Assembly (NCBI GenBank): GCA_031291825.1
Contig: JARLIG010000009.1
Coordinates: 65,281 to 129,280, forward strand
Reading direction: 5' to 3'
DNA: 64,000 nucleotides
DNA from: Minisyncoccota bacterium
Lineage (GTDB): Bacteria; Patescibacteriota; Minisyncoccia; Phycocordibacterales; UBA9973
The position numbers were made by a program, and so were the translations under genes. This document shows, in pieces, positions 1 through 64,000 of the stretch; position 1 is the stretch's first letter; the number at the start of each line of letters is the position of its first letter. Below the pieces are notes generated by a model. The model was not told the DNA's origin, did not search any database, and worked only from the letters and a program-made list of their open reading frames with translations.

Positions 1-9
1 GAAAATATA

Positions 10-480
10 ATGACTTCACCAGAAATATTTTTAAACGAAGGAACGATGGGAAAAATAACGCGACCAATTTTTTGGTTAATCACCCAAATCGTATCAATAC
101 TACCCTGGAACCCAAAACCACGTGGTCATGTGGATTATTCAAAATATATAAATGTATCTGAATGGGACATCAGACGAAACTGGGCAGATATGAGCAACAC
201 CGGACTCCGAGCACATATGTACACCTTACGACATTCCTTTAAAAAGGAACAAGAATATGCTTTACAAAATATTTCTGTACCGACCTTAATCATTCATGGA
301 GAAAAGGATGGGATGGTGCCGGTTAAAAATATTCTCAGCCTAAAAGAAAAAATTCCAAACGCAGAAATGATAATTATTCCAAACGCCACTCATGATTCCG
401 CCCGCAATAACTCAAAAGAAATATCAGAAGCCATCGAGTCCTTCATTGATAAAAATAAGGCAAACTTCAAATTTTCCTAA
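10..480 (+). CDS. alpha/beta-hydrolase fold protein, C-terminal part (probably 5'-truncated by the window edge)
   Basis: ORF-track translation has a hydrolase C-terminal core (LIIHGEKDGMVPV, IPNATHD carrying Asp/His of the triad); no N-terminal nucleophile elbow is visible, so the gene probably starts upstream of the window. Confidence 0.45.
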   Translation: MTSPEIFLNEGTMGKITRPIFWLITQIVSILPWNPKPRGHVDYSKYINVSEWDIRRNWADMSNTGLRAHMYTLRHSFKKEQEYALQNISVPTLIIHGEKDGMVPVKNILSLKEKIPNAEMIIIPNATHDSARNNSKEISEAIESFIDKNKANFKFS

Positions 481-507
481 AAACTACTTATTTGTTATAC
501 TATTCGG

Positions 508-1146
508 ATGCAGTCTTATAAAAAATATTTAACCGATAAAAGTTTTCTTATTTCCCTAGCAAGTGGGGCTGTTCTTTTGGGATTAAGTCTGGTAGCTCAA
601 TTTTTCATAAACGGCTATGTGACAAACGCTTCTAGTTCACCCGTCACGGATATTATCTTGAGTAACACTAGAGTCTATGACGTAGATGGCATATTTGTTT
701 GGGGGGCAGTCCTCTTAGCTTTTATTGCTGTTTTTGTAGGAGTTACTCACATTAAATGCATGCCTTTTGGGTTAAAAAGTGTGGCTGTTTTTGTTTTAAT
801 CAGGTCGGTTTTTGTCAGCCTGACGCATATTGGTCCGTTTCCAACACACGTCCTAATCAGCTCAACATTTTTCAACCGAGAAGCTTTTGATGGTATTTTT
901 ACTGGCAACGACCTTTTCTTTTCAGGACATACCGGACTTCCCTTTCTACTTGCTCTGATGTTTTGGGATGATAAAATGTTACGTTACATTTTTCTTGGAT
1001 TTTCTCTGATTCTTGGAACAGCGGTGTTGCTTGGGCACTTACATTACTCAATCGATGTTCTCTCCGCTTTCTTTATTACCTATGCGATTTTCGATATTTG
1101 TAAATTCTTATTCAAAAAAGATTGGGCCAGATTTAAAACAGAATAA
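508..1146 (+). CDS. PAP2 / sphingomyelin-synthase-like integral membrane phosphatase-transferase
   Basis: Multi-TM ORF with SGHTG and HYSIDV motifs that match PAP2_C C2/C3 signature boxes. Confidence 0.45.
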   Translation: MQSYKKYLTDKSFLISLASGAVLLGLSLVAQFFINGYVTNASSSPVTDIILSNTRVYDVDGIFVWGAVLLAFIAVFVGVTHIKCMPFGLKSVAVFVLIRSVFVSLTHIGPFPTHVLISSTFFNREAFDGIFTGNDLFFSGHTGLPFLLALMFWDDKMLRYIFLGFSLILGTAVLLGHLHYSIDVLSAFFITYAIFDICKFLFKKDWARFKTE

Positions 1147-1170
1147 ATTATAATTAATATATATTAAAGT

Positions 1171-2379
1171 ATGAAATATTGTAAAGATTGTGAACCAGCG
1201 CAAGAAAGTCATTTTATCGCGTATACTTCGGTTGTTTTGGGTTGGATAGATGAACCAATCTTTGATTTAATGGAGAAAATTTTTAATAATCTGGCAGAAA
1301 AAATTGGAGATTTAATAACTTTGCCTTTTTTTAGATTGATGGTTTTCTTGAAACTCGGACATTGGACGGACAAGCCTAACGCTAAAGACACTTGGCGCAC
1401 AAAATGTTTTTGGGATGAAGCAGAAAAACGTGGCATAAAAATGCGCGAATTTCATTTAGGTCCAATTGGAGATGGATTCGTTGCCGAATACAAAAGCCCA
1501 CGCCAAGGCGGGGTAAAAAAAACCATAACCTTTGATGGACTACCTCGTCCAGGATTTCAAGAATCAGCTGCCTTGAAGTGGATGGACAACAAAGGCACCA
1601 TGAAAATAAAATTCTTAAAAGAAGGTTTACCGGTAGCTCCTGGCGGAGTCGCTCTGACTCAAAAGGGTGCTCTTAAAATCTTTAACCGCATCCAAAAACC
1701 AGTTATCACCAAACCAAACTTAGGTTCCCGCAGTCGACATACAATGATTCACATCAACACGGAAGAAGCTTTGATAATCGGATTTAAAAAAGCTAAAAAA
1801 CTTTCTCCACTAGTGATAATAGAAGAAGAACTTCGCGGATATCTTTTTCGTGGAACTTTAATCGGCAAAAAATTGGCTGGAGTAGTCAGACGTGACCAGC
1901 CAGAAGTCACAGGCGACGGAAAACATACCTTGCATGAATTAATGGAAGAAGAAAATAAAAGACCAGAGCGTAATGGTCCAATATTCCACAAGATAACTAT
2001 TGATAAAGAAGCAGAGGAAGAATTAAGGAGGCAAAATATAAAATTGGAAGATGTCCCAGAAACAGGCAAGGTAATCACCTTCTCACAAAAAACTAGCCGT
2101 GGATGCGGAGGCATCACCACAGAGGTTACCGACATCGTCCACAAAGATAACGTAGAAATGTTAGAACATGTGGCAAAATTTTTGGACGACCCATTAATCG
2201 GCGTAGATTTTATAATTGAAGACATTACGAAATCTTGGAAGGAAGAACAGCATTGTGGAATAATCGAGTGCAACAGTTTGCCTTTCATTGATTTGCATCA
2301 CTACCCTCTTTTCGGCAAGCCAAACAACATCGCTGGTAAGCTCTGGGATTTAACATTGCCTGAATCAAAAGTCGCATAA
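1171..2379 (+). CDS. stand-alone ATP-grasp ligase resembling the ATP-grasp module of cyanophycin synthetase (CphA-like/RimK-like)
   Basis: ITKPNLGSRSRHT...VTGDGKHTLHEL...SRGCGGITTEVTDIVHKDN...IIECNSLP pattern typical of CphA-type ATP-grasp; paralog at 60615-61643. Confidence 0.5.
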   Translation: MKYCKDCEPAQESHFIAYTSVVLGWIDEPIFDLMEKIFNNLAEKIGDLITLPFFRLMVFLKLGHWTDKPNAKDTWRTKCFWDEAEKRGIKMREFHLGPIGDGFVAEYKSPRQGGVKKTITFDGLPRPGFQESAALKWMDNKGTMKIKFLKEGLPVAPGGVALTQKGALKIFNRIQKPVITKPNLGSRSRHTMIHINTEEALIIGFKKAKKLSPLVIIEEELRGYLFRGTLIGKKLAGVVRRDQPEVTGDGKHTLHELMEEENKRPERNGPIFHKITIDKEAEEELRRQNIKLEDVPETGKVITFSQKTSRGCGGITTEVTDIVHKDNVEMLEHVAKFLDDPLIGVDFIIEDITKSWKEEQHCGIIECNSLPFIDLHHYPLFGKPNNIAGKLWDLTLPESKVA

Positions 2380-2410
2380 AATTAAAAAAAAACCGAGAAT
2401 TTTTTTAATT

Positions 2411-2908
2411 TTATGCGACTTTCTCTATCGTAATTTCTGATTTCGGATTAAAAGCATCTGGATCCATTTCAAGGTAAGATATTTGTTTTTTTTGTACCAC
2501 AAAATCTCCTAAAAATTTCAAGAAGTCTTTTGTTTTGTCTCCTTCCCCTTTTTCCTCCATATGTTCAAATGGGTGTGCTTCGGGAGTATATTCATAGTGT
2601 CCGCAAATTTCTCCATCTTTGTAAACTCGCAAATGATATTGGTCTTGAAAATCGGTCAACTTTCTCCAGCTCAATACTTGGTCTTCATCTATCCAAGCGA
2701 TAAAATGGTTACCAAAACCCCATTTTTCATTCAGATGATGTTTCAGCTCTTCTAGCGTTTTACCTGGAGCCAACCAGCCAATATGATATCTCTGCCTGCC
2801 TTTTTTATGCCAAATTATTCCTCTCTTTAAAAGGAATTGTCTAACAGGCAAAAAGAAGGTATAGATAACATCCCACGTTTTTTGTTTCACCTTATCGAAA
2901 AAATTCAT
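2411..2908 (-). CDS. hypothetical protein
   Basis: 165-aa ORF with no recognisable motif; flanked by an A/T palindrome (2380-2410). Confidence 0.35.
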   Translation of the reverse strand: MNFFDKVKQKTWDVIYTFFLPVRQFLLKRGIIWHKKGRQRYHIGWLAPGKTLEELKHHLNEKWGFGNHFIAWIDEDQVLSWRKLTDFQDQYHLRVYKDGEICGHYEYTPEAHPFEHMEEKGEGDKTKDFLKFLGDFVVQKKQISYLEMDPDAFNPKSEITIEKVA

Positions 2909-2944
2909 ACCAACAATATAGCACAGATATTAATTTTTTATAAA

Positions 2945-4549
2945 TTATTGAAAACTACAGTTATTATCTAACGGCAAAGCAAGAGTGTTGAAAATATTCT
3001 GACAAATATTTTCAATGTCAGGCGTTTTAGTAAAAGTGTGGTCTTCACCTGCGTATGGAATAAACTGAACATTTTTTCCAGCTGTTTGTAGTGCGTTGTA
3101 AAGTAAGTTTGCCTGCGACGGAGGAACAGTTTTATCTGCTTGTGATTGCATTAAAACAACTTTTTGATTGGTCAAATTAGAGATGCGGGAAAGAATTGAT
3201 GCTTTGGCATAGAGCGCCGCATTACTTTTTCCAGGCAGGCCACCAAAATCAACATTGAAGATGGAGGTTCTTAACAGCTTAAGCATCACCGCCCAATCAG
3301 TGACTCCATTAATTGAAATTGCGCCACTAAATTTTGCAGGGTAAGCCATGAGACTACGTAATGCCAAATAGCCACCATAGCTATTCCCTAGTAAATATGT
3401 GTCAGAGATGGACATGTCTTTTTTTACTACGGAAAGTGCATTGACCACATCTGTCACATCACCCTTACCGACATTTTTTAAAATTTCTTTCGAATAAGCA
3501 ACACCATAGCCATAGCTTCCGCGATAATCCAATTTCAAAACAGCAACGTTATTTTCTGCTAACTGATTTAAAATCAGATCGTAAACTGCGTAACTGGCGT
3601 AATCATGATAGCCCAAGCTTGTTTGCCTGTATGGACCACCGTGTAGCCAAATCACCAGAGTATGCGGTGAATTTTTATCAAAATTAAGTGGAGTCATCAA
3701 AACTCCATGCATTCCTCCACCAAAATATATATCTGCACTATTTACGTCTACCGTAGTATTATCAGGAACAATTCCGGAAAAATTTTGTATTTGATTAGTA
3801 GTAGTATTATAAAATTCTGGGAAAGAAGAAGCTCCCTTGATGACAAAAAATGTTATGCCAGTATTCCAATTTCTTATTTTGAAAGCATAAGAAGCATTTT
3901 CCGTAATTATGGATGTAATCTTGGTTGTAAAATCATATTTATATAAATCCCATTCATAAGGACTCGCTTTGTTGGAAATAAAATATAAATTATTGGCAGT
4001 GGCTAAGTCAAAACCATTGACGGTAGTAGACTTCGAAAAAATTTTAATTCCTTTAAAGGCCTTACCTTTGAGCGTCGTCAAATCAAGCGAATAAAGAACT
4101 GGGTAACCACTCGAATCATCTTGATAAACCATCCGTGTTCCATCTGGAGAAAATGACACAATAGTTCCCTCGTCGCCCAAGGTATCCCAAGAACTGAGTT
4201 TATAACTTCGGGTGTAGGTTTTACCAGTCTGGTTGTCTGTCAGATATAAAGTTCTGAGGTGAACATTATTTTTAAAAACAGAGCTAGTAGTATAACTAAA
4301 ACGAGATGTGCTAGGAGTTCCAGTCGGCAACGTCGGCTCGGTTTTTCCTAAATCATTACAAGAAAGTGTGCTGACAGTGCAATTATAATAATCTGGTGTG
4401 TCGGTATTTCCATATTTAAGGATAAAGGAATCAGTCGTTTGCGAGAGAATATCTCCATAAGTAATTCCTGTGGCAAAAGAAAGCAGCGGAGAAAAAATTA
4501 TCATTCCCAAAATAAGAAGCTTATATTTATATTGTACCAAAAATCCCAT
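2945..4549 (-). CDS. secreted S9-family serine peptidase (prolyl oligopeptidase/acylaminoacyl-peptidase-like, beta-propeller plus alpha/beta hydrolase)
   Basis: N-terminal signal peptide; WLHGGP and GNSYGGYLA (GxSxGG nucleophile elbow); C-terminal Asp/His region. Confidence 0.7.
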   Translation of the reverse strand: MGFLVQYKYKLLILGMIIFSPLLSFATGITYGDILSQTTDSFILKYGNTDTPDYYNCTVSTLSCNDLGKTEPTLPTGTPSTSRFSYTTSSVFKNNVHLRTLYLTDNQTGKTYTRSYKLSSWDTLGDEGTIVSFSPDGTRMVYQDDSSGYPVLYSLDLTTLKGKAFKGIKIFSKSTTVNGFDLATANNLYFISNKASPYEWDLYKYDFTTKITSIITENASYAFKIRNWNTGITFFVIKGASSFPEFYNTTTNQIQNFSGIVPDNTTVDVNSADIYFGGGMHGVLMTPLNFDKNSPHTLVIWLHGGPYRQTSLGYHDYASYAVYDLILNQLAENNVAVLKLDYRGSYGYGVAYSKEILKNVGKGDVTDVVNALSVVKKDMSISDTYLLGNSYGGYLALRSLMAYPAKFSGAISINGVTDWAVMLKLLRTSIFNVDFGGLPGKSNAALYAKASILSRISNLTNQKVVLMQSQADKTVPPSQANLLYNALQTAGKNVQFIPYAGEDHTFTKTPDIENICQNIFNTLALPLDNNCSFQ

Positions 4550-4599
4550 TTACAAAGTATAACACAGTGAGAAAAATGACTTCTGGAAGTGGTGAATAT

Positions 4600-5709
4600 T
4601 TATGGACACAATGCACCGCTTAGAAAAACTGACGTAGTGTGGCCTGGACTAACTGAATCCACACACCAATTTTCTGAATTCGGGTTTGAAAAATTTACTC
4701 CGACAGCAAAAGTTTTTTCACTATCTTTGCAAACAAGATTTGTTCCACCTATTTCTTTTAGTTGATTAAGTCCAACCTCACCTTGCTTTGATAGACAAAA
4801 TCCGGAATATGAGGGTGTACTTTGAGGAAGCTGAAAACTAGCTGCTTCCGCACGAATATTGTTTAAATTCGCCTGTATTGATACTTCTTGTTGAGTAAAG
4901 TCTTGGAGCTTGTTAGCAATCATCGTAAATGCGGTTGTGTTTGCAATACCTGATACGCCAAGTTGGTCACCAACTAGAATCCTATACCTGACTGGATTTT
5001 TTCCAATTTGTGGAATAAATGTAGCATTAGTAATATCAACGTACCAATTATTACCAGAGTTTGAAACAACTATTGTATTTCCTGAAACAGAAACTAGTGT
5101 ACCCACTAATTGCGTAATGCCATTATTGCTAGTAATAGTTGAAATAGGTGTATTCGGTGTCGGTGTTACAGAAGTTGTGGGAGTTGGAATAGGAGTTGTT
5201 TGTGTTGGTGGTTGAGTCGTAATTGGAGACGTAGTTGGAGTTGGGATAGTTATTGGATTTGTAGTGACTACTGCTTGTGGTTCCGTAGGTGTTATTACTT
5301 TACTCGGAAAAAACTTTTTTATAATCGGCAAATTTACTAACTTATCTTTATAATAATAAGCAGAGACTCCTCCACCCGCTAATAAAAACAATACTAGTAC
5401 AAGAAAAAACATCTTACCACCAGAATGTTTTTTTATTTGAACTGGAGAAGAAGTTATAGGTTGATTTATGTTTTTATAGGAAGGTGGAATAAATGTATTT
5501 GGAGTTGTTGAAGGAAGAACAGAAACTGGGGCGACAACTACGCTCGGTGTTATGGGAGGGATAGCAGCTGGAATTACAATTGCGCTAAATCCTTCTTGGA
5601 TATCTTGCGCCGTCCAGCCGTTAGCTAGAAGGTCGCTAGTAATTTTTTCTTTAGGTAAACCTTTTGATAATTGCTGCCTAATAAAGTCTAACAATTGTTG
5701 GTTGGTCAT
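4600..5709 (-). CDS. hypothetical membrane-anchored protein with Thr/Pro-rich linkers
   Basis: Small N-terminal domain, one TM helix (FFLVLVLFLLAGG), long T/P-rich low-complexity segments, C-terminal Cys-containing domain. Confidence 0.4.
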   Translation of the reverse strand: MTNQQLLDFIRQQLSKGLPKEKITSDLLANGWTAQDIQEGFSAIVIPAAIPPITPSVVVAPVSVLPSTTPNTFIPPSYKNINQPITSSPVQIKKHSGGKMFFLVLVLFLLAGGGVSAYYYKDKLVNLPIIKKFFPSKVITPTEPQAVVTTNPITIPTPTTSPITTQPPTQTTPIPTPTTSVTPTPNTPISTITSNNGITQLVGTLVSVSGNTIVVSNSGNNWYVDITNATFIPQIGKNPVRYRILVGDQLGVSGIANTTAFTMIANKLQDFTQQEVSIQANLNNIRAEAASFQLPQSTPSYSGFCLSKQGEVGLNQLKEIGGTNLVCKDSEKTFAVGVNFSNPNSENWCVDSVSPGHTTSVFLSGALCP

Positions 5710-5744
5710 GGCTTTATTGTATCAAAAATTTTTAGTCAATGCAT

Positions 5745-5834
5745 TGGCGGAGAGAGAGGGATTCGAACCCTCGGTCCTTTTAAGGGGACGACAGTTTAGT
5801 AAACTGTTGGTTTAAACCACTCACCCATCTCTCC
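5745..5834 (-). tRNA. type II (long variable arm) tRNA, Ser-like, apparent anticodon ACU (unusual)
   Basis: Reverse complement folds as GGAGAGA/TCTCTCC acceptor, GGGTTCGAATCCC T-arm, 3-bp D-stem, long variable arm, G73, encoded CCA; anticodon stem ACAGT/ACTGT with loop TTACTAA. Confidence 0.65.
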
Positions 5835-5914
5835 AACATAAAAGGAGTATATCACATAAAAAATGGAAAAATAGTCTAAATATGCTAGAGTAATTAAGTT
5901 ATTAAAAGTCAAAA

Positions 5915-6005
5915 GGAGCCGTGTCAGAGCGGTCTAACGTACCTCTTTGCTAAAGAGGCAGGGGCTTCAAAACCCCTCGACGGTTCGAATCCGTCCGGCT
6001 CCGCC
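5915..6005 (+). tRNA. tRNA-Ser (GCU)
   Basis: GGAGCCG acceptor, anticodon stem CCTCT/AGAGG with loop TTGCTAA, long variable arm CAGGGGCTTCAAAACCCCTCG, GGTTCGAATCC T-loop, G73. Confidence 0.85.
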
Positions 6006-6040
6006 CTAAATACAAAAGCACCCCGTAGGGTGCTTTTAGT

Positions 6041-6448
6041 TTATTTTGCTTTTTTCTTTTTAGCCCCGCCCGTACGGCTATGGCCGAGGGAAACTTTAGC
6101 TGGCTTTTTTACTGGCTTTTTAGCAGCACCTTTCCATTCTCCTTTTAATTTTTTTGCAAAAGCTTTAATTTCTTTTTCGTGGGCTACATATTCTTTGGCA
6201 TAGTTTTCTGAAACAATATCAACGGTCTTGTGATATATAGGCGTACCAACTTCTTTCGCCTTCTTAACTTCAACCTCTACTTCTTTCTTAATCTTTGTGA
6301 ATAAAGCTGAAGCCTTCTTTTGATGAGCTTTAGCTTTTGGTCCTAATAAATAATATGCTCCAGCGCCAGCTGCGCCAAGCGCGGCCACTCCAACTAAAAC
6401 CTTGCCACCAGATATTCCACCCTTTTTATGCTTTATTACTTTTTTCAT
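6041..6448 (-). CDS. YtxH-like (DUF948-type) lysine-rich protein with one hydrophobic segment
   Basis: GGKVLVGVAALGAAGAGAYYLLGPKAKAHQKK motif, Lys-rich coiled-coil/H1-like tail (AAKKPVKKPAK...KKKKAK). Start taken at the MKKVIKHKK Met because the longer ORF (to 6553) would run through a conserved intergenic motif. Confidence 0.4.
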   Translation of the reverse strand: MKKVIKHKKGGISGGKVLVGVAALGAAGAGAYYLLGPKAKAHQKKASALFTKIKKEVEVEVKKAKEVGTPIYHKTVDIVSENYAKEYVAHEKEIKAFAKKLKGEWKGAAKKPVKKPAKVSLGHSRTGGAKKKKAK

Positions 6449-6461
6449 ATTTATATTGATT

Positions 6462-6506
6462 TGATTTTGCGAAATCATGTCGCGCAACCGTCCATTTAGC
6501 GCGACC
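6462..6506 (+). repeat. conserved intergenic motif (copy 1): TGATTTTGCGAAATCATGTCGCGC-loop-GCGCGAC
   Basis: Near-identical copies at 18990-19031 and, in inverted orientation, at 60064-60108. Contains the palindrome TGATTT-TGCG-AAATCA plus a GTCGCG...CGCGAC hairpin with a variable loop. Confidence 0.7.
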
Positions 6507-6521
6507 TTATTAATAATAATG

Positions 6522-6773
6522 TTAACTTTTTCGACTTTTCTTTTTTTTGCCAAAAAGAAATTTAAAGAAAATATTTTCTCTCATTTCACTCAACAACTCT
6601 TTGGTTGTGTCTCCGATGTTGTTTATATCTTTCTCAAACTTTTCCATAATTCTGGAAAAAGCTCCGGCCGCGCGAATTAAATAAATCAACAGGACCGCTG
6701 TTAAAAACCACAAAACTAGAAATCCAACCGAAGAGATGAAAAAGAAAACTTGTGATTGTAGAAGTGTATCCAT
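6522..6773 (-). CDS. small membrane protein (possible YtxH/DUF948-like)
   Basis: 83-aa ORF with one TM then a charged helical tail (MEKFEKDINNIGDTTKELLSEMREN). Confidence 0.3.
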   Translation of the reverse strand: MDTLLQSQVFFFISSVGFLVLWFLTAVLLIYLIRAAGAFSRIMEKFEKDINNIGDTTKELLSEMRENIFFKFLFGKKKKSRKS

Positions 6774-6810
6774 GGGTGTATTGTACTCTGTTTAGTTATA
6801 TAATTCAAAC

Positions 6811-9006
6811 ATGGAACTCGCCGATAAATTAGAAACAAAATTTCGTTTGGACATAAACCAGAAAAAAGCCTTGCAACGGCTGAAGATTTTTTCAGTGGCA
6901 GATTTACTATTTCACTTTCCTACCCGCTATAGTGACATGAGCGAGATAAAGAACATTGCCGAGCTAACGTCAGGAGATATGGCAACGGTTTATGGAAAAA
7001 TTTCAAAATTAAAAACCAAAAAGGCTTTTCGTTCAGGTCGGCCAATGGGTGAAGGCGAGATTGAAGACTTGTCAGGAAAAATAAAAATAACTTGGTTTAA
7101 CCAACCATACCTAGCCAAGATGATTCATGACGGTGAAAGTGTAAAATTAACAGGCAAAGTCACGCAAGGCAAAAATGGTATTTATTTAGCAAACCCAGAA
7201 TCTGAAAAATTACCTTACATGCCGATTGATTCACATGATACTCTTTTTACCAAAGATAGTATTTCAAATGAGGGATTTTCTTATCCAATTTATGTAGAAA
7301 CTCGCGGGATTACCTCAAAATGGTTCTATCACGCGCTAGACAAAGTCTTTAAGGAAAAAACATTAGATACTATTGAAGACTACATTCCATCTGAAATTTT
7401 AAATAAATATCATCTGCCTACATTAAAAACCGCGCTCATTTGGATTCATAAACCAAAAAATAAAAACGACGCCGAGTCAGCTAGAAAAAGATTCGCCTTT
7501 GAAGAAGTATTTTGTATTCAGTTGGAACGTCAGCACGACAAGATGGAATTCCGAAAGAATAAATCTTTTCAAATTAAACCAACCGAAGAAGATGTTAAAG
7601 AATTTTTACAAAGATTTCCCTTTGAACCAACTAATTCGCAAAAAAAATCCATTGAAACAATTTTGGCAGACATGGCAAGAAACTTTCCAATGTCTCGCCT
7701 CTTGGAAGGAGACGTTGGCTCCGGCAAAACTGCAGTGGCTGCGACCGCGGCTTACGTGGCAGTGCAACAACGACCGGAAGATAAGAATGGTAAAATACAA
7801 ACTTTTGGCAATTTACAAGTGGGCTATATGGCGCCGACAGAAATATTGGCCACCCAACACTTTGAATCTTTCATCCAATATTTTAGACATCTACCAATCA
7901 ACATCGGGCTCATTACTGGCAGTGGTTGCCGTAAATTCCCAGCAAAAACAATCGGCCCCGCCAAGGACGGGGTAAATTGGACCACTATTTCCCGTGCGCA
8001 ACTTTTAAAATGGGTCGCAAGTGGTGAAATTCCAATTTTAATCGGCACTCATGCTCTGATTCAAAAAACTGTTAAATTTAAAAATTTAGCTTTAGTGGTA
8101 ATAGATGAACAACACCGTTTCGGCACTGCTCAAAGAAGAAAACTGGTCCGCAAGGATAATATTGCCCCACACCTCCTTTCGATGACAGCTACACCCATTC
8201 CCCGCACACTCGCGCTAACCATCTATGGCGATTTGGATTTGTCTCTATTAAGTGAAATGCCTAAGGGAAGAAAAGAAATTATTACCGAAATAATTACTCA
8301 GAATAAAAGGCTGGAGACTTATGAGAAAATTCGCGCCGAGCTTCAAAATGGCCGACAGCTTTATGTCATCTGTCCGAGAATTTTTGAAGCTGATGAAGAA
8401 GCAACATCTACTCAACTTGAACTGAAATCTGTCACCTCTGAAGCTAAACGTTTAAAGAAAGAAGTTTTTCCAGAATATGAAATTGGAATTTTGCACAGCA
8501 AAATGAGCAAGGAGAAGAAAGAGCGTGTGATGGAAGATTTTACTTCAGGAAAAATAAATATTTTATGCGCCACGTCAGTGGTGGAAGTCGGAGTGAATGT
8601 ACCAAACGCCACCATCATCATCATCGAAGGTGCAGAACGTTTTGGACTCGCTCAACTGCATCAACTGCGCGGACGAGTCATCCGTAGTTCACACCAAGCT
8701 TATTGTTATATTTTTGCCGATGCCAAAAGTGAAAAGACGATTGCCAGATTAAAAGCTCTAAAGACTGCCAAGAATGGTTTTGAGTTAGCGGAGTTAGATT
8801 TGACCCTACGTGGCGCCGGAGAGCTCGGAGGCACGAAGCAATGGGGCATCACCGACCTCGGAATGGAAGCAATTAAAAATATAAAAATGGTGGAAGCCGC
8901 TCGCACTGAAGCAGTCGCTTTGATAGAAAAAGACCCAGAGCTTTTAAAATACCCTTTGCTAAAAGCTAAGGTAAAACAAAAGACATCTGAATTCCATTTC
9001 GAATAA
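6811..9006 (+). CDS. recG: ATP-dependent DNA helicase RecG
   Basis: Wedge domain followed by DEAH helicase motifs (GDVGSGKT, DEQHRFG, SMTATPIPRT, HQLRGRV); -10 TATAAT sits 6 nt before the ATG. Confidence 0.9.
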   Translation: MELADKLETKFRLDINQKKALQRLKIFSVADLLFHFPTRYSDMSEIKNIAELTSGDMATVYGKISKLKTKKAFRSGRPMGEGEIEDLSGKIKITWFNQPYLAKMIHDGESVKLTGKVTQGKNGIYLANPESEKLPYMPIDSHDTLFTKDSISNEGFSYPIYVETRGITSKWFYHALDKVFKEKTLDTIEDYIPSEILNKYHLPTLKTALIWIHKPKNKNDAESARKRFAFEEVFCIQLERQHDKMEFRKNKSFQIKPTEEDVKEFLQRFPFEPTNSQKKSIETILADMARNFPMSRLLEGDVGSGKTAVAATAAYVAVQQRPEDKNGKIQTFGNLQVGYMAPTEILATQHFESFIQYFRHLPINIGLITGSGCRKFPAKTIGPAKDGVNWTTISRAQLLKWVASGEIPILIGTHALIQKTVKFKNLALVVIDEQHRFGTAQRRKLVRKDNIAPHLLSMTATPIPRTLALTIYGDLDLSLLSEMPKGRKEIITEIITQNKRLETYEKIRAELQNGRQLYVICPRIFEADEEATSTQLELKSVTSEAKRLKKEVFPEYEIGILHSKMSKEKKERVMEDFTSGKINILCATSVVEVGVNVPNATIIIIEGAERFGLAQLHQLRGRVIRSSHQAYCYIFADAKSEKTIARLKALKTAKNGFELAELDLTLRGAGELGGTKQWGITDLGMEAIKNIKMVEAARTEAVALIEKDPELLKYPLLKAKVKQKTSEFHFE

Positions 9007-9007
9007 T

Positions 9008-9565
9008 CTATTTATAGTTAGGTTTAATTTCTTCTGCACCTTCAATATGGCTAGAAATTCTAGCTAGGGCATACAGCAAACTGGAAAGACGATTTAGATA
9101 AGTCATGGTCTCTGCACTGACAACAACTTTGCCTTCTTCTTTCACCGCCACCACTCGTCTTTCTGCGCGGCGGGAGAGTGTACGAGCGACATCAAAAAGT
9201 GCTCCCTCTTCCGTCGCTCCGCTTAGAAAAAAACTTTTGATTGGCGGCAAAACTTTTTCAATTTCATCAACAATACTTTCAGCTTTGGTTATTTTATCTG
9301 CAGTAATGCTTAGCGTAGAGCCAGCCACTTCCGCTTGCACGATAAATAAATTCTGTTGAATATCTAAAACAACGTCTGAAAAACTATTTGCTCCGAGAGC
9401 TGTTTTAAAAATCATTCCTGCTGTTTTCGCGCGGACTAAACCCAAAAAAGAATTGGTTTCATCGAGGGAACCAAGCGCTTCCGCCACAGAAGAACTCTTG
9501 GAAATGCGTTGGTCGCACCCAAAAGTCTTCGTTGTACCACCATCCCCTTTTCGTGTGTAAAGCAT
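9008..9565 (-). CDS. pduO: ATP:cob(I)alamin adenosyltransferase, PduO-type
   Basis: MLYTRKGDGGTTKTFG...LGSLDETNSFLGL PduO/MMAB N-terminal signature; directly downstream of nrdJ. Confidence 0.8.
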   Translation of the reverse strand: MLYTRKGDGGTTKTFGCDQRISKSSSVAEALGSLDETNSFLGLVRAKTAGMIFKTALGANSFSDVVLDIQQNLFIVQAEVAGSTLSITADKITKAESIVDEIEKVLPPIKSFFLSGATEEGALFDVARTLSRRAERRVVAVKEEGKVVVSAETMTYLNRLSSLLYALARISSHIEGAEEIKPNYK

Positions 9566-9572
9566 CGTTTAA

Positions 9573-11873
9573 CTATATTTCGCAAACCCCAGAAACACAA
9601 GCAAGTTCCTTGGCTCCGACAGTATTGTCGGTAGCTTCGTATTGAGAAAGCTTAGAAAAATCAATCTTACCAATGGCCTTTTTGCGCTTTTCGTATTCTT
9701 CTTTACTGATAGTTTCATATGGAGCCAATTTATAAACATGGTCAGATCGAGGCAAGAAAGACATACCGCCGACGTAATCCCAGTTTTCATAAACAAAGTT
9801 TCCAACGGCCAACCATTCATCTGGACCAACATAAATAGTCGCGGATGGATTGTGTTCCACAAAGTGTTGTTTTAATCTCTTCCATTCTTTCATCAAATCC
9901 AAGGCAGAGACTTCGTCTTTGAAGATTGCTCCCTCTGGAGCTTTAACTGGAAATTCTAAAACAAAAGTAGTTGCAGTTTCTGGAGACTGTCCAACTTCCG
10001 GCACGCAAGGCACTCCTTGATCTCGAGCCATCTGAAGCAATGTGTCAGTGTGTGAAATGCGAACACGACGAATAAAGTATGGAGCATACCAAGGATGCAT
10101 ACCACTTCCTACTCCGAGAAGCTGTCCCGAATTTCCGTGCGGCTTTACGCAAGTGATAGCGGTCGATTGATTGATACCAAAACGCTTAGCATATTTTTTA
10201 TTTGTTTCAATTGCATCAAGTCTCAAAGTATCCAAAACTTTATCATCTCGGATAATTGGATTGTCATAGTATCCGGTCAAAGAAACACCGAGCAATCTTT
10301 CTGCGTCACAATTTTCTTTCCATTTCTTAGAAAGATAACCAAAGTTCGTCAAAGTTGATTGATAAGTTCCGAGCAAGGTCGCTAATTCCATTTTTTTCTT
10401 TAAGGTAGCAACCGTATCTTTCGGACGAATCACAATACTGGTCAAATTACAAAATTGTTTGGAGCGTAGGTAAATTTCTCCGCAAGGATTCAAACCAATT
10501 TGTTTTTCGTCTTTGATAGCTGCCCATCTTCGCGCAGGTAACTGTTTCTCTAATCCCCCACGATTGAAAATTCCTCTCTCTCCAGAACGAGACTTCACTA
10601 AAGCTGTCCATTCACTTAGAAATTCTTCCGCTGATGGTTTAGTGTCATAAACTGCAGAATTGTTTGCCATCGCTCTTTGTCCTTCAGTTAGATAAAATTG
10701 TCCTTTCTTCGCATCACGCATTTCGGTGTCTTCCAATTCAGAAAGAGAAATGAGTGCACTGCGTCGTACTCCACCAGCCACGACAATCATACCAATCTGG
10801 CAGATCAAGTCATGCATATCAAGATTTGAAAGACGACGACCTTGCTTAGATAAAATTTTTCTTTTCGCAAACTCCACTAAATCAATGAGCGGTTGCGGAC
10901 CTGAGGCTTTTCCGCCAGCTGTCTCTAATCTTGCTCCAGCTGGCCTAATCATAGAGTAATCAAACTTTACGTCCTTTCCATCAAACCAAGCGTTTAATCC
11001 CAACACAAAAGCATCTGCCCAACCTTCTTTACTGTCTTTGACTACGTGTACGGCAGGCTTTTCATGACCTTGCTTCTTTATCTGAGGAAATTGTTGAACA
11101 TTTTCCGATTCAACGGCGAAACCAAGCCCTGCGCCACACATTGAAACATACATTATTTCTCCCAAGTCTTGCGTGCAGGTAGGAGCGATGTAGGAACAAT
11201 TGTAAGCCCAGACATTTGAATTGCGACAAGCCTTACCGGAAGACCACAAGAGGCGCATCGATGGACAGATATCCTGATTTAAAATTGCTTCGCGAACTTC
11301 GGCATATTCTTTGGCCGTCAATTTGTCTCCAAGATTTTCTTTCATATAAGCCATGTAGCGGTCAACAGTTTCTATCCAAGTCTCGCGACGACCCAACTCT
11401 GGAATCCATCGTGAATAAAATTGATAGAAAATATATTCGGAGTAAGGACTAGAAAAATATTTACTCGACTCTTCAACAGCTAAACGCACCGCTTCTGACA
11501 CCGGACCAAATTCTTTACGGAGTTCTGAACGCTTGTTTCGGTAAAGAATATATTTTTTTGCTGTCTCGGAAAAACCACCTTTCATTAATTCTTTTTCCAC
11601 TAAGTCTTGAACAACTTCCACGGTTGGCAAAAATTTTGCTCCTTTCACCTCACTGACTAATTTACTTTGCAAATCGTGCAAACTTTTCAAAACACCATTA
11701 GCAACAATTTGAGCTTCCTTCTCTCCTCCTTCACTCGAAGCTTCGAAGGCTTTGAAGGATGCGCGAATGATTCTCTCTAAATCAAAAGGAACTACTTCTC
11801 CAGTGCGGCGACGAATTGATTTTATTTTTGATGATGCACTTTTTGAAATTTTTTCAGTTGTTTTTGTTTTCAT
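9573..11873 (-). CDS. nrdJ: adenosylcobalamin-dependent (class II) ribonucleotide reductase
   Basis: 766 aa with N-terminal ATP-cone (VVPFDLERIIRA) and the NrdJ catalytic core (NPCGEI active-site Cys loop). Confidence 0.85.
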   Translation of the reverse strand: MKTKTTEKISKSASSKIKSIRRRTGEVVPFDLERIIRASFKAFEASSEGGEKEAQIVANGVLKSLHDLQSKLVSEVKGAKFLPTVEVVQDLVEKELMKGGFSETAKKYILYRNKRSELRKEFGPVSEAVRLAVEESSKYFSSPYSEYIFYQFYSRWIPELGRRETWIETVDRYMAYMKENLGDKLTAKEYAEVREAILNQDICPSMRLLWSSGKACRNSNVWAYNCSYIAPTCTQDLGEIMYVSMCGAGLGFAVESENVQQFPQIKKQGHEKPAVHVVKDSKEGWADAFVLGLNAWFDGKDVKFDYSMIRPAGARLETAGGKASGPQPLIDLVEFAKRKILSKQGRRLSNLDMHDLICQIGMIVVAGGVRRSALISLSELEDTEMRDAKKGQFYLTEGQRAMANNSAVYDTKPSAEEFLSEWTALVKSRSGERGIFNRGGLEKQLPARRWAAIKDEKQIGLNPCGEIYLRSKQFCNLTSIVIRPKDTVATLKKKMELATLLGTYQSTLTNFGYLSKKWKENCDAERLLGVSLTGYYDNPIIRDDKVLDTLRLDAIETNKKYAKRFGINQSTAITCVKPHGNSGQLLGVGSGMHPWYAPYFIRRVRISHTDTLLQMARDQGVPCVPEVGQSPETATTFVLEFPVKAPEGAIFKDEVSALDLMKEWKRLKQHFVEHNPSATIYVGPDEWLAVGNFVYENWDYVGGMSFLPRSDHVYKLAPYETISKEEYEKRKKAIGKIDFSKLSQYEATDNTVGAKELACVSGVCEI

Positions 11874-11878
11874 ATAAT

Positions 11879-12472
11879 TTAAATTGTTTTAGGATTAAAG
11901 GTGTTAATAATTAGCTCGGGCTCTTTTTCCCGACTGGGCAGTGAAATCTTTTTCCTTACTAAAAAATTATATACAGCTGGAGATAACACGATGGCAAAAG
12001 CGACATTACCAATCAAGTGCAACGCAGTAAATGGAATTTGTCCAATCAAAGCATTCATAAATGGCTGATGAAACATCATCGGACCAACCATCAATCCAGT
12101 TACTGCGTCAAAAAATAAAGTTCCGAAGATTGCAAAACGCACATAACCCCACCTATTCCCCTTATCTTTCGCAAAATAAAGAGCAGAACAAAGTCCAATG
12201 ATGCCATAAGCTCCTGCTGTAAAAAATGTTTGTAATCCAAGTGTGTGTGTCACTAAATCAAAAAGTAAAATACTCAATACTGCAAAAGAAAAACCACCCA
12301 TCGCTCCATAGACACGGCCCATAGGCATCGTAGTCGCCATGATTGGCTCTATGTTCGGAGCACGAAATGGAATTAATCTGACTAAAAGACATAAGACTAA
12401 GGAGATGACGAACTTGAAATAACTTTTCTTAATTGTTTGTTTGCTCGTTTGCATTGGACAGTCATTATACAC
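11879..12472 (-). CDS. ECF-transporter substrate-specific (S) component, possibly the cobalamin-specific CbrT type
   Basis: ~190 aa, 5-6 TM helices typical of ECF S components; 5 nt upstream of nrdJ in the same orientation, so probably one operon with nrdJ-pduO. Confidence 0.5.
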   Translation of the reverse strand: MYNDCPMQTSKQTIKKSYFKFVISLVLCLLVRLIPFRAPNIEPIMATTMPMGRVYGAMGGFSFAVLSILLFDLVTHTLGLQTFFTAGAYGIIGLCSALYFAKDKGNRWGYVRFAIFGTLFFDAVTGLMVGPMMFHQPFMNALIGQIPFTALHLIGNVAFAIVLSPAVYNFLVRKKISLPSREKEPELIINTFNPKTI

Positions 12473-12721
12473 GAAAACACTCCCCTTGTGTAAAGTGGAT
12501 AACCACCCTTTTTTGACAATTTCCCACCAAAAAATTTTTAAGCAATAGAAAAAAAATAAAACAAGACGTCTCTAACACATCGCTCTTTTTGAGTTTTAAA
12601 ATTGGTCTTTTTTGAGAAAATTTTTTCCCACTTCTAAGATTTTTAAAAAAATATTACCCTTGACAAAACAAAAAATATGATTTTTAGTATAAAAACTGAA
12701 GATTCTTTCAACTTTGGTTCG

Positions 12722-13213
12722 TCAATTTATATATTCTTTCTTTTTTGTCTTTTTATCTTTTATAATTTCTTGTATCCTTCCGATAAGTTGATCAACACTT
12801 GACTTGATTTCTTTTTCTTCTATCTCATCCAAGGTTTCGTCAGGTAAAGCAGGATGATTTTTTTTGTCTGAATTCTTTTCAGACGTCATTGTCTCCAACT
12901 CTTCTCCCTTAGTAACTAATAACTCAAAACGTTTTAAGCTTATTTCTAGTGGTATGTTTAAATCTCTCTGTTTTTCAAGGTCTAGTAGAATATCTTCTTG
13001 AATTTTTTCTGATAAAACTTTAAATCTGCCAAGAGATTTTTCAATATCTGTAGCGTGGTTCAATAAAAAGTCTTCTGCTGAATTTATGGGAACCATTAGA
13101 GGCTCATCAATGACCCCTAAGCCATTATCATTTAAAATTTTCTCCCAATCTAATTCAGGGTCAATCTCTGACTCTGGTTTGATATTTTTTTGTTGTTCAG
13201 GTTTTCCTTCCAT
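12722..13213 (-). CDS. hypothetical acidic protein
   Basis: 163-aa Glu/Asp/Lys-rich ORF, no motif recognised. Confidence 0.35.
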   Translation of the reverse strand: MEGKPEQQKNIKPESEIDPELDWEKILNDNGLGVIDEPLMVPINSAEDFLLNHATDIEKSLGRFKVLSEKIQEDILLDLEKQRDLNIPLEISLKRFELLVTKGEELETMTSEKNSDKKNHPALPDETLDEIEEKEIKSSVDQLIGRIQEIIKDKKTKKKEYIN

Positions 13214-13244
13214 GTTTTTATATTAAATTGATAATGATTAAAAT

Positions 13245-13532
13245 TTATTTAGATTCTTTAGCTAAAATATTTTTTACCGCTTCTAAAAGGTGTTCAATAT
13301 ATTTTTTTCTTTCTTCCAAGACCAGATTGAGCTTGGCTATCGTTTTTGTAAATATTTCATTCCTGCCTGAACTATCTATTAGCAAAGTACCGTCTGGTTC
13401 TCTTTCTAAACTTTCTGGAGATTTTTCTCTCATCAAAGCAATATAATCACCGGCGTCAAAAAAAGCTGTCGCCTTGATTAATGCATCTCTTTTATTTTCT
13501 ATAGGATTTTTTGAAGAAAATTTTTCTGCCAT
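13245..13532 (-). CDS. hypothetical protein
   Basis: 95-aa ORF immediately downstream of a tRNA. Confidence 0.3.
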   Translation of the reverse strand: MAEKFSSKNPIENKRDALIKATAFFDAGDYIALMREKSPESLEREPDGTLLIDSSGRNEIFTKTIAKLNLVLEERKKYIEHLLEAVKNILAKESK

Positions 13533-13548
13533 ATTTTTATTCTTCTTG

Positions 13549-13622
13549 TCCGTCCTCTTGGACTCGAACCAAGGACCCTCGAGGTATAAGCTCGATGCTC
13601 TAACCAGCTGAGCTAAGGACGG
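13549..13622 (-). tRNA. tRNA-Ile (UAU anticodon)
   Basis: Reverse complement CCGTCCTTAGCTCAGCTGGTTAGAGCATCGAGCTTATACCTCGAGGGTCCTTGGTTCGAGTCCAAGAGGACGGA has anticodon stem TCGAG/CTCGA with loop CTTATAC, A73 and C1:G72. Confidence 0.7.
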
Positions 13623-13668
13623 AGTTTCATCTCATAGAACATTATCTCATTTTTAAAAGAAAAACAAA

Positions 13669-15588
13669 CTACACTTCAGTTGTAGTAATAACTTCTTTTT
13701 TCTTTAAAAGAATTCCATGCGCAGTAAGAATCTTTTCATATTCCTCTTGTTCGAGAGTTTCCACCTCGATTAGTTTGTGCGCTATAGCGGTGAAAGCTTT
13801 TTTATATTCGGTCAAAACTTTTTCGGCAGTTTGCAACCCGTCATTGATGATTCTGGAAACTTCCGCATCCACTTTTGTAGAAACAGTTTCAGAAAATTCT
13901 CTTTCAGCTACTTCGCCATATTGTGGCTTGCCACCAGAATCAACCAATGCGATTGGGCCGATGAGTGGAGACATTCCCCAGCGTGTCACCATCGCGCGCG
14001 CCAAACTAGTTGAAACTTGTAAATCACTCGATGGACCAGTCGTCACATCGCCGAAAATCATTTGCTCCGCCACGTAGCCACCAAGTGACATTGCAATATC
14101 ATCAATGAATTCCTTCTTGGATTGCAAACGTCTTTCTTCTAAAGGCAATTTTAAGGTGTATCCACCCGCATTACCACGCGCAATAATAGACACCTTATGT
14201 ACTGGATCAGCGTGCGGAAGCACCGAAGCCACGATGGCATGCCCTGCTTCATGATAAGCGGTGATTTCTTTTTCTTTCTTAGAAAGTAAATGACTCTTAC
14301 GTTCAGGGCCAAGCATTACTTTTTCAATCGCACGGATAAGGTCGAACTGGAAAACTTTTTTACGATTCTCTCGAGCTGCCAAGATAGCACCTTCGTTCAT
14401 CAGTGAATATAAATCAGCTCCAGAAAAACCAGGAGTGCGTTCAGCAATCAATGTAAGATTGATGTCTTCGGCAAGAGGTTTTTTAAGCGCGTGAATTTTT
14501 AAGATTTCTTCGCGGTCAGCGCGGTCTGGTAAGTCAAGAATAACTTTTCTATCAAAACGTCCTGGACGAACAAGCGCTGGGTCTAACACATCTGGTCGAT
14601 TTGTCGCCGCCATGACAATAACTTTATCATTTGGTTCGAAGCCATCCATCTCGACGAGAATTTGATTGAGAGTTTGTTCACGTTCATCGTTGCCTCCGCC
14701 GAATCCTCCGCCACGTGTACGTCCAATCGCATCGATTTCATCCACGAAGATAATCGCTGGTGCCGCGCGCTTGGCCATTTTGAAAAGGTCCCGTACTCTT
14801 GAAGCTCCGACACCGACAAACATTTCTACGAATTCACTTCCGGAAAGATGGAAAAAAGGGACACCTGCCTCCCCTGCGACTGCTCGCGCGAGCAAAGTTT
14901 TTCCTGTTCCTGGAGCACCGGTAAGTATTACTCCTTTCGGAATTCTCGCGCCGATGTCTAAAAACTTTTTCGGACTTTTCAAAAAGTCTACAATTTCTTT
15001 CAGTTCTTCTTTCGCTTCTTTACAACCAGCCACATCTTTAAAGGTCACTCGATTGTTTTTATCATTCGGGTCAGTTACGCGCGCCTTGGATTGTCCAAAA
15101 GAAAATGCCTGCATCCCCGCGCCTTTAACCTGACGAGATAAATACCAGAAGAAAATCAAAATAAACAGCAACGATAAAATTATTGGCGAAAAATTCAAAA
15201 ACCAATACATAAATCCAGTTTCATCTTTTATTTGAATATCTGTCTTCGCAAGCGCTGTCGCCGGCACACCGTAATCAAAAAGTGTCTGTGAAAGTGGCGC
15301 ATCAACTTCTTTTTTGGAATCCTTCACATCGCCGTTTTGATAAGTGATAGTGAGCTGGTCGCCTTCGACGACAATCGTTTTCACATTTCCAGCAATCACG
15401 CTGTTTGCTAAATCCGAAATAGAAACCTGTGGAGTCGCTTTACCACTACCGGTCACTACTAGATAGAGAGCAGTCATCAGCATAAAGAAAAACACTGCGC
15501 CAGCCAAGCTCCCGCCCCATTTCGTGTTCTTTTTCTTCTTTTTACCCTTATCTTGCGGGTCTTTTTGATTAAGGAAATTAAAATCCAT
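13669..15588 (-). CDS. ftsH: ATP-dependent zinc metalloprotease FtsH
   Basis: N-terminal TM helices, AAA Walker A/B ([13 protein letters not shown]), second region of homology, HEAGHA zinc motif. Confidence 0.9.
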
Positions 15589-15647
15589 TCCAGTATATTA
15601 GCACAAAAAAACCGAAAGGTGAAATTCAGTTTATCTATAAATATCTG

Positions 15648-16036
15648 TGGAGATGGGGGAAATCGAATCCCCGTGCAGAAGGTAGTTGTAAAGAAGTCTA
15701 CATGCTTAGCGCGCTTTTTGGTTTAAATTAAAAAATTCTTAAACGTGCCAAATATTTTTTAATCGAGCTCTAAATTTTCGAGCGTATGTTCGAGCGGGCA
15801 ACGCCTTATCCCGATAATATTATGCCTCGTCTTATATATCGGAAGTCTATAAGAGAGACACCACCCTAGGCTTACGCGAAAGATGGAGCAAGAGCTAACG
15901 AGTTACCGAAGTAAGGCGAAAGCATTGCCGTGAAAGCTGATTTTGCAATTAGCTATTGAACGAATTTTTACGAGATTACGTTCATACTCGACATGCATCA
16001 ATGACAAATGGCCAACTGTCTATGCCTTGCATCCCC
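15648..16036 (-). ncRNA. ssrA: tmRNA (ssrA), one-piece
   Basis: Immediately downstream of smpB on the same strand; 5' GGGGATG pairs with 3' CATCTCC acceptor; T-arm GGGGATTCGATTTCCCC; internal tag-like reading frame ending ...LAPSFA-TAA. Confidence 0.65.
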
Positions 16037-16047
16037 ATATTTGTATT

Positions 16048-16494
16048 TCAACGTTCTTTGAAATCCCTGCGAATCTCGCGATCTGTGTCGCGCTTCTTGA
16101 TAGTTTCGCGTTTATCAAATTTTTTCTTGCCTTTGACCAGCGCGATTTCTACCTTGATTTTTCTATTTTTATTATACACTGAAATTGGCACTATTGTCAA
16201 ACTCTTGTTTTTCTCGCTTCCGGCGAGTTCGGCAATTTCTTTTTTGGTCAGTAAAAGTTTTCTGTTTTTAAGCGGGTCGTAATCTTTTGGAGAATTTTTG
16301 GGCTGATATGGAGGGATATTCGCGTTGATGAGAAATGCTTCACCACCACGTATAATGACAAAAGCTCCTTCGAGTGACATCTGCCCCGCACGCACGGACT
16401 TTACTTCCGTACCCAAAAGCTCAATACCTGTTTCGTATTTTTCTAAGATTTCGTAATTGAACCGCGCTTTGCGGTTTTCAGTATAATTTGCCAT
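16048..16494 (-). CDS. smpB: SsrA-binding protein SmpB
   Basis: NRKARFNYEILEKYEAGIEL...GAFVIIRGGEAFL canonical SmpB. Confidence 0.9.
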   Translation of the reverse strand: MANYTENRKARFNYEILEKYETGIELLGTEVKSVRAGQMSLEGAFVIIRGGEAFLINANIPPYQPKNSPKDYDPLKNRKLLLTKKEIAELAGSEKNKSLTIVPISVYNKNRKIKVEIALVKGKKKFDKRETIKKRDTDREIRRDFKER

Positions 16495-16616
16495 AGATAC
16501 ATATTATCACACAATATCTCCTAGCCTATTCTGTGGTTGACTTTAGCCCAGAATTAGGCTATTATCCCCTAGTAGTTAAAGCTCGCTTGGTTCAATCGCG
16601 AGCTACTTAATATCAA

Positions 16617-17120
16617 TTGCGAGAAAGAATAAACAACCAAATACGGGCGCGAGAAGTTCGAGTCTTAGACAGCGAAAACAAAAATCTTGGGGTTTTAAGC
16701 ATTAAAGATGCTCTTGAGATGGCAGAGAGCAAAGGTTTGGATTTAATAGAAATATCTCCAAATGGCAATCCGCCCATCGCCAAGATAATGGATTTCGGCA
16801 AGTATCAGTATGAGGCTAGTAAAAAGTTAAAGAAAGCCAAAGCTGGAGCCAACAAGACCGAAACCAAGTCCATTCAGATAAAAATAGGCACAGGAGACCA
16901 CGATTTAGAGCTCAAAGCGAAAACCGCTTCCAAATGGCTCAAAGAAGGTCATCGCATCAAAGTTGAACTTTTCTTAGCCGGACGTGCAAAGTATATGGAT
17001 GAGAAATTTTTAAGAGAACGTTTAGATAGAGTATTACATTTGATTACCGAAGAATATAAAGTATCAGATTCATACAAAAAAGGTCCAAAAGGTTTAACCA
17101 TAACAATCGAGAAGAAGTAG
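16617..17120 (+). CDS. infC: translation initiation factor IF-3
   Basis: INNQIRAREVRVLD...LDLIEISPNGNPPIAKIMDFGKYQYE; the true start may be a non-ATG codon, as is usual for infC. Confidence 0.85.
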   Translation: MRERINNQIRAREVRVLDSENKNLGVLSIKDALEMAESKGLDLIEISPNGNPPIAKIMDFGKYQYEASKKLKKAKAGANKTETKSIQIKIGTGDHDLELKAKTASKWLKEGHRIKVELFLAGRAKYMDEKFLRERLDRVLHLITEEYKVSDSYKKGPKGLTITIEKK

Positions 17121-17166
17121 TTATAAAGTTTATAAAGTGAAAAGTTATAAAGTATAATACAAATTT

Positions 17167-17361
17167 ATGAAAGGAATGAAAACAAACAAGTCATACAGTA
17201 AGAGATTAAAGCTCACGAAAAATGGGAAAGTTCTTTCCCGCAAGCCTGGCTTTAACCATTTCAATGCCAAACAATCACGCGTCACCGAGCTCGCTGGCAA
17301 GAAACGCCAAAATTTTGTTATTAAAAACAAGCCAAAAAGTCACTTGTTGCCTTTTTCCTAA
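17167..17361 (+). CDS. rpmI: 50S ribosomal protein L35
   Basis: MKGMKTNKSYSKRLKLTKNGKV... L35 pattern; infC-rpmI-rplT order. Confidence 0.85.
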   Translation: MKGMKTNKSYSKRLKLTKNGKVLSRKPGFNHFNAKQSRVTELAGKKRQNFVIKNKPKSHLLPFS

Positions 17362-17380
17362 TTAGTAATTTAAAAAATAT

Positions 17381-17725
17381 ATGACAAGAGTAAAAAAGGG
17401 AGTACATGCATTAAAACGAAGGAGAAGTGTCTTGAAGCAGACCAAAGGAATGCGTCATGGACGTAGCACAAAAGAACGTCAAGCAAAAGACGCACTTTTG
17501 CACTCTGGAAGTTATTCTTTTGCGCACCGCAAAGACAAGAAGTCGCACAATCGCAAGCTTTGGAATATTAAAATCAATGCTGGTGCACGTGAACTCGGTA
17601 TGTCTTATTCAAAACTGATGGGCGCTTTACACAAGAAAAATATTCTGCTTGACCGCAAGATTCTCTCAGGCTTAGCCGAACACAATCCTGAAACTTTTGC
17701 CAAAGTACTTGCAGCTGTAAAATAA
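17381..17725 (+). CDS. rplT: 50S ribosomal protein L20
   Basis: MTRVKKGVHALKRRRSVLKQTKG...FAHRKDKK canonical L20. Confidence 0.9.
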   Translation: MTRVKKGVHALKRRRSVLKQTKGMRHGRSTKERQAKDALLHSGSYSFAHRKDKKSHNRKLWNIKINAGARELGMSYSKLMGALHKKNILLDRKILSGLAEHNPETFAKVLAAVK

Positions 17726-17737
17726 AAATACACAAAT

Positions 17738-17762
17738 AAAAATCCCCTTCTCGGGGATTTTT
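17738..17762. terminator. bidirectional intrinsic terminator AAAATCCCCTTCTCGGGGATTTT
   Basis: GC hairpin flanked by A and T runs after rplT; same architecture at 21277-21298 and 47805-47826. Confidence 0.6.
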
Positions 17763-17778
17763 ATTATTATTTAAATAA

Positions 17779-18282
17779 TTAATCTGAAGAAAAATCAATC
17801 TTTTTAAAAACATCACTCCAAGATGGACCAAATTGCTTACCTAACCTCTTTATTAAAACCCGATCAGAAGGATCACCTTCTTCTTTCAAGAAATTATAGT
17901 CACTTATCGTAAACCTCACCTTTCTCTTTTCTTCTTCACTTAAAATATCTTTTCCGAGTTCTTTGGCCCTCTCTCGACATTTTTTATTAAAAGCTCTATT
18001 GATTGCATCCAGTAGATCTTTTTCAGAAAATTTGTTTTCGATTTTACCTTTTTGTATACCATACTTATCCAAAAAAACACCAACATCAAGATGGTCGAAT
18101 AAATCTGTTGGCACTTCCGACACCGCTCCATCCTTCACAGCACTTTCTAGTTGTGCTGCGGTGGTATTGTGTAATTCCACATAACATCTTAGCCGTTCTG
18201 CATAAGAATCCTTTAAAGGATCATTCCTGTATTTGTTAACGTTAGATTCTTTTTTGGAAAAGTTAACTTCTGGAGTCTTCAT
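17779..18282 (-). CDS. hypothetical protein
   Basis: 167-aa ORF, no motif recognised. Confidence 0.3.
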   Translation of the reverse strand: MKTPEVNFSKKESNVNKYRNDPLKDSYAERLRCYVELHNTTAAQLESAVKDGAVSEVPTDLFDHLDVGVFLDKYGIQKGKIENKFSEKDLLDAINRAFNKKCRERAKELGKDILSEEEKRKVRFTISDYNFLKEEGDPSDRVLIKRLGKQFGPSWSDVFKKIDFSSD

Positions 18283-18302
18283 AAAGAAATTTATTTAACT
18301 TT

Positions 18303-18908
18303 CTAAGCAGATGTTTTTGTAACTTTATACTCAACCTTATCTTTTTTTACCATAACAATGATTTCTTCTAATAGTTTTTTGGGGTCCTTGCCTTTGACAA
18401 TCTTTGAATTAGGACGGTGGCCTTTGGCAAGAATTTCTTCCAGCTCTGCCCCCATATCCCATGGGCCTTCAAATATACCTAGAGGTTTTGCATCTTCAAA
18501 AGCGACAGTGAACTCGTGAATCGTACCGATACGTCCACAGCCACAGATGACTGCATCTGCACTACGAGTGAGAAGTAGGTCACGTCCAGGATAGCCAAAG
18601 CCAGTGTAAATAATCAAATCCATATAATCAAGCGGAAGCTTGTAGACTTCCACATGTTCTCGTTCAGATGCGGCTGGAGATATGCCAATAGAAATTCCAC
18701 CGGCTTCTTTCGCTCCCATCGCTGTCCAAAAAGGAAAACCCGTCGTAGCGCCAGTTACCAACACTGCTCCTTGGCGGGCAATTTCTCGTCCGAGTTCTTT
18801 TGCTAGATCGAGTGCACCGAGACCGCAAGCACTAGTCTCTGCCGCACCAGAAACACAAATTTTTATTTGATTGTGTCCATGTTTATCGTTTAGTTCTTTT
18901 AAATCCAT
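18303..18908 (-). CDS. LOG/TIGR00725-like Rossmann-fold nucleotide-binding protein
   Basis: ICVSGAAETSACGLG...VTGATTGFPFW...ICGCGRIGTIHE resembles LOG-family GGGxGxMG/PGGxGTxxE; TATAAT lies 6 nt before the ATG. Confidence 0.45.
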   Translation of the reverse strand: MDLKELNDKHGHNQIKICVSGAAETSACGLGALDLAKELGREIARQGAVLVTGATTGFPFWTAMGAKEAGGISIGISPAASEREHVEVYKLPLDYMDLIIYTGFGYPGRDLLLTRSADAVICGCGRIGTIHEFTVAFEDAKPLGIFEGPWDMGAELEEILAKGHRPNSKIVKGKDPKKLLEEIIVMVKKDKVEYKVTKTSA

Positions 18909-18942
18909 TCGAGCATTATAGCACCAAAAAAGAAGATTCCAA

Positions 18943-19054
18943 AATTTTAGAGACTTGCGCAGTGCGACGGCACGAGCAGGAAGAATTTTTGATTTTGCGA
19001 AATCATGTCGCGTAAGTCCTACTAACGCGACTAAAATATCTGTGCTCTAAAATT
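18943..19054 (+). repeat. composite intergenic repeat: ~75-nt element X with 10-nt terminal inverted repeats (AATTTTAGAG...CTCTAAAATT) that contains a copy of the 45-nt GCGAAATCATGTCGCG motif
   Basis: Second copy of X at 25262-25338 lacks the inner motif and has compensatory changes in both arms (AATTTTGGAG...CTCCAAAATT); shared core CTTGCGCAG...CGAGCAGGAAGAATTTTT...ATATCTGTGCTC. Confidence 0.65.
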
Positions 19055-19075
19055 TGGGAATCTTCTTTTAATTTT

Positions 19076-20452
19076 TTAGAAATCCAACACCACACTGCTC
19101 CCTTGTTCTGGCGCGGAAGCATTGAGTCCTAGATTGTCACGAATTTTTTGTACTAAAAACATTTCCGATTTTGGTTCTCCCATTACGACGAAAATTCTTT
19201 TGACTGTATCTTGCATATATGACACAAATTCGAGCAAATGGTCAGAATCTTTATGCCCAGAATATCCAGAAATTATTACGATATGTGCTCGAACAATAAC
19301 CTCTTCACCAGAAATACGTACTGTTTTCATTCCCTCTTCAATCAAACGCCCAGGTGTGCCGACAGACTGATAACCAGTCAAAAGCAATGTATTGTTCGCA
19401 TTCGGTAGATAATGTCTCTCATGATGCACTACTCGTCCGCCAGTAGACATGCCACTCCCAGCAATCACTATCTTTGGGTCTGGCACGGTGCCAATCAGCT
19501 TGGATTCTTCGGAACGAAGCGTACTATGTAATCCAGGGAAATCAAATAAATATTTTCCAGGAGAAATCATTGCTTGTGCGGCATCATTAAAATATTCTTT
19601 ATATTGCTTGAAAACTTCTGTCAGACGGATAGCCAACGGAGAATCAAAAAATATCGGCATCACTGGAATACGGTCATTTGTCACCATACCATCCAATTCA
19701 AAAAGAAGTTCTTGTGAACGTTCCAAAGAAAAAGTCGGAATAACTAGTGTTCCTTTTCTCTTGTAATTATCTTGAATCGTTTCTGCTAAAAACTTTTGAC
19801 GGTCATTTCTGTCTTCGTGGTTGCGGTCGCCATAGACACTTTCCATTATCAAATAGTCCGCATCAGTAATCTTTTCCGTATCGGGCAAAATTGGCGAAGG
19901 ACTATTACCTAAATCTCCTGTGAAAACAATTTTTTTGCCGTTATAAATAAATTCCACCATCGCGGACCCTAAAATATGTCCGGCATTTAAAAAATTAACC
20001 GTCACGTTTGGAGTGATTTTTATATCTTCATGATATTTAAAGCCTTGCCAGAGTGAAAGTGAAAGTTTGATATTCTCTGCAGAATAAATTTTATCTAAAC
20101 CTAGTTCCGTATTTTTGCTTAAAATTCCAGCGGTATCTTCGAGCATCGGCAAAGCTAATCCATGCGTCGGCTCAGTGGAATAAATTTTACCGCGGAAGCC
20201 TTCTTCTATTAATTTTGGCACTCGGCCTAGATGGTCTACGTGCGCATGCGTTACAAAAAGTATATCTATTTCTTTTGGATTATAAGTAAATGGGTCCCAG
20301 TTTATGTCATCTGCCACTTTGGCGCCTTGGGTTAATCCGCAATCAACTAAAACTCTTAGGCCATCAATTTCCAATAGAAAATTTGCGCCAGTAACTGAAC
20401 CTGTTCCTCCGTAAAATGTCACCTTGGCTGTTTTGCCTGTTGTATTTTCCAT
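19076..20452 (-). CDS. MBL-fold beta-CASP ribonuclease/hydrolase (CPSF73/RNase-J-like, short form)
   Basis: HAHVDHLGRVP (HxHxDH), beta-CASP region, ~460 aa; probable start at MENTTGKT. Confidence 0.6.
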   Translation of the reverse strand: MENTTGKTAKVTFYGGTGSVTGANFLLEIDGLRVLVDCGLTQGAKVADDINWDPFTYNPKEIDILFVTHAHVDHLGRVPKLIEEGFRGKIYSTEPTHGLALPMLEDTAGILSKNTELGLDKIYSAENIKLSLSLWQGFKYHEDIKITPNVTVNFLNAGHILGSAMVEFIYNGKKIVFTGDLGNSPSPILPDTEKITDADYLIMESVYGDRNHEDRNDRQKFLAETIQDNYKRKGTLVIPTFSLERSQELLFELDGMVTNDRIPVMPIFFDSPLAIRLTEVFKQYKEYFNDAAQAMISPGKYLFDFPGLHSTLRSEESKLIGTVPDPKIVIAGSGMSTGGRVVHHERHYLPNANNTLLLTGYQSVGTPGRLIEEGMKTVRISGEEVIVRAHIVIISGYSGHKDSDHLLEFVSYMQDTVKRIFVVMGEPKSEMFLVQKIRDNLGLNASAPEQGSSVVLDF

Positions 20453-20484
20453 TATTTGTATATTGTACCCCATTTGTAAAAAAA

Positions 20485-20517
20485 AATCCGCAATTATGCG
20501 GAATTCTTTTTAGGACT
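20485..20517. terminator. hairpin TCCGCAATTATGCGGA flanked by A-run/T-run (bidirectional terminator-like)
   Basis: Perfect 6-bp stem with AAAAAAAAA upstream and ATTCTTTTT downstream. Confidence 0.4.
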
Positions 20518-20720
20518 ATCTCGGATGTATTACCATAGCTTAAAGCTAAGTGGGTGTTAGACGTTTGAAACCAAGGCTTCACTCGATCGAAACTCCCATA
20601 AATTAGTGTTCTAGGTAATAATCAGAAATAACCCTACCTAAACTATACACTCCGTAAAATTTTCTGCAACCTAGACGAACTATTTTTTTTGTTTTCGAAT
20701 GAATTCAAGAAAAAATTTAA

Positions 20721-21260
20721 TTAAAAATGCATATCAAACCAATTCAAACCGTAATTTTTTGTAATTACATCTCTCTCGCCGAGAGGAGTTGCTATTTTAC
20801 TTTCAAAACCAAATAATTTAATTGCTTCTTGAATGCTTTCTTCGCTGTTCCCTTCTATTTCTAAATAAGCAGGCATTTTAGGATATTGATCTAAGTCAAA
20901 TCTCCAATCCTTGTACTTCCATGAAATACGATCTTTTTCTTGGTGACCATAAATTTCTAAACCTATCTCCAAAAACAACTCTTCACACGACTTAAGGTCC
21001 GTAATTTTTAAATTTATTTCTTTTTTTGTACTAGAGGCGCCTAAGTGTTCTCTTTTGCCTTTCCAGGTAATTTCACTATTCCCTTCGCTGTCTGTTCTAA
21101 TGCGCAGAAACCAAGGATATTTACCTTCTTCGTGGTTTGGTGCTTTAAACCAATCAACTGAAAGCCGTGTATCAAGAATTTTCTCTGCATTCAATTCAAG
21201 CATTTTTTCTCTAAATTTATTTACATCCACCTCTAAAATTTTTGTTTCTATTTCTTGCAT
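20721..21260 (-). CDS. CYTH-domain protein (triphosphate tunnel metalloenzyme; class IV adenylate cyclase/thiamine-triphosphatase-like)
   Basis: N-terminal EIETKILEVD (ExExK CYTH signature) and size ~180 aa. Confidence 0.55.
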   Translation of the reverse strand: MQEIETKILEVDVNKFREKMLELNAEKILDTRLSVDWFKAPNHEEGKYPWFLRIRTDSEGNSEITWKGKREHLGASSTKKEINLKITDLKSCEELFLEIGLEIYGHQEKDRISWKYKDWRFDLDQYPKMPAYLEIEGNSEESIQEAIKLFGFESKIATPLGERDVITKNYGLNWFDMHF

Positions 21261-21276
21261 AAAATTATCTTAACAT

Positions 21277-21298
21277 AAAATCCCCTTTCGGGGATTTT
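21277..21298. terminator. intrinsic terminator AAAATCCCCTTTCGGGGATTTTAT downstream of ndk
   Basis: GC hairpin plus T-run. Confidence 0.55.
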
Positions 21299-21310
21299 AT
21301 CAATTATTAT

Positions 21311-21895
21311 TTACTCGTCTATTCCATAACGCTTGTAATCATACGTCTCACCATCTCCAAACCAATGTTTAATCTCATGCTCTGCCTCTTCTGGAGTCTC
21401 AGAACAGTGTATGATGTTTGCCACAGCTCGCTTTTCTTTGTTTGCAAGAGCAGGACTGTCTACAGAAAAATCTCCGCGAATAGTGCCCACAGCCGCGAGA
21501 TACGGCATAGTTTCCCCTGCAACCTTACGGACTACGTCTACTGCGTGAGTACCTTGCACTACTATCTTTACAAGTGGTGCGGACTTCATAAAATCAAGAA
21601 GCCACTTGCGAATTTCCGGACCAATTTTTTCCGGTTCAATGGTGCCAAAGTCTAGCATCGCATCATAGCCATATTTCTGATAAGTAGAGAGGGTCTTTTG
21701 TCCCAATCTGGTTATCCAAGCTTCATCTTTTGGGTAGTGATTGTGTAGCTGGTCATGAGTAGGCTGAAACATTTCAAGCGCCACGATCTTTAAATCTCGC
21801 TGTTCAAAACGACTAATAATTTCGCCAATAAGGCCCTTTCGAACTCCGTCTGGCTTTATCATCACATATGTTCTCTCTTTTTTTGGATCTGTCAT
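21311..21895 (-). CDS. ndk: nucleoside diphosphate kinase (long form)
   Basis: ERTYVMIKPDGVRKGLIGEIISRFE ... NIIHCSETPEEAEHEIKHWF (NIIHGSD motif). Confidence 0.85.
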   Translation of the reverse strand: MTDPKKERTYVMIKPDGVRKGLIGEIISRFEQRDLKIVALEMFQPTHDQLHNHYPKDEAWITRLGQKTLSTYQKYGYDAMLDFGTIEPEKIGPEIRKWLLDFMKSAPLVKIVVQGTHAVDVVRKVAGETMPYLAAVGTIRGDFSVDSPALANKEKRAVANIIHCSETPEEAEHEIKHWFGDGETYDYKRYGIDE

Positions 21896-21938
21896 AAATT
21901 CTATCTTAGCAGAAAAAAGTTTTTTTGTAAAATTTTAT

Positions 21939-22454
21939 TTATTTAAAAACACTAGTCGTGTCATAGCCCAATTCTTTCGCCCGAGCGATAGATTTTTTGA
22001 AAAAATAAATCCAATGGTCATAATCTTTTTCCTGATTTCTAGAATTCCAATTCTCTAAAATTTCCTGCGCCGTTACCCATTCCAGAGTAAATTTTTCATG
22101 CGCCTCAAGTTGAGTTGACATCAATTTGGTACTTTTTAAGATTACCAGAAAACATGTCGCGTGTGCCACGCGGTCGACATTTTTTAATGTATTGTGGAAA
22201 TGACACAAAGCTTCGGCAATTTTTTCAACATAAAGAAAATCAGACAATCCACTTTCTTCTCTAACCTCTCGAAGAACGCCATCTTTAATATCTTCGCCTA
22301 CGTTAACACCTCCAGAAAAAAGCCGGTACAAACCACTTTCCTGTTTACCAACTGCGTACTTCTGACTTTGCGGGTCAAAAACAACTCCGCATCCACCATC
22401 TCGACGTTCTTCCTTTTCTCTCTTTATTCCAAATTCAGGAATATCAGTTTCCAT
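21939..22454 (-). CDS. NUDIX hydrolase
   Basis: Nudix box GGVNVGEDIKDGVLREVREESGL; 5 nt from the start of the next gene, so operonic. Confidence 0.75.
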   Translation of the reverse strand: METDIPEFGIKREKEERRDGGCGVVFDPQSQKYAVGKQESGLYRLFSGGVNVGEDIKDGVLREVREESGLSDFLYVEKIAEALCHFHNTLKNVDRVAHATCFLVILKSTKLMSTQLEAHEKFTLEWVTAQEILENWNSRNQEKDYDHWIYFFKKSIARAKELGYDTTSVFK

Positions 22455-22459
22455 AAATT

Positions 22460-25228
22460 TTATTCCATTGAACTAAATCTTGCCATAATCTCAGCCTCGA
22501 CTTCTTCCCTGTCTCGACCATATTTTTCGTAAGAAAGTTGCTTTAAGCTGTCCACCACATCCATACTACTGCCTTTTTCTGGCGGAAGAGTTTTTATATT
22601 AAAAGGTTTAGTTGGCTGACCATTAACAAGCATATTCACATACGCATTGTAGTTATCTAGTTTCGTTATGTCAGATGCGCTAAATTGAGGTTTAAATCTT
22701 GGTTCCAAAAATGTCGCGTCTTCGGTGCCGACACGGAAGACAGCCATCGAGCCTACGTTTCCAAATACGGCATTTTTAATATTGTCTTCCAACTGAGCAA
22801 TGTATTGATGAGCGATATTCAAGGAAAGTCTATACTTGCGCGCTTCGGACAAAATAGAAGCTATGGAATCCGTTGTGACATTTTGGAACTCGTCAATGTA
22901 AAGATAAAAATCATTCATCGGTTTACCGAACATATCTACTCGTGAGAGTGCCGCCATTTGAATCTTTCCAACCAACACAAGACCAATAAGATTTGCGTTA
23001 ATATCGCCGAGTCTGCCCTTGGAAAGATTCACAAGAAGAATTTTTTTCTCGTCCATAATTTTTCGGAAATTGAAAACTGAATTTTGTTGCAACACGACTG
23101 GACGCATGATATCGTTCGAAATAAAATTATCAAATTTGGAAGAAATATAAGGAACGAAGTTTGCCAAGGATTGGTCTCCAGTCGTCTGTTCGGCGGAAAT
23201 CCAAAACTGTTTGATGATTGGATTCTTGCAACGAGAAAGTTTCAAGTCACGGAATTCTTTGTCTGCCAAAACACGTGTAATTTCCAGTAAAGTTGAACCC
23301 GACTCTGGGTCTTCCATCACCAAAAATGCACTATTTCTAAAATATTGTTCAAACATCGCTCCGCCGCCGACTTTCATATCAAAGAGTTTATTAAAAATTC
23401 CCATCATTTCGTTCACCACAAAAGTTTTCTGTTCGGGATATTTCGGGTCATATTCAAGCATGTTAAGTCCCATCGGTCGAGCTGTGTAAGCTGGGTCAAA
23501 ATAAATCACATCGTCAATACGTTCAGGCGGAATACGAGACAAAATAGTTTGAATGTCTGTGCCGTGCGGGTCAATATAGCAACAACCGTCTCCATTTCGG
23601 ATGTCCTGCGTAATCATATTGAGCATGATATTTGTCTTTCCAGTACCAGTCTGACCGATAACATAAAAATGTCGCATACGGTCTTCACGTGCCAAATGAA
23701 TTTCTGTGTCTCGTCCCCGATAACTGTTTACCCCTATGACTATTCCCTGCTGTCCCATCTCAATTGGTGCTGGCGCAATACCCGCTTTCGCTTCCTTGAG
23801 CTGTGGCTGTCCGCCGATACCAACTGGGAAATGAAACACCGAAGATAATTCTTGTAAATTCAAAGGCAAAGTATGTTCGGCAGAAAATGTGCGGTAAGAA
23901 AAATCATGGAAAAGTTGTTTTAGTTCGCTGCCATTCGCCTGCTCAAAAACAAAAGAATTACTAGCCGCTTCAGAAAACTGATTGAAGGATGACTCTATCT
24001 CTTTCAAAACAGCTTCTGCTCGTTCTCTGGTAGTACCTGAAGCCACCACACGAATATTTGCTTTCATGATGGTGCTTTTTATTTTGTTGCCTATCTTTTC
24101 AGCTGCGCCTTCATCTATTGCTCTCCTGCCTTTAATGGATTTTTCTTTAACTTCTTCTTTTTTTTCTTTATATCCAAACAAAAGGCCCTTGCCTGCTTTC
24201 AAAAAAGCATGGTTGATTTTATAAAAATTATCAGCCGCATTTTTTACCGAATAACCATCCTTAACATCGTCCAAAATTTTATGAAACTCATTAATAAATT
24301 TTTCTCCAGCCGGCATAATCACAACCTGAATCGCTGCGCCCTCTCCCGCAGTTTTTAATTGAGAAAAAACATTTAAGATTGGATTCATCGGGTCATGTTC
24401 TATCTTGTCATAAGTTTTAATCGGCATTACGTCACGCTGTGTAAAGCTAGCATAGGCGCCAACTGAAAAGCCACCATCGTTGAACACATTGTAGTCATCT
24501 GTCACTTCACGAATCTTAGCATTATGATAGAAGGCTAAAATTTGTTTTTCAAAAAGAGAGATGTGTTTGTTTGGTATCGCAGCAAAAACAACAACTTCGT
24601 CGGTGTTAATACCCAGCCCTACTTCCAAAACAAAATAATTTTCTTTTTCATTATACTTACCTTCACCGATGGACTGCATCCCAGCATAAAATTGTTCCAT
24701 CGCGCCGATGAACTCTTTGAAACCTTTTGATTTATCTGCTTCATCGACTGACGGCGGAAGCGTAATTTCAAAAAGTGTCATATTGAGAGCTTTGTATTGA
24801 GGAGAACTTTCTTTAAAATCAAGCTTAGCATATCCATTCTTTATGTATTGAATAAGAATTCGATGAAAATCAGCATCAATATGTGGATTATTCATAGCCT
24901 CCACCACACTAAGTGCGTTCCTAACACCTTTAGTGATGACAATCCCCAAAAGTTCTTCCATCACATTATCGTGCGGCTCAGGACGCAAAGCTAAAACGAT
25001 ACTCTCCACTTCTTTTTCTTTTAAGATATTGCTCTTGTGAACAAATTCTTCAGCTGGTATTTCTTTGTATAGGCCAATGACATCTTTCGCAGCATCATCT
25101 CCCGCGTTTTCTATGTGTCCGATATTAATCAATTCCTTCTCACGCATTTCTACATGCGCACGCAAATAATTGAGCTCGTCTTCAGGAGTTTTAAACTTCG
25201 GCATTTCTCTGAAAAAGGATGGTTCCAT
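22460..25228 (-). CDS. large cytoplasmic P-loop ATPase with C-terminal VirD4/TraG (type IV coupling protein)/HerA-FtsK-like domain and ~500-aa unknown N-terminal region
   Basis: Walker A GQTGTGKT, CCYIDPHGT (xxDPKGE-like), Walker B LYIDEF, IAHQYIAQL...FGNVGSMAVFRVG (T4CP Q/AQL motif); no N-terminal TM helices. Confidence 0.5.
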   Translation of the reverse strand: MEPSFFREMPKFKTPEDELNYLRAHVEMREKELINIGHIENAGDDAAKDVIGLYKEIPAEEFVHKSNILKEKEVESIVLALRPEPHDNVMEELLGIVITKGVRNALSVVEAMNNPHIDADFHRILIQYIKNGYAKLDFKESSPQYKALNMTLFEITLPPSVDEADKSKGFKEFIGAMEQFYAGMQSIGEGKYNEKENYFVLEVGLGINTDEVVVFAAIPNKHISLFEKQILAFYHNAKIREVTDDYNVFNDGGFSVGAYASFTQRDVMPIKTYDKIEHDPMNPILNVFSQLKTAGEGAAIQVVIMPAGEKFINEFHKILDDVKDGYSVKNAADNFYKINHAFLKAGKGLLFGYKEKKEEVKEKSIKGRRAIDEGAAEKIGNKIKSTIMKANIRVVASGTTRERAEAVLKEIESSFNQFSEAASNSFVFEQANGSELKQLFHDFSYRTFSAEHTLPLNLQELSSVFHFPVGIGGQPQLKEAKAGIAPAPIEMGQQGIVIGVNSYRGRDTEIHLAREDRMRHFYVIGQTGTGKTNIMLNMITQDIRNGDGCCYIDPHGTDIQTILSRIPPERIDDVIYFDPAYTARPMGLNMLEYDPKYPEQKTFVVNEMMGIFNKLFDMKVGGGAMFEQYFRNSAFLVMEDPESGSTLLEITRVLADKEFRDLKLSRCKNPIIKQFWISAEQTTGDQSLANFVPYISSKFDNFISNDIMRPVVLQQNSVFNFRKIMDEKKILLVNLSKGRLGDINANLIGLVLVGKIQMAALSRVDMFGKPMNDFYLYIDEFQNVTTDSIASILSEARKYRLSLNIAHQYIAQLEDNIKNAVFGNVGSMAVFRVGTEDATFLEPRFKPQFSASDITKLDNYNAYVNMLVNGQPTKPFNIKTLPPEKGSSMDVVDSLKQLSYEKYGRDREEVEAEIMARFSSME

Positions 25229-25261
25229 TAGAAATATTATATCATAAAGGGTGAATTTTTG

Positions 25262-25338
25262 AATTTTGGAGACTTGCGCAGGCTGGCGAGCCGAGCAGGA
25301 AGAATTTTTTAGTAAAAAAATATCTGTGCTCCAAAATT
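25262..25338 (+). repeat. element X copy 2 (AATTTTGGAG...CTCCAAAATT terminal inverted repeats)
   Basis: See 18943-19054; lies between map and the ATPase gene, ~30 nt upstream of a TTCAAA-N16-TATAAT-N7-ATG promoter. Confidence 0.6.
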
Positions 25339-25351
25339 TAAAATATACCCT

Positions 25352-26131
25352 TTAAACTTTCGTTAAAATTTCCGGATCGCCTTCGGTAATCAAAATAGTT
25401 TTTTCAAAATGCGCGCTGGGCTTTCTATCCGCCGTACGAAAAGTCCAATCATCGTCATCAATCGTTACATTCTTTGTTCCCAGATTTAACATCGGTTCAA
25501 TAGCTATGATCATTCCAGGCACCAGCTTTGCACCTGTTCCCTTTTTACCAAAGTTTGGTACAAAAGGATCTTCGTGGATAGCCTTGCCGACACCATGCCC
25601 CGCCAAAACCTCCACAATGCCATATTTCTGCCCTTTTTCCTGTGATCGTACAAACTTCTCGATGGCATAGCCGATATCTCCAACTCTATTACCTGCCACG
25701 GCGGCATCAATTCCAACCTGTAAAGATTTCTCAGTAACTTCCAAAAGTTTTAAATTTTTTTCACTTGTTTTTCCCACGGGCACAGTTATCGCCATGTCGG
25801 TAAACATTCCGTGATGTTTAGTGCCTAAATCAAGCGAAATAATATCACCTTCTTTTAGAATTCTTGTTTTGCTGGGAATTCCATGCACCACTTCATCGTT
25901 GACCGAAACGCACAAAGTTGCCGGAAAAGGAGTCGAGGCGCCTTCTGGACGATAATTCAAAAAAGCAGGAACGTCACCCATCTCACGAATTATTTTTTCC
26001 GCATAAATATCTAAATCTTTTGTGGAGACCCCTACCGCTACTTTTTCTTTAACCTTATAAAGAACAGTCGCTAGGTTTTTACAACCCTCGCGCATTATTT
26101 CAATTTCTTCTGGTGTTTTAATTATTATCAT
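25352..26131 (-). CDS. map: methionine aminopeptidase type I
   Basis: Canonical MAP-1 fold residues (DIISLD, HGVG, metal-binding D/H/E pattern). Confidence 0.9.
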   Translation of the reverse strand: MIIIKTPEEIEIMREGCKNLATVLYKVKEKVAVGVSTKDLDIYAEKIIREMGDVPAFLNYRPEGASTPFPATLCVSVNDEVVHGIPSKTRILKEGDIISLDLGTKHHGMFTDMAITVPVGKTSEKNLKLLEVTEKSLQVGIDAAVAGNRVGDIGYAIEKFVRSQEKGQKYGIVEVLAGHGVGKAIHEDPFVPNFGKKGTGAKLVPGMIIAIEPMLNLGTKNVTIDDDDWTFRTADRKPSAHFEKTILITEGDPEILTKV

Positions 26132-26718
26132 TAAAATTCTAGCGCTTTCACAATATCTTTATGGACATCTTCGACACTTTGTTCACCATTAATTGTGTAT
26201 ATTGTATAACCTTTTTTTCCTTTAAAATAATTCATAGATGGAACAACGCTTTTTACGTATTCATCAAATCTTTTAGTGATTCCTTCATCTGTATCATCGT
26301 GTCTCCCCCTCTTTTTCAACCTTCTCACAGCCTCTTCTTTAGATATTTCAATATAAATAATATTTACATTTTCACGTTCAAAAAACTCAATCATTTTTTC
26401 AAATGAAACAGATTGATCCACCGCGCGAGGATATCCGTCAGCTATTAAATTCTTTTCTGGAGTTAGGAAAGAAATAAAAATATTAGCCATAATTGCATCA
26501 GTCAAGAATCCAGGAAGAAGTTCACCTCTAGAAAGAGGACCTTTGACTAAAGAACCGATGTAATCGTCGGATTGTGTTATTCTCCTATATTCATTACCCG
26601 GAGAAGCATAGACAGTATCTAATCCAGTTTTATTTTTAAGTAGTTCTGTTAAAAGCTTAATTTGAGTCCCCTTTCCAGCACCCGCTATTCCATAAAATAC
26701 GAAGGTTTGTGATTGCAT
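26131..26718 (-). CDS. adk: adenylate kinase
   Basis: P-loop GIAGAGKGTQ, LID and NMP-binding regions; follows secY as in the spc operon. Confidence 0.9.
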   Translation of the reverse strand: MQSQTFVFYGIAGAGKGTQIKLLTELLKNKTGLDTVYASPGNEYRRITQSDDYIGSLVKGPLSRGELLPGFLTDAIMANIFISFLTPEKNLIADGYPRAVDQSVSFEKMIEFFERENVNIIYIEISKEEAVRRLKKRGRHDDTDEGITKRFDEYVKSVVPSMNYFKGKKGYTIYTINGEQSVEDVHKDIVKALEF

Positions 26719-26791
26719 AAACTAACAATACAAAATTTGGCTTGAATAATCAAGGTTATCTTTTTACCGTAAAATATGTTTTAATAATGCT

Positions 26792-27364
26792 ATGAACAAG
26801 AAAGAAATTATTACTATTTGTGGAAGTTTGGGCAGTGGAAAGTCCAGCACCGCCAAAAAAGTGGCTCAAATTTTAGGATTTAAACATTTCTCTTCTGGAG
26901 ATTTTTTCCGCCAAGTCGGACTGGAATTAGGTTTGTCTGTCACCGAAACCAACAAAAGAGCCGAAACCGACCCGAAGATAGATGAAATGACCGACCAGAA
27001 ATTGAGAGACATGCGAGATGCCGACAGGGTTGTCATTGATTCTCGCACCGCCTATCACTGGATTCCAGAATCTTTTAAGGTTTATTTGGACCTTTCCCCT
27101 GATATTGCCAAGGAAAGAATTTTAAGCAGTATGAAAAATGACGCGCTGCGCAAACAAAGCGAGCAAGCCGAAAATAGTGAAGAAGTTTTGAAAAAGATGA
27201 CGGAACGCTTTGAAAGTGAGCAGAAAAGATATTGGGAACTTTACAAAATAGACAATACGGACAAAAATCAATTTGATCTCGTAATCGATACAAACAAAAA
27301 CAACCTTGAACAGGTTGTTAATATTATCGTAGAGGAATATAAAAAGTGGGCAGAGAATAATTAG
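26792..27364 (+). CDS. cytidylate-kinase-like P-loop NMP kinase
   Basis: ICGSLGSGKSSTAKKVAQILGFKHFSSGDFFR matches the CMP-kinase N-terminus. Confidence 0.55.
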   Translation: MNKKEIITICGSLGSGKSSTAKKVAQILGFKHFSSGDFFRQVGLELGLSVTETNKRAETDPKIDEMTDQKLRDMRDADRVVIDSRTAYHWIPESFKVYLDLSPDIAKERILSSMKNDALRKQSEQAENSEEVLKKMTERFESEQKRYWELYKIDNTDKNQFDLVIDTNKNNLEQVVNIIVEEYKKWAENN

Positions 27365-28632
27365 TATTCCCTCATTGAAACCTGAGCATCAACTTTCTTG
27401 ATGAGGTCAAGAACGACAGAGACCACGATGAGCACAGAGGTGCCGCCTAAGGCAAACGATGTATTCCCGGTTATAAATTGCATTATGAGAGGCAAGATTG
27501 CCACAACTCCTAAGAAGGATGCACCGAGCAATGTGATACGATTTAGAACATTGGAAATATAAAGAGAAGTCGATGCGCCTGGACGAATACCTGGGATGAA
27601 TGCTCCGTTCTTTTGTAAATTTTCCGATAGAGCTTCTGGGTCAAAAGTGACTGCGGTATAAAAGTATGTAAATAGGAAGACAAAGATAAAATATAGCACT
27701 GCATATAGTACCGATGTCTGGGTAAAGCCAATCAAGACATGAGAAATCTTTGAGACAATAGCATTGGAATATCTAGAAAGAAAAGCTCCGATCATTTGCG
27801 GAAAGAGCAAAATAGAAAGCGCAAAGATGATTGGGATAACTCCCGCTTGGTTCACCCGAAGTGGAAGATAAGTTGAACCACCGCTCGTCATCTTTGTCCC
27901 ACGGACACGCTTCGCATAGGTGACAGGAATTGGACGCTCCGCTTCCGTAACGAGAACAATCCCCGCCAAGATGAGTATACCCACAACTATAAAGACAAGA
28001 TATAAAGGGAGCTGAGAGATATCAAAAGTGAAAATGTGTTGGCTAACCCAAGCAGGCAGACGAGCAACGATTCCGGCAAAAATGATAAGTGACACGCCAT
28101 TACCAATACCAAATTCAGAGACGAGCTCACCAACCCACATCAAAAGAACTGAACCCGCGATAACAATGATAACGTTGGTAATACGGTCAAAAGTTGTTAG
28201 ATTAACCAAAATATTTTGTTTTTCTAAAATATACAAAAGACTGAAACCTTGGATACCCGCCAGAGGAACTGTGAGAAGTCTACTGTATTGAGCAAATTTC
28301 TTGCGGCCTGCTTCTCCTTCTTCGTGATAAATTTTCTTCAGAGCTGGCACCATGATAGTCAAAAGCTGCATGATGATAGAGCCAGTGATATAAGGACCGA
28401 CACCAAGCATGATGATAGAAAGATTGGAAAGTCCACCACCAGAGAAAATATTTAAGATACCAAAAAATTGGTTGTTATTTAAAAACTGATTCAGTTGAAC
28501 TGTATCCACTCCTGGAATCGGAATAGCTGCCAGTAATCGAAAAATTATCAACGCAAAAAACACAAACAAGACTCTCATGCGTAAAGTTTTGTCGGTCCAA
28601 ATCAACTTTATTTTATTCCAAAAATTTTGCAT
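27361..28632 (-). CDS. secY: preprotein translocase subunit SecY
   Basis: 10-TM protein with SecY signature regions; position after rplO. Confidence 0.9.
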   Translation of the reverse strand: MQNFWNKIKLIWTDKTLRMRVLFVFFALIIFRLLAAIPIPGVDTVQLNQFLNNNQFFGILNIFSGGGLSNLSIIMLGVGPYITGSIIMQLLTIMVPALKKIYHEEGEAGRKKFAQYSRLLTVPLAGIQGFSLLYILEKQNILVNLTTFDRITNVIIVIAGSVLLMWVGELVSEFGIGNGVSLIIFAGIVARLPAWVSQHIFTFDISQLPLYLVFIVVGILILAGIVLVTEAERPIPVTYAKRVRGTKMTSGGSTYLPLRVNQAGVIPIIFALSILLFPQMIGAFLSRYSNAIVSKISHVLIGFTQTSVLYAVLYFIFVFLFTYFYTAVTFDPEALSENLQKNGAFIPGIRPGASTSLYISNVLNRITLLGASFLGVVAILPLIMQFITGNTSFALGGTSVLIVVSVVLDLIKKVDAQVSMREY

Positions 28633-28644
28633 CTTACTTTTTAA

Positions 28645-28956
28645 CTATTTAATCTTGATTTTACCCCCTTTGATTCCGAGATTTTTCCTGATTGCAGAAT
28701 ATGATTCTATCTTTCCATCTTTCCCAGTCGCTTTAGCGATAGTTACGATATAAGGCTTGCGTACAGACTTGAATTGGTAACCGCGATTCTTCGGCAATTT
28801 CTTAATGATATCACGAAGTTCTGGACGACGCTTGTTACCAGCGCGAGCGGTCTGACCCTTGCCTCCGCGACCAGAAGTCTTGGCATGCTTGCCTCCACGG
28901 CCAACGATGCGGTCTTTCTTATTCTTATGAACTCTTTTTAAATTATGTATTTGCAT
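28645..28956 (-). CDS. rplO: 50S ribosomal protein L15
   Basis: Gly/Arg-rich GRGGKHAKTSGRGGKGQTARAG L15 pattern. Confidence 0.85.
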   Translation of the reverse strand: MQIHNLKRVHKNKKDRIVGRGGKHAKTSGRGGKGQTARAGNKRRPELRDIIKKLPKNRGYQFKSVRKPYIVTIAKATGKDGKIESYSAIRKNLGIKGGKIKIK

Positions 28957-29032
28957 TTAATTTAATTACGAATTATTAATTACGGATTACGAATTGAATT
29001 TTAATTTGAAATTCTTAATTCGTAATTTCTAA
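28957..29032. repeat. AT-rich intergenic palindrome built from AATTACGAATT / AATTCGTAATT units (rpsE|rplO spacer)
   Basis: The same AATTCGTAATT(CGTAATT) unit recurs in the rplR|rpsE spacer 29616-29646 and the rpmC|rpsQ spacer 34323-34355. Confidence 0.6.
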
Positions 29033-29614
29033 TTGCTCTCTTGGCACTTCTTTGTTATCAACCACCACAACTGGACTTTCAGCTGCAATCTTTGTGTATT
29101 TGGAAGAAATTTGGGAAAGTGCGGACATGACTGCCTTGGCATTGTTTAATTTATTTTTACTATTAGACAAGATCTTTCCAGTAATGTCTTTCATACCGGA
29201 AATCTTCACGATGTCACGGATAACCGAACCGGCGACAAGTCCACGTCCTTTGTTTGGTCGTAGTGAGATATGCGAACTAGAGAATTTTGCGGAAAGTTCG
29301 TGAGGAATAGACATCGTTTTGGTCAAATTTAGTCTAATCATATTTTTCTTGGCATTGCGAAGAGCTTTGTTGATAGCGAGCGCGGTGTCTCCAGCTTTTC
29401 CTAAACCTAAACCAACAGCCCCCTTTTTATCACCCGCGATAAGAGCAACACTGAAGGAAAATCTTCGTCCTCCAGCAACTACTCTAGTCACTCGGCGAAT
29501 GTTTAAAATCTTTTGGTCAAACTCTGGCTTGGAGCGTGGAAAAGATGAACCGCCTCTGCGATTATTGTTCTTTCTTCCACTGCCACTGTTTGAATTTTCT
29601 TTTGGTTTTTCCAT
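29015..29614 (-). CDS. rpsE: 30S ribosomal protein S5
   Basis: IRRVTRVVAGGRRFSFSVALIAGDKKGAVGLGLGKA canonical S5. Confidence 0.9.
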   Translation of the reverse strand: MEKPKENSNSGSGRKNNNRRGGSSFPRSKPEFDQKILNIRRVTRVVAGGRRFSFSVALIAGDKKGAVGLGLGKAGDTALAINKALRNAKKNMIRLNLTKTMSIPHELSAKFSSSHISLRPNKGRGLVAGSVIRDIVKISGMKDITGKILSNSKNKLNNAKAVMSALSQISSKYTKIAAESPVVVVDNKEVPREQLEITN

Positions 29615-29643
29615 GTTCTTAATTCGTAATTCGTAATTTTTAA

Positions 29644-29985
29644 TTAGAACTCCAATCCCCCAGCTCGCGCTTCATCAGCCACTAATTTTACACGGCCAGT
29701 ATATTTAAAACCATTTCGGTCAAAGACAACTTTCTTGATTTTGGCTTTCGTGGCATTTAGAGCAATCGCACGACCAACTTCTTTAGCTCTTTCAGTCTTA
29801 GTGCCTTTGGTTGTCTTCACATCACTGGCTTCAGCTAAAGTTTTACCCACCATGTCATTGATCAATTGCGCATAGATAAATTTATTAGAACGAAAAACCG
29901 TGAGTCTTGGACGTTCTGCAGTTCCCACAATCTTGGCTCGGATTTTTCTCTTTAGTCTTATTCTTTTGTCTTGTTTATTTTGCAT
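29644..29985 (-). CDS. rplR: 50S ribosomal protein L18
   Basis: [29 protein letters not shown]18 pattern; no L30 gene between rpsE and rplO. Confidence 0.85.
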
Positions 29986-29998
29986 AATATTTTTTGTT

Positions 29999-30036
29999 TG
30001 AGACGTTGTACATCTTTTAGAGATGTCCAGCGTCTG
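29999..30036. repeat. REP-like palindrome of the GACGTTGGACATC family (rplF|rplR spacer)
   Basis: AGACGTTGTACATCT...AGATGTCCAGCGTCT. Related hairpins at 30594-30632, 33623-33668, 38634-38674 and 47841-47884. Confidence 0.55.
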
Positions 30037-30044
30037 GAAAATTT

Positions 30045-30578
30045 TTAGACAGTCTTCTTGCCTTGCTTACGTCTAATAACTTCGTCCTCATAACGCATAC
30101 CCTTTCCTTTATAAGGTTCTGGCTTTTTCAAAGCGCGGATGGCAGCTGTAAAACTTCCAACTAATTCTTTATCAATTCCGGAAATTGTGATGTTGTTTTT
30201 TTCAGCGGTAGCGGTGATGCCTTCTGGTATCTTTACGATGACTGGATGAGAAAATCCTAGAGCAAAATTAAAAACATTACCTTTGACTTCAGATTTAAAT
30301 CCGACACCTTCTAAAATTAATTTTTTCTGATAAGGCGTCTCAACTCCTTTAATCATATTTTTGATATGGGAAGCATAAGTACCCCAAAGAGACTTGGAAA
30401 ATTTATCGTTTCTCTTTATGTTTAAAGTAATCATCTTGTCAGCCACAGTGATAGCGATATCGTCTCGGAAAACTCTAGTGAGAGTTCCTTTTGGACCAAC
30501 CACTGTTAAAGAATTGCCACTTTGGGTGACCTTCACTCCTCCCGGTATTAAAATTTCTTGTTTTCCTATTCTTGACAT
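30045..30578 (-). CDS. rplF: 50S ribosomal protein L6
   Basis: [17 protein letters not shown]... two-domain L6. Confidence 0.9.
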
Positions 30579-30593
30579 AAATTTTTATTATTC

Positions 30594-30632
30594 CAGACGT
30601 TGGACACCCGTTCTGCGGATGTCCAACGTCTA
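30594..30632. repeat. REP-like perfect palindrome CAGACGTTGGACA-loop-TGTCCAACGTCT (rpsH|rplF spacer)
   Basis: 12-13-bp perfect stem. Confidence 0.6.
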
Positions 30633-30637
30633 TTGTT

Positions 30638-31024
30638 CTACCATACCCTAAACAACGCCTCGCCCCCAACTTGTTCTTTGCGAGCCACCTTACCTGATAA
30701 AATTCCTTTTGGTGTTGAAAGTACAAGTAAACCAGTGCCATTGCGGACAGAGTGAATATCTTTCATACCATAATAAACTCGGCGTGATTGCTTGGAGATT
30801 CTTTCAACTTCAGTTATTTTTGGCTTTTTGTCTGCATAAACCAATTTTACTTCCAAAACAGGAATACCCTTTTTTACTTTCTTGGTAACTTCAGAAAGGT
30901 AGCCTTCCTTTTTCAAACATTCACCAATAGCCAGCTTCATTTTTGAATATGGAAAACTCACAGACTCAAGACCTGCGAGACTACCGTTCTTCATTATTAT
31001 TATCATGTTTGAAATTGAATCCAT
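30638..31024 (-). CDS. rpsH: 30S ribosomal protein S8
   Basis: ISNMIIIMKNG...GECLKKEGYL S8 pattern. Confidence 0.85.
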   Translation of the reverse strand: MDSISNMIIIMKNGSLAGLESVSFPYSKMKLAIGECLKKEGYLSEVTKKVKKGIPVLEVKLVYADKKPKITEVERISKQSRRVYYGMKDIHSVRNGTGLLVLSTPKGILSGKVARKEQVGGEALFRVW

Positions 31025-31029
31025 AAAAT

Positions 31030-31215
31030 TTACCAGCTTGATTTACGAACACCCGGAAGCATTCCTTCATTTGCTAATTCTCGAAAACAAATACGGCAAA
31101 TACCAAAGTCACGCATAAAAGCGTTGCCTCTTCCGCAACGAAAACATCGATTTTTCTGTCGAGTAGAAAATTTTGGTGTCTTTAAAGCTCTTGCTTTGAC
31201 TGATGTTTTTGCCAT
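31030..31215 (-). CDS. rpsZ: 30S ribosomal protein S14 type Z (zinc-binding)
   Basis: 61 aa with [23 protein letters not shown] zinc ribbon. Confidence 0.85.
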
Positions 31216-31437
31216 CCCATTAAAAAAATTAAAATAATAAACTTACTGCTTCTTACAAGTCCACTGATTTTCTAACGGGACAAGTAAATAATTACTGGGA
31301 TTGCTTCGTTAATATCTCACTTTTTTTCTTTAAGTCTTTAAAAGTAAAGATTCAAAGGAGAAAAATGGATTAATCAAAGCCCTATTCCCTTGCGTAGAAT
31401 ACTAGCAGATTAAAAACAATTAGTCAAACATATGTAC

Positions 31438-31989
31438 TTATTTACATATATAAGCTGGAGTAGAAATTTTCCATGCCCAACTAGAGAAAGATGTACCACA
31501 CTGAGTAACGGCACCACCCTCCCTGGCGGGGTCAATAAAAGTAGGATATTGGGCATACATGGAATTAGTCCAGCCAACATCCGAGATGGCGAGATCTAGA
31601 AGAGCATAATCGGTGCCATTAGATTTATAGAGATAACAACTAGTACTATTAGTTGCGTTCATAGTAGGGTCAGCGGGAAAAGTAGGCATATACGTAGAAA
31701 CAAGACCTGGAATAACTGCATTAGCAGCAAAACTACCCCAAGAAGCACATTGACTTTGCGAAGCCCCCCCAGTTGTTGGATATACTCCATAGTCATCATA
31801 GTAATTTTCTAACGCTGTTTGAATTTCTCTCATATCAGACAATCTTCTTGCGATGTTGGCCTTGAGACGTGCAGCATTGACACTAGATAAAACAATCGTG
31901 GAAAGTAGCCCAATAATGGCAACCACCACCAAAAGTTCAATTAAAGTGAAACCTCGATGAGTATTTTTATATGCTTTTAATAACTTCAT
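31438..31989 (-). CDS. type IV pilin (prepilin with class III signal peptide)
   Basis: MKLLKAYKNTHRG|FTLIELLVVVAIIGLLSTIV: leader ending in Gly, Phe+1, Glu+5, hydrophobic N-terminal helix; start chosen at the internal Met of the longer ORF. Confidence 0.7.
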   Translation of the reverse strand: MKLLKAYKNTHRGFTLIELLVVVAIIGLLSTIVLSSVNAARLKANIARRLSDMREIQTALENYYDDYGVYPTTGGASQSQCASWGSFAANAVIPGLVSTYMPTFPADPTMNATNSTSCYLYKSNGTDYALLDLAISDVGWTNSMYAQYPTFIDPAREGGAVTQCGTSFSSWAWKISTPAYICK

Positions 31990-31990
31990 C

Positions 31991-32251
31991 TTAATGAGGA
32001 TAGGTTGGGTTATTTTGATTAGTCGACTGTACGTTATTTGACACATCAAAGTGAATAAATAAAACAATAGAAACGACGACAATTAATATTATAAGTCCAA
32101 ATAAAATCCATTCTGCTTTTCGTGGGTCTTTTACTAATCCACCTGAATTTTTCATAATAAATAATATCACTGCAGGGGCAGCTGTCTCATCGTACAGTTT
32201 AATGGCTTTATATTTTTTAGTATTATTGGGAATTGGTGGTTGGTCACTCAT
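31991..32251 (-). CDS. small C-terminally membrane-anchored protein, MSDQPPIPNN family (paralog 2)
   Basis: 86 aa; identical N-terminus MSDQPPIPNN and homologous C-terminal TM region (AEWILFGLIILIVVVSIVLFIHF) to 32313-32726; stop is 1 nt from the pilin ATG. Confidence 0.5.
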   Translation of the reverse strand: MSDQPPIPNNTKKYKAIKLYDETAAPAVILFIMKNSGGLVKDPRKAEWILFGLIILIVVVSIVLFIHFDVSNNVQSTNQNNPTYPH

Positions 32252-32312
32252 GGTTATATTATATCTAAAATTATTTTAATGACAAGCACTAGAAGTATAA
32301 AATTTGCAATTA

Positions 32313-32726
32313 TTACGGAAAGGTTGAGTCAATTTTACTAGTTGGTGGTACAGGATTTGGGAGATTGAAGTGAATAAATAAAAACACAGAAAAAGCAACC
32401 ATTAATATTACAAACCCTAAGAGTATCGATTCTGCTTGTCTTTGAGTTTTAACTGCGCCTCTGGATAATTTCATAACCATTTTAACCATTCCTGGAGTAG
32501 CTTTTTCTTGATAAGCTGAGATAGCAGCTTGAGCGGATGTCGCCGTTAAAATATCAGTGTCAAAGCTGACTCCATCTATATCATTTTTTCTTGGAATTTC
32601 TGGAATTTTTGTAGTTGAAGCAGAAACTGCTTGTAAAGATTGTCCAGTGTGATATTTACTAGCTTCAAATTCTTTAAGAGCTGCGTCTATTTCAGCGTTA
32701 TTAGGAATAGGTGGTTGATCACTCAT
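32313..32726 (-). CDS. small C-terminally membrane-anchored protein, MSDQPPIPNN family (paralog 1)
   Basis: 137 aa; AESILLGFVILMVAFSVFLFIHF C-terminal TM; upstream region duplicated with paralog 2 (TGCTTGTCATTA...TATAAT-N6-ATG). Confidence 0.5.
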   Translation of the reverse strand: MSDQPPIPNNAEIDAALKEFEASKYHTGQSLQAVSASTTKIPEIPRKNDIDGVSFDTDILTATSAQAAISAYQEKATPGMVKMVMKLSRGAVKTQRQAESILLGFVILMVAFSVFLFIHFNLPNPVPPTSKIDSTFP

Positions 32727-32775
32727 GATTCTATTATAAAGAAAATATATATAATGACAAGCAAAAATACCCCCA
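32727..32775 (-). promoter_or_regulatory. sigma70-like promoter TTGTCA-N16-TATAAT with the -10 ending 6 nt before the ATG (leaderless-type); duplicated at 32252-32300
   Basis: Gene-sense TGCTTGTCATTATATATATTTTCTTTATAATAGAATCATG and, for paralog 2, TGCTTGTCATTAAAATAATTTTAGATATAATATAACCATG. Confidence 0.5.
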
Positions 32776-32815
32776 AAGTAGGGAGTATTTTGAGTTTTAA
32801 TTATTTATTTAAGGC

Positions 32816-33385
32816 TTATTTTTTCTTTTCTTCTCCTTTTTTAAAAGGAACTCCGAGAATTTCAAAAAATGTTGTACCTTCTTTTTTGTTTTTAGCAGTT
32901 GAAACTAAGGTAATAGACATACCGAAAACATCGCGGATGTCCTCATCAGCTGTTTCTGGAAAAATTGTATGCTCTTTTATGCCAATAGTCAGATTGCCGA
33001 TATTATCGACAGCTGTGCGATTAATGCCTCGGAAGTCTTTGGTTCGAGGTAAGGCAACATTTACTAATTTTTCAATAAAAGCGTACATTCTCTTGCCACG
33101 CAATGTGACAACAATACCGACAGGGTCCCCTTGGCGAATCTTGAAGGATGAAATGGATTGCTTGGCACCTCGCAAAGCACCTTTTTGTCCAGTAATTTTT
33201 GCCAAACGGTCTGCAATAGCGTCATTCTTGTTTTTGTCTTTCTTCATCTGTGTGCCAGTGCCACTGTTAACCACTACTTTTTTTAGTCGTGGAGCTGCCA
33301 TCGCATTTTTGAAATGAAAAACTTCTTTCATCTTTGGAAATGCTTCTGTTTCTTTTTCTTTAATTGTTTTATGTGTTGTTGCCAT
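32816..33385 (-). CDS. rplE: 50S ribosomal protein L5
   Basis: Canonical L5 length and motifs (RLKKVVVNSGTG...). Confidence 0.9.
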   Translation of the reverse strand: MATTHKTIKEKETEAFPKMKEVFHFKNAMAAPRLKKVVVNSGTGTQMKKDKNKNDAIADRLAKITGQKGALRGAKQSISSFKIRQGDPVGIVVTLRGKRMYAFIEKLVNVALPRTKDFRGINRTAVDNIGNLTIGIKEHTIFPETADEDIRDVFGMSITLVSTAKNKKEGTTFFEILGVPFKKGEEKKK

Positions 33386-33390
33386 AATAT

Positions 33391-33609
33391 TTAATCTACC
33401 TTTTTAACATTGGAAACGTTGATTGGCATAGCTACACTCACCATTGTTCCCTTTTCTCCAGACTTTCTAGGGCGCTGATGTTTCTTCATCATGTTTAAAC
33501 CATCAATGATAACTTTGTTTTCTTTTACCAAAGCACGAACAACCTTGCCAGACTTTCCTTTGTCCTTACCGGTAATAACTTTTACATTGTCTCCTTTTTT
33601 TATTTTCAT
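33391..33609 (-). CDS. rplX: 50S ribosomal protein L24
   Basis: MKIKKGDNVKVITGKDKGKSGKV KOW motif. Confidence 0.8.
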   Translation of the reverse strand: MKIKKGDNVKVITGKDKGKSGKVVRALVKENKVIIDGLNMMKKHQRPRKSGEKGTMVSVAMPINVSNVKKVD

Positions 33610-33622
33610 ATACTTTGTTTTA

Positions 33623-33668
33623 TTCCAGATGTCGGTATTCTGCTTTAGCAGAAGCCTGACATCTGGAA
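33623..33668. repeat. REP-like long palindrome TTCCAGATGTCGG...CCTGACATCTGGAA (rplN|rplX spacer)
   Basis: ~14-bp outer stem plus inner palindrome TTCTGCTTTAGCAGAA. Confidence 0.55.
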
Positions 33669-33676
33669 TTAATTTT

Positions 33677-34048
33677 TTAAATCACTTCCTGCGCCAAAGA
33701 AATTATCTTTTGGAAACCCTTCTCCGCCAACTCTCTTGGTATTGGTCCGAAAACACGACCTGCCTTAGGGTCTTTCTTGCCTTTTTCTAAAATAACTACT
33801 GCGTTGTCATCAAAGCGGATATAGGAACCATCCTTTCGGCGATAAGCACCACGTGTGCGGACGACGACAGCTTGATGCACGTCTTTCTTTTTAACTGCTT
33901 TTCTGGGACTAGCTACTTTGACAGAAATGATGACCAACTCACCGAGTGTAGCATATCTCTTTTTAGAAGAGCCCAAAATCTTGAACACCTTTCCTACGGT
34001 GCCTCCGGCATTGTCTGTTATTTTTACTAAGGTTTCATTTTGAATCAT
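33677..34048 (-). CDS. rplN: 50S ribosomal protein L14
   Basis: MIQNETLVKITDNAG...canonical L14. Confidence 0.9.
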   Translation of the reverse strand: MIQNETLVKITDNAGGTVGKVFKILGSSKKRYATLGELVIISVKVASPRKAVKKKDVHQAVVVRTRGAYRRKDGSYIRFDDNAVVILEKGKKDPKAGRVFGPIPRELAEKGFQKIISLAQEVI

Positions 34049-34052
34049 AAAT

Positions 34053-34322
34053 TTATTCTTTGGAAATTACTTTAAATCTCTTATCTTTAGAAATTGGTTT
34101 GGTTTCGACAATTTCTACGGTATCCCCTATTTTATAAACATTCCCTTCGTCATGCGCCTTGTATTTCTTGCTGACTTTATAAAACTTTCCATAAAGTGGG
34201 TGCTTCACAAACCTGGAAACCGACACGACGACAGTCTTGTCCATCTTGTCTGAAGTGACTACCCCCTTTAAGGTTTTTCCTTTGACCTCTTCGGTATTCT
34301 CTTTTTTTATTTTTGTTTTCAT
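34053..34322 (-). CDS. rpsQ: 30S ribosomal protein S17
   Basis: [18 protein letters not shown]...[16 protein letters not shown]17 OB fold. Confidence 0.85.
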
Positions 34323-34353
34323 AAATTCGTAATTCGTAATTTTTAATCCGTAA

Positions 34354-34548
34354 TTATTTTTTATTTAATTCGGTCATTGCTCTGGCAATTTGTTTTTTTA
34401 AAATGGTGGACTCTTTTACATTCTTTGATCTTGAACCTTCCGCTTTAAAATGAATCACACGCAAAGCTTCCCTTAAGGACACTAATTCCTTTTTGAGTTC
34501 TGCCTCTTTCATCTCTTTAAAATTTACTTTGGTATTTTTCTTTGCCAT
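34354..34548 (-). CDS. rpmC: 50S ribosomal protein L29
   Basis: 64 aa, [18 protein letters not shown]29 pattern. Confidence 0.8.
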
Positions 34549-34559
34549 ATATTTAAATA

Positions 34560-34988
34560 TTATTGCTTATGCGCTCGGGAAATAATTCTGGTCTTAAGTG
34601 GAAGCTTGGTTCCAGCTTTGCGTAATGCCTCACGAGCAACTTTTTCTTCCGCTCCATCAACTTCAAAAATAATTCTACCTGGTAAAACATCAAAACAATA
34701 TCCTTGTGGGTCACCCTTACCCTTTCCCATGCCTACCTCAGCCGCTTTAGCTGTATAAGGACGGTCTGGAAAAACACGAATCCAATATTTTCCAGTTTTA
34801 GTTAAGGTTCGAGAAATAACTTTTCGAGCAGCTTCAAGTTGGTTTGATTTTACGCGTGATTGAGATTCAGACTTCAAGCCGAAAGAACCGAAGGCAAGCT
34901 TGGTGCCACGAGTATCTGGATTTCGAGACTTGGGATTATTGCGTCCAGTCTGCCACTTTCTAAATTTTACTTTTTTCGGTACTAACAT
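34560..34988 (-). CDS. rplP: 50S ribosomal protein L16
   Basis: MLVPKKVKFRKWQTGR...canonical L16. Confidence 0.9.
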   Translation of the reverse strand: MLVPKKVKFRKWQTGRNNPKSRNPDTRGTKLAFGSFGLKSESQSRVKSNQLEAARKVISRTLTKTGKYWIRVFPDRPYTAKAAEVGMGKGKGDPQGYCFDVLPGRIIFEVDGAEEKVAREALRKAGTKLPLKTRIISRAHKQ

Positions 34989-34991
34989 AAA

Positions 34992-35717
34992 TTAATCCGT
35001 CTTTTGTTTACTTTCTAATGAATTTTTTTCTCCGCCCTCTAAAGAAGCACGAGTTGGTTTTTTATCAGCAAAAATTTTACCACGATAAATCCAGACTTTG
35101 ATACCGACGACTCCATAAGAAAGGGTTGCTCGTTCACGCTTGAAATCGATGTCCGCGCGGAAAGACTGAAGTGGAACACTTCCTCGCTTAAGTTCTTCCG
35201 TACGAGCAATTTCAGCTCCACCTAAACGTCCACCCAATACGATTCTCGCACCCTCTACGCCATGCGCTTGCATAACTTTTTCGATGATTTGTTTAATGAC
35301 TCGACGATAAGGCATTCTTTTCTCTAATCCTTCAGCGATCATGTAAGCGACAATCGCAGCATCAGCTTCAGGGTTGGTGATTTCTACGATTTCTAGCTTA
35401 AAATCTTCAGGCTTTGGAAGTCCAAGCTTGTCCATCTTTTTTAAGATATCTTCTTTAAGTTTGGTTGCGCCTTCGCCGTTTCTACCGATAATCAAACCTG
35501 GACGAGAAGTCTTAATAATGAAACGAGTAGCTTTTCGGCTTCTCTCAATTTCAATTGTAGACACATACATCCCGCGTAATTTTTTAGTTAAATATTCACG
35601 AATCAAAACATCACCTTTTAAGTAAGCGACATATTTTTTAGGGTCGGCAAACCAACGAGACTTCCAGTCTCTTAATATAATCAATCTATGCGCATATGGG
35701 TGAACTATTTTTGACAT
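34992..35717 (-). CDS. rpsC: 30S ribosomal protein S3
   Basis: KH domain and S3-C domain (GRLGGAEIARTE). Confidence 0.9.
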   Translation of the reverse strand: MSKIVHPYAHRLIILRDWKSRWFADPKKYVAYLKGDVLIREYLTKKLRGMYVSTIEIERSRKATRFIIKTSRPGLIIGRNGEGATKLKEDILKKMDKLGLPKPEDFKLEIVEITNPEADAAIVAYMIAEGLEKRMPYRRVIKQIIEKVMQAHGVEGARIVLGGRLGGAEIARTEELKRGSVPLQSFRADIDFKRERATLSYGVVGIKVWIYRGKIFADKKPTRASLEGGEKNSLESKQKTD

Positions 35718-35718
35718 T

Positions 35719-36120
35719 TTATTTTTTTGCTACTTTTTTAACTACTACTTTTGCCTTTTTAACATCTTTAACTTCTTTGGTCTTTTTCACAGCAACAACT
35801 TTCTCCGCCAAGAGAAGGTTGATGTGACTGGTGCGTTTATTAATACGGTGCCCAGTTCCCATGGCAGCCGGCATCATTCTCTTCATTACAATACCTTTAT
35901 CTACTCGCAATTCTTTGATAAATAAATTTTCACTTTCAATTCCCATTTGTTTAGCATTGGCAACAGCAGAAAGTAAAAGTTTCTTGATCGGTAATCCAGC
36001 ACGCTTCGCCAAAAAATCTAGCTCCGCCACAGCTTGAGCTACACCTTTTCCCTTAATGAGTCCCGCCACAAGGCGAACCTTTCTAGGTGATTGTCTGTAA
36101 TTTTTTAAAAATGCTTTCAT
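35719..36120 (-). CDS. rplV: 50S ribosomal protein L22
   Basis: AFLKNYRQSPRKVRLVAGLIKGK L22 pattern. Confidence 0.85.
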   Translation of the reverse strand: MKAFLKNYRQSPRKVRLVAGLIKGKGVAQAVAELDFLAKRAGLPIKKLLLSAVANAKQMGIESENLFIKELRVDKGIVMKRMMPAAMGTGHRINKRTSHINLLLAEKVVAVKKTKEVKDVKKAKVVVKKVAKK

Positions 36121-36152
36121 GATAATTAATTATTTATAGTGAGTATATAGAA

Positions 36153-36500
36153 CTATTTTTTCTTAGCATCGTCAGCGGCTGCAGTCGCACCTTTGGCGGC
36201 GGTTATTTCTGCTTCCTTTTTCTTCTGTTCGAGTTCTTTCTGCATCTTTCCTCCGTGCTTGATAAATTTCTTAGTTGGAGAAAATTCACCCAATCGGTGG
36301 CCCACCATATCTTCGGTGACTAAAACTTCGATGTGAACCTTGCCGTTATAAACGCCAAAAGTAAAACCGAGCATTTCTGGAGAAATAACAGCAGCTCTTT
36401 TCCAAGTCTTTACCATAGGAGTATTGAGCGGGTTTTTACCAGCAATCTTTGATAAGAGCCTCTCGTCAACGTTTAATCCTTTTTTAATACTTCGTGTCAT
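36153..36500 (-). CDS. rpsS: 30S ribosomal protein S19 (with Lys/Ala-rich C-terminal extension)
   Basis: MTRSIKKGLNVDERLLSKI...GHRLGEFSPTKKF canonical S19 core. Confidence 0.85.
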   Translation of the reverse strand: MTRSIKKGLNVDERLLSKIAGKNPLNTPMVKTWKRAAVISPEMLGFTFGVYNGKVHIEVLVTEDMVGHRLGEFSPTKKFIKHGGKMQKELEQKKKEAEITAAKGATAAADDAKKK

Positions 36501-36525
36501 AATAAAAAGCTCCTAACGAGCTTGG

Positions 36526-36557
36526 ATTTATACTAACAAATAAGGAAAAATTGTCAA
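36526..36557 (-). promoter_or_regulatory. strong sigma70-type promoter (TTGACA...TATAAAT) plus SD AGGAG driving rpsS immediately downstream of the island
   Basis: Gene-sense GTTGACAATTTTTCCTTATTTGTTAGTATAAATCCAAGCTCGTTAGGAGCTTTTTATTATG. Confidence 0.5.
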
Positions 36558-36629
36558 CTAGATTTTTAAAAACCATTATGTTAAAAAGCTCAAATCAAAA
36601 AACTACTTTTTTGGTTTAAATAAAAATAC

Positions 36630-36657
36630 GGGACTAGCAAAATTAGCTGCTAGTCCC
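36630..36657 (-). terminator. intrinsic terminator GGGACTAGCAGCTAATTTTGCTAGTCCC plus U-run (minus strand)
   Basis: Perfect 8-bp stem followed by GTATTTTTATTT in gene sense; preceded by a second GC-rich hairpin at ~36790-36830. Confidence 0.55.
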
Positions 36658-36844
36658 GTTGCTTTGGATGTGTAGAAGGATTCTCAGTTCTTCTACCGCA
36701 TGAGATAGCTCTACGGTGGAGACCAATCCAAAAGAACTATCCTGCTCGAAATATAGTATACAGAAAAAAATAAAGCAAATAAAAATCGCCCAGAAATACT
36801 GATGGCCGGCTCCGCGTGTTACGCGAAACCGGCCGTGTTGATGG

Positions 36845-37093
36845 TTACTTTTTGGTTCCTGCGATAACGCACAGGACCCCGAATCCAATCCCTATTGTCG
36901 CGATAATTCCGCGCGAAAGTAAGAGTTGCGTGCCAACGTGATGGTCAGGTCCCATCTGAATGAATACGTCGGCGAAGTGTGTGCCGGCGATGAGCGAGAC
37001 GATTCCAACGTACGGGCAAACTTTGTCCCAAACCCTATCCCAAAAATCGGTCTGGTTCTCGTTGGCGTTTTCGTCCAAAAATTCAAGAGGCAT
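36845..37093 (-). CDS. island sORF g6: small two-TM membrane protein (82 aa)
   Basis: SD GGAG 8 nt before ATG (ACGGAGAACAAGATG); MPLEFLDENANENQTDFWDRVWDKVCPYVGIVSLIAGTHF...GIIATIGIGFGVLCVIAGTKK. Confidence 0.35.
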   Translation of the reverse strand: MPLEFLDENANENQTDFWDRVWDKVCPYVGIVSLIAGTHFADVFIQMGPDHHVGTQLLLSRGIIATIGIGFGVLCVIAGTKK

Positions 37094-37142
37094 CTTGTTC
37101 TCCGTGTTTCTCGCGCACATCTGTACGCGTGTTGATTGCCGG

Positions 37143-37331
37143 TTAGTCGTGGCGATGACGTGATAAATACCATACACCAAAGGGAAGAACGATCGCAGAA
37201 ATCACTCGTAACCACATCTCGGAGCTAGGTCCAAAAACCAGAATTAACCCGGCAACGATGACTAACGTGAAAACGATCCCCGCTTGCGCTCCCTCATTCG
37301 TAGTATCTACATCTTGCCGCTGAGTTTGCAT
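37143..37331 (-). CDS. island sORF g5: small membrane protein (62 aa)
   Basis: SD AAGGAG 8 nt before ATG; own promoter TTGACT-N17-TATGTT (plus 37353-37381); two hydrophobic helices. Confidence 0.4.
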   Translation of the reverse strand: MQTQRQDVDTTNEGAQAGIVFTLVIVAGLILVFGPSSEMWLRVISAIVLPFGVWYLSRHRHD

Positions 37332-37393
37332 GGAATGTACTCCTTCCCCTATAACATATCACATAATATCCTAAAAGTCAAGTAAAAATTGGG

Positions 37394-37432
37394 CAAAAAA
37401 AACGGGCTTCCGGTGTGAACACAGAAGCCCGT
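37394..37432 (-). terminator. canonical intrinsic terminator ACGGGCTTCTGTGTTCACACCGGAAGCCCGUUUUUUUU (minus strand)
   Basis: 9-bp GC stem followed by eight T in gene sense. Confidence 0.6.
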
Positions 37433-37439
37433 TGGGAGA

Positions 37440-37560
37440 ATGGTGCAAATGGCGCAATCCATCCCCTGATAGGTGGTATCAAGGGAGCCAATGGGGCTAC
37501 AACCATCAAGGCATAGTCATTGAAGGGAGCCACCTCCTCAATACCACCGTCCGATAATAT
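37440..37560 (-). ncRNA. candidate small structured RNA (~160 nt transcript ending at the 37394-37432 terminator)
   Basis: No SD-led ORF. Long-range pairing GGUGGUAU...AUACCACC enclosing repeated GGGAGCCA boxes; between a promoter-like box (TTGTAT-N16-TATATT) and a canonical terminator. Confidence 0.25.
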
Positions 37561-37617
37561 AACATACTTATAAAAAAATACAAGTCCAGATAATAAAATT
37601 TGGGTAAACAAGGTAAT

Positions 37618-37646
37618 GGGGTTCGCCGACAGAATCGACGAACCCC
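37618..37646. repeat. GC-rich hairpin GGGGTTCGCCGACAGAATCGACGAACCCC (copy A); identical copy B at 37992-38020
   Basis: 29-nt direct repeat, 12-bp stem; each directly follows the stop codon of a minus-strand sORF. Confidence 0.7.
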
Positions 37647-37657
37647 ATTTTGAAGCC

Positions 37658-37837
37658 TTAGTAGCAGCCTCGATTGTCGTAGCGTATGAGCGCAGGACGC
37701 TCACGCGGAGCACGCACTGCAAGTTTGACGGCTTCGTACCCATCATCTGAGGAGTGAGCAACGAATGGCTCACCGCGACGGTAAGTAGAAGCGGAAACAA
37801 CGGTAAGTGTTTGCGGTACTTTTGTGTTCTTCTTCAT
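37658..37837 (-). CDS. island sORF g3 (59 aa, hydrophilic)
   Basis: SD AGGA 7 nt before ATG (CAGAGGACTTGAGATG); MKKNTKVPQTLTVVSASTYRRGEPFVAHSSDDGYEAVKLAVRAPRERPALIRYDNRGCY; stop abuts hairpin A. Confidence 0.35.
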   Translation of the reverse strand: MKKNTKVPQTLTVVSASTYRRGEPFVAHSSDDGYEAVKLAVRAPRERPALIRYDNRGCY

Positions 37838-37942
37838 CTCAAGTCCTCTGTGTGGATAGGTTGGCTTCCCATCCTCTGCTGTGAACATTGACATTGTGCT
37901 CTGCTTACATTGGACAAACAAAGCAGGAACTTCTTATCTTTA

Positions 37943-37970
37943 TTTATACCACTTAAAATAATTAACACAA
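37943..37970 (-). promoter_or_regulatory. island promoter box B: TTGTGTTAATTATTTTAAGTGGTATAAAT (minus strand)
   Basis: TTGTGT-N16-TATAAA; same box at 38311-38336 (TTGTGTTATTTTAATTAAGTGTTATAAC) and 38586-38612 (TTGTGTTATTTTGAAAAAGTGGTATAAA). Confidence 0.5.
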
Positions 37971-38034
37971 GGGGAAAGTAAACATGAAGATGGGGTTCGC
38001 CGACAGAATCGACGAACCCCAAATTTGATATCTG

Positions 38035-38244
38035 CTACACCCGATACATCAATCTGTCTCCCCTCTCTGCTGACAGAGGAGACGCGACCACCTTCGGCTC
38101 AACACCACGCCGTGCGTCGTCGAATGCCTTCGACAAACCTCCAGGCTGTTCTCCTTCTTGCCGAGATTGGTTGTATTTCAAAAGAGACTGCTTTGAAGAC
38201 TGGTTGCTCTGATGTCTTGATCCTGAAGCGCTTGATTTGCTCAT
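38035..38244 (-). CDS. island sORF g2 (69 aa, Ser/Gln-rich hydrophilic)
   Basis: SD AAGGAG 6 nt before ATG; MSKSSASGSRHQSNQSSKQSLLKYNQSRQEGEQPGG...; stop abuts hairpin B. Confidence 0.4.
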   Translation of the reverse strand: MSKSSASGSRHQSNQSSKQSLLKYNQSRQEGEQPGGLSKAFDDARRGVEPKVVASPLSAERGDRLMYRV

Positions 38245-38310
38245 CGTTTCTCCTTGAGGGGTTGTGTTTGTTAAACAACTTAAACTAAAAAGGTGCATAT
38301 CTTTTTTAGT

Positions 38311-38336
38311 TATAACACTTAATTAAAATAACACAA
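38311..38336 (-). promoter_or_regulatory. island promoter box C
   Basis: TTGTGTTATTTTAATTAAGTGTTATAAC ~60 nt upstream of the g2 SD. Confidence 0.45.
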
Positions 38337-38367
38337 GGTAAAATTTTTAAATTGAGTAGACATAGCG

Positions 38368-38393
38368 AGGGCGCCGAGTTGGTCTCGGCGCCC
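38368..38393. repeat. GC-rich perfect hairpin GGGCGCCGAG-TTGGTC-CTCGGCGCCC
   Basis: 10-bp perfect stem directly after the g1 stop. Confidence 0.6.
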
Positions 38394-38407
38394 TTGAATC
38401 TTAAATC

Positions 38408-38545
38408 TCATTCTTTGTCGTCGAAACGCCGACGGCGGCGCGGCTGACGGTTGCGAGGACGGTTTGGCAACTGCTGCGCGTTACGGGTAACCGCTCTGGT
38501 AACCCACTTCGGAGCTGATAGCTCCGCACGACGAGTTCTCGTCAT
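38408..38545 (-). CDS. island sORF g1 (45 aa, extremely Arg-rich)
   Basis: Hand-translated: SD GGAG 7 nt before ATG; MTRTRRAELSAPKWVTRAVTRNAQQLPNRPRNRQPRRRRRFDDKE-TGA. Not in the ORF track (shorter than 60 aa). Confidence 0.35.
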   Translation of the reverse strand: MTRTRRAELSAPKWVTRAVTRNAQQLPNRPRNRQPRRRRRFDDKE

Positions 38546-38585
38546 CTTTTTTCTCCAAATGGAAAAATGAACATCTATGGAGATA

Positions 38586-38612
38586 TTTATACCACTTTTT
38601 CAAAATAACACA
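38586..38612 (-). promoter_or_regulatory. island promoter box D
   Basis: TTGTGTTATTTTGAAAAAGTGGTATAAA ~40 nt upstream of the g1 ATG. Confidence 0.45.
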
Positions 38613-38633
38613 ATAGCAAAAGTGTATAAAGCA

Positions 38634-38674
38634 AAAGACGTCGGACATCTGTTGCTACAGGTGTCCGACGTCTT
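38634..38674. repeat. REP-like perfect palindrome AAGACGTCGGACA-loop-TGTCCGACGTCTT immediately after the rplB stop
   Basis: 13-bp perfect stem; member of the GACGTyGGACA family. Confidence 0.6.
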
Positions 38675-38695
38675 TTGCTTAAGTATTTTTATTTT

Positions 38696-39535
38696 TTATT
38701 TATTCTTCCCAGTCTTACGGCGAGAAACGATAAACACATTAGAGTATTTCTTTGGACCACGAGTTTTGCGTCCACCAGTAACCTTACCCCACATGGTCTT
38801 AGGACGTTTGGTTCCGCGACCTTGGCGGCCCTCACCTCCTCCGTATGGATGGTCAACTGGATTCATCGCCGTGCCTCGAACAGTTGGACGAATTCCTTTC
38901 CAACGACTGCGTCCAGCTTTACCATAATTTTCCAAATGATGTTCTTCATTAGAAACAGTACCGACACACGCCCAACATTTTTCATTTATTTTTCTGATTT
39001 CCGTTGAAGGCATTTTCAAGTTTGTATATCCATCAGCATTTGCGACAACTTGTGCAAAGATTCCTGCAGAACGTCCAATCTTCGCACCACCCATTGGCTT
39101 AATTTCAACATTATAAACAAATGTTCCAACTGGAATAAACTGCAAAGGTAAACGATTGCCTGGCTTCAATTCTGCTTTCTCGGAAACGATAAATGAATCA
39201 CCAGGCTTTACAGACTTTGGCAAAACCACATATCTTTTTTCTCCGTCCTTGTAAACAGCAAGTCCAATGAAGGCTGAACGATTTGGGTCATATTCAACAG
39301 ATGTAATTTTTGCAGGAATATCTTTTTTGTTGTAAATAAAATCAACTTCGCGGAAAAGACGCTTATGACCAGAACCTTTGTGTCGCATCGTGATACGACC
39401 TTGACTGTTGCGGCCGACAGCGCGCTTGAAACCATAAGTGAGCGACTTGGTTGGTGTCGTCTTCGTCAAGACACCACGGTAAGTCACGTTGGTCATCTGT
39501 CTTCTTGATTTACTTGTTGGTTTGTATGTTTTCAT
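38696..39535 (-). CDS. rplB: 50S ribosomal protein L2
   Basis: 279 aa, canonical L2 (GRNSQGRITMRHKGSGHKR, MNPVDHPYGGGEG). Confidence 0.9.
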   Translation of the reverse strand: MKTYKPTSKSRRQMTNVTYRGVLTKTTPTKSLTYGFKRAVGRNSQGRITMRHKGSGHKRLFREVDFIYNKKDIPAKITSVEYDPNRSAFIGLAVYKDGEKRYVVLPKSVKPGDSFIVSEKAELKPGNRLPLQFIPVGTFVYNVEIKPMGGAKIGRSAGIFAQVVANADGYTNLKMPSTEIRKINEKCWACVGTVSNEEHHLENYGKAGRSRWKGIRPTVRGTAMNPVDHPYGGGEGRQGRGTKRPKTMWGKVTGGRKTRGPKKYSNVFIVSRRKTGKNK

Positions 39536-39538
39536 ATA

Positions 39539-39808
39539 CTAAATTAATTCTATCTTGTCTCCTTTTTTTAAATAAACAAAAGCCTTTCTGCCACCCCCAC
39601 GTGCTCCTTTTATTCCTTTAGACATTGTCTTTTTCTTTGGAATAGAAAGAACATTTACTTTAATTGGGTGAACCTTATAGAGAGCAAAAACTGCTTTTTT
39701 TATTTCTGTCTTATTAGCAGAAGCGGAAATATCAAAAGTGTAAACATTTTGCTCTGCTGCAAAAGATGCTTTCTCGGTAACTCTTGGATTTTTGATTATT
39801 GTTGTCAT
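39539..39808 (-). CDS. rplW: 50S ribosomal protein L23
   Basis: Size and position between rplD and rplB; ...YTFDISASANKTEIKKAV. Confidence 0.8.
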   Translation of the reverse strand: MTTIIKNPRVTEKASFAAEQNVYTFDISASANKTEIKKAVFALYKVHPIKVNVLSIPKKKTMSKGIKGARGGGRKAFVYLKKGDKIELI

Positions 39809-39813
39809 AAAAT

Positions 39814-40485
39814 TTATCCGCGAGCTTCTAAGAATTTAACACTTTCGACCGGATTTTCTATTAAAAGATATTTATATTGAAGCACGTCCATTGGATTTAA
39901 ATTTTTCAAGAAAACTATTTCAAGCGAGGGAATATTTCGGAAACTCTTTTCAGCTTTTTCATCTCGTCCGAATAAAGCTGTCAACACTCTAGGCTTTTTA
40001 GAACTAGCTAGTGTCTTCCATCCGGAAGCTTTGGCTAAATTCTTAACAACCTCCACAGCATTTTTAGTTTTGATATCAGACAAAGACAAACTATCAACAA
40101 AAAGAATTTCATTGTCCTTTAATTTTTTAGAAAGTACAGAAAACAGAGCTTGTGCACGCATTTTCTTGGAAACCTTTCGCTTATAGTTCTTCTCAGCAAG
40201 TGGACCATGGGTGACACCTCCACCAACCCAGATAGGACTACGAGAAGAACCGTGTCGAGCGCGTCCAGTTCCCTTTTGTTTCCAAGGCTTCTTTCCACCC
40301 CCCCGTACTTCTCCACGGTCTTTGGTGTCAGCAGTACCAGAACGCTTGTTGCTGCGCATTCCTTCTACCACTTGGTGCACTAAATCTGCGCGCCACTTTG
40401 CGGCAAAAACTTTTTCCGGCAAACTTATGCTTCCCGCGTCAGTTCCTTTTTGATCATATATTTTTGCTTGTATTTTTGCTTCCAT
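39814..40485 (-). CDS. rplD: 50S ribosomal protein L4
   Basis: Canonical L4 (KPWKQKGTGRARHGS). Confidence 0.85.
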   Translation of the reverse strand: MEAKIQAKIYDQKGTDAGSISLPEKVFAAKWRADLVHQVVEGMRSNKRSGTADTKDRGEVRGGGKKPWKQKGTGRARHGSSRSPIWVGGGVTHGPLAEKNYKRKVSKKMRAQALFSVLSKKLKDNEILFVDSLSLSDIKTKNAVEVVKNLAKASGWKTLASSKKPRVLTALFGRDEKAEKSFRNIPSLEIVFLKNLNPMDVLQYKYLLIENPVESVKFLEARG

Positions 40486-40486
40486 A

Positions 40487-41101
40487 TTATCTTTGTACTA
40501 TTTCTACTAAGGTTCCTTTTCGGCCAGCAATCGCTCCTTTAATAAACATTAAACTATTTTCTTTATCAACAAAAACTACTTCCAAATTTTTCTGGAAAAT
40601 TCTGTCTGAGCCCATTCTGCCTGCCATTCTCATTCCTTTTGGAACGTGAGTACGCAATCCTCCGCCGATACTTCCAGGTTCACGCTCGGAATGCTTTTGA
40701 CCGTGAGTACGTGGACCACCATGGAAACCATGACGCTTCACAACACCCTGAAAACCTTTACCCTTAGAAATACTGGCAACAGAAACTTTGTCTCCTCCTG
40801 CAAAAACAGTTGCATCAATAACATCCCCTTCTTTAGCGGTGTGCTTATCGCTAGGTTTTAGTCTGAATTCTTTTAAGTTTTTATAGAAAGCGCCTTTCAT
40901 TGCACCAGCACTACCCTTAGAAACTCTTTCTTTTTTTTGTGTCCCAACACCAACTTGTACGGAATCATATCCATCTTTGGCTTTCTCAAAAACTCTAGTC
41001 ACCGTAATTGGTGGAACAGAAACAATAGTCACAGGAACAACTGTCCCATCTTCTCGGAAATACTCAGACATATTTTCTTTTGTTCCTAGGATAAATTTCA
41101 T
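40487..41101 (-). CDS. rplC: 50S ribosomal protein L3
   Basis: Canonical L3 (FKGAMQ-like, GKGFQGVVKRHGF). Confidence 0.9.
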   Translation of the reverse strand: MKFILGTKENMSEYFREDGTVVPVTIVSVPPITVTRVFEKAKDGYDSVQVGVGTQKKERVSKGSAGAMKGAFYKNLKEFRLKPSDKHTAKEGDVIDATVFAGGDKVSVASISKGKGFQGVVKRHGFHGGPRTHGQKHSEREPGSIGGGLRTHVPKGMRMAGRMGSDRIFQKNLEVVFVDKENSLMFIKGAIAGRKGTLVEIVQR

Positions 41102-41105
41102 AAAA

Positions 41106-41537
41106 TTACATCATCTTAACGTCAATATCGACTCCGGAAGGCAAAGTTAAATTAGTCAGAGCCTCCACGGTCTTTGCATTTGGATTTATTATGTCAATCA
41201 ATCGCTTGTGCACTCTTATCTCAAATTGTTCTCGTGTGTTTTTGTAAATAAAAGCGGAACGATTAACGGTATATTTTTTTATTTCAGTCGGTAATGGAAC
41301 CGGACCGACAATATTTGCATCGTAACGGGTAGCAGTATCCATGATTTGTTTAACAGAAGCATCCAAAATCTTACTCTCGTAAGCACGAACTCGGATACGA
41401 AGCACAATTTTTCCATCTGTTGCAGTCTTCTCTTTTTTAAGAGAGGCCTTGGTAGTTTTAGCTACCTTTGCAACCTTTGGTGTAGTAGCTTTCACCGTCT
41501 TTGGCTTTTTTATTTTTGTTTCTGTTTCTGTTGTCAT
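41106..41537 (-). CDS. rpsJ: 30S ribosomal protein S10 (with Lys/Thr-rich N-terminal extension)
   Basis: C-terminal ~100 aa is canonical S10 (IRIRVRAYESKILD...HKRLIDI). Confidence 0.85.
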   Translation of the reverse strand: MTTETETKIKKPKTVKATTPKVAKVAKTTKASLKKEKTATDGKIVLRIRVRAYESKILDASVKQIMDTATRYDANIVGPVPLPTEIKKYTVNRSAFIYKNTREQFEIRVHKRLIDIINPNAKTVEALTNLTLPSGVDIDVKMM

Positions 41538-41571
41538 GAATTTATTTTAAAGTACAAATCTACCCTATAAA

Positions 41572-42765
41572 CTATCCCAGAATCTTTGTAACCACTCCTG
41601 CGCCGACTGTCTTGCCTCCCTCACGAATCGCAAATCTTTGTGATTCTTCTAGGGCGACTGGAGTAACTAATTTAACAGTAATTTTAACGGTGTCGCCTGG
41701 CATAACCATTTCAGTTCCTTCAGCCAAGGTAACATCTCCAGTCACATCCGTAGTTCGGATATAAAACTGAGGCTTGTAACCCTTGAAGAAAGGAGTGTGG
41801 CGTCCACCTTCTTCCTTTTTCAAAACGTAAATTTCGCAAGTAAAGTGATCGTGTGGAGTAGTTGTACCTGGCTTGCAGAGAACTTGTCCACGGGTAATGT
41901 CTTCTTTCTTCAAACCACGGAGAAGAACTCCAGCGTTGTCGCCAGCCATACCTTCTTGAAGATTCTTGTTAAACATTTCAATTCCAGTAACAGTGGTCTT
42001 TTGAGTTGGCTTGATTCCGACGATTTCAACTTCTTCACCAACTTTAACGATTCCTCTTTCGATTTTACCGGTCACAACTGTTCCACGGCCTTCAATTGAG
42101 AAAATATCTTCGACTGGCATCAAGAAAGGTTTCTTAATATCTCGTTCTGGGATTGGAATATAAGTATCAAGAGCATTTACGAGTTCAAGAACTTTCGCTG
42201 CCCAAGGGTCACTGATGTCTTTTGCTTCGAGAGCCTTAAGAGCAGAACCACGGATAACTGGAGCGCCTGCGCCATCAAAGCCTTGCTTGGTAAGAAGTTC
42301 ACGAATTTCCTCTTCAACGAGGTCAATCATGTCTTTATCATCAACCATATCGCACTTGTTCAAGAAAACAATAATCTTTGGAACACCAACTTGTTTTGCA
42401 AGCAAAACGTGTTCACGAGTTTGAGGCATCGCTCCATCGGTTGCAGCTACCACCAAGATAGCACCGTCCATTTGAGCGGCACCAGTAATCATGTTCTTGA
42501 TATAGTCAGCGTGTCCAGGAGCATCGATGTGCGCATAGTGACGAGCGTCCGTAGCATACTCGTTGTGTGAAATATTGATGGTTATTCCTCGAGCTTTTTC
42601 TTCAGGAGCGTTGTCGATTTGGTCAACTCCACGAAGACGAACAGTCTTTCCTGCCATGTTTAAAACATGCAAGATTGCAGCTGTTAATGTTGTCTTTCCA
42701 TGGTCAACGTGACCAATGGTGCCGACATTGATGTGCGGCTTATCTCTTTTAAATTCTTCTGCCAT
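41572..42765 (-). CDS. tuf: elongation factor Tu
   Basis: [23 protein letters not shown]-motifs; 397 aa. Confidence 0.95.
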
Positions 42766-42949
42766 AATTTTATTGATTACTAACCAAAACTCAGTGTACG
42801 AGAACCAGTCACTAAGGCTTAGTTACTAATGATAATTAATAAACTTTAATAATAAAAAACCAATATAAAAACTGCAGAAAGTGCAGTTATCAAGATAATA
42901 GCAGATTAGAAAATATTGTCAAACTACCTTGTTGTGATAAACTAAACAG

Positions 42950-43621
42950 ATGAATATGGAATCTAAAGAACCTAAAAATACACCAGAAAAACCGAAAGTC
43001 ACAGACGAGAGAAGTGAGCTCCTCGCAGAAGTATTTAAAAGGTATCATAAAGATTTGATTAAATGGTGTATCGCTAGACTAAACAAGCTAACAATAAAAG
43101 GTAGTCGTATCTCTAATAATCTAAAAAGTGATGCGGAAGAAATCGTCGCGGATGTCTATAAAGTATTATTGACTGATAAAAATCCCATAGACCTAAATCG
43201 TACTGATGCTGAAATAGGAAAATTTTTAAATATTGTCTTAGATCAAGCAGTTATTCATTATGTTAGAAAAATCACAGCTCAGAAAAGATTTCCTAGGGGT
43301 GGTTTCGTGTCGACCGAAGAAATAACTGAGGAAAATGACGAGGAAGAATTGCTTGAAAAACTTAAAGAGTATTTTACTCAAAAGACAGACGACACAATAG
43401 AAGATGGGCGGTGGCCTATGATAAAAGATGCTTTGGTGGAATTAGAAAAACAAGATAAACAACAAGTGGACATGATTAGAGCTTTGTATCAAGAAGGACA
43501 TACCTTGGAAGAAATAGGAAAAAGTTATGGTTTTTCAAGAGAAAATGCAAGACAAAGAATTAAAAGGGGTCTTAATAAGATAAAATATCATATTATTCAA
43601 TACAAAAAACCGCTCAGTTGA
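42950..43621 (+). CDS. sigma-70 family (ECF-like) RNA polymerase sigma factor, between tuf and fusA on the opposite strand
   Basis: Region-2-like LAEVFKRYHKDLIKWC and region-4 HTH LEEIGKSYGFSRENARQRIKRGLNKI; promoter-like TTGTCA-N16-TAAACT upstream. Confidence 0.5.
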   Translation: MNMESKEPKNTPEKPKVTDERSELLAEVFKRYHKDLIKWCIARLNKLTIKGSRISNNLKSDAEEIVADVYKVLLTDKNPIDLNRTDAEIGKFLNIVLDQAVIHYVRKITAQKRFPRGGFVSTEEITEENDEEELLEKLKEYFTQKTDDTIEDGRWPMIKDALVELEKQDKQQVDMIRALYQEGHTLEEIGKSYGFSRENARQRIKRGLNKIKYHIIQYKKPLS

Positions 43622-43626
43622 GCGGT
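43609..43626. terminator. bidirectional terminator AAAAAACCGCTCAGTTGAGCGGTTTTTT shared by the sigma gene and fusA
   Basis: 7-bp GC stem with A-run and T-run. Confidence 0.6.
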
Positions 43627-43646
43627 TTTTTGTATTTAGTCTATTT

Positions 43647-45797
43647 TTATTTTCTAGCAGCGATGATGGTTTCAGCCACGTTGTTTGGCACGATATCGTA
43701 ACGGAAGAATTCCATTGTGAAACCTGCGCGGCCTTCAGTCATCGAACGTAGGCCGGTCATGTAACCGAACATTTCTGAAAGAGGAACCACAGCTTTGATA
43801 ACTTTGTTCATTCCACGGTCTTCCATGCCTTCAATCAGTCCACGCTTAGAGGAAAGATTTCCAGTAACGTCTCCCATGAATTTATCTGGAGTAACAACTT
43901 CCACTTTCATCATCGGCTCAAGAATCACAGGGCCAGCTCGACGACAAGCGTCTTGGATAGCCATGCTAGCGGCGATTTTGAAAGCCATTTCGTTCGAGTC
44001 AACTTCGTGATAACTTCCATCCCATAAATCTACAGAAACATTGACGATTTTGAATCCAGCTAAAATTCCTCGGTCCAAACCTTCTTTGAATCCTTTTTCA
44101 CAAGGAGCAATATATTCTTGTGGAATAACACCTCCTTTGATACTATTCACAAATTCGAAACCTTCCGAACGCTTGGTATTCTTTGGTAAATCTTCTACTT
44201 CTTCCTTGGTCAGCATTTCCATCGGCTTAACTTTAATCTTTACGTGTCCATAGTTTCCACGTCCGCCAGATTGCTTGATATATTTTCCTTCAGCATCAGA
44301 AGTGCCGGTAATTGTTTCGCGATAAGCCACTTGTGGTTTACCAACATTTGCCTCAACGGTAAATTCTCGTTTCATACGGTCCACAATAATTTCCAAATGT
44401 AATTCTCCCATTCCGGCGATAATCGTCTCCCCTGTTTCTTGGTCGGTCGAAACTCGGAAAGTCGGGTCTTCTTGCGCCAAACGATTGAGCGCCATTCCCA
44501 TTTTTTCTTGGTCTGCTTTTGTCTTTGGTTCGATGCGAAGTTGAATAACTGGCTCTGGAAAAACAATACGGTTTAATTCAATAGGATTTTCTTCGTCACA
44601 AATAGTGTCAGAAGTAATCGTATCTTTTAATCCGACAGCGGCGGCGATTTCTCCAGCAAAAACTTCTTTCACTTCTTCTCTATCATTCGCATGCATGCGC
44701 AAGATACGTCCAATACGTTCCTTGTTGCGAGTACGAGGATTATAAACATAACTTCCAGCTGATAAAGTTCCAGAGTAAACGCGGAAGAAGATAATTTGTC
44801 CGACGAATGGATCTGTTGCGACCTTGAAAGCTAGCGCGGCAAATGGTTCAGAGTCGGAAGCATGACGAACCATCGGCTCATCAGTATCTGGATTAATTCC
44901 TGGAATTGGTGGAATATCTAAGGGTGATGGCAAATAATCGACAACACCATCAAGTACTAACTGAACGCCTTTGTTCTTTAATGCACTACCAGCATAAACT
45001 GGAAAAATTTCATTATTAATAACTGCCTTACGAAGAGTCTTTTTCAAAACATCTAGATTTGGAACAATGCCTTCTAAGTATTCAGTCATCATGGTATCAT
45101 CGGTTTCAACTATTTTTTCAATAAGTTCTCCGTGGTATTTTTCCGCTTCTGCTTTTAAGTTTTCAGGAATTTCTTTTTCTACAACCTTATTACCCATTTC
45201 ACCTTCAAAGTAATATGCCTTCATGCGAAGCAAGTCAATCACACCTTCGTGCTGTTCTTCTTGCCCAATTGGGATTTGCATTCTGACCGCTTTTTTTGTC
45301 AGACGATCTAATATCGTAGCAAAAGAATGTTCAAAGGATGCACCAGTGCGGTCTAATTTATTTATAAAACAAATACGAGGAACTTTCGCTTCGTCCGCAT
45401 AGCGCCAGTTGGTTTCGGATTGCGGTTCTACGCCAGCAACTCCGTCAAAAACAACCACGGCACCATCGAGCACGCGAAGAGAACGCTTCACTTCTACAGT
45501 AAAGTCAATGTGTCCAGGTGTATCGATGATATTAAAACGGTGTTTTTTAGATTTATCTTTTATGTCTGCATACGTCGGAGTCCAGAAACAAGTCACTGCC
45601 GCAGAAGTAATGGTGATACCTCGCTCTCGTTCTTGCTCCATCCAATCGGTCGTCGTCTCTCCATCATGCACTTCTCCGATTTTGTGTGATACGCCAGTGT
45701 AAAAAAGCACACGTTCGGTCGTAGTTGTCTTGCCGGCATCAATGTGCGCAATAATTCCAATGTTTCTGACTTTTTCTAACGGATAATCTCGTTCCAT
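43647..45797 (-). CDS. fusA: elongation factor G
   Basis: 716 aa with [21 protein letters not shown] motifs. Confidence 0.95.
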
Positions 45798-45898
45798 AAA
45801 TTAAATCTAACTAATTAAATATTAAAAAAGCGCAGGGTGCGCTTACCGACAATATATAACATAAAACTATTTTTTGCAAATACGTTTTTTCTAAAAAA

Positions 45899-47209
45899 TT
45901 ATTTATTTAATACCGCGCGAGTCATTGCTCCAGCCACTCCATCACCCTTTAATCCATTGGCAATTTGAAACTTACTGAGAGCGATTTGAGTCTTTAATCC
46001 AAACTTACCATCAGCTGTTCCAACACTATAACCAGCATTATTTAAAAATGTTTGTAACTCCACAACTTCATTTCCCGAAGAACCTCTCTTGAGTAATTGA
46101 GTAAATTGAAAAGACGTTGTTGTGGTGGATGTTGGAGTAGTGGTATTACTGTTGCAAGGCAAGCCAGTGGTAACACTAAAACTATTTGTTCCAAGACAAC
46201 CAGGGAGTGGAGCTGTGGGAGTTCCAGTTGGAGTCGTTGCGGGTGTGGTAGTTGGAGTAGTGGTAGGAGTAACGACTGGAGCTGGCATAGTCATCGCACC
46301 AGCGCTGGTAGATTGAGGTGATGTATCCCCCGTAGCATCATAGGATGCTACAGTGAAAGAATATATTGTTCCAGGGGTAAGTGAAGTTACTGTGTAATAA
46401 GTATTTGCGGTAGTTCCAATTTGAGCTCCAGCTTGATAAACATCATAGCCCGTAATTCCAAAACTATCAGTGGGAGCAGTCCAAGTTAAATCAATTTGAG
46501 AAGATGATACTGGAGTCGCTTGCAAGGATGCTGGAGATAGCGGAATTGTTGTGGCTAATGTGGTAGAACCTGGAGTAGTTACACTGACTGGAGTTGATTG
46601 TCCTGAATTATTTCCGAGTGTATCGCGAGCATCAACAGTAAAATAATAAGTCGTAGAAGCCAGCAAGCCATTTATATTGTAATAAGTATTTGTCGTTGTG
46701 CCTATCTGCACTCCGTTTTGAAAAATATCATAACCAGCTATGGCGATACTACTAGTTGACGCCGTCCAAGATAAACTATATTGAGATGGTGAAATGGTGT
46801 TGATGGTTAAAGTAGGTACAGTGGGAGGTAAAAGAACTGTAGTGGTTGCACTAGCGCTTGTTGATTGTCCTGATGTGTTTCCAGCTGCATCATAAGCTGA
46901 AACAGTAAAAGAATAAGTAGTTGACGCACTTAAACCAGAAACATAATAGGAATTGTTTGTGGTCGTTGTAATCTCATTTCCATTTTCATATACATTGTAT
47001 CCAGCAACTCCCGTGTCATCCGTCGAAGCCATCCAAGACAGATTTACTTGCGAAGAAGAAACTGGAATCGCAATAAGTTGTGTTGGAGTTGTTGGAGGAG
47101 TCGTGTCGGCTCCAGCGAAAACATTACGGTTTCCAAGTATACTAAAAGAAACAATTAGCATTAAAGCAAAAAGCTTTTGCAAATTTATTTTTGATATCAT
47201 ATTAAACAT
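45899..47209 (-). CDS. secreted protein with three fibronectin-III-like repeats, Thr/Pro linker and C-terminal peptidoglycan-binding (PG_binding_1-like) domain
   Basis: Signal peptide; thrice-repeated ~90-aa unit (PVSSSQ..L.W.A.TD..G..GY.VY..G..IGTT.N..Y...L...T.Y.F.V.A.D..GN.S.QS); C-terminus GSSGNEVVELQTFLNNAGY...GKFGLKTQIALSKFQ. Confidence 0.6.
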   Translation of the reverse strand: MFNMISKINLQKLFALMLIVSFSILGNRNVFAGADTTPPTTPTQLIAIPVSSSQVNLSWMASTDDTGVAGYNVYENGNEITTTTNNSYYVSGLSASTTYSFTVSAYDAAGNTSGQSTSASATTTVLLPPTVPTLTINTISPSQYSLSWTASTSSIAIAGYDIFQNGVQIGTTTNTYYNINGLLASTTYYFTVDARDTLGNNSGQSTPVSVTTPGSTTLATTIPLSPASLQATPVSSSQIDLTWTAPTDSFGITGYDVYQAGAQIGTTANTYYTVTSLTPGTIYSFTVASYDATGDTSPQSTSAGAMTMPAPVVTPTTTPTTTPATTPTGTPTAPLPGCLGTNSFSVTTGLPCNSNTTTPTSTTTTSFQFTQLLKRGSSGNEVVELQTFLNNAGYSVGTADGKFGLKTQIALSKFQIANGLKGDGVAGAMTRAVLNK

Positions 47210-47245
47210 ATTTTACCATTAGCGATGTATTTTTAGCAAACAAAA

Positions 47246-47506
47246 CTATTTATAAATTTCATGACCTCCAATGTCGGCAAACAAGACTTCATTTTTAGAA
47301 ATGAAGCGAAAAGCTATCCTAAATTTATAGTTTACTGAAAAACCAAAATATTCCTTGAATTTACCATGGAGCTTATGAACTTCTAAAGTTTCATGATTTG
47401 TTCTATCTTTAAATAAATCAATTTTGTCTAAAACATCCTTCTGTAGACCATTCTCCAGTTTTTTAAATTTGCGGACAAAAAATGGAGAATAAATAATTTC
47501 AATCAT
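47246..47506 (-). CDS. type II toxin, RelE/ParE superfamily
   Basis: 86 aa; C-terminus YKFRIAFRFISKNEVLFADIGGHEIYK matches the RelE/ParE core; directly downstream of the RHH antitoxin. Confidence 0.6.
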   Translation of the reverse strand: MIEIIYSPFFVRKFKKLENGLQKDVLDKIDLFKDRTNHETLEVHKLHGKFKEYFGFSVNYKFRIAFRFISKNEVLFADIGGHEIYK

Positions 47507-47510
47507 TTTA

Positions 47511-47729
47511 TTAGAATTTTTTTGCTAATTCTCTCAGGTCTCCTCTTAGGCCTTTCCCTTCTGCAATTTCTCTTTCTGATTGAAGAATATTCTGAACTGC
47601 TTCGTTTTCTTGATATTCTCTTAAGGCACGTCGAACAACATCAGCTTTGTTCGCGCCTTTTCCGTCCTTAATCATTCTTTCTATGAATTTTTCCAAGTCC
47701 CCCGAAATGGGTACAGATAATGTGGTCAT
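47511..47729 (-). CDS. ribbon-helix-helix antitoxin (ParD-like)
   Basis: 72 aa; MTTLSVPISGDLEKFIERMIKDGKGANKADVVRRALREY matches ParD/RHH. Confidence 0.55.
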   Translation of the reverse strand: MTTLSVPISGDLEKFIERMIKDGKGANKADVVRRALREYQENEAVQNILQSEREIAEGKGLRGDLRELAKKF

Positions 47730-47804
47730 GTTTTTTATAAATTATATGATAATGTAATATTATAATATCATATAGTGAAGAAAAAGTGAAGTCAAGATAA
47801 ACAA

Positions 47805-47826
47805 AAAATCCCTTTGGGGATTTTTA
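47805..47826. terminator. intrinsic terminator AAAAATCCCTTTGGGGATTTTT downstream of rpsG
   Basis: GC hairpin plus T-run; followed by REP-like palindrome 47841-47884. Confidence 0.55.
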
Positions 47827-47886
47827 AAATAAAAAGTTTATTCTAGATGTTGGACATCTGCAAAGCAGGTGTACAACATCAGAAAA

Positions 47887-48357
47887 CTACCAAGCAAAGT
47901 GAGCAAAAGCTTTATTGGCTTCGGCCATTTTGTGAGTGTCTTCTTTCTTTTTAATGGCGGCGCCTTCGTTTTTCGAAGCAGCAATCAATTCATCAGCAAG
48001 TTTTAAGTGCATTGGTCGTCCTTTTCCACCACGAGCTGCATCACGAATCCAGCGCATAGCTAAGGCAAGTCGGCGTTCAGCACGAACTTCGACAGGCACT
48101 TGATAGTTTGCACCTCCGATTCTTTTCGAACGAACTTCGGTCATTGGTCCAGCGTTTCTGAGAGCTAAGTCAAAAATTTCCAAAGGATTAGGATTGCCTG
48201 TCTTTTCTTTTATAACATCAAGGGCAGCGTACATAACCTTGCGAGCGGTCTCTTTTTTTCCAGACCACATGACATAGTTAATGAACTTCTCCAATTTTTG
48301 AGAGTTGTAAATAAAATCTGGGGCTACGATATTTCGGTTGTTTACTTTTCTTCGCAT
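47887..48357 (-). CDS. rpsG: 30S ribosomal protein S7
   Basis: MRRKVNNRNIVAPDFIYNSQKLEKFINYVMWSGKKETA canonical S7. Confidence 0.9.
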   Translation of the reverse strand: MRRKVNNRNIVAPDFIYNSQKLEKFINYVMWSGKKETARKVMYAALDVIKEKTGNPNPLEIFDLALRNAGPMTEVRSKRIGGANYQVPVEVRAERRLALAMRWIRDAARGGKGRPMHLKLADELIAASKNEGAAIKKKEDTHKMAEANKAFAHFAW

Positions 48358-48385
48358 AATTTTAATAGGCTCTAGGCATTAGGCA

Positions 48386-48814
48386 CTAGGCTTTAGCTTT
48401 TCCCTCTCGGGGCTTTTTGTTACCATATAAAGATCTACCTTGTCGGCGCTTCTCGACTCCTTGAGTATCAAGTACTCCGCGTACGATGTGATATCTTACT
48501 CCAATCAAGTCTTTCACACGTCCTCCGCGTAGCATGACCACTGAGTGTTCTTGCAAGTTGTGTCCTTCCCCTGGGATATAAGCAGTGACTTCCATGCCGT
48601 TCGTCAAACGTACGCGAGCGATTTTTCGGAGAGCAGAGTTTGGCTTTTTAGGAGTGGTTGTAGAAACTTTCACGCAAACACCTCGTTTGAAAGGAGCTGG
48701 AAAAAAGACTGGTCTGTTTTTCAGAACATTAAATCCACGAGCCAAGGCGACAGTTTTCGTCTTGGAATGGACCTTCACTCTATTTTTCTTTATTAATTGG
48801 TTTATTGTTGGCAT
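48386..48814 (-). CDS. rpsL: 30S ribosomal protein S12
   Basis: [14 protein letters not shown]...[10 protein letters not shown] canonical S12. Confidence 0.9.
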
Positions 48815-48896
48815 AATCTAAAACAGGCGTTAGGCTCTAGGCATTAGCTAAAGCCTAAAACCCTAAAGCCTAGCGCCTAGCTTACTATAAAAAATA

Positions 48897-49517
48897 TTAA
48901 ATTGCAAGACCTGTCAAAAGATGGAAGAGAAAGGCTAAGATTGGATATAAATAACCAGAGAAGAAAACAATAAATACAAGTAACAAAAGTAGGGAGTATT
49001 GTTCGTGACGAAATATTTTTAAGGAAATAGAATCAGGGAAAAAAGAAAAAAGTATTTTAGAACCATCGAGAGGTGGGATAGGAACCAAGTTAAAAATCCC
49101 CAAAGCTAAATTCACGATAACAATTGCCGAAGTTATAGTATAAAAACCAGGCTGTAAATTAAGTGGAGCAGTTAGGCGAAGAATAATTCCAAAGATAATC
49201 GCAATGACAAAATTTGCGCAGACTCCAGCCGCCGCGACTGCAATGGTCCCCCATTTCCTATTACTTAAATTATTTGGATTATAAGGAACTGGTTTAGCCC
49301 AGCCAAACAAAAATGGAGCATGAGTCAAAACCAAAACCGCAGGCAAAAGAATTGAACCAAAAATGTCTAGGTGTGAAATTGGATTTAAAGTCAGACGCCC
49401 AGCATCTCGCGCCGTATCATCACCAAAAGATTCCGCCATGAAACCGTGCGAGACTTCGTGAATCACAATCGACATGATAAGTATCGCGATATAAAAAATT
49501 GCATTGGTTGCGTCCAT
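48897..49517 (-). CDS. M50-family site-2 protease (small SpoIVFB-like zinc metalloprotease)
   Basis: HEVSHGFMA (HExxH in a TM helix), LNPISHLD, multiple TM helices; start taken at MDATNAIFY to avoid overlap with rpmB. Confidence 0.6.
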   Translation of the reverse strand: MDATNAIFYIAILIMSIVIHEVSHGFMAESFGDDTARDAGRLTLNPISHLDIFGSILLPAVLVLTHAPFLFGWAKPVPYNPNNLSNRKWGTIAVAAAGVCANFVIAIIFGIILRLTAPLNLQPGFYTITSAIVIVNLALGIFNLVPIPPLDGSKILFSFFPDSISLKIFRHEQYSLLLLLVFIVFFSGYLYPILAFLFHLLTGLAI

Positions 49518-49546
49518 ACAAATTCTATGATAGCATGAATTCCGCA

Positions 49547-49798
49547 ATGAAAAAAACGTGTGCGATAACTAAAAAGGGCTCAATCGTCGGAGGCGGATAC
49601 TCTAATCGTACTCGTGCAACCAAATTCAACCCAACCGGCAAAATCCGAAAATATCCAAATCTTCAAAAGAAGAGAATTTTTGTGCCTGAATTAAATAAAA
49701 CTGTAAATATTGAAGTTTCTACTCGCGGCATGCGCACCATGAAGAAAAACGGCGTTCACGCTACCCTCCTTAAGGCTGGATTGATAAAAGCAAGATAG
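49547..49798 (+). CDS. rpmB: 50S ribosomal protein L28
   Basis: MKKTCAITKKGSIVGGGYSNRTRATKFNPTGK...TRGMRTMKKNG matches the L28 pattern; start at the internal Met of the longer ORF. Confidence 0.7.
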   Translation: MKKTCAITKKGSIVGGGYSNRTRATKFNPTGKIRKYPNLQKKRIFVPELNKTVNIEVSTRGMRTMKKNGVHATLLKAGLIKAR

Positions 49799-49807
49799 TC
49801 TAAACAA

Positions 49808-49882
49808 AAAAACATAAAGAAAAATCCCCGCGAAAGGTTCCAGCAAAGCTGGAGTAAGCGGGGATTTTTCTTTATGTTTTTT
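49808..49882. terminator. long bidirectional terminator hairpin (AAAAAACATAAAGAAAAATCCCCGC...GCGGGGATTTTTCTTTATGTTTTTT)
   Basis: Extended palindrome between rpmB (+) and the DEAD-box helicase gene (-). Confidence 0.55.
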
Positions 49883-49892
49883 GTTTTTATTT

Positions 49893-51257
49893 TTACGCTG
49901 GCACGAAGGTCAAGGCTGTACCTTTTTTGCCACTGCGGCCGGTTCGGCCGATGCGGTGTACATATGTATCATATGTCTGAGGCACGTCGTAGTTGATGAC
50001 ATGCGTAACGTCTGGAATATCTAGACCTCTGGCGGCCACATCTGTTGCAATTAAAATATTTATTTTGTCTTGTTTAAATAAATCCAAGGTTCGAATGCGG
50101 TCACGACTTCTCTTGTCGCCATGAATGCAACCAACCTTAAAGCCCATGCGAGCTAAATCTTTTGTAAGCTCATCTACATGGTGTTTTCTTTCTCGGAAAA
50201 TCAAAACTTTGTCAGAGCCTTCTTTTTTTAATATTTCATTTAATTTTTCTAGTTTCTCTTCTGTTCCTCTTGCACGCACTACGTCCTGATCAATATTTTT
50301 TGCTGTTTCACCAGAAATAACTGAAATAAAAACAGGATTCACTAAATATTGTTCCGTTAATTTCTTAATATCTGGAGAAAGCGTGGCAGAAAAGAAAAGT
50401 GTCTGTCTTCCCTCTTTGGGAGTCTTGCCGATGATGTAAACCATATCATCTCGAAAACCCATATCGAGCATGCGATCTGCTTCATCTAGCACTACAGAGT
50501 GACACGTAGATAAATCTAAAACTTTTTTATCAATCAAGTCTTTGATACGTCCGGGTGTGCCGATGACAAATGAAACTCCCATTTTGATTTCACGAATTTG
50601 TTTCATGATTGGAAGTCCACCTACGCAAGCAACAGAAAACATTCCAAATCCGAAAGCAAGATTTTTAAAATCTGATTCGATTTGCAAAGCAAGCTCCCGA
50701 GTCGGCGCCATTATCAAAACGGTTTCTTTTTTGTTTAGTCCTTTGGTCTTGGCAATTTTTTCAATCAAGGGTAGAAGGAAGGCTGCTGTCTTGCCTGTGC
50801 CAGTATTTGCCATACCAAAGACATCCATGCCTTTCATGATAGAAGGAATGGCTTGGTCTTGAATTGGTCTTGGACTAGTAAATCCAGCTCGTTCAATATT
50901 TTTGTGGAGCTGTGGATTAAAAGGAAAGTCAGCAAAAGTGTGTTTAGAAACATATGGTTTTTCTTCCACCATTTGTCCTTTTTTAATGAAGCGAGAAAAA
51001 TCAATTCGGTCACCGAATCTTTTTTTACCTCCTCCACCACTTCTTTTAAAAGTAGGTCGAGAATTATAATTTCCTCGGCTATTGCTGCGGATGCTTCGAA
51101 CAGGGCCACTACTTGGTCGACTGCTCGTATTAAAACTCTTTCTAAATGGACCACCAGAAGTGGAACCTAAAGGCGATCTAGCCGAAGCTGGACGCGCAAA
51201 ACTGCGTTTATTCATCATACTTTTCTTTGTGTCATGGACATCAATCACAGGACACAA
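49893..51257 (-). CDS. DEAD-box ATP-dependent RNA helicase with N-terminal Arg/Ser/Gly-rich disordered region
   Basis: Q motif, AxTGTGKT, DEAD, SAT, HRIGRTGR motifs; N-terminal ~90 aa RS/RGG-like low complexity. Confidence 0.85.
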   Translation of the reverse strand: MCPVIDVHDTKKSMMNKRSFARPASARSPLGSTSGGPFRKSFNTSSRPSSGPVRSIRSNSRGNYNSRPTFKRSGGGGKKRFGDRIDFSRFIKKGQMVEEKPYVSKHTFADFPFNPQLHKNIERAGFTSPRPIQDQAIPSIMKGMDVFGMANTGTGKTAAFLLPLIEKIAKTKGLNKKETVLIMAPTRELALQIESDFKNLAFGFGMFSVACVGGLPIMKQIREIKMGVSFVIGTPGRIKDLIDKKVLDLSTCHSVVLDEADRMLDMGFRDDMVYIIGKTPKEGRQTLFFSATLSPDIKKLTEQYLVNPVFISVISGETAKNIDQDVVRARGTEEKLEKLNEILKKEGSDKVLIFRERKHHVDELTKDLARMGFKVGCIHGDKRSRDRIRTLDLFKQDKINILIATDVAARGLDIPDVTHVINYDVPQTYDTYVHRIGRTGRSGKKGTALTFVPA

Positions 51258-51381
51258 AAAGTCTAGATGATTTCCATAAGCGTCAGTCTCGTTAAATAAT
51301 TAGGTGAGAATGATTATTTAAAGAGTAGCACTATAGTTATGGTTTGTCAATGTTTGAAACTGTGCTAGTATAAAGAAATAA

Positions 51382-52080
51382 ATGAAAATAAAGATTTTAT
51401 ACGAAGATTCTAACATCCTAGCCATCGATAAACCTTCTGGCATCGCAGTACATGGCGACCTACGCAGCAAAGAAAAGACTATCGTTGATTGGGTTTTAAA
51501 AAATTACCCAAAAATGAAAGGAGTCGGCGAGCCAATGGGAGAAATTTCGCGGCCAGGTATCGTACACCGCTTAGACAAAGATACTTCTGGGGTTTTACTC
51601 TTGGCAAAAAATCAAAAAACTCATGCACTTTTAAAAAGTCAGTTTCAAAATCACGAAATAAAAAAAACTTATATCGCAATTGTTTCTGGCTGGGTGAAAG
51701 ACGAGCACGGAGTTATCAATAAACCAATCGGCCGAAGTCCGACTGATTTTAGACGTTGGCTTTGCGGACGCGGTGCCCGTGGAACATTACGTGAAGCAAT
51801 AACTGAATATAAAGTTTTAAAAAGATTTGAGGCTCCAGAGAAGTTTTCGCTTCTAGAAATAAAACCAAAAACTGGCCGAACACATCAGATTCGTGTACAT
51901 ATGAAATTTTTAAATCACCCAGTAGTTTGCGATTCGCTTTATAATCCTGACCAACCGCATCCTAAAGAAATTTCTCGCATGGCACTCCACGCCAAATCTA
52001 TAGAATTTAAAGACCTAAAAGGTAAAACAATAAAAGTTGAATCCCCTATTCCTTCCGAGTTCAAAAAAATGATAAAATAA
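51382..52080 (+). CDS. RluA-family pseudouridine synthase
   Basis: HRLDKDTSGVLLLAKN catalytic Asp motif. Confidence 0.85.
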   Translation: MKIKILYEDSNILAIDKPSGIAVHGDLRSKEKTIVDWVLKNYPKMKGVGEPMGEISRPGIVHRLDKDTSGVLLLAKNQKTHALLKSQFQNHEIKKTYIAIVSGWVKDEHGVINKPIGRSPTDFRRWLCGRGARGTLREAITEYKVLKRFEAPEKFSLLEIKPKTGRTHQIRVHMKFLNHPVVCDSLYNPDQPHPKEISRMALHAKSIEFKDLKGKTIKVESPIPSEFKKMIK

Positions 52081-52083
52081 AGT

Positions 52084-53844
52084 ATGCAAAGCGAAACTAA
52101 AAATTGTCAGAATTGCAAAAAAAATTTCGTGATCGATACGGAGGATTTTAATTTCTACAAAAAGATGCAGGTTCCTCCACCAACTTTCTGCCCCTTGTGC
52201 AGAGCGCAGAGAAGACTCGCCTGGAGAAACGAGAGAAAATTATTTAAAGTAAAAAATTTCTTAACTGGCCAAGATATTTTTTCTTCTTATCCAACAGAAA
52301 GCGGTAGAAAAATCATGACCCGAGAAGAATGGTTCAGTGATGACTATAATGATATGGAGTATTCTCTAGATATTGATTTTACTAAGCCATTTTTTGAACA
52401 AATTGAAGAATTAAATAAAATTGTGCCAGTGTATAACTTCAACAACATTGGTACGGTTAATAGCCCGTATGTCTTTAATGTTTCTTATGTGAAAAATTGT
52501 TATCTAATCGTCAACTCAAATTTTTCCGAGGACTGTATGTATGGCAACGGCGTAGATTCGTGTAAAGATTCCAATGACAATTCGCACGTAAGTCAATCCG
52601 AGAGATGTTATGAGTGTTTTTGGATCAGACATTGTTATCAGTGTTATTTTACAACAATGTCTTGGGACTCAAACAATCTTTATTTTTGTAGAGATTGCGG
52701 AGATTGTAATAATTGTTTTGGTTGTGCCAACCTACGTGGTTCATCTTATTGTATTTTCAACGAAAAATATTCAAAAGAGGATTATCAAAACGAAATTAAA
52801 AAAATGCGTTTAGATACAGTTGCTGGATTAGAAGAAGCGAGAGTAAAAACTAGAGCATTTTGGAAAAATCAGCCAACTCGACATCAACAAGGCGTAAGGA
52901 ATTTAAATTCAAGCGGTTCTTATGTGACAGATTGCAAAAATGTAAATGATAGCTATCTGATCAGAGAAAGCGAAAACATGCGTTACTGCCAGTACATGCA
53001 AGTACCAGGGAATAAAGATAATTATGATTCCTGCAACTGGGGAGAACATACGGAAATGAATTACGAAACGTTAGAATGCGGGGAAAATTCTTATAATAAT
53101 AAATTCTCCCGCAGCTGTTGGCCCTCTTCTAGAAACAACGAGTACTCTACTCACCTTTTCAGTTGCTCCGATTGTTTTGGATGCGTCGGCTTAAAAAAAA
53201 GACAGTACTGCATTTTAAATAAACAATGTACAAAAGAAGAATACGAAACTCTTGTGCCAAAAATAAAAAAACACATGGATGAAATGCCTTACGTTGATTC
53301 AGAAGGGATAGTTTATAAATACGGAGAATTTTTCCCAACAGAATTTTCACCACTCGGATATAACAACACCGTTGCCATACAACATTTTCCGATGACTAAA
53401 GAAGAAGCGCTGGCCAAGGGATATGAATGGATAGAAGTACCCCGTGGTGAATATAAAATTACCAAGAAAGCCTCGGACTTGCCAGAATCGATTGCTGAAG
53501 TCGATGAAAATATTATAAAAGAGGTCCTTGAATGTGAAAATTGTAAAAATCCATATAAAATCCTAGAGAATGAATTTCTGTTTTATAAAAAAGAAAAACT
53601 TCCCCTGCCCCGCATCTGCAGTGAGTGCCGACACGAAAGAAGAATTAGCGATCGATTAAAGATCCAATTACATGAAAGGTCTTGCATGTGTAAGGGTGAC
53701 ACCGACCAGAGTGGTTTATATAAAAATACCGCGGTTCACAATCATAAAGATTCTCCTTGCGGCGAACAATTTAAAACTGGTTACTCCCCTGATCGCCCAG
53801 AAATAGTTTACTGCGAGCATTGTTACCAGCAGGAAGTGTACTGA
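52084..53844 (+). CDS. large cysteine-rich protein with duplicated terminal zinc-ribbon motifs (unknown function)
   Basis: ~45 Cys; N-terminal CQNCKKNF...FYKKMQVPPPTFCPLCRAQRR and C-terminal CENCKNPY...FYKKEKLPLPRICSECRHERR share CxNCK-x-FYKK-x-P-x-CxxCR-x-RR; central CxxC/CxDCxxC repeats. Confidence 0.4.
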   Translation: MQSETKNCQNCKKNFVIDTEDFNFYKKMQVPPPTFCPLCRAQRRLAWRNERKLFKVKNFLTGQDIFSSYPTESGRKIMTREEWFSDDYNDMEYSLDIDFTKPFFEQIEELNKIVPVYNFNNIGTVNSPYVFNVSYVKNCYLIVNSNFSEDCMYGNGVDSCKDSNDNSHVSQSERCYECFWIRHCYQCYFTTMSWDSNNLYFCRDCGDCNNCFGCANLRGSSYCIFNEKYSKEDYQNEIKKMRLDTVAGLEEARVKTRAFWKNQPTRHQQGVRNLNSSGSYVTDCKNVNDSYLIRESENMRYCQYMQVPGNKDNYDSCNWGEHTEMNYETLECGENSYNNKFSRSCWPSSRNNEYSTHLFSCSDCFGCVGLKKRQYCILNKQCTKEEYETLVPKIKKHMDEMPYVDSEGIVYKYGEFFPTEFSPLGYNNTVAIQHFPMTKEEALAKGYEWIEVPRGEYKITKKASDLPESIAEVDENIIKEVLECENCKNPYKILENEFLFYKKEKLPLPRICSECRHERRISDRLKIQLHERSCMCKGDTDQSGLYKNTAVHNHKDSPCGEQFKTGYSPDRPEIVYCEHCYQQEVY

Positions 53845-53896
53845 CCCCAGACGTGAGTTTGCCTAAAAAAATATTTTATGTTAGATTAAGTCCACT

Positions 53897-54331
53897 ATGG
53901 CAGGAAATAAAATCAACAAAATAAAGTTCACACCAGTAGACATAGAAGAGCGGAAGTCGCTTGATTTCAAAGCTGGCGACACTATCAACGTCTGGTCTAA
54001 AATTCCCGAAGAAAAAAATGCTAAAAAAGGAGGAGAAGTGAAGTTTCGTTTGCAGGCTTTTGAAGGAATTGTGTTAGCTCGCAAACACGGCAAAGAAGCT
54101 GGTGCTACTTTTACTGTTCGTAAGATTGCTTCTGGTGTGGGTGTTGAAAGAATCTTCCCTCTTTACTCTCCAATGATTGGTAAAATTGAGATTACCAAGA
54201 AAGCTCATGCTCGCCGATCAAAACTATACTATATTCGTACGAAGGCGGTAAAAGATGTTCGCAAAAAAATGCGTTCTGTCACTAGCGTCGAAGACGAAGC
54301 TGAAGCAGTCGCTCCTGCCAGCAATGCTTAA
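53897..54331 (+). CDS. rplS: 50S ribosomal protein L19
   Basis: canonical L19 ([10 protein letters not shown]...FEGIVLARK). Confidence 0.9.
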
Positions 54332-54407
54332 AGCACAGCTTTTGCAGGCTGGGAAAAAGCTGAATAAAAAAATTCAGTTTGATATACTAACTAAAGCAGT
54401 TTGATTT

Positions 54408-54491
54408 GCTCGGGTGGCGAAACTGGTAGACGTACTACCTTGAGGTGGTAGCGCCCGCAAGGGCATGGGAGTTCAAATCTCCCCCCGAGCA
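54408..54491 (+). tRNA. tRNA-Leu (GAG)
   Basis: GCTCGGG acceptor, anticodon stem CTACC/GGTAG with loop TTGAGGT, long variable arm, A73. Confidence 0.85.
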
Positions 54492-54534
54492 CAAATTTTC
54501 TATTTTTAGAAAATTAAAGTTTTGTTTTCTACAT

Positions 54535-54606
54535 GGTGGCTATGGTGTAGCGGTAGCACAGAGGCTTGTGGAGCCTTTAGCTCGGGTTCGATCCCCGATA
54601 GCCACC
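54535..54606 (+). tRNA. tRNA-His (GUG) with encoded G-1
   Basis: GGTGGCTA 5' end (G-1:C73), anticodon loop TTGTGGA, GGTTCGATCC T-loop. Confidence 0.85.
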
Positions 54607-54616
54607 CAATACAATT

Positions 54617-54922
54617 TTATTTCTGTGATCCAAAAACATCCTCCCAAAGATCTTTTTCTTTCTCAGCAGGTTCAAGGTACATTTCCCGACCCGCTTTATA
54701 TTCTCCCATTATTTCTTTTCCTTGTAGTTCCTTGATTGCCTTCGCCACTTCTTCTTTGCTACCCATTTTTACAAAAGCATAACCCATAAATCGCCCAGAC
54801 CCAGAATCAATTGCAAGCTTCACCTCCTTTACATTTCCCGCTGCAGCAAATGTTTCTTTGAGCAACTTCTCAGTCGCATCAAAAGGCATATCCCCTGCAT
54901 AAATCCACATATTTATATCCAT
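54617..54922 (-). CDS. RRM-type RNA-binding protein
   Basis: RNP-1-like RFMGYAFVKM and RNP-2-like IYAGDMP, ~100 aa. Confidence 0.7.
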   Translation of the reverse strand: MDINMWIYAGDMPFDATEKLLKETFAAAGNVKEVKLAIDSGSGRFMGYAFVKMGSKEEVAKAIKELQGKEIMGEYKAGREMYLEPAEKEKDLWEDVFGSQK

Positions 54923-54943
54923 TAGTATAGTATAATTGTTTTT

Positions 54944-55498
54944 ATGAAATGGAGCAATATGGAGTTAATAGAAATACTTAAAAAGGGCGGTGTTGCCGTC
55001 ATGCCAACCGACACCATTTACGGTATTGTGGGGCTTGCGCAAAATGTCGCCACCGTGCACCGTATTTATAATCTTAAAAAAAGGAATCCAGAAAAACCTT
55101 GCATAATATTACTTGGCGACATAAAACAGTTGGAAGAATTTTCTATTACTTTATCCGAAAGGCAAAAAACCGTGCTCGAAGAATATTGGCCGGGTCCAGT
55201 GAGTGTTATCTTTGATTGTGTAGACGAAGCGTTGAGTTACCTACATCGTGGCACAAATACTTTAGCCTTTCGCCTTCCCTCTTCGGAATCTTTAAAAGAT
55301 TTACTTAACAAAGTCGGACCACTCATTGCGCCCTCTGCCAACCCAGAAGGATTGCCACCAGCGCAAAACACAACAGAAGCAAAAAAATATTTCGGTGATT
55401 CAGTAGATTTTTATTTAGATGGAGGCACAATTACAGGCAAAGCATCGAAGCTCATTAAATTGCATAAAGATGGAACTGTCTCTATACTTAGAGCGTGA
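54944..55498 (+). CDS. tsaC: L-threonylcarbamoyladenylate synthase (TsaC/YrdC family)
   Basis: MPTDTIYGIVGLAQN YrdC signature, ~184 aa. Confidence 0.8.
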   Translation: MKWSNMELIEILKKGGVAVMPTDTIYGIVGLAQNVATVHRIYNLKKRNPEKPCIILLGDIKQLEEFSITLSERQKTVLEEYWPGPVSVIFDCVDEALSYLHRGTNTLAFRLPSSESLKDLLNKVGPLIAPSANPEGLPPAQNTTEAKKYFGDSVDFYLDGGTITGKASKLIKLHKDGTVSILRA

Positions 55499-56769
55499 AG
55501 AAGAAACTGAAAAAACTTTTTAAGATACTAGGTCCTGGACTGATTACAGGCGCAGCTGATGATGACCCATCAGGCATTGCCACTTACTCTCAAACAGGCT
55601 CGCAGTTTGGCTACGGACAACTCTGGACAGCACTATTATTATTACCATTCATGACAGCAATTCAGGAAGCCTGCGCCAGAATCGGCGCAGTCACTGGTAA
55701 GGGAATCGCCGCAGTTATAAAAGAAAACTATAGCAAGAAAATTCTTTATGGAGCTGTGGTTTTAGTGGTCATCGCCAACACTATTAATATTGGAGCTGAT
55801 TTAGGAGCAATGGCTGCAGCTACTCATTTAGTGATACCAATCAATCTTGCACTTTTAACACTTTTTTTTACCGCCTTAATTTTATTACTAGAAATATTTG
55901 TCTCTTATAAGGAGTATGCAAAAATTTTGAAATGGTTGGCACTTTCATTGTTGGCATACCCGCTTACTTTGTTTTTAGTGAAGGAACCTTGGCTCACAAT
56001 ACTAAAGGCCAGTTTAATTCCCCACATACAATTAAGCTTTGCATTTTTGTTTATCATCACTGGAGTGTTTGGAACAACAATCTCTCCCTATATGTTTTTC
56101 TGGGAAGCTTCAGAAGAAGTGGAAGAAGAACGAGAGAGGCATCTCATAAAGCACGGCGAAACTCATATCACAAAATCTTTTCTGAAGGCTTTAAGAATCG
56201 ATAATTTTGCAGGCATGCTGTCGTCGGAAATTGCCACCTGGTGTATCATCGTCGTAGCAGCGACCGTTTTGAATGCAAACGGAGTAACTAATATTGCTAC
56301 AGCCGCGGATGCTGCTAGGGCCATAGAGCCATTGGTTCATACTTTCCCGTATGCAGGATTTTTGGCCAAACTTATTTTTGCCGTCGGAATTGTCGGGCTT
56401 GGGCTGTTAGCTGTACCGGTACTTTCTGCTTCTGCCTCTTATGCGGTGGCGGAAACACTCAACTGGAAAGAAAGTTTAAATTTAAAATTAAAAAAAGCTC
56501 ATGGTTTTTATGGAGTTATCACGATTGCCACGATTGTTGGCTTAATGATTAATTTTATAGGCATTGACCCTATAAAAGCGTTAGTTTACACTGCGGTGTT
56601 TAATGGGGTAGCTGCTGTTCCTCTTATATTCATTATTAGCAAAATTGCTAGAAATGAAAAAATTATGGGCGAACACAAGAGCGGCAACCTTTCCAATGTG
56701 TTGGTATGGGGAACATTTATTATTATGGGAACAGCTGCAATTGCTATGTTTTTTACTCTTATACACTAA
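55495..56769 (+). CDS. NRAMP-family divalent metal cation transporter
   Basis: GPGLITGAADDDPSGIATYSQTG N-terminal NRAMP signature, ~11 TM. Confidence 0.7.
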   Translation: MKKKLKKLFKILGPGLITGAADDDPSGIATYSQTGSQFGYGQLWTALLLLPFMTAIQEACARIGAVTGKGIAAVIKENYSKKILYGAVVLVVIANTINIGADLGAMAAATHLVIPINLALLTLFFTALILLLEIFVSYKEYAKILKWLALSLLAYPLTLFLVKEPWLTILKASLIPHIQLSFAFLFIITGVFGTTISPYMFFWEASEEVEEERERHLIKHGETHITKSFLKALRIDNFAGMLSSEIATWCIIVVAATVLNANGVTNIATAADAARAIEPLVHTFPYAGFLAKLIFAVGIVGLGLLAVPVLSASASYAVAETLNWKESLNLKLKKAHGFYGVITIATIVGLMINFIGIDPIKALVYTAVFNGVAAVPLIFIISKIARNEKIMGEHKSGNLSNVLVWGTFIIMGTAAIAMFFTLIH

Positions 56770-56771
56770 AA

Positions 56772-57785
56772 ATGGAAATCAAGAAAAATTACAATTTGTC
56801 TAAACTAAATACTTTTGGCATAGACGTAAATACTGACTTTTTTGCGGAAATAAAATCCGAAAATGACATTGAGGAGCTTTTTAGTTCACCAGAATTTAAG
56901 CACTATGAAAAAATCTTTCTGGGTGGTGGAAGTAATATTTTGTTTACGAAAGATTTTCACGGCATTGTCATCTTAAATAAACTAAAAGGTATAGAAATCA
57001 CTGAAGAGAGCAACGAGAGTGTTTCTGTACGAGCGATGGGCGGAGAGATCTGGAATGACCTTGTGCTATTTGCCGTAAATCATGGCTATTGGGGTATCGA
57101 AAATTTGTCTCTAGTTCCTGGCACCGTCGGCGCGGCACCAATGCAAAACATTGGGGCTTACGGTTCAGAAATAAAAGAAACACTTTTAAATGTAGAAACT
57201 TTTGAAGTAGCAACTGGAAAGAAGAAAATTTTTAACAATGAAGAGTGTGAACTTGGGTATCGCGATAGTATTTTTAAAAATAAAGTAAAAGGTAAATATT
57301 TTATTTCCGCAATAACTTTAAAATTGAGTAAGAAAGAAAATAAAAATGTAACTTATCGCGCGCTAAAGGAATATTTGGAAAATAATAAAATTGAAATACA
57401 TAATTCAAAAGATATTAGTGAAGCAGTAGCCTCTATTCGCAATAGTAAACTCCCCGACCCAAAAATCTTAGGCAATGCTGGAAGTTTTTTCAAAAATGTT
57501 TTTATAAAAAAAGATGAACTGCAAAAATTATTACTGGAATATCCAGATATTCCATCCTTCGAGGAGAAAGGTTTAATGAAAATTCCAGCTGGCTGGCTCA
57601 TCGAGCAGTGTGGATGGAAAGGACGTAAGCTTGGAAATGTCGGTGTCCACGAAAAGCAGGCTTTAGTTTTAGTAAATTACGGAAATGCAACTGGTTCTGA
57701 AGTTTTCAATCTAGCAAATCAAATAATTAAATCAGTTAGGAATAAATTTGGACTTGAACTTATACCAGAAGTAAATTTGATTTAG
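56772..57785 (+). CDS. murB: UDP-N-acetylenolpyruvoylglucosamine reductase
   Basis: FAD-binding GGGSNILF, MurB C-terminal domain; start at MEIKKNY to avoid overlap with the NRAMP gene. Confidence 0.8.
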   Translation: MEIKKNYNLSKLNTFGIDVNTDFFAEIKSENDIEELFSSPEFKHYEKIFLGGGSNILFTKDFHGIVILNKLKGIEITEESNESVSVRAMGGEIWNDLVLFAVNHGYWGIENLSLVPGTVGAAPMQNIGAYGSEIKETLLNVETFEVATGKKKIFNNEECELGYRDSIFKNKVKGKYFISAITLKLSKKENKNVTYRALKEYLENNKIEIHNSKDISEAVASIRNSKLPDPKILGNAGSFFKNVFIKKDELQKLLLEYPDIPSFEEKGLMKIPAGWLIEQCGWKGRKLGNVGVHEKQALVLVNYGNATGSEVFNLANQIIKSVRNKFGLELIPEVNLI

Positions 57786-57835
57786 TGCTTTTTTAGCAGT
57801 ATACTTTCCTTATTAATATTAAGTTATAAATAACT

Positions 57836-58357
57836 ATGGACAAGGAAAATAATAAAAATATGAATATTGTTTTGGCAGTGATAATCTGTTTAGCAGTAGT
57901 GGGGATTCTGGTTTTTATCAGCATAAAAAATAAAGTAAATATGGCTTCAAACAATAATGTCACAAATAATCAACCTAGTGGCACCGATAATACTATTAAC
58001 ATTCCAACCACCCCATCAACTCCAACCCCTGCTCCCACCGAAAACACCACAGCCGGCGACGTAGCAAAGACTGGAGATACTGTTTCGATGAACTACACCG
58101 GAAAATTAGCAGACGGAACTGTTTTTGACTCAAACATAGACCCAAAATTTGGTCACGTGCAGCCATTTGTTTTTACTCTTGGCGCGGGGCAAGTCATTCC
58201 TGGATGGGATACTGGAATCGTCGGAATGAAAATTGGAGAAACAAAGACTCTAGTAATACCTCCAGCGGATGCCTATGGAGCAAATGGCTATCCTCCAACA
58301 ATTCCCCCAAATGCTACTTTGACTTTCGAAGTAACGCTTTTAGCAATTAAGAAGTAA
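57836..58357 (+). CDS. membrane-anchored FKBP-type peptidyl-prolyl isomerase
   Basis: N-terminal TM, FKBP domain YTGKLADGTVFDSN...PGWDTGIVGMKIGE. Confidence 0.8.
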   Translation: MDKENNKNMNIVLAVIICLAVVGILVFISIKNKVNMASNNNVTNNQPSGTDNTINIPTTPSTPTPAPTENTTAGDVAKTGDTVSMNYTGKLADGTVFDSNIDPKFGHVQPFVFTLGAGQVIPGWDTGIVGMKIGETKTLVIPPADAYGANGYPPTIPPNATLTFEVTLLAIKK

Positions 58358-58387
58358 CTTTTCACGCGAATAGCGTGAACAAAACAT

Positions 58388-59218
58388 ATGGATCTATTAA
58401 AATGCGAGAAATCTAGTCTCTTGAAAGCTCTTTTTGTCTTAGCTCTAATTTTGTGTCTGTATTTTGCTATCCAAACAATTTCTGAAATTAAAAATTATAA
58501 CGATGTTCCAGCCGACGTAACAGTAAACACCATGAGCTTTGACGGAGAAGGAGATGTTTCGGCTGTACCAAATTTGGCAACCATTAGCTTTACGCTCGTA
58601 GGAGATGCTGCAAACATGCAAGATGCGCAGACCAAAGTCACAGCCAAGGAAACAGCTGTATTAAATTTTTTAAACACTGACGGTATAGCTAAAGGTGACA
58701 TACAAACACAAGACTATAGTTCATATCCTCAATATCAAAATCAGAATGCTGTTTGTCCACCTACGCCAATACCTATGTCTGGAGGAATTGTTTCTAATAT
58801 TGCTGTGTATTGTCCTCCTTCAAAACAAATTTTAACTGGATATGAAACTTCTGAGAATATTTCAGTAAAAGTTCGCGACCTCACAAAGGTTGGAGCTGTT
58901 GTTGCGGGTATTGGTACAATTGGTGTCTCAAATATAAGTGGTCCAAATTATTCCATTGAGAATCAAGACGCACTACAAGAACAAGCTCGTAAAATTGCGA
59001 TAACTAACGCTGAAGCAAAAGCGCAAACTCTTGCAAAAGACCTAGGTATCAATCTTGTCCGTATTGTAAATTTCTCTGAAGACAATGGCTCACCTATCAT
59101 GTACCCTAAGGCTATGGCAATGACTGTATCCAGCACCGCCAACGCTTCCGCACCAGCATTACCTACTGGAGAAAATAAAATTACCTCAAACGTCACAATA
59201 ACTTACGAAATAAGGTAG
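58388..59218 (+). CDS. SIMPL-domain (DUF541) protein
   Basis: N-terminal TM, TMSFDGEGDVSAVPNLATISFTL SIMPL start motif, ~276 aa. Confidence 0.6.
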   Translation: MDLLKCEKSSLLKALFVLALILCLYFAIQTISEIKNYNDVPADVTVNTMSFDGEGDVSAVPNLATISFTLVGDAANMQDAQTKVTAKETAVLNFLNTDGIAKGDIQTQDYSSYPQYQNQNAVCPPTPIPMSGGIVSNIAVYCPPSKQILTGYETSENISVKVRDLTKVGAVVAGIGTIGVSNISGPNYSIENQDALQEQARKIAITNAEAKAQTLAKDLGINLVRIVNFSEDNGSPIMYPKAMAMTVSSTANASAPALPTGENKITSNVTITYEIR

Positions 59219-59304
59219 AGTTGACTATTTAGGGAAAAAGAGTAGTATTAAAGAAGCCCTCCCGAGGGGCTTTTTTAAAAGCCTAAAAATTTTGAAAGAA
59301 ATCA

Positions 59305-59490
59305 ATGTCAAAAATTACTGAATATTTTAAAGAAACCAAAGCGGAATTAAAGCATGTTATCTGGCCATCCAGAAAACAAACCTTTTACTACACCCTAATT
59401 GTTATTATTTTGTCGGTTATCATCGCGTATTACTTGGGTGTTTTTGATTTTATCTTTTCACAAGGATTACAGAAAATAATAACACCTTAA
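59305..59490 (+). CDS. secE: preprotein translocase subunit SecE
   Basis: 61 aa with ELKHVIWPSRKQT...single TM; precedes nusG. Confidence 0.75.
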   Translation: MSKITEYFKETKAELKHVIWPSRKQTFYYTLIVIILSVIIAYYLGVFDFIFSQGLQKIITP

Positions 59491-59494
59491 ATAT

Positions 59495-60040
59495 ATGTCT
59501 AAACAAGAAACAGAAGGAATTAGAAATTGGTATGCCATACACACCTATGCTGGATACGAAAACGTTGTCTTGCGTAATTTGCGTCAGCGTATTGATTCTC
59601 TTGGCATGAATGACAAAATTTTTAATGTTATTGTTCCAGTTGAGAAAAAAATAAAAATAAAAGCTGGCAAGCGCGTAGAAGTGGAAGAAAAGATTTATCC
59701 AGGCTATGTTTTAGTGGATATGGTTGTGACGGATGATTCTTGGTATGTAGTACGTAACACACCGAGAGTCACTGGCTTCGTTGGTGCTGGAGTCAACCCT
59801 GTACCCTTAAAAAAAGAAGAGGTGGACTATCTCTTCAAGAAAATGGACACAGGCACTCTCAAGCACAATATCGATATGGCTATCGGAGAAACAGTTTTGA
59901 TTAACGATGGACCATTTAAGGATTTGGAGGGCAAGATAAATTCAGTAGACCAAGACCGAGGTAAAGTTAAAGTTCTAGTTTCGATGTTCGGTCGCGAAAC
60001 TCCAGTAGAACTAGACTTCTTGCAAGTAAAGAAGATTTAA
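59495..60040 (+). CDS. nusG: transcription antiterminator NusG
   Basis: NGN domain WYAIHTYAGYEN, KOW domain at C-terminus. Confidence 0.9.
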   Translation: MSKQETEGIRNWYAIHTYAGYENVVLRNLRQRIDSLGMNDKIFNVIVPVEKKIKIKAGKRVEVEEKIYPGYVLVDMVVTDDSWYVVRNTPRVTGFVGAGVNPVPLKKEEVDYLFKKMDTGTLKHNIDMAIGETVLINDGPFKDLEGKINSVDQDRGKVKVLVSMFGRETPVELDFLQVKKI

Positions 60041-60063
60041 GGTAGATTAAGAAATATATAAGA

Positions 60064-60108
60064 GTCGCGCTAAAAGGACGATTGCGCGACATAATTTCGC
60101 AAAATTAA
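60064..60108 (-). repeat. conserved intergenic motif (copy 3, inverted) ending 4 nt before the rplK ATG
   Basis: Reverse complement ATTAATTTTGCGAAATTATGTCGCGCAATCGTCCTTTTAGCGCGAC is near-identical to 6462-6506. Confidence 0.7.
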
Positions 60109-60112
60109 TTAT

Positions 60113-60535
60113 ATGGCAAAGAAAATAACCAAAAAAATAAAACTACAAATTCAGGCCGCAAAGGCTACTCCTGCTCCCCCGCTTGGACCCGCACTCGGAC
60201 AGGCTGGTATTAACATTGGGGACTTCGTCACCAAGTTTAACGCAGCTACTGCCAAAATGGCTGGCGATAAAGTTGGCGTATCTATTACCGTCTACGAAGA
60301 CCGCAGCTATGATTTCGTCGTTAAGACTCCTCCAGTCACTGGTCTAATCCTAAAAGCGGCCGGTGTGGAAAAAGGTTCTGGTAAAAATAAAACTACTAAG
60401 GCAGGAAAGATAACTCGCGCTCAAGCTCTCGAAATAGCAAACAAGAAAAGAGTAGACCTAAATGCGAAAGATGATGAAGGTGCTATCGCAATCGTTGCCG
60501 GCTCCGCTCGTTCTATGGGCATCGATGTAGTCTAA
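60113..60535 (+). CDS. rplK: 50S ribosomal protein L11
   Basis: canonical L11 ([19 protein letters not shown]). Confidence 0.9.
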
Positions 60536-60557
60536 ATAAACTTAAAGTTACTAAACA

Positions 60558-60590
60558 AAGCACCCCATAAACAGGGTGCTTTGTTTTTTG
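60558..60590 (+). terminator. intrinsic terminator AAAGCACCC-loop-GGGTGCTTTGTTTTTT after rplK
   Basis: GC hairpin plus T-run; rplA/rplJ/rplL do not follow. Confidence 0.6.
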
Positions 60591-60614
60591 TAGTTTTAGA
60601 GTATATTAGAAGGA

Positions 60615-61643
60615 ATGAAAAATGACATCAACAAAAAACCACTTCCTTACCTGACAGGACTTGTTCAAAAATTTGCATCCAAAATAGGAGCAAGGGTTGT
60701 CGTCGAACCAGAGTGGGGTTTTGTAGCCCAGATAATTTATAAAAATGGAGTAGTCAGATCAATCAGATATCTTTCGTTGGATTTAAATCACATAGCTGCT
60801 TCAGACATAGCCAAAGACAAGGACTATGCTAAATTTTTCATGCAGAAGAGAGGCTATCCTGTAGCAGAAGGAAAAACAGTTTTTAAAGATTCTTGGGCAA
60901 ATTCCATAAAGAGTACTCGCAAGATTGCTTATGGCGTGAGCTACGCAAAAAAACTCGGTTATCCTGTCATCACAAAACCAAACAGCCAAAGCCAAGGTTC
61001 TGGAGTTTCTGTGGTCTGGAATGAAAAAGAATTAATTTCATCTCTAAAAAAGATTTTCAAAATTGATAAAGTAGCCATTGTCGAAAGATATTTACCAGGA
61101 CATGATTACCGCATTGTTGTATTAGATAAAGAAATTATTTCCGCTTACGAGCGCATTCCCCTTTCCGTCACGGGAGATGGGAAAAATTCTGTCTTGTCAC
61201 TTTTAAAAGAAAAACAAAAACAATTTTTAACACAAGGACGAGACACAAAAATAAATTTTGCTGATCTAAGAATGAAATTAAAATTGCAAAGAAAGGGATA
61301 TTCTTTTAGAGATATCATTCCAAAAGGCCGCCAAGTTTTCTTGCTTGATAATGCAAATTTATCTACCGGCGGAGATTCTATAGACGTTACAAAAAATATT
61401 CATCCAAATTTCGCTAAAATTTCCAAAGAACTTACCAAGTCTATGGGTCTGCGTATGGCGGGAGTGGATATTATGGTCACTAAAGGAAACATTACCCAAA
61501 ATCCCAAAGATTGCAGTTATTATATTATTGAAATCAATGCTGCGCCGGGTTTGGACCATTATGTAACAACTGGAAAGGCACAAAAAAGGAAAGTGGAAGC
61601 AATGTATTTGAAAGTCTTAAAAGCACTTGGAAAGAAAGACTAA
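60615..61643 (+). CDS. stand-alone ATP-grasp ligase, cyanophycin-synthetase-like (paralog of 1171-2379)
   Basis: VITKPNSQSQGSGVSVV...VTGDGKNSVLSL...LSTGGDSIDVTKNIHPN...IIEINAAPGLDHY. Confidence 0.5.
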   Translation: MKNDINKKPLPYLTGLVQKFASKIGARVVVEPEWGFVAQIIYKNGVVRSIRYLSLDLNHIAASDIAKDKDYAKFFMQKRGYPVAEGKTVFKDSWANSIKSTRKIAYGVSYAKKLGYPVITKPNSQSQGSGVSVVWNEKELISSLKKIFKIDKVAIVERYLPGHDYRIVVLDKEIISAYERIPLSVTGDGKNSVLSLLKEKQKQFLTQGRDTKINFADLRMKLKLQRKGYSFRDIIPKGRQVFLLDNANLSTGGDSIDVTKNIHPNFAKISKELTKSMGLRMAGVDIMVTKGNITQNPKDCSYYIIEINAAPGLDHYVTTGKAQKRKVEAMYLKVLKALGKKD

Positions 61644-61991
61644 TTGGAGTATATTATAACCATGGTAGACCTTAAAGAACTGCAAAAAGAAGTCATCCGA
61701 AACAAGGTAGAGAAAGGTTTCAACACTACAAATACCGCCCTAGAATTTTGCCGCGCATACGAAGAACTTTCCGAAGCTTTTTCAAAATTTAACAAAGGAC
61801 AAGATGGTGTAGCGGAAGAATTTGCCGATGTAATGATTTTCATCTTGGGAATGTGTGAAAATATGGGTTTTGATTTGGAAAAAGAACTCGTCGCAAAAAT
61901 AGAAAAAAATAAAAAACGTAAATATTTGAAAAGTAAATCTCCAGACGGAACCGATGTTTTTATTCGTGTCAAAACAGACGAAGACCCTTAA
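61644..61991 (+). CDS. MazG-like nucleotide pyrophosphohydrolase
   Basis: EELSEAFSKF...EEFADVMIFILGMCENMG MazG helix pair. Confidence 0.7.
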   Translation: MEYIITMVDLKELQKEVIRNKVEKGFNTTNTALEFCRAYEELSEAFSKFNKGQDGVAEEFADVMIFILGMCENMGFDLEKELVAKIEKNKKRKYLKSKSPDGTDVFIRVKTDEDP

Positions 61992-61999
61992 TTTTTTAT

Positions 62000-62506
62000 A
62001 TGAAAAAAGTTACAAAAAAAATTACCAAGGACACCAGACCTTCATGGGATGAATATTTTATTAATCTAGCCGAAATGGTTGGCTCACGAGGCACTTGCGA
62101 CCGAGGTCGTGCTGGGGCAGTATTAGTAAAAAATAAAAGAATTCTTGCGACTGGTTATGTTGGTGCACCAGTGGGCTTGCCTAGTTGTGATGAAGTTGGA
62201 CACGAAATGCATACAGTCATAAATGAAGATGGAACTAAATCCCAACATTGCATCCGCACTGCCCACGCGGAACAAAATGCCATCAACAATGCAGCTAGGA
62301 TGGGAGTAGCGATAGAAGGTGGAACAATTTATTGCAAAATGACACCTTGTTATAAATGCGCTCAAAGCATTATAAATTCTGGAATCCTTAGAGTGGTAAC
62401 ATTAAAAGATTACCACGGAGCAAAAAGAAGCAAAGAAATTTTCAAACAAGCTAAAATAAAATTAGAGATTATCAACAAAGAAATTGAACTATATAAAAAT
62501 CAATAG
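62000..62506 (+). CDS. dCMP deaminase (ComEB-like cytidine/deoxycytidylate deaminase)
   Basis: HAEQNAI and PCYKCAQSI zinc motifs. Confidence 0.8.
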   Translation: MKKVTKKITKDTRPSWDEYFINLAEMVGSRGTCDRGRAGAVLVKNKRILATGYVGAPVGLPSCDEVGHEMHTVINEDGTKSQHCIRTAHAEQNAINNAARMGVAIEGGTIYCKMTPCYKCAQSIINSGILRVVTLKDYHGAKRSKEIFKQAKIKLEIINKEIELYKNQ

Positions 62507-62511
62507 TATTT

Positions 62512-63003
62512 TTATATAAATTTTTCATAAACAGAAAAAGTATAATCAAAAGGATTTTTTTCATCCTTTTTATGTTCTATGTGTGATATTTCATTCCAAA
62601 CGATTGGAATAATTTCTGGGAAAAAGATATCAGCGTCTTTATCTGCCGCATCTACGTGTGTAATATAAAGCTTTTCTGCAACTGGCATCGTTTGTGCATA
62701 TAATTCTCCGCCACCAATTATAAAAACTTCTTCTTGGTCATTTCCTACAATGTCTAACGCCTCACTTAAAGAATGCACAATCTCAACACCTTCTTTTTTG
62801 TAATTTGCGTCTCTTGTAATAACAATATTTTTTCTGTTTGGTAAGGGTCTTCCGATAGATTCAAAAGTTTTTCGTCCCATAATTACGGTATGGGCTAAGG
62901 TAATTTTTTTAAAATGTTCCATGTCCGCCGGCAACTTCCAAAGCAAGGTATTACTCTTCCCTAATTCGTTGTTTTTCCCGATGGCAGCGATTAATGAAAT
63001 CAT
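62512..63003 (-). CDS. folA: dihydrofolate reductase
   Basis: MISLIAAIGKNNELGK...LPADMEHFKKITL...VIMGRKTFESIG. Confidence 0.85.
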   Translation of the reverse strand: MISLIAAIGKNNELGKSNTLLWKLPADMEHFKKITLAHTVIMGRKTFESIGRPLPNRKNIVITRDANYKKEGVEIVHSLSEALDIVGNDQEEVFIIGGGELYAQTMPVAEKLYITHVDAADKDADIFFPEIIPIVWNEISHIEHKKDEKNPFDYTFSVYEKFI

Positions 63004-63008
63004 AATAT

Positions 63009-63950
63009 TTAAACTGCGATAGGTGCTTTAATCCCCTCGTGCGGATTGTAATCAACCAATTCAAAATCTTCAATTGTAAAATCTTCAATATTTTTTTTAT
63101 CAGGATTTATTTTCATTTTTGGCAATGCTCTAATATCACTACGACGGGAAAGCTGTAGATTGGCCTGCTCTAAGTGATTTAAATATAAGTGCACATCTCC
63201 TCCGGTCCAAACAAATTCTCCGGCTTCAAGTCCACAAATCTGAGCGATAATCATAGTAAACAAAGAGTAGGAAGCGATATTAAAAGGAACACCAAGGAAT
63301 GTATCACAAGACCGTTGATATAATTGGCAAGAAAGTTTTCCGTCCACAACATAAAATTGAAAGAAACAGTGACAAGGAGGAAGGCCTGCCTTCGCCATTT
63401 CATCTATATCAGCCACATTCCAAGCAGACACTATTAGTCTTCGTGAATCAGGTGTTTTTTTAATTTCTTGTATAACTTTGGCAAGTTGGTCTATGTGTCC
63501 CCCATTTGGTGTCGGCCAACTTCTCCATTGATATCCATAAATTGGACCAAGATTTCCATAATCTTTGGCAAACTTTTCATCTGTTTTTATTTTTTCAATA
63601 AATTCCTTAATGCCGGCACTCCATTCTTCCGAACCAGTTTTGGGTACATTAATTTTATTTCTAATCAAGTAAGCCTTGTAAGGCCATTCATCCCATATAT
63701 GAACGTTATTGTCTGCTAAATATTTTAAATTTGTATCGCCACGCATAAACCACAACAGTTCATGAATGATTGATTTAATTGGAACTTTTTTAGTCGTTAA
63801 AAGAGGAAAACCATCAGATAAGTTAAAACGCATCTGATATCCAAGAATGCTTTTCGTACCCGTACCCGTTCGATCAGTCTTTGTTGCGCCATTTTTTATA
63901 ATGTGTTCCAAAAGATCTAAATAAGATTCATCAACATGTTTGCCTTGCAT
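63009..63950 (-). CDS. thyA: thymidylate synthase
   Basis: 313 aa with conserved ThyA motifs ([11 protein letters not shown] active-site Cys region). Confidence 0.95.
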
Positions 63951-64000
63951 GAATAGATTATAACAAATAAAGGAAAAATAAAAAAACCGCCGGACCCCCA

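Follow-up and report, generated by a model that had tools for sequence, protein, structure and literature searches.

The 64-kb window analysed (the whole stretch of 64,000 nucleotides) comes from an uncultured member of Candidatus Nomurabacteria (Patescibacteria, CPR), whose nearest relatives are Nomurabacteria MAGs; the samples of runs SRR23300978 and SRR23300977 contain this strain too. On the minus strand it contains an islet of 2.2 kb (positions 36501-38695) placed between rplB (38696-39535) and rpsS (36153-36500), with the genes for L23, L4, L3, S10, L22 and S3 in the flanking regions. Few gene strings in bacteria are as conserved as the S10 operon. The islet is enriched in GC within an AT-rich genome and holds, in the direction of transcription, ORFs A, B and C, the sRNA-like unit nc1, the membrane ORFs D and E, a second sRNA-like unit (nc2) and the rpsS promoter.

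The islet fills an old break in the S10 operon, at which rplB has its own terminator and rpsS its own promoter and leader hairpin. The upstream edge is formed by the canonical rplB terminator hairpin (38629-38680, minus strand), in which the 3' side of the 24-bp stem continues into UUUUGCUUU; its 24-nt arms are 96% complementary and it folds at -37.4 kcal/mol (z -11.2). A homologous hairpin, GTCGGACA...TGTCCGAC, is found in L090, the orthologous islet of another lineage. At the downstream edge, the rpsS promoter (TTGACA-16-TAGTAT) is followed by a short leader hairpin with a T run (36501-36557, minus strand), a combination present in 35 of 38 loci. In the 82 loci compared, rplB and rpsS lie as close as 3 bp or as far apart as more than 5 kb. 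Across the GTDB relatives, conservation of the islet is confined to its final 40-100 nt (mostly about 60), where the rpsS promoter and leader are located. The split between rplB and rpsS is systematic in related Patescibacteria, and some lineages hold private mini-genes and sRNA-like units there.

Promoter-like boxes and hairpins of units A, B and C

The sequence-only reading had described three similar promoter-like boxes on the minus strand, and these are real: allowing up to three mismatches, the pattern was matched three times in the 64-kb window (37944-37970, 38310-38336 and 38587-38613), against 0.00 matches expected from shuffled sequences. Their likeness was also borne out, with pairwise identities of 76-78% over 37 nt. 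The proposed TTGTGT and TATAAA/TATAAC elements are present, but the spacing, given as 16-17 nt, is 16 nt in all three. Box A (38584-38613, minus strand; TTGTGT-16 nt-TGgTATAAA) belongs to unit A and is 81% identical in L090. Box B (38307-38336, minus strand; TTGTGT-16 nt-TGtTATAAC) belongs to unit B and is identical at 27/30 positions, the TATAAC variant included, and box C (37941-37970, minus strand; TTGTGT-16 nt-TGgTATAAA), which belongs to unit C, at 26/30. Orthologous boxes are thus 81-90% identical between the two lineages, although rpsS shows a dS of 0.67. The original set of three stands, and a fourth, weaker promoter-like box at 37557-37583 has to be added to it.

An alignment of eight boxes from three lineages has no gaps, and its invariant positions are TTGT in the -35 element and TG-n-TATAA in an extended -10 element, separated by the 16-nt spacer. 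The -35 hexamer TTGTGT agrees with TTGACA at 4/6 positions. The -10 hexamer is TATAAA or TATAAC, in which the A at -11 is present and position -7 is A or C in 8/8 boxes and never T; for this reason a consensus promoter scan did not list the boxes. The other promoters of the islet (rpsS, D-E, nc1 and nc2) do carry T at -7. The TTG-containing -35 element, the A/T-rich spacer of 16 nt, the TG one base before a TATAA-containing -10 element and the short 5'UTRs that follow are all shared with extended -10 (TGn) promoters of the sigma70 type, from which the boxes differ in having A or C instead of the near-universal T at -7 and TTGTGT or TTGTTT as the -35 element. Their position further supports the proposal that they are promoters, as each lies 15-31 nt past the preceding hairpin and about 35-100 nt ahead of an ORF with a Shine-Dalgarno (SD)-like motif. 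The boxes are probably sigma70-type extended -10 promoters of three tandem mini-genes.

The three hairpins have GC-rich stems of 10-16 bp and are placed 8-14 nt past stop codons, in support of the claim that each unit ends in a hairpin. Hairpin A, the third of those originally described, was confirmed at 38369-38393 (minus strand); it reads GGGCGCCGAG-ACCAA-CTCGGCGCCC, begins 14 nt past the ORF A stop and is identical in L090 at 26/26 positions. Hairpin B (37992-38020, minus strand; GGGGUUCGUCGA-UUCUG-UCGGCGAACCCC, with one G-U pair) begins 14 nt past the ORF B stop and is identical at 29/29 positions. Hairpin C (37618-37646, minus strand) has the same sequence as hairpin B and begins 11 nt past the ORF C stop. 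The identity of the two 29-mers (0 expected by chance) is as first described, and the repeat reaches 44 nt at 91%. The hairpins fold at -23.7 (hairpin A), -24.5 and -26.7 kcal/mol, with z values from -5.3 to -7.2. They are therefore stable and GC-rich as claimed, but the 29-mer is not a perfect palindrome as DNA, since it contains one T:G opposition that can pair, as G-U, only in the minus-strand RNA. This pair favours the sense transcript (-24.5 kcal/mol) over the antisense one (-19.6 kcal/mol).

A closer inspection of the hairpin tails shows no U run directly after the stems, in agreement with the earlier description. The tail of hairpin A, UCGCUAUGUCUACUC, has no U-tract at all. Those of hairpins B (AUCUUCAUGUUUAC) and C are only 50% U and contain no run above UUU; with 5 T in an 8-nt window, both 29-mer hairpins passed a lenient terminator scan. 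The doubt that had been expressed about plain intrinsic termination is supported by the missing canonical U-tract, while the islet has three canonical terminators (rplB, nc1 and nc2), and by the complete identity of hairpins A and B in L090. These two are conserved with their loops included, compared with 53-77% for five other hairpins of the islet. Such identity between lineages exceeds what is expected for a generic terminator. The L090 counterpart of hairpin C differs from it in sequence, by pairs that are compensated, but keeps the CGCCGA/TCGGCG core. In L095, a third lineage, a hairpin related to hairpin A follows the ORF B homolog. Seven hairpins were compared in all, each with the core CG(C/T)CGA...TCGGCG and the tail motif TGT(T/C)TAC 6-7 nt past the stem; in the 64-kb window this core occurs at three sites, every one inside the islet. 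Covariation statistics are weak because only three lineages carry the array. The hairpins are probably the 3'-end hairpins of the mini-genes, which by their position and stability would act as terminators, as 3' stabilisers or as both.

Mini-genes, sRNA-like units and translation signals

ORF A (38408-38545, minus strand) would encode 45 residues, 13 of them Arg, and has GGAGA 6 nt upstream. It is probably coding; its homolog in L090 is 39% identical, with the start context and the 5'UTR kept. ORF B (38035-38244, minus strand; 69 aa, hydrophilic), with AAGGAGA upstream, belongs to a conserved small-protein family with homologs P0005 (54% identical) and P0003 (56%). The dN/dS values of 0.08 and 0.24 obtained with two homologs indicate purifying selection and hence a protein-coding gene, and conservation is lowest at codon position 3. 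An AF2 model shows three helices at low confidence (pLDDT 63). ORF C (37658-37837, minus strand; 59 aa), also probably coding, starts at the ATG at 37837 with GAGGA upstream. Its start region, GGACTyGAGATGAAGA, is kept in L090, and the L095 counterpart has an MKT... start. A longer reading of ORF C was discarded, as the upstream ATGs are not conserved.

For ORFs A, C, D and E, the codon score of the reading frame exceeds those of the other five frames, and ORF C scores highest among the islet ORFs; for ORF B one antisense frame scores marginally above. As RNA, unit A shows some structure in its body (z -2.75), and the bodies of units B (z -0.6) and C (z -1.3) are not unusual. ORFs B and E are coding. 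Translation of ORFs A and C is probable, judging from their start contexts and codon use. No homologs of ORFs A and C were found outside L090 and L095, and both were left uncalled by the gene finder in two contigs from independent assemblies (L001 and L002).

The fourth unit, nc1 (37392-37583, minus strand), starts with the weaker box (TTGTAT...TGtTATATT), continues as an sRNA-like transcript about 160 nt long and ends in a canonical terminator. Its longest ORF has at most 4 codons, its structure z is -3.7, and counterparts are present in L090 (two copies), L096 and L003. Unit D-E (36845-37381, minus strand) has the promoter TTGACT-17-TATGTT and two ORFs, D (37143-37331, minus strand; 62 aa) and E (36845-37093, minus strand; 82 aa), each with two hydrophobic segments and an SD-like motif. 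The ORF E homologs P0004 (52%) and P0006 (44%) both adjoin rpsS, and its dN/dS is 0.17; homologs of ORFs B and E are seen in syntenic islets only. A hairpin follows ORF E (36804-36834, minus strand). The promoter-like stretch between it and nc2 (within 36622-36834) is 84% identical in L090, and nc2 itself (about 36622-36752, minus strand) is a second sRNA-like unit with a canonical terminator and a z of -6.7. Neither nc1 nor nc2 paired with the start regions of ORFs A-E or rpsS more favourably than shuffled sequences did (|z| ≤ 1.4), which leaves a type I toxin-antitoxin system, or a regulatory pairing of these sRNAs with the mRNAs, unsupported.

An SD-like motif precedes every ORF of the islet, compared with almost none of the core genes in this genome, and GC3 is 46-59% in the mini-genes versus 32% in the core genes. 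About half of the Parcubacteria are reported to be without the anti-SD sequence (PMC9297842); no 16S rRNA 3' end occurs in the sequences retrieved here. An islet with SD-like motifs next to a core nearly devoid of them, in a group where the anti-SD is frequently absent, makes a compact test case for translation start.

Distribution and history of the array

Units A, B and C are all kept in L090, where the ORFs are only 53-69% identical at the nucleotide level to those of the present genome, and units B and C are found in L095 as well, so that the array is old. Strain-level variants of L090 (L091-L094) differ too little from it to be informative. The suggestion that whole regulatory cassettes had been duplicated was not sustained: units A, B and C share no similarity in their bodies, whether as DNA or as protein (z about 0 in local alignments against shuffles), and the array is therefore not a recent whole-cassette duplication. 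Hairpin C is the one element that looks recently copied. A copy of hairpin B probably replaced its stem-loop, in a gene-conversion-like event restricted to this lineage.

It had also been considered that boxes and hairpins might be common genome-wide repeats; no further copies of either were found in the 64-kb window or in the public collections searched, viral contigs included. The box pattern was matched 7 times in 241 million metagenome records; 5 of these matches come from one AT-rich repeat family and at most one (L087) is promoter-like. The islet DNA had no match in phage or plasmid records, and ORFs C and E had no relatives in viral contigs. Searches of ORFs A-E against Pfam, PHROGs, NCBIfam and PADLOC gave nothing better than E = 0.028, a concatenated ORF A-E query found no match in a word-indexed protein database, and a profile of the B family recovered only the two members already known. 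Profiles of families A-E found no member in six-frame translations of the loci of 80 GTDB relatives; the likenesses KNGRW (L007) and GDARKG (L009), picked by eye, were not significant. Rfam 15 identified only tRNAs and tmRNA in the 64-kb window, the matches within 36400-38800 being far below the gathering scores.

Interpretation of the boxes and hairpins

The anatomy of the islet and the conservation of its elements are direct observations. They are best explained, and we consider this likely, if the boxes are promoters and the hairpins the 3' ends of three tandem, independently transcribed minus-strand mini-genes in the S10 break. Each unit would carry private signals (promoter, SD-like motif, ORF and hairpin), the hairpin-spacer-promoter junctions would insulate adjacent units, and units A, B and C would make up the first half of the islet. 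The likeness among the boxes, and that among the hairpins, would reflect an old paralogy of regulatory modules that selection has maintained. These elements are ordinary in kind, yet conserved and oddly placed.

Two known kinds of hairpin come close to this description. In Mycobacteria and other Actinobacteria, 'I-shaped' stem-loop terminators without a U-tract have been described, the efficiency of which is disputed. They share with the islet hairpins a strong GC-rich stem-loop right after the stop codon and no canonical U run; unlike that situation, canonical terminators occur in this genome a few hundred bases away, and two of the islet hairpins are conserved in primary sequence, loops included. 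REP elements, with hundreds of genome-wide copies in enterobacterial operons, are intercistronic or 3' hairpins that stabilise transcripts. They are similar as stable gene-end hairpins that could block 3' exonucleases and as similar copies within one locus, but the islet hairpins occur only three times in 64 kb, all in the islet.

The conservation of hairpins A and B (26/26 and 29/29 in L090, against 53-77% for the five others, at an rpsS dS of 0.67) would also fit a different role, in which the boxes are still promoters and the hairpins are mainly sequence-specific RNA recognition elements, bound by a protein or cut by an RNase, that control stability, processing or read-through. The partner could be a ribosomal protein or a co-encoded basic protein, and the common core and TGT(T/C)TAC tail of the seven hairpins, the lack of a canonical U-tract and the Arg-rich ORF A (13 R in 45 aa) point the same way. 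This is less probable than 3'-end hairpins of ordinary kind: slow change of the stems is expected anyway at such divergence, no known cis-regulatory RNA family is matched and no binding partner can be named from sequence. L095 carries an A-type hairpin with no ORF A between rplB and unit B, and the loops are not GNRA-like, in contrast to boxB; on the same two grounds (loops ACCAA and UUCUG/UCU) a lambda N/boxB-like antitermination system was rejected in spite of the Arg-rich ORF A. It is improbable that units A and C, perhaps along with others, represent small non-coding RNAs whose ORFs are by-products of GC-rich sequence. Their homologs are limited to weakly similar counterparts in the orthologous islet and no gene was called for either in L001 or L002; the islet is rich in GC, unlike the AT-rich genome around it, and includes two clear units without ORFs (nc1 and nc2), and some structure is seen in the body of unit A. 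Against this, start codons and SD-like motifs are conserved in L090 (A and C) and L095 (C), in-frame codon scores exceed those of the other five frames, the body of unit C is unstructured and ORF B, of like architecture, is clearly coding.

Repeated ends around unrelated payloads would be explained if the units were mobile cassettes, integron-like or MITE/REP-like, with the hairpins, the boxes or both as recombination sites. Units have been gained or lost (L095 lacks A, L096 lacks D and nc2, and L090 has nc1 twice), other Nomurabacteria have different mini-genes at the same site, and a separate palindrome, TTGTCGGACAAC...GTTGTCCGACAA, is present three times in the L090 islet. Integron attC arrays likewise consist of tandem, small, unrelated ORFs that each end in an imperfect palindrome and vary in content by lineage. 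Mobility is nevertheless very unlikely here. No integrase or other recombinase gene adjoins the islet, the immediate flanking ORFs being matched to ribosomal proteins; the units have their own promoters, which integron cassettes lack; and their order is kept between lineages. The hairpins measure 25-29 nt, where attC sites require 57-141 nt, and GTTCGTC...GGCGAAC stands in the wrong order and outside the R''/L''-L'/R' consensus (RYYYAAC...GTTRRRY), so that an attC identity was discarded. Copies elsewhere in the 64-kb window and in viral contigs, phage or plasmid records are also missing, and the few metagenome matches of the box pattern are unrelated.

A further comparison is with autogenous leader control of ribosomal-protein operons, for example attenuation by L4 in the S10 leader of E. 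coli. Leader RNAs of this kind are surveyed in PMC3616713. The rpsS half of the split operon does have a conserved promoter-proximal hairpin with a T run, but this leader has no sequence or Rfam relation to the known ones, and it is a feature of the islet's edge that has no bearing on the boxes and hairpins. A bolder proposal, to which we give little credence, is that the islet is a lineage-specific regulatory module in the S10 operon, with hairpins that bind a ribosomal protein or the basic mini-proteins and with the mini-genes as the sole genes translated through Shine-Dalgarno motifs. If this were true, fast-evolving mini-proteins and sRNAs would be coupled to ribosome status via the hairpin sites, and a private translation channel would exist in a CPR bacterium whose core genes are without SD motifs.

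Two features of the islet affect assembly and annotation. ORFs A and B are skipped by gene callers in independent assemblies, and short-read assemblies break at the rplB-rpsS islet because of the two identical hairpins.

The islet and its units

The 2195-bp islet (36501–38695) is bounded by rplB (38696–39535) and rpsS (36153–36500), all on the minus strand, and S10-operon genes of the usual kind flank it on both sides. The nearest public genomes are Candidatus Nomurabacteria MAGs (L2 identity up to 95%). The GC content of the islet is 43–51%, that of the flanking operon 32–46% (sliding windows) and the mean of the training ORFs 39%; nowhere else in the 64-kb window is there a long gap that is non-coding or GC-rich.

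Read along the minus strand, the rplB stop is followed by a canonical terminator hairpin and by three units, each made of a box, an ORF and a hairpin: unit A (ORF of 45 aa, 13 of them Arg), unit B (69 aa) and unit C (59 aa counted from the ATG at 37837). A fourth, weaker box (37557–37583) precedes nc1, an RNA of about 160 nt that lacks an ORF and ends in a canonical terminator (37392–37552; z −3.7). Next comes a promoter, TTGACT-17-TATGTT, ahead of ORFs D (62 aa) and E (82 aa) and a hairpin, then a promoter-like stretch ahead of nc2, which likewise has no ORF (about 130 nt) and a canonical terminator (36622–36752; z −6.7), and finally the rpsS promoter TTGACA-16-TAGTAT with a short leader hairpin (36501–36557) leading into rpsS. 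The distance from stop codon to hairpin is 14, 14 and 11 nt for A, B and C (8–14 nt with flanking extra pairs included), and 15–31 nt separate each hairpin from the next box, from the rplB terminator through hairpin B. The islet is an old and conserved row of autonomous units, both mini-genes and sRNA-like, and lies where the S10 operon of this CPR bacterium is split. This context, with its distinct expression signals and two highly conserved hairpins, is what is added to the sequence-only reading, which proved largely right: its observation is real and the promoter and transcript-end roles are likely, but the proposed duplication of cassettes did not hold.

Boxes and hairpins of units A, B and C

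The promoter-like box TTGTGTTAnTTTnAnnAAGTGnTATAA, searched with up to 3 mismatches, gave three minus-strand matches in 64 kb (38587–38613, 38310–38336 and 37944–37970) against none in 100 shuffles, confirming the three boxes reported for 37590–38690; the spacer, reported as 16–17 nt, is 16 nt in all three and 17 nt in none. The window boxes are 76–78% identical pairwise across 37 nt. When aligned with those of L090 (three) and L095 (two), contigs of other lineages with related islets, the eight boxes need no gap and keep 16 nt between hexamers, with TTGT, two or three spacer T, TG and TATAA invariant, a conservation pattern that corresponds to an extended −10 sigma70-type promoter. One position misfits this class: at −7 each of the eight boxes has A or C, against T in the islet's other promoters, for which reason the boxes were not listed by a consensus scan. 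Orthologous boxes are 81–90% identical while the synonymous divergence of the adjacent rpsS is 0.67. The TATAAC variant of box B is also present in L090, which argues for old paralogs maintained by selection rather than recently homogenised copies.

The 29-mer GGGGTTCGTCGATTCTGTCGGCGAACCCC (minus-strand reading) occurs, as originally noted, in two identical copies, in hairpin B (37992–38020) and hairpin C (37618–37646), as part of a longer repeat of 44 nt (91%). Hairpin A reads GGGCGCCGAG-ACCAA-CTCGGCGCCC (38369–38393). All three are stable (−23.7 to −26.7 kcal/mol; z −5.3 to −7.2). The 29-mer had been described as a perfect hairpin; the stable stem stands, but the palindrome is not perfect, since one T:G position allows full pairing only as minus-strand RNA (sense −24.5 versus antisense −19.6 kcal/mol). 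The stem core CG(C/T)CGA...TCGGCG and, 6–7 nt past the stem, the motif TGT(T/C)TAC are common to all seven hairpins of the family (A, B and C of the window and of L090, and one of L095).

Judged by window–L090 identity, hairpins A (26/26) and B (29/29) are the most strongly conserved elements of the islet; the values are 53–69% for the ORFs (nt), 58% for the rplB terminator, 53% for hairpin C, 77% for the hairpin after E and 60% for the nc2 terminator, and the two versions of the nc1 terminator are not alignable. Hairpin C of L090 is a different hairpin of equal stability (−28.1 kcal/mol); it keeps the core, around which pairs are compensated, and its tail is similar to that of hairpin C in the window. 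The simplest reading is that a copy of hairpin B replaced the stem-loop of hairpin C in the window.

Where the hairpins lie, how stable they are, their strand asymmetry and the compensated pairs all indicate a role at the RNA level, at transcript 3' ends. In line with the reported lack of U-tracts, none of hairpins A–C has a real one, alongside three canonical terminators in the same islet, and B and C nonetheless pass a lenient terminator scan. A function as terminator and/or 3' stabiliser is most likely. That the hairpins serve instead as a sequence-specific recognition element is improbable by comparison, but is kept as a serious alternative because their loops and stems are invariant. Most likely the boxes are promoters, and the hairpins mark transcript ends, of three tiny orphan genes.

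Coding status and expression signals

Searched exhaustively with HMMER, a set of 1.84 billion representative proteins yielded two homologs for ORF B (54–56% identity) and two for ORF E (52% and 44%), all encoded on contigs that carry syntenic islets; D and E themselves were also matched, and no homolog was found for A and C. None of the five ORFs matched any protein family library searched. The dN/dS of ORF B is 0.08 (window versus L090) and 0.24 (window versus L095), with the third codon position least conserved, and that of ORF E is 0.17. The start context of ORF C, GGACTyGAGATGAAGA, is conserved, while the upstream ATGs of a longer reading are not; ORF A is 39% identical to its L090 counterpart and shares its 5'UTR and start context. 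Of the six frames, the in-frame one has the best codon score in every islet ORF except B, where a single antisense frame comes out marginally ahead. The RNA structure of the B and C bodies is unremarkable (z −0.6 and −1.3). From dN/dS, start contexts, codon scores and unstructured bodies, B and E are taken as shown to be protein genes, whereas for A, C and D this is probable. The AlphaFold model of ORF B is a three-helix protein, of low confidence. Among conserved amino acids, identical codons between window and L090 amount to 37% (B) and 42% (E) versus 68% in the adjacent rpsS, in small samples; this gap could reflect either faster silent-site divergence of the mini-genes or constrained silent sites in rpsS.

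The expression signals of the islet differ from those of the core genome. A GGAG, AGGA or GAGGA lies 4–9 nt upstream of the start in all five islet ORFs, and SD-like motifs likewise precede the counterparts in L090, L095 and L096 (a third related islet) and mini-ORFs in L007, L009 and L013; in L004 one lies 10 nt ahead of an ATG reading MPKNKQ. Core genes of the window (about 44 gene starts) are essentially devoid of SD motifs, with a count of 1 in 52; rpsS alone among the listed starts has a GGAG-type motif at SD distance, and a typical context is taaaatttATG. Such a motif precedes 5 of 79 ribosomal-protein genes in 14 close relatives (loci L003–L022), and an anti-SD motif is reported as detectable in only ~48% of Parcubacteria (PMC9297842). 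GC3 is 46–59% in the islet ORFs versus 32% in core genes. In some core genes a −10-like element sits only 6–8 nt upstream of the ATG, suggestive of leaderless transcripts. Short intergenic ORFs with SD-like motifs, lacking box and hairpin, occur near 17432 (plus strand, 97 codons), 28886 (minus, 47) and 54709 (minus, 30).

Both nc1 and nc2 are predicted to have their own promoter and canonical terminator, and counterparts are found in L090 (1526–1650, 1776–1912, 2551–2690) and L096 (30–185). Several of these units open with a GATAGTYC...GRACTATC hairpin, and could therefore belong to one small sRNA family.

The mini-genes escape standard annotation. The same strain is represented in two short contigs assembled independently from short reads (Logan contigs from SRR23300978 and SRR23300977, compared with 37990–40576). 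Both stop inside the islet, one just past hairpin B, the first 29-mer copy, and ORFs A and B are absent from their gene calls; the repeat therefore fragments assemblies.

Age of the array and the rplB–rpsS break

L090 spans the region from rplB terminator to rpsS with a counterpart for every islet unit. In L095 the rplB stop is followed directly by a box, the B homolog, a hairpin, a box and the beginning of a C-like ORF, and L096 holds an nc1-like RNA, the E homolog and rpsS. By these comparisons units A, B and C predate the split from L090, and B and C that from L095. Local alignments of the A, B and C bodies do not outscore shuffles at either the DNA or the protein level (z −0.6 to 0.6); with unrelated bodies and units older than the lineage splits, duplication of whole cassettes is not borne out. 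Gain or loss of units separates the lineages: A is absent in L095, D and nc2 are absent in L096, and nc1 is doubled in L090, where extra palindromes are also present. The array therefore evolves unit by unit, plausibly through recombination between similar junctions. The rplB terminator of both lineages (38629–38680 in the window) belongs to a second palindrome family, (T)TGTCGGACA...TGTCCGACA(A). L090 has it at 17–55, 618–656 and 1691–1730; the two copies beyond the terminator are inserted after a hairpin, ahead of the promoter that follows, and the family resembles a small palindromic repeat element.

Other identities for the islet fared poorly. Integron-like or mobile cassettes would not fit units with a promoter of their own and a conserved order; no recombinase gene immediately adjoins the islet, no attC features were found, and metagenome matches of the box pattern were all unrelated. 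The absence of further copies in the 64-kb window and in viral, phage or plasmid data speaks against such cassettes and against genome-wide repeats. Known RNA families gave no match. A type I toxin-antitoxin arrangement is rejected since nc1 and nc2 have no significant complementarity to neighbouring mRNAs, and an N/boxB-like system because the loops misfit and ORF A is absent in L095.

The break of the S10 operon at this junction is old and general. Among 61 loci of fetched relatives in which rplB and rpsS could both be located, the distance between them varies from 3 bp to 5.3 kb, and at other loci rpsS is >6 kb distant. The junction is a variable spot in these Patescibacteria; close relatives carry other GC-rich mini-ORFs there, several with their own promoter-like repeats and hairpins, none a member of families A–E. 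Across L003–L082 the gap holds nothing, GC-rich mini-ORFs with SD-like motifs, or ordinary genes.

Only the last 40–100 nt of the islet (~60 in most) is common to GTDB relatives. The rpsS promoter and leader were compared in the window (36501–36557, minus strand), L003–L065, L090 and L096. The leader hairpin matches no Rfam family, and its stems vary in sequence (GCTCG/CGAGC, CCCGC/GCGGG, GGCTC/GAGCC). A TTGACW-N-TAnnAT promoter can be recognised upstream of rpsS at 38 loci, and at 35 of them a small hairpin with a T run follows it within ~10 nt. This hairpin could serve the rpsS half of the broken operon as a promoter-proximal attenuator or a 5' stabiliser.
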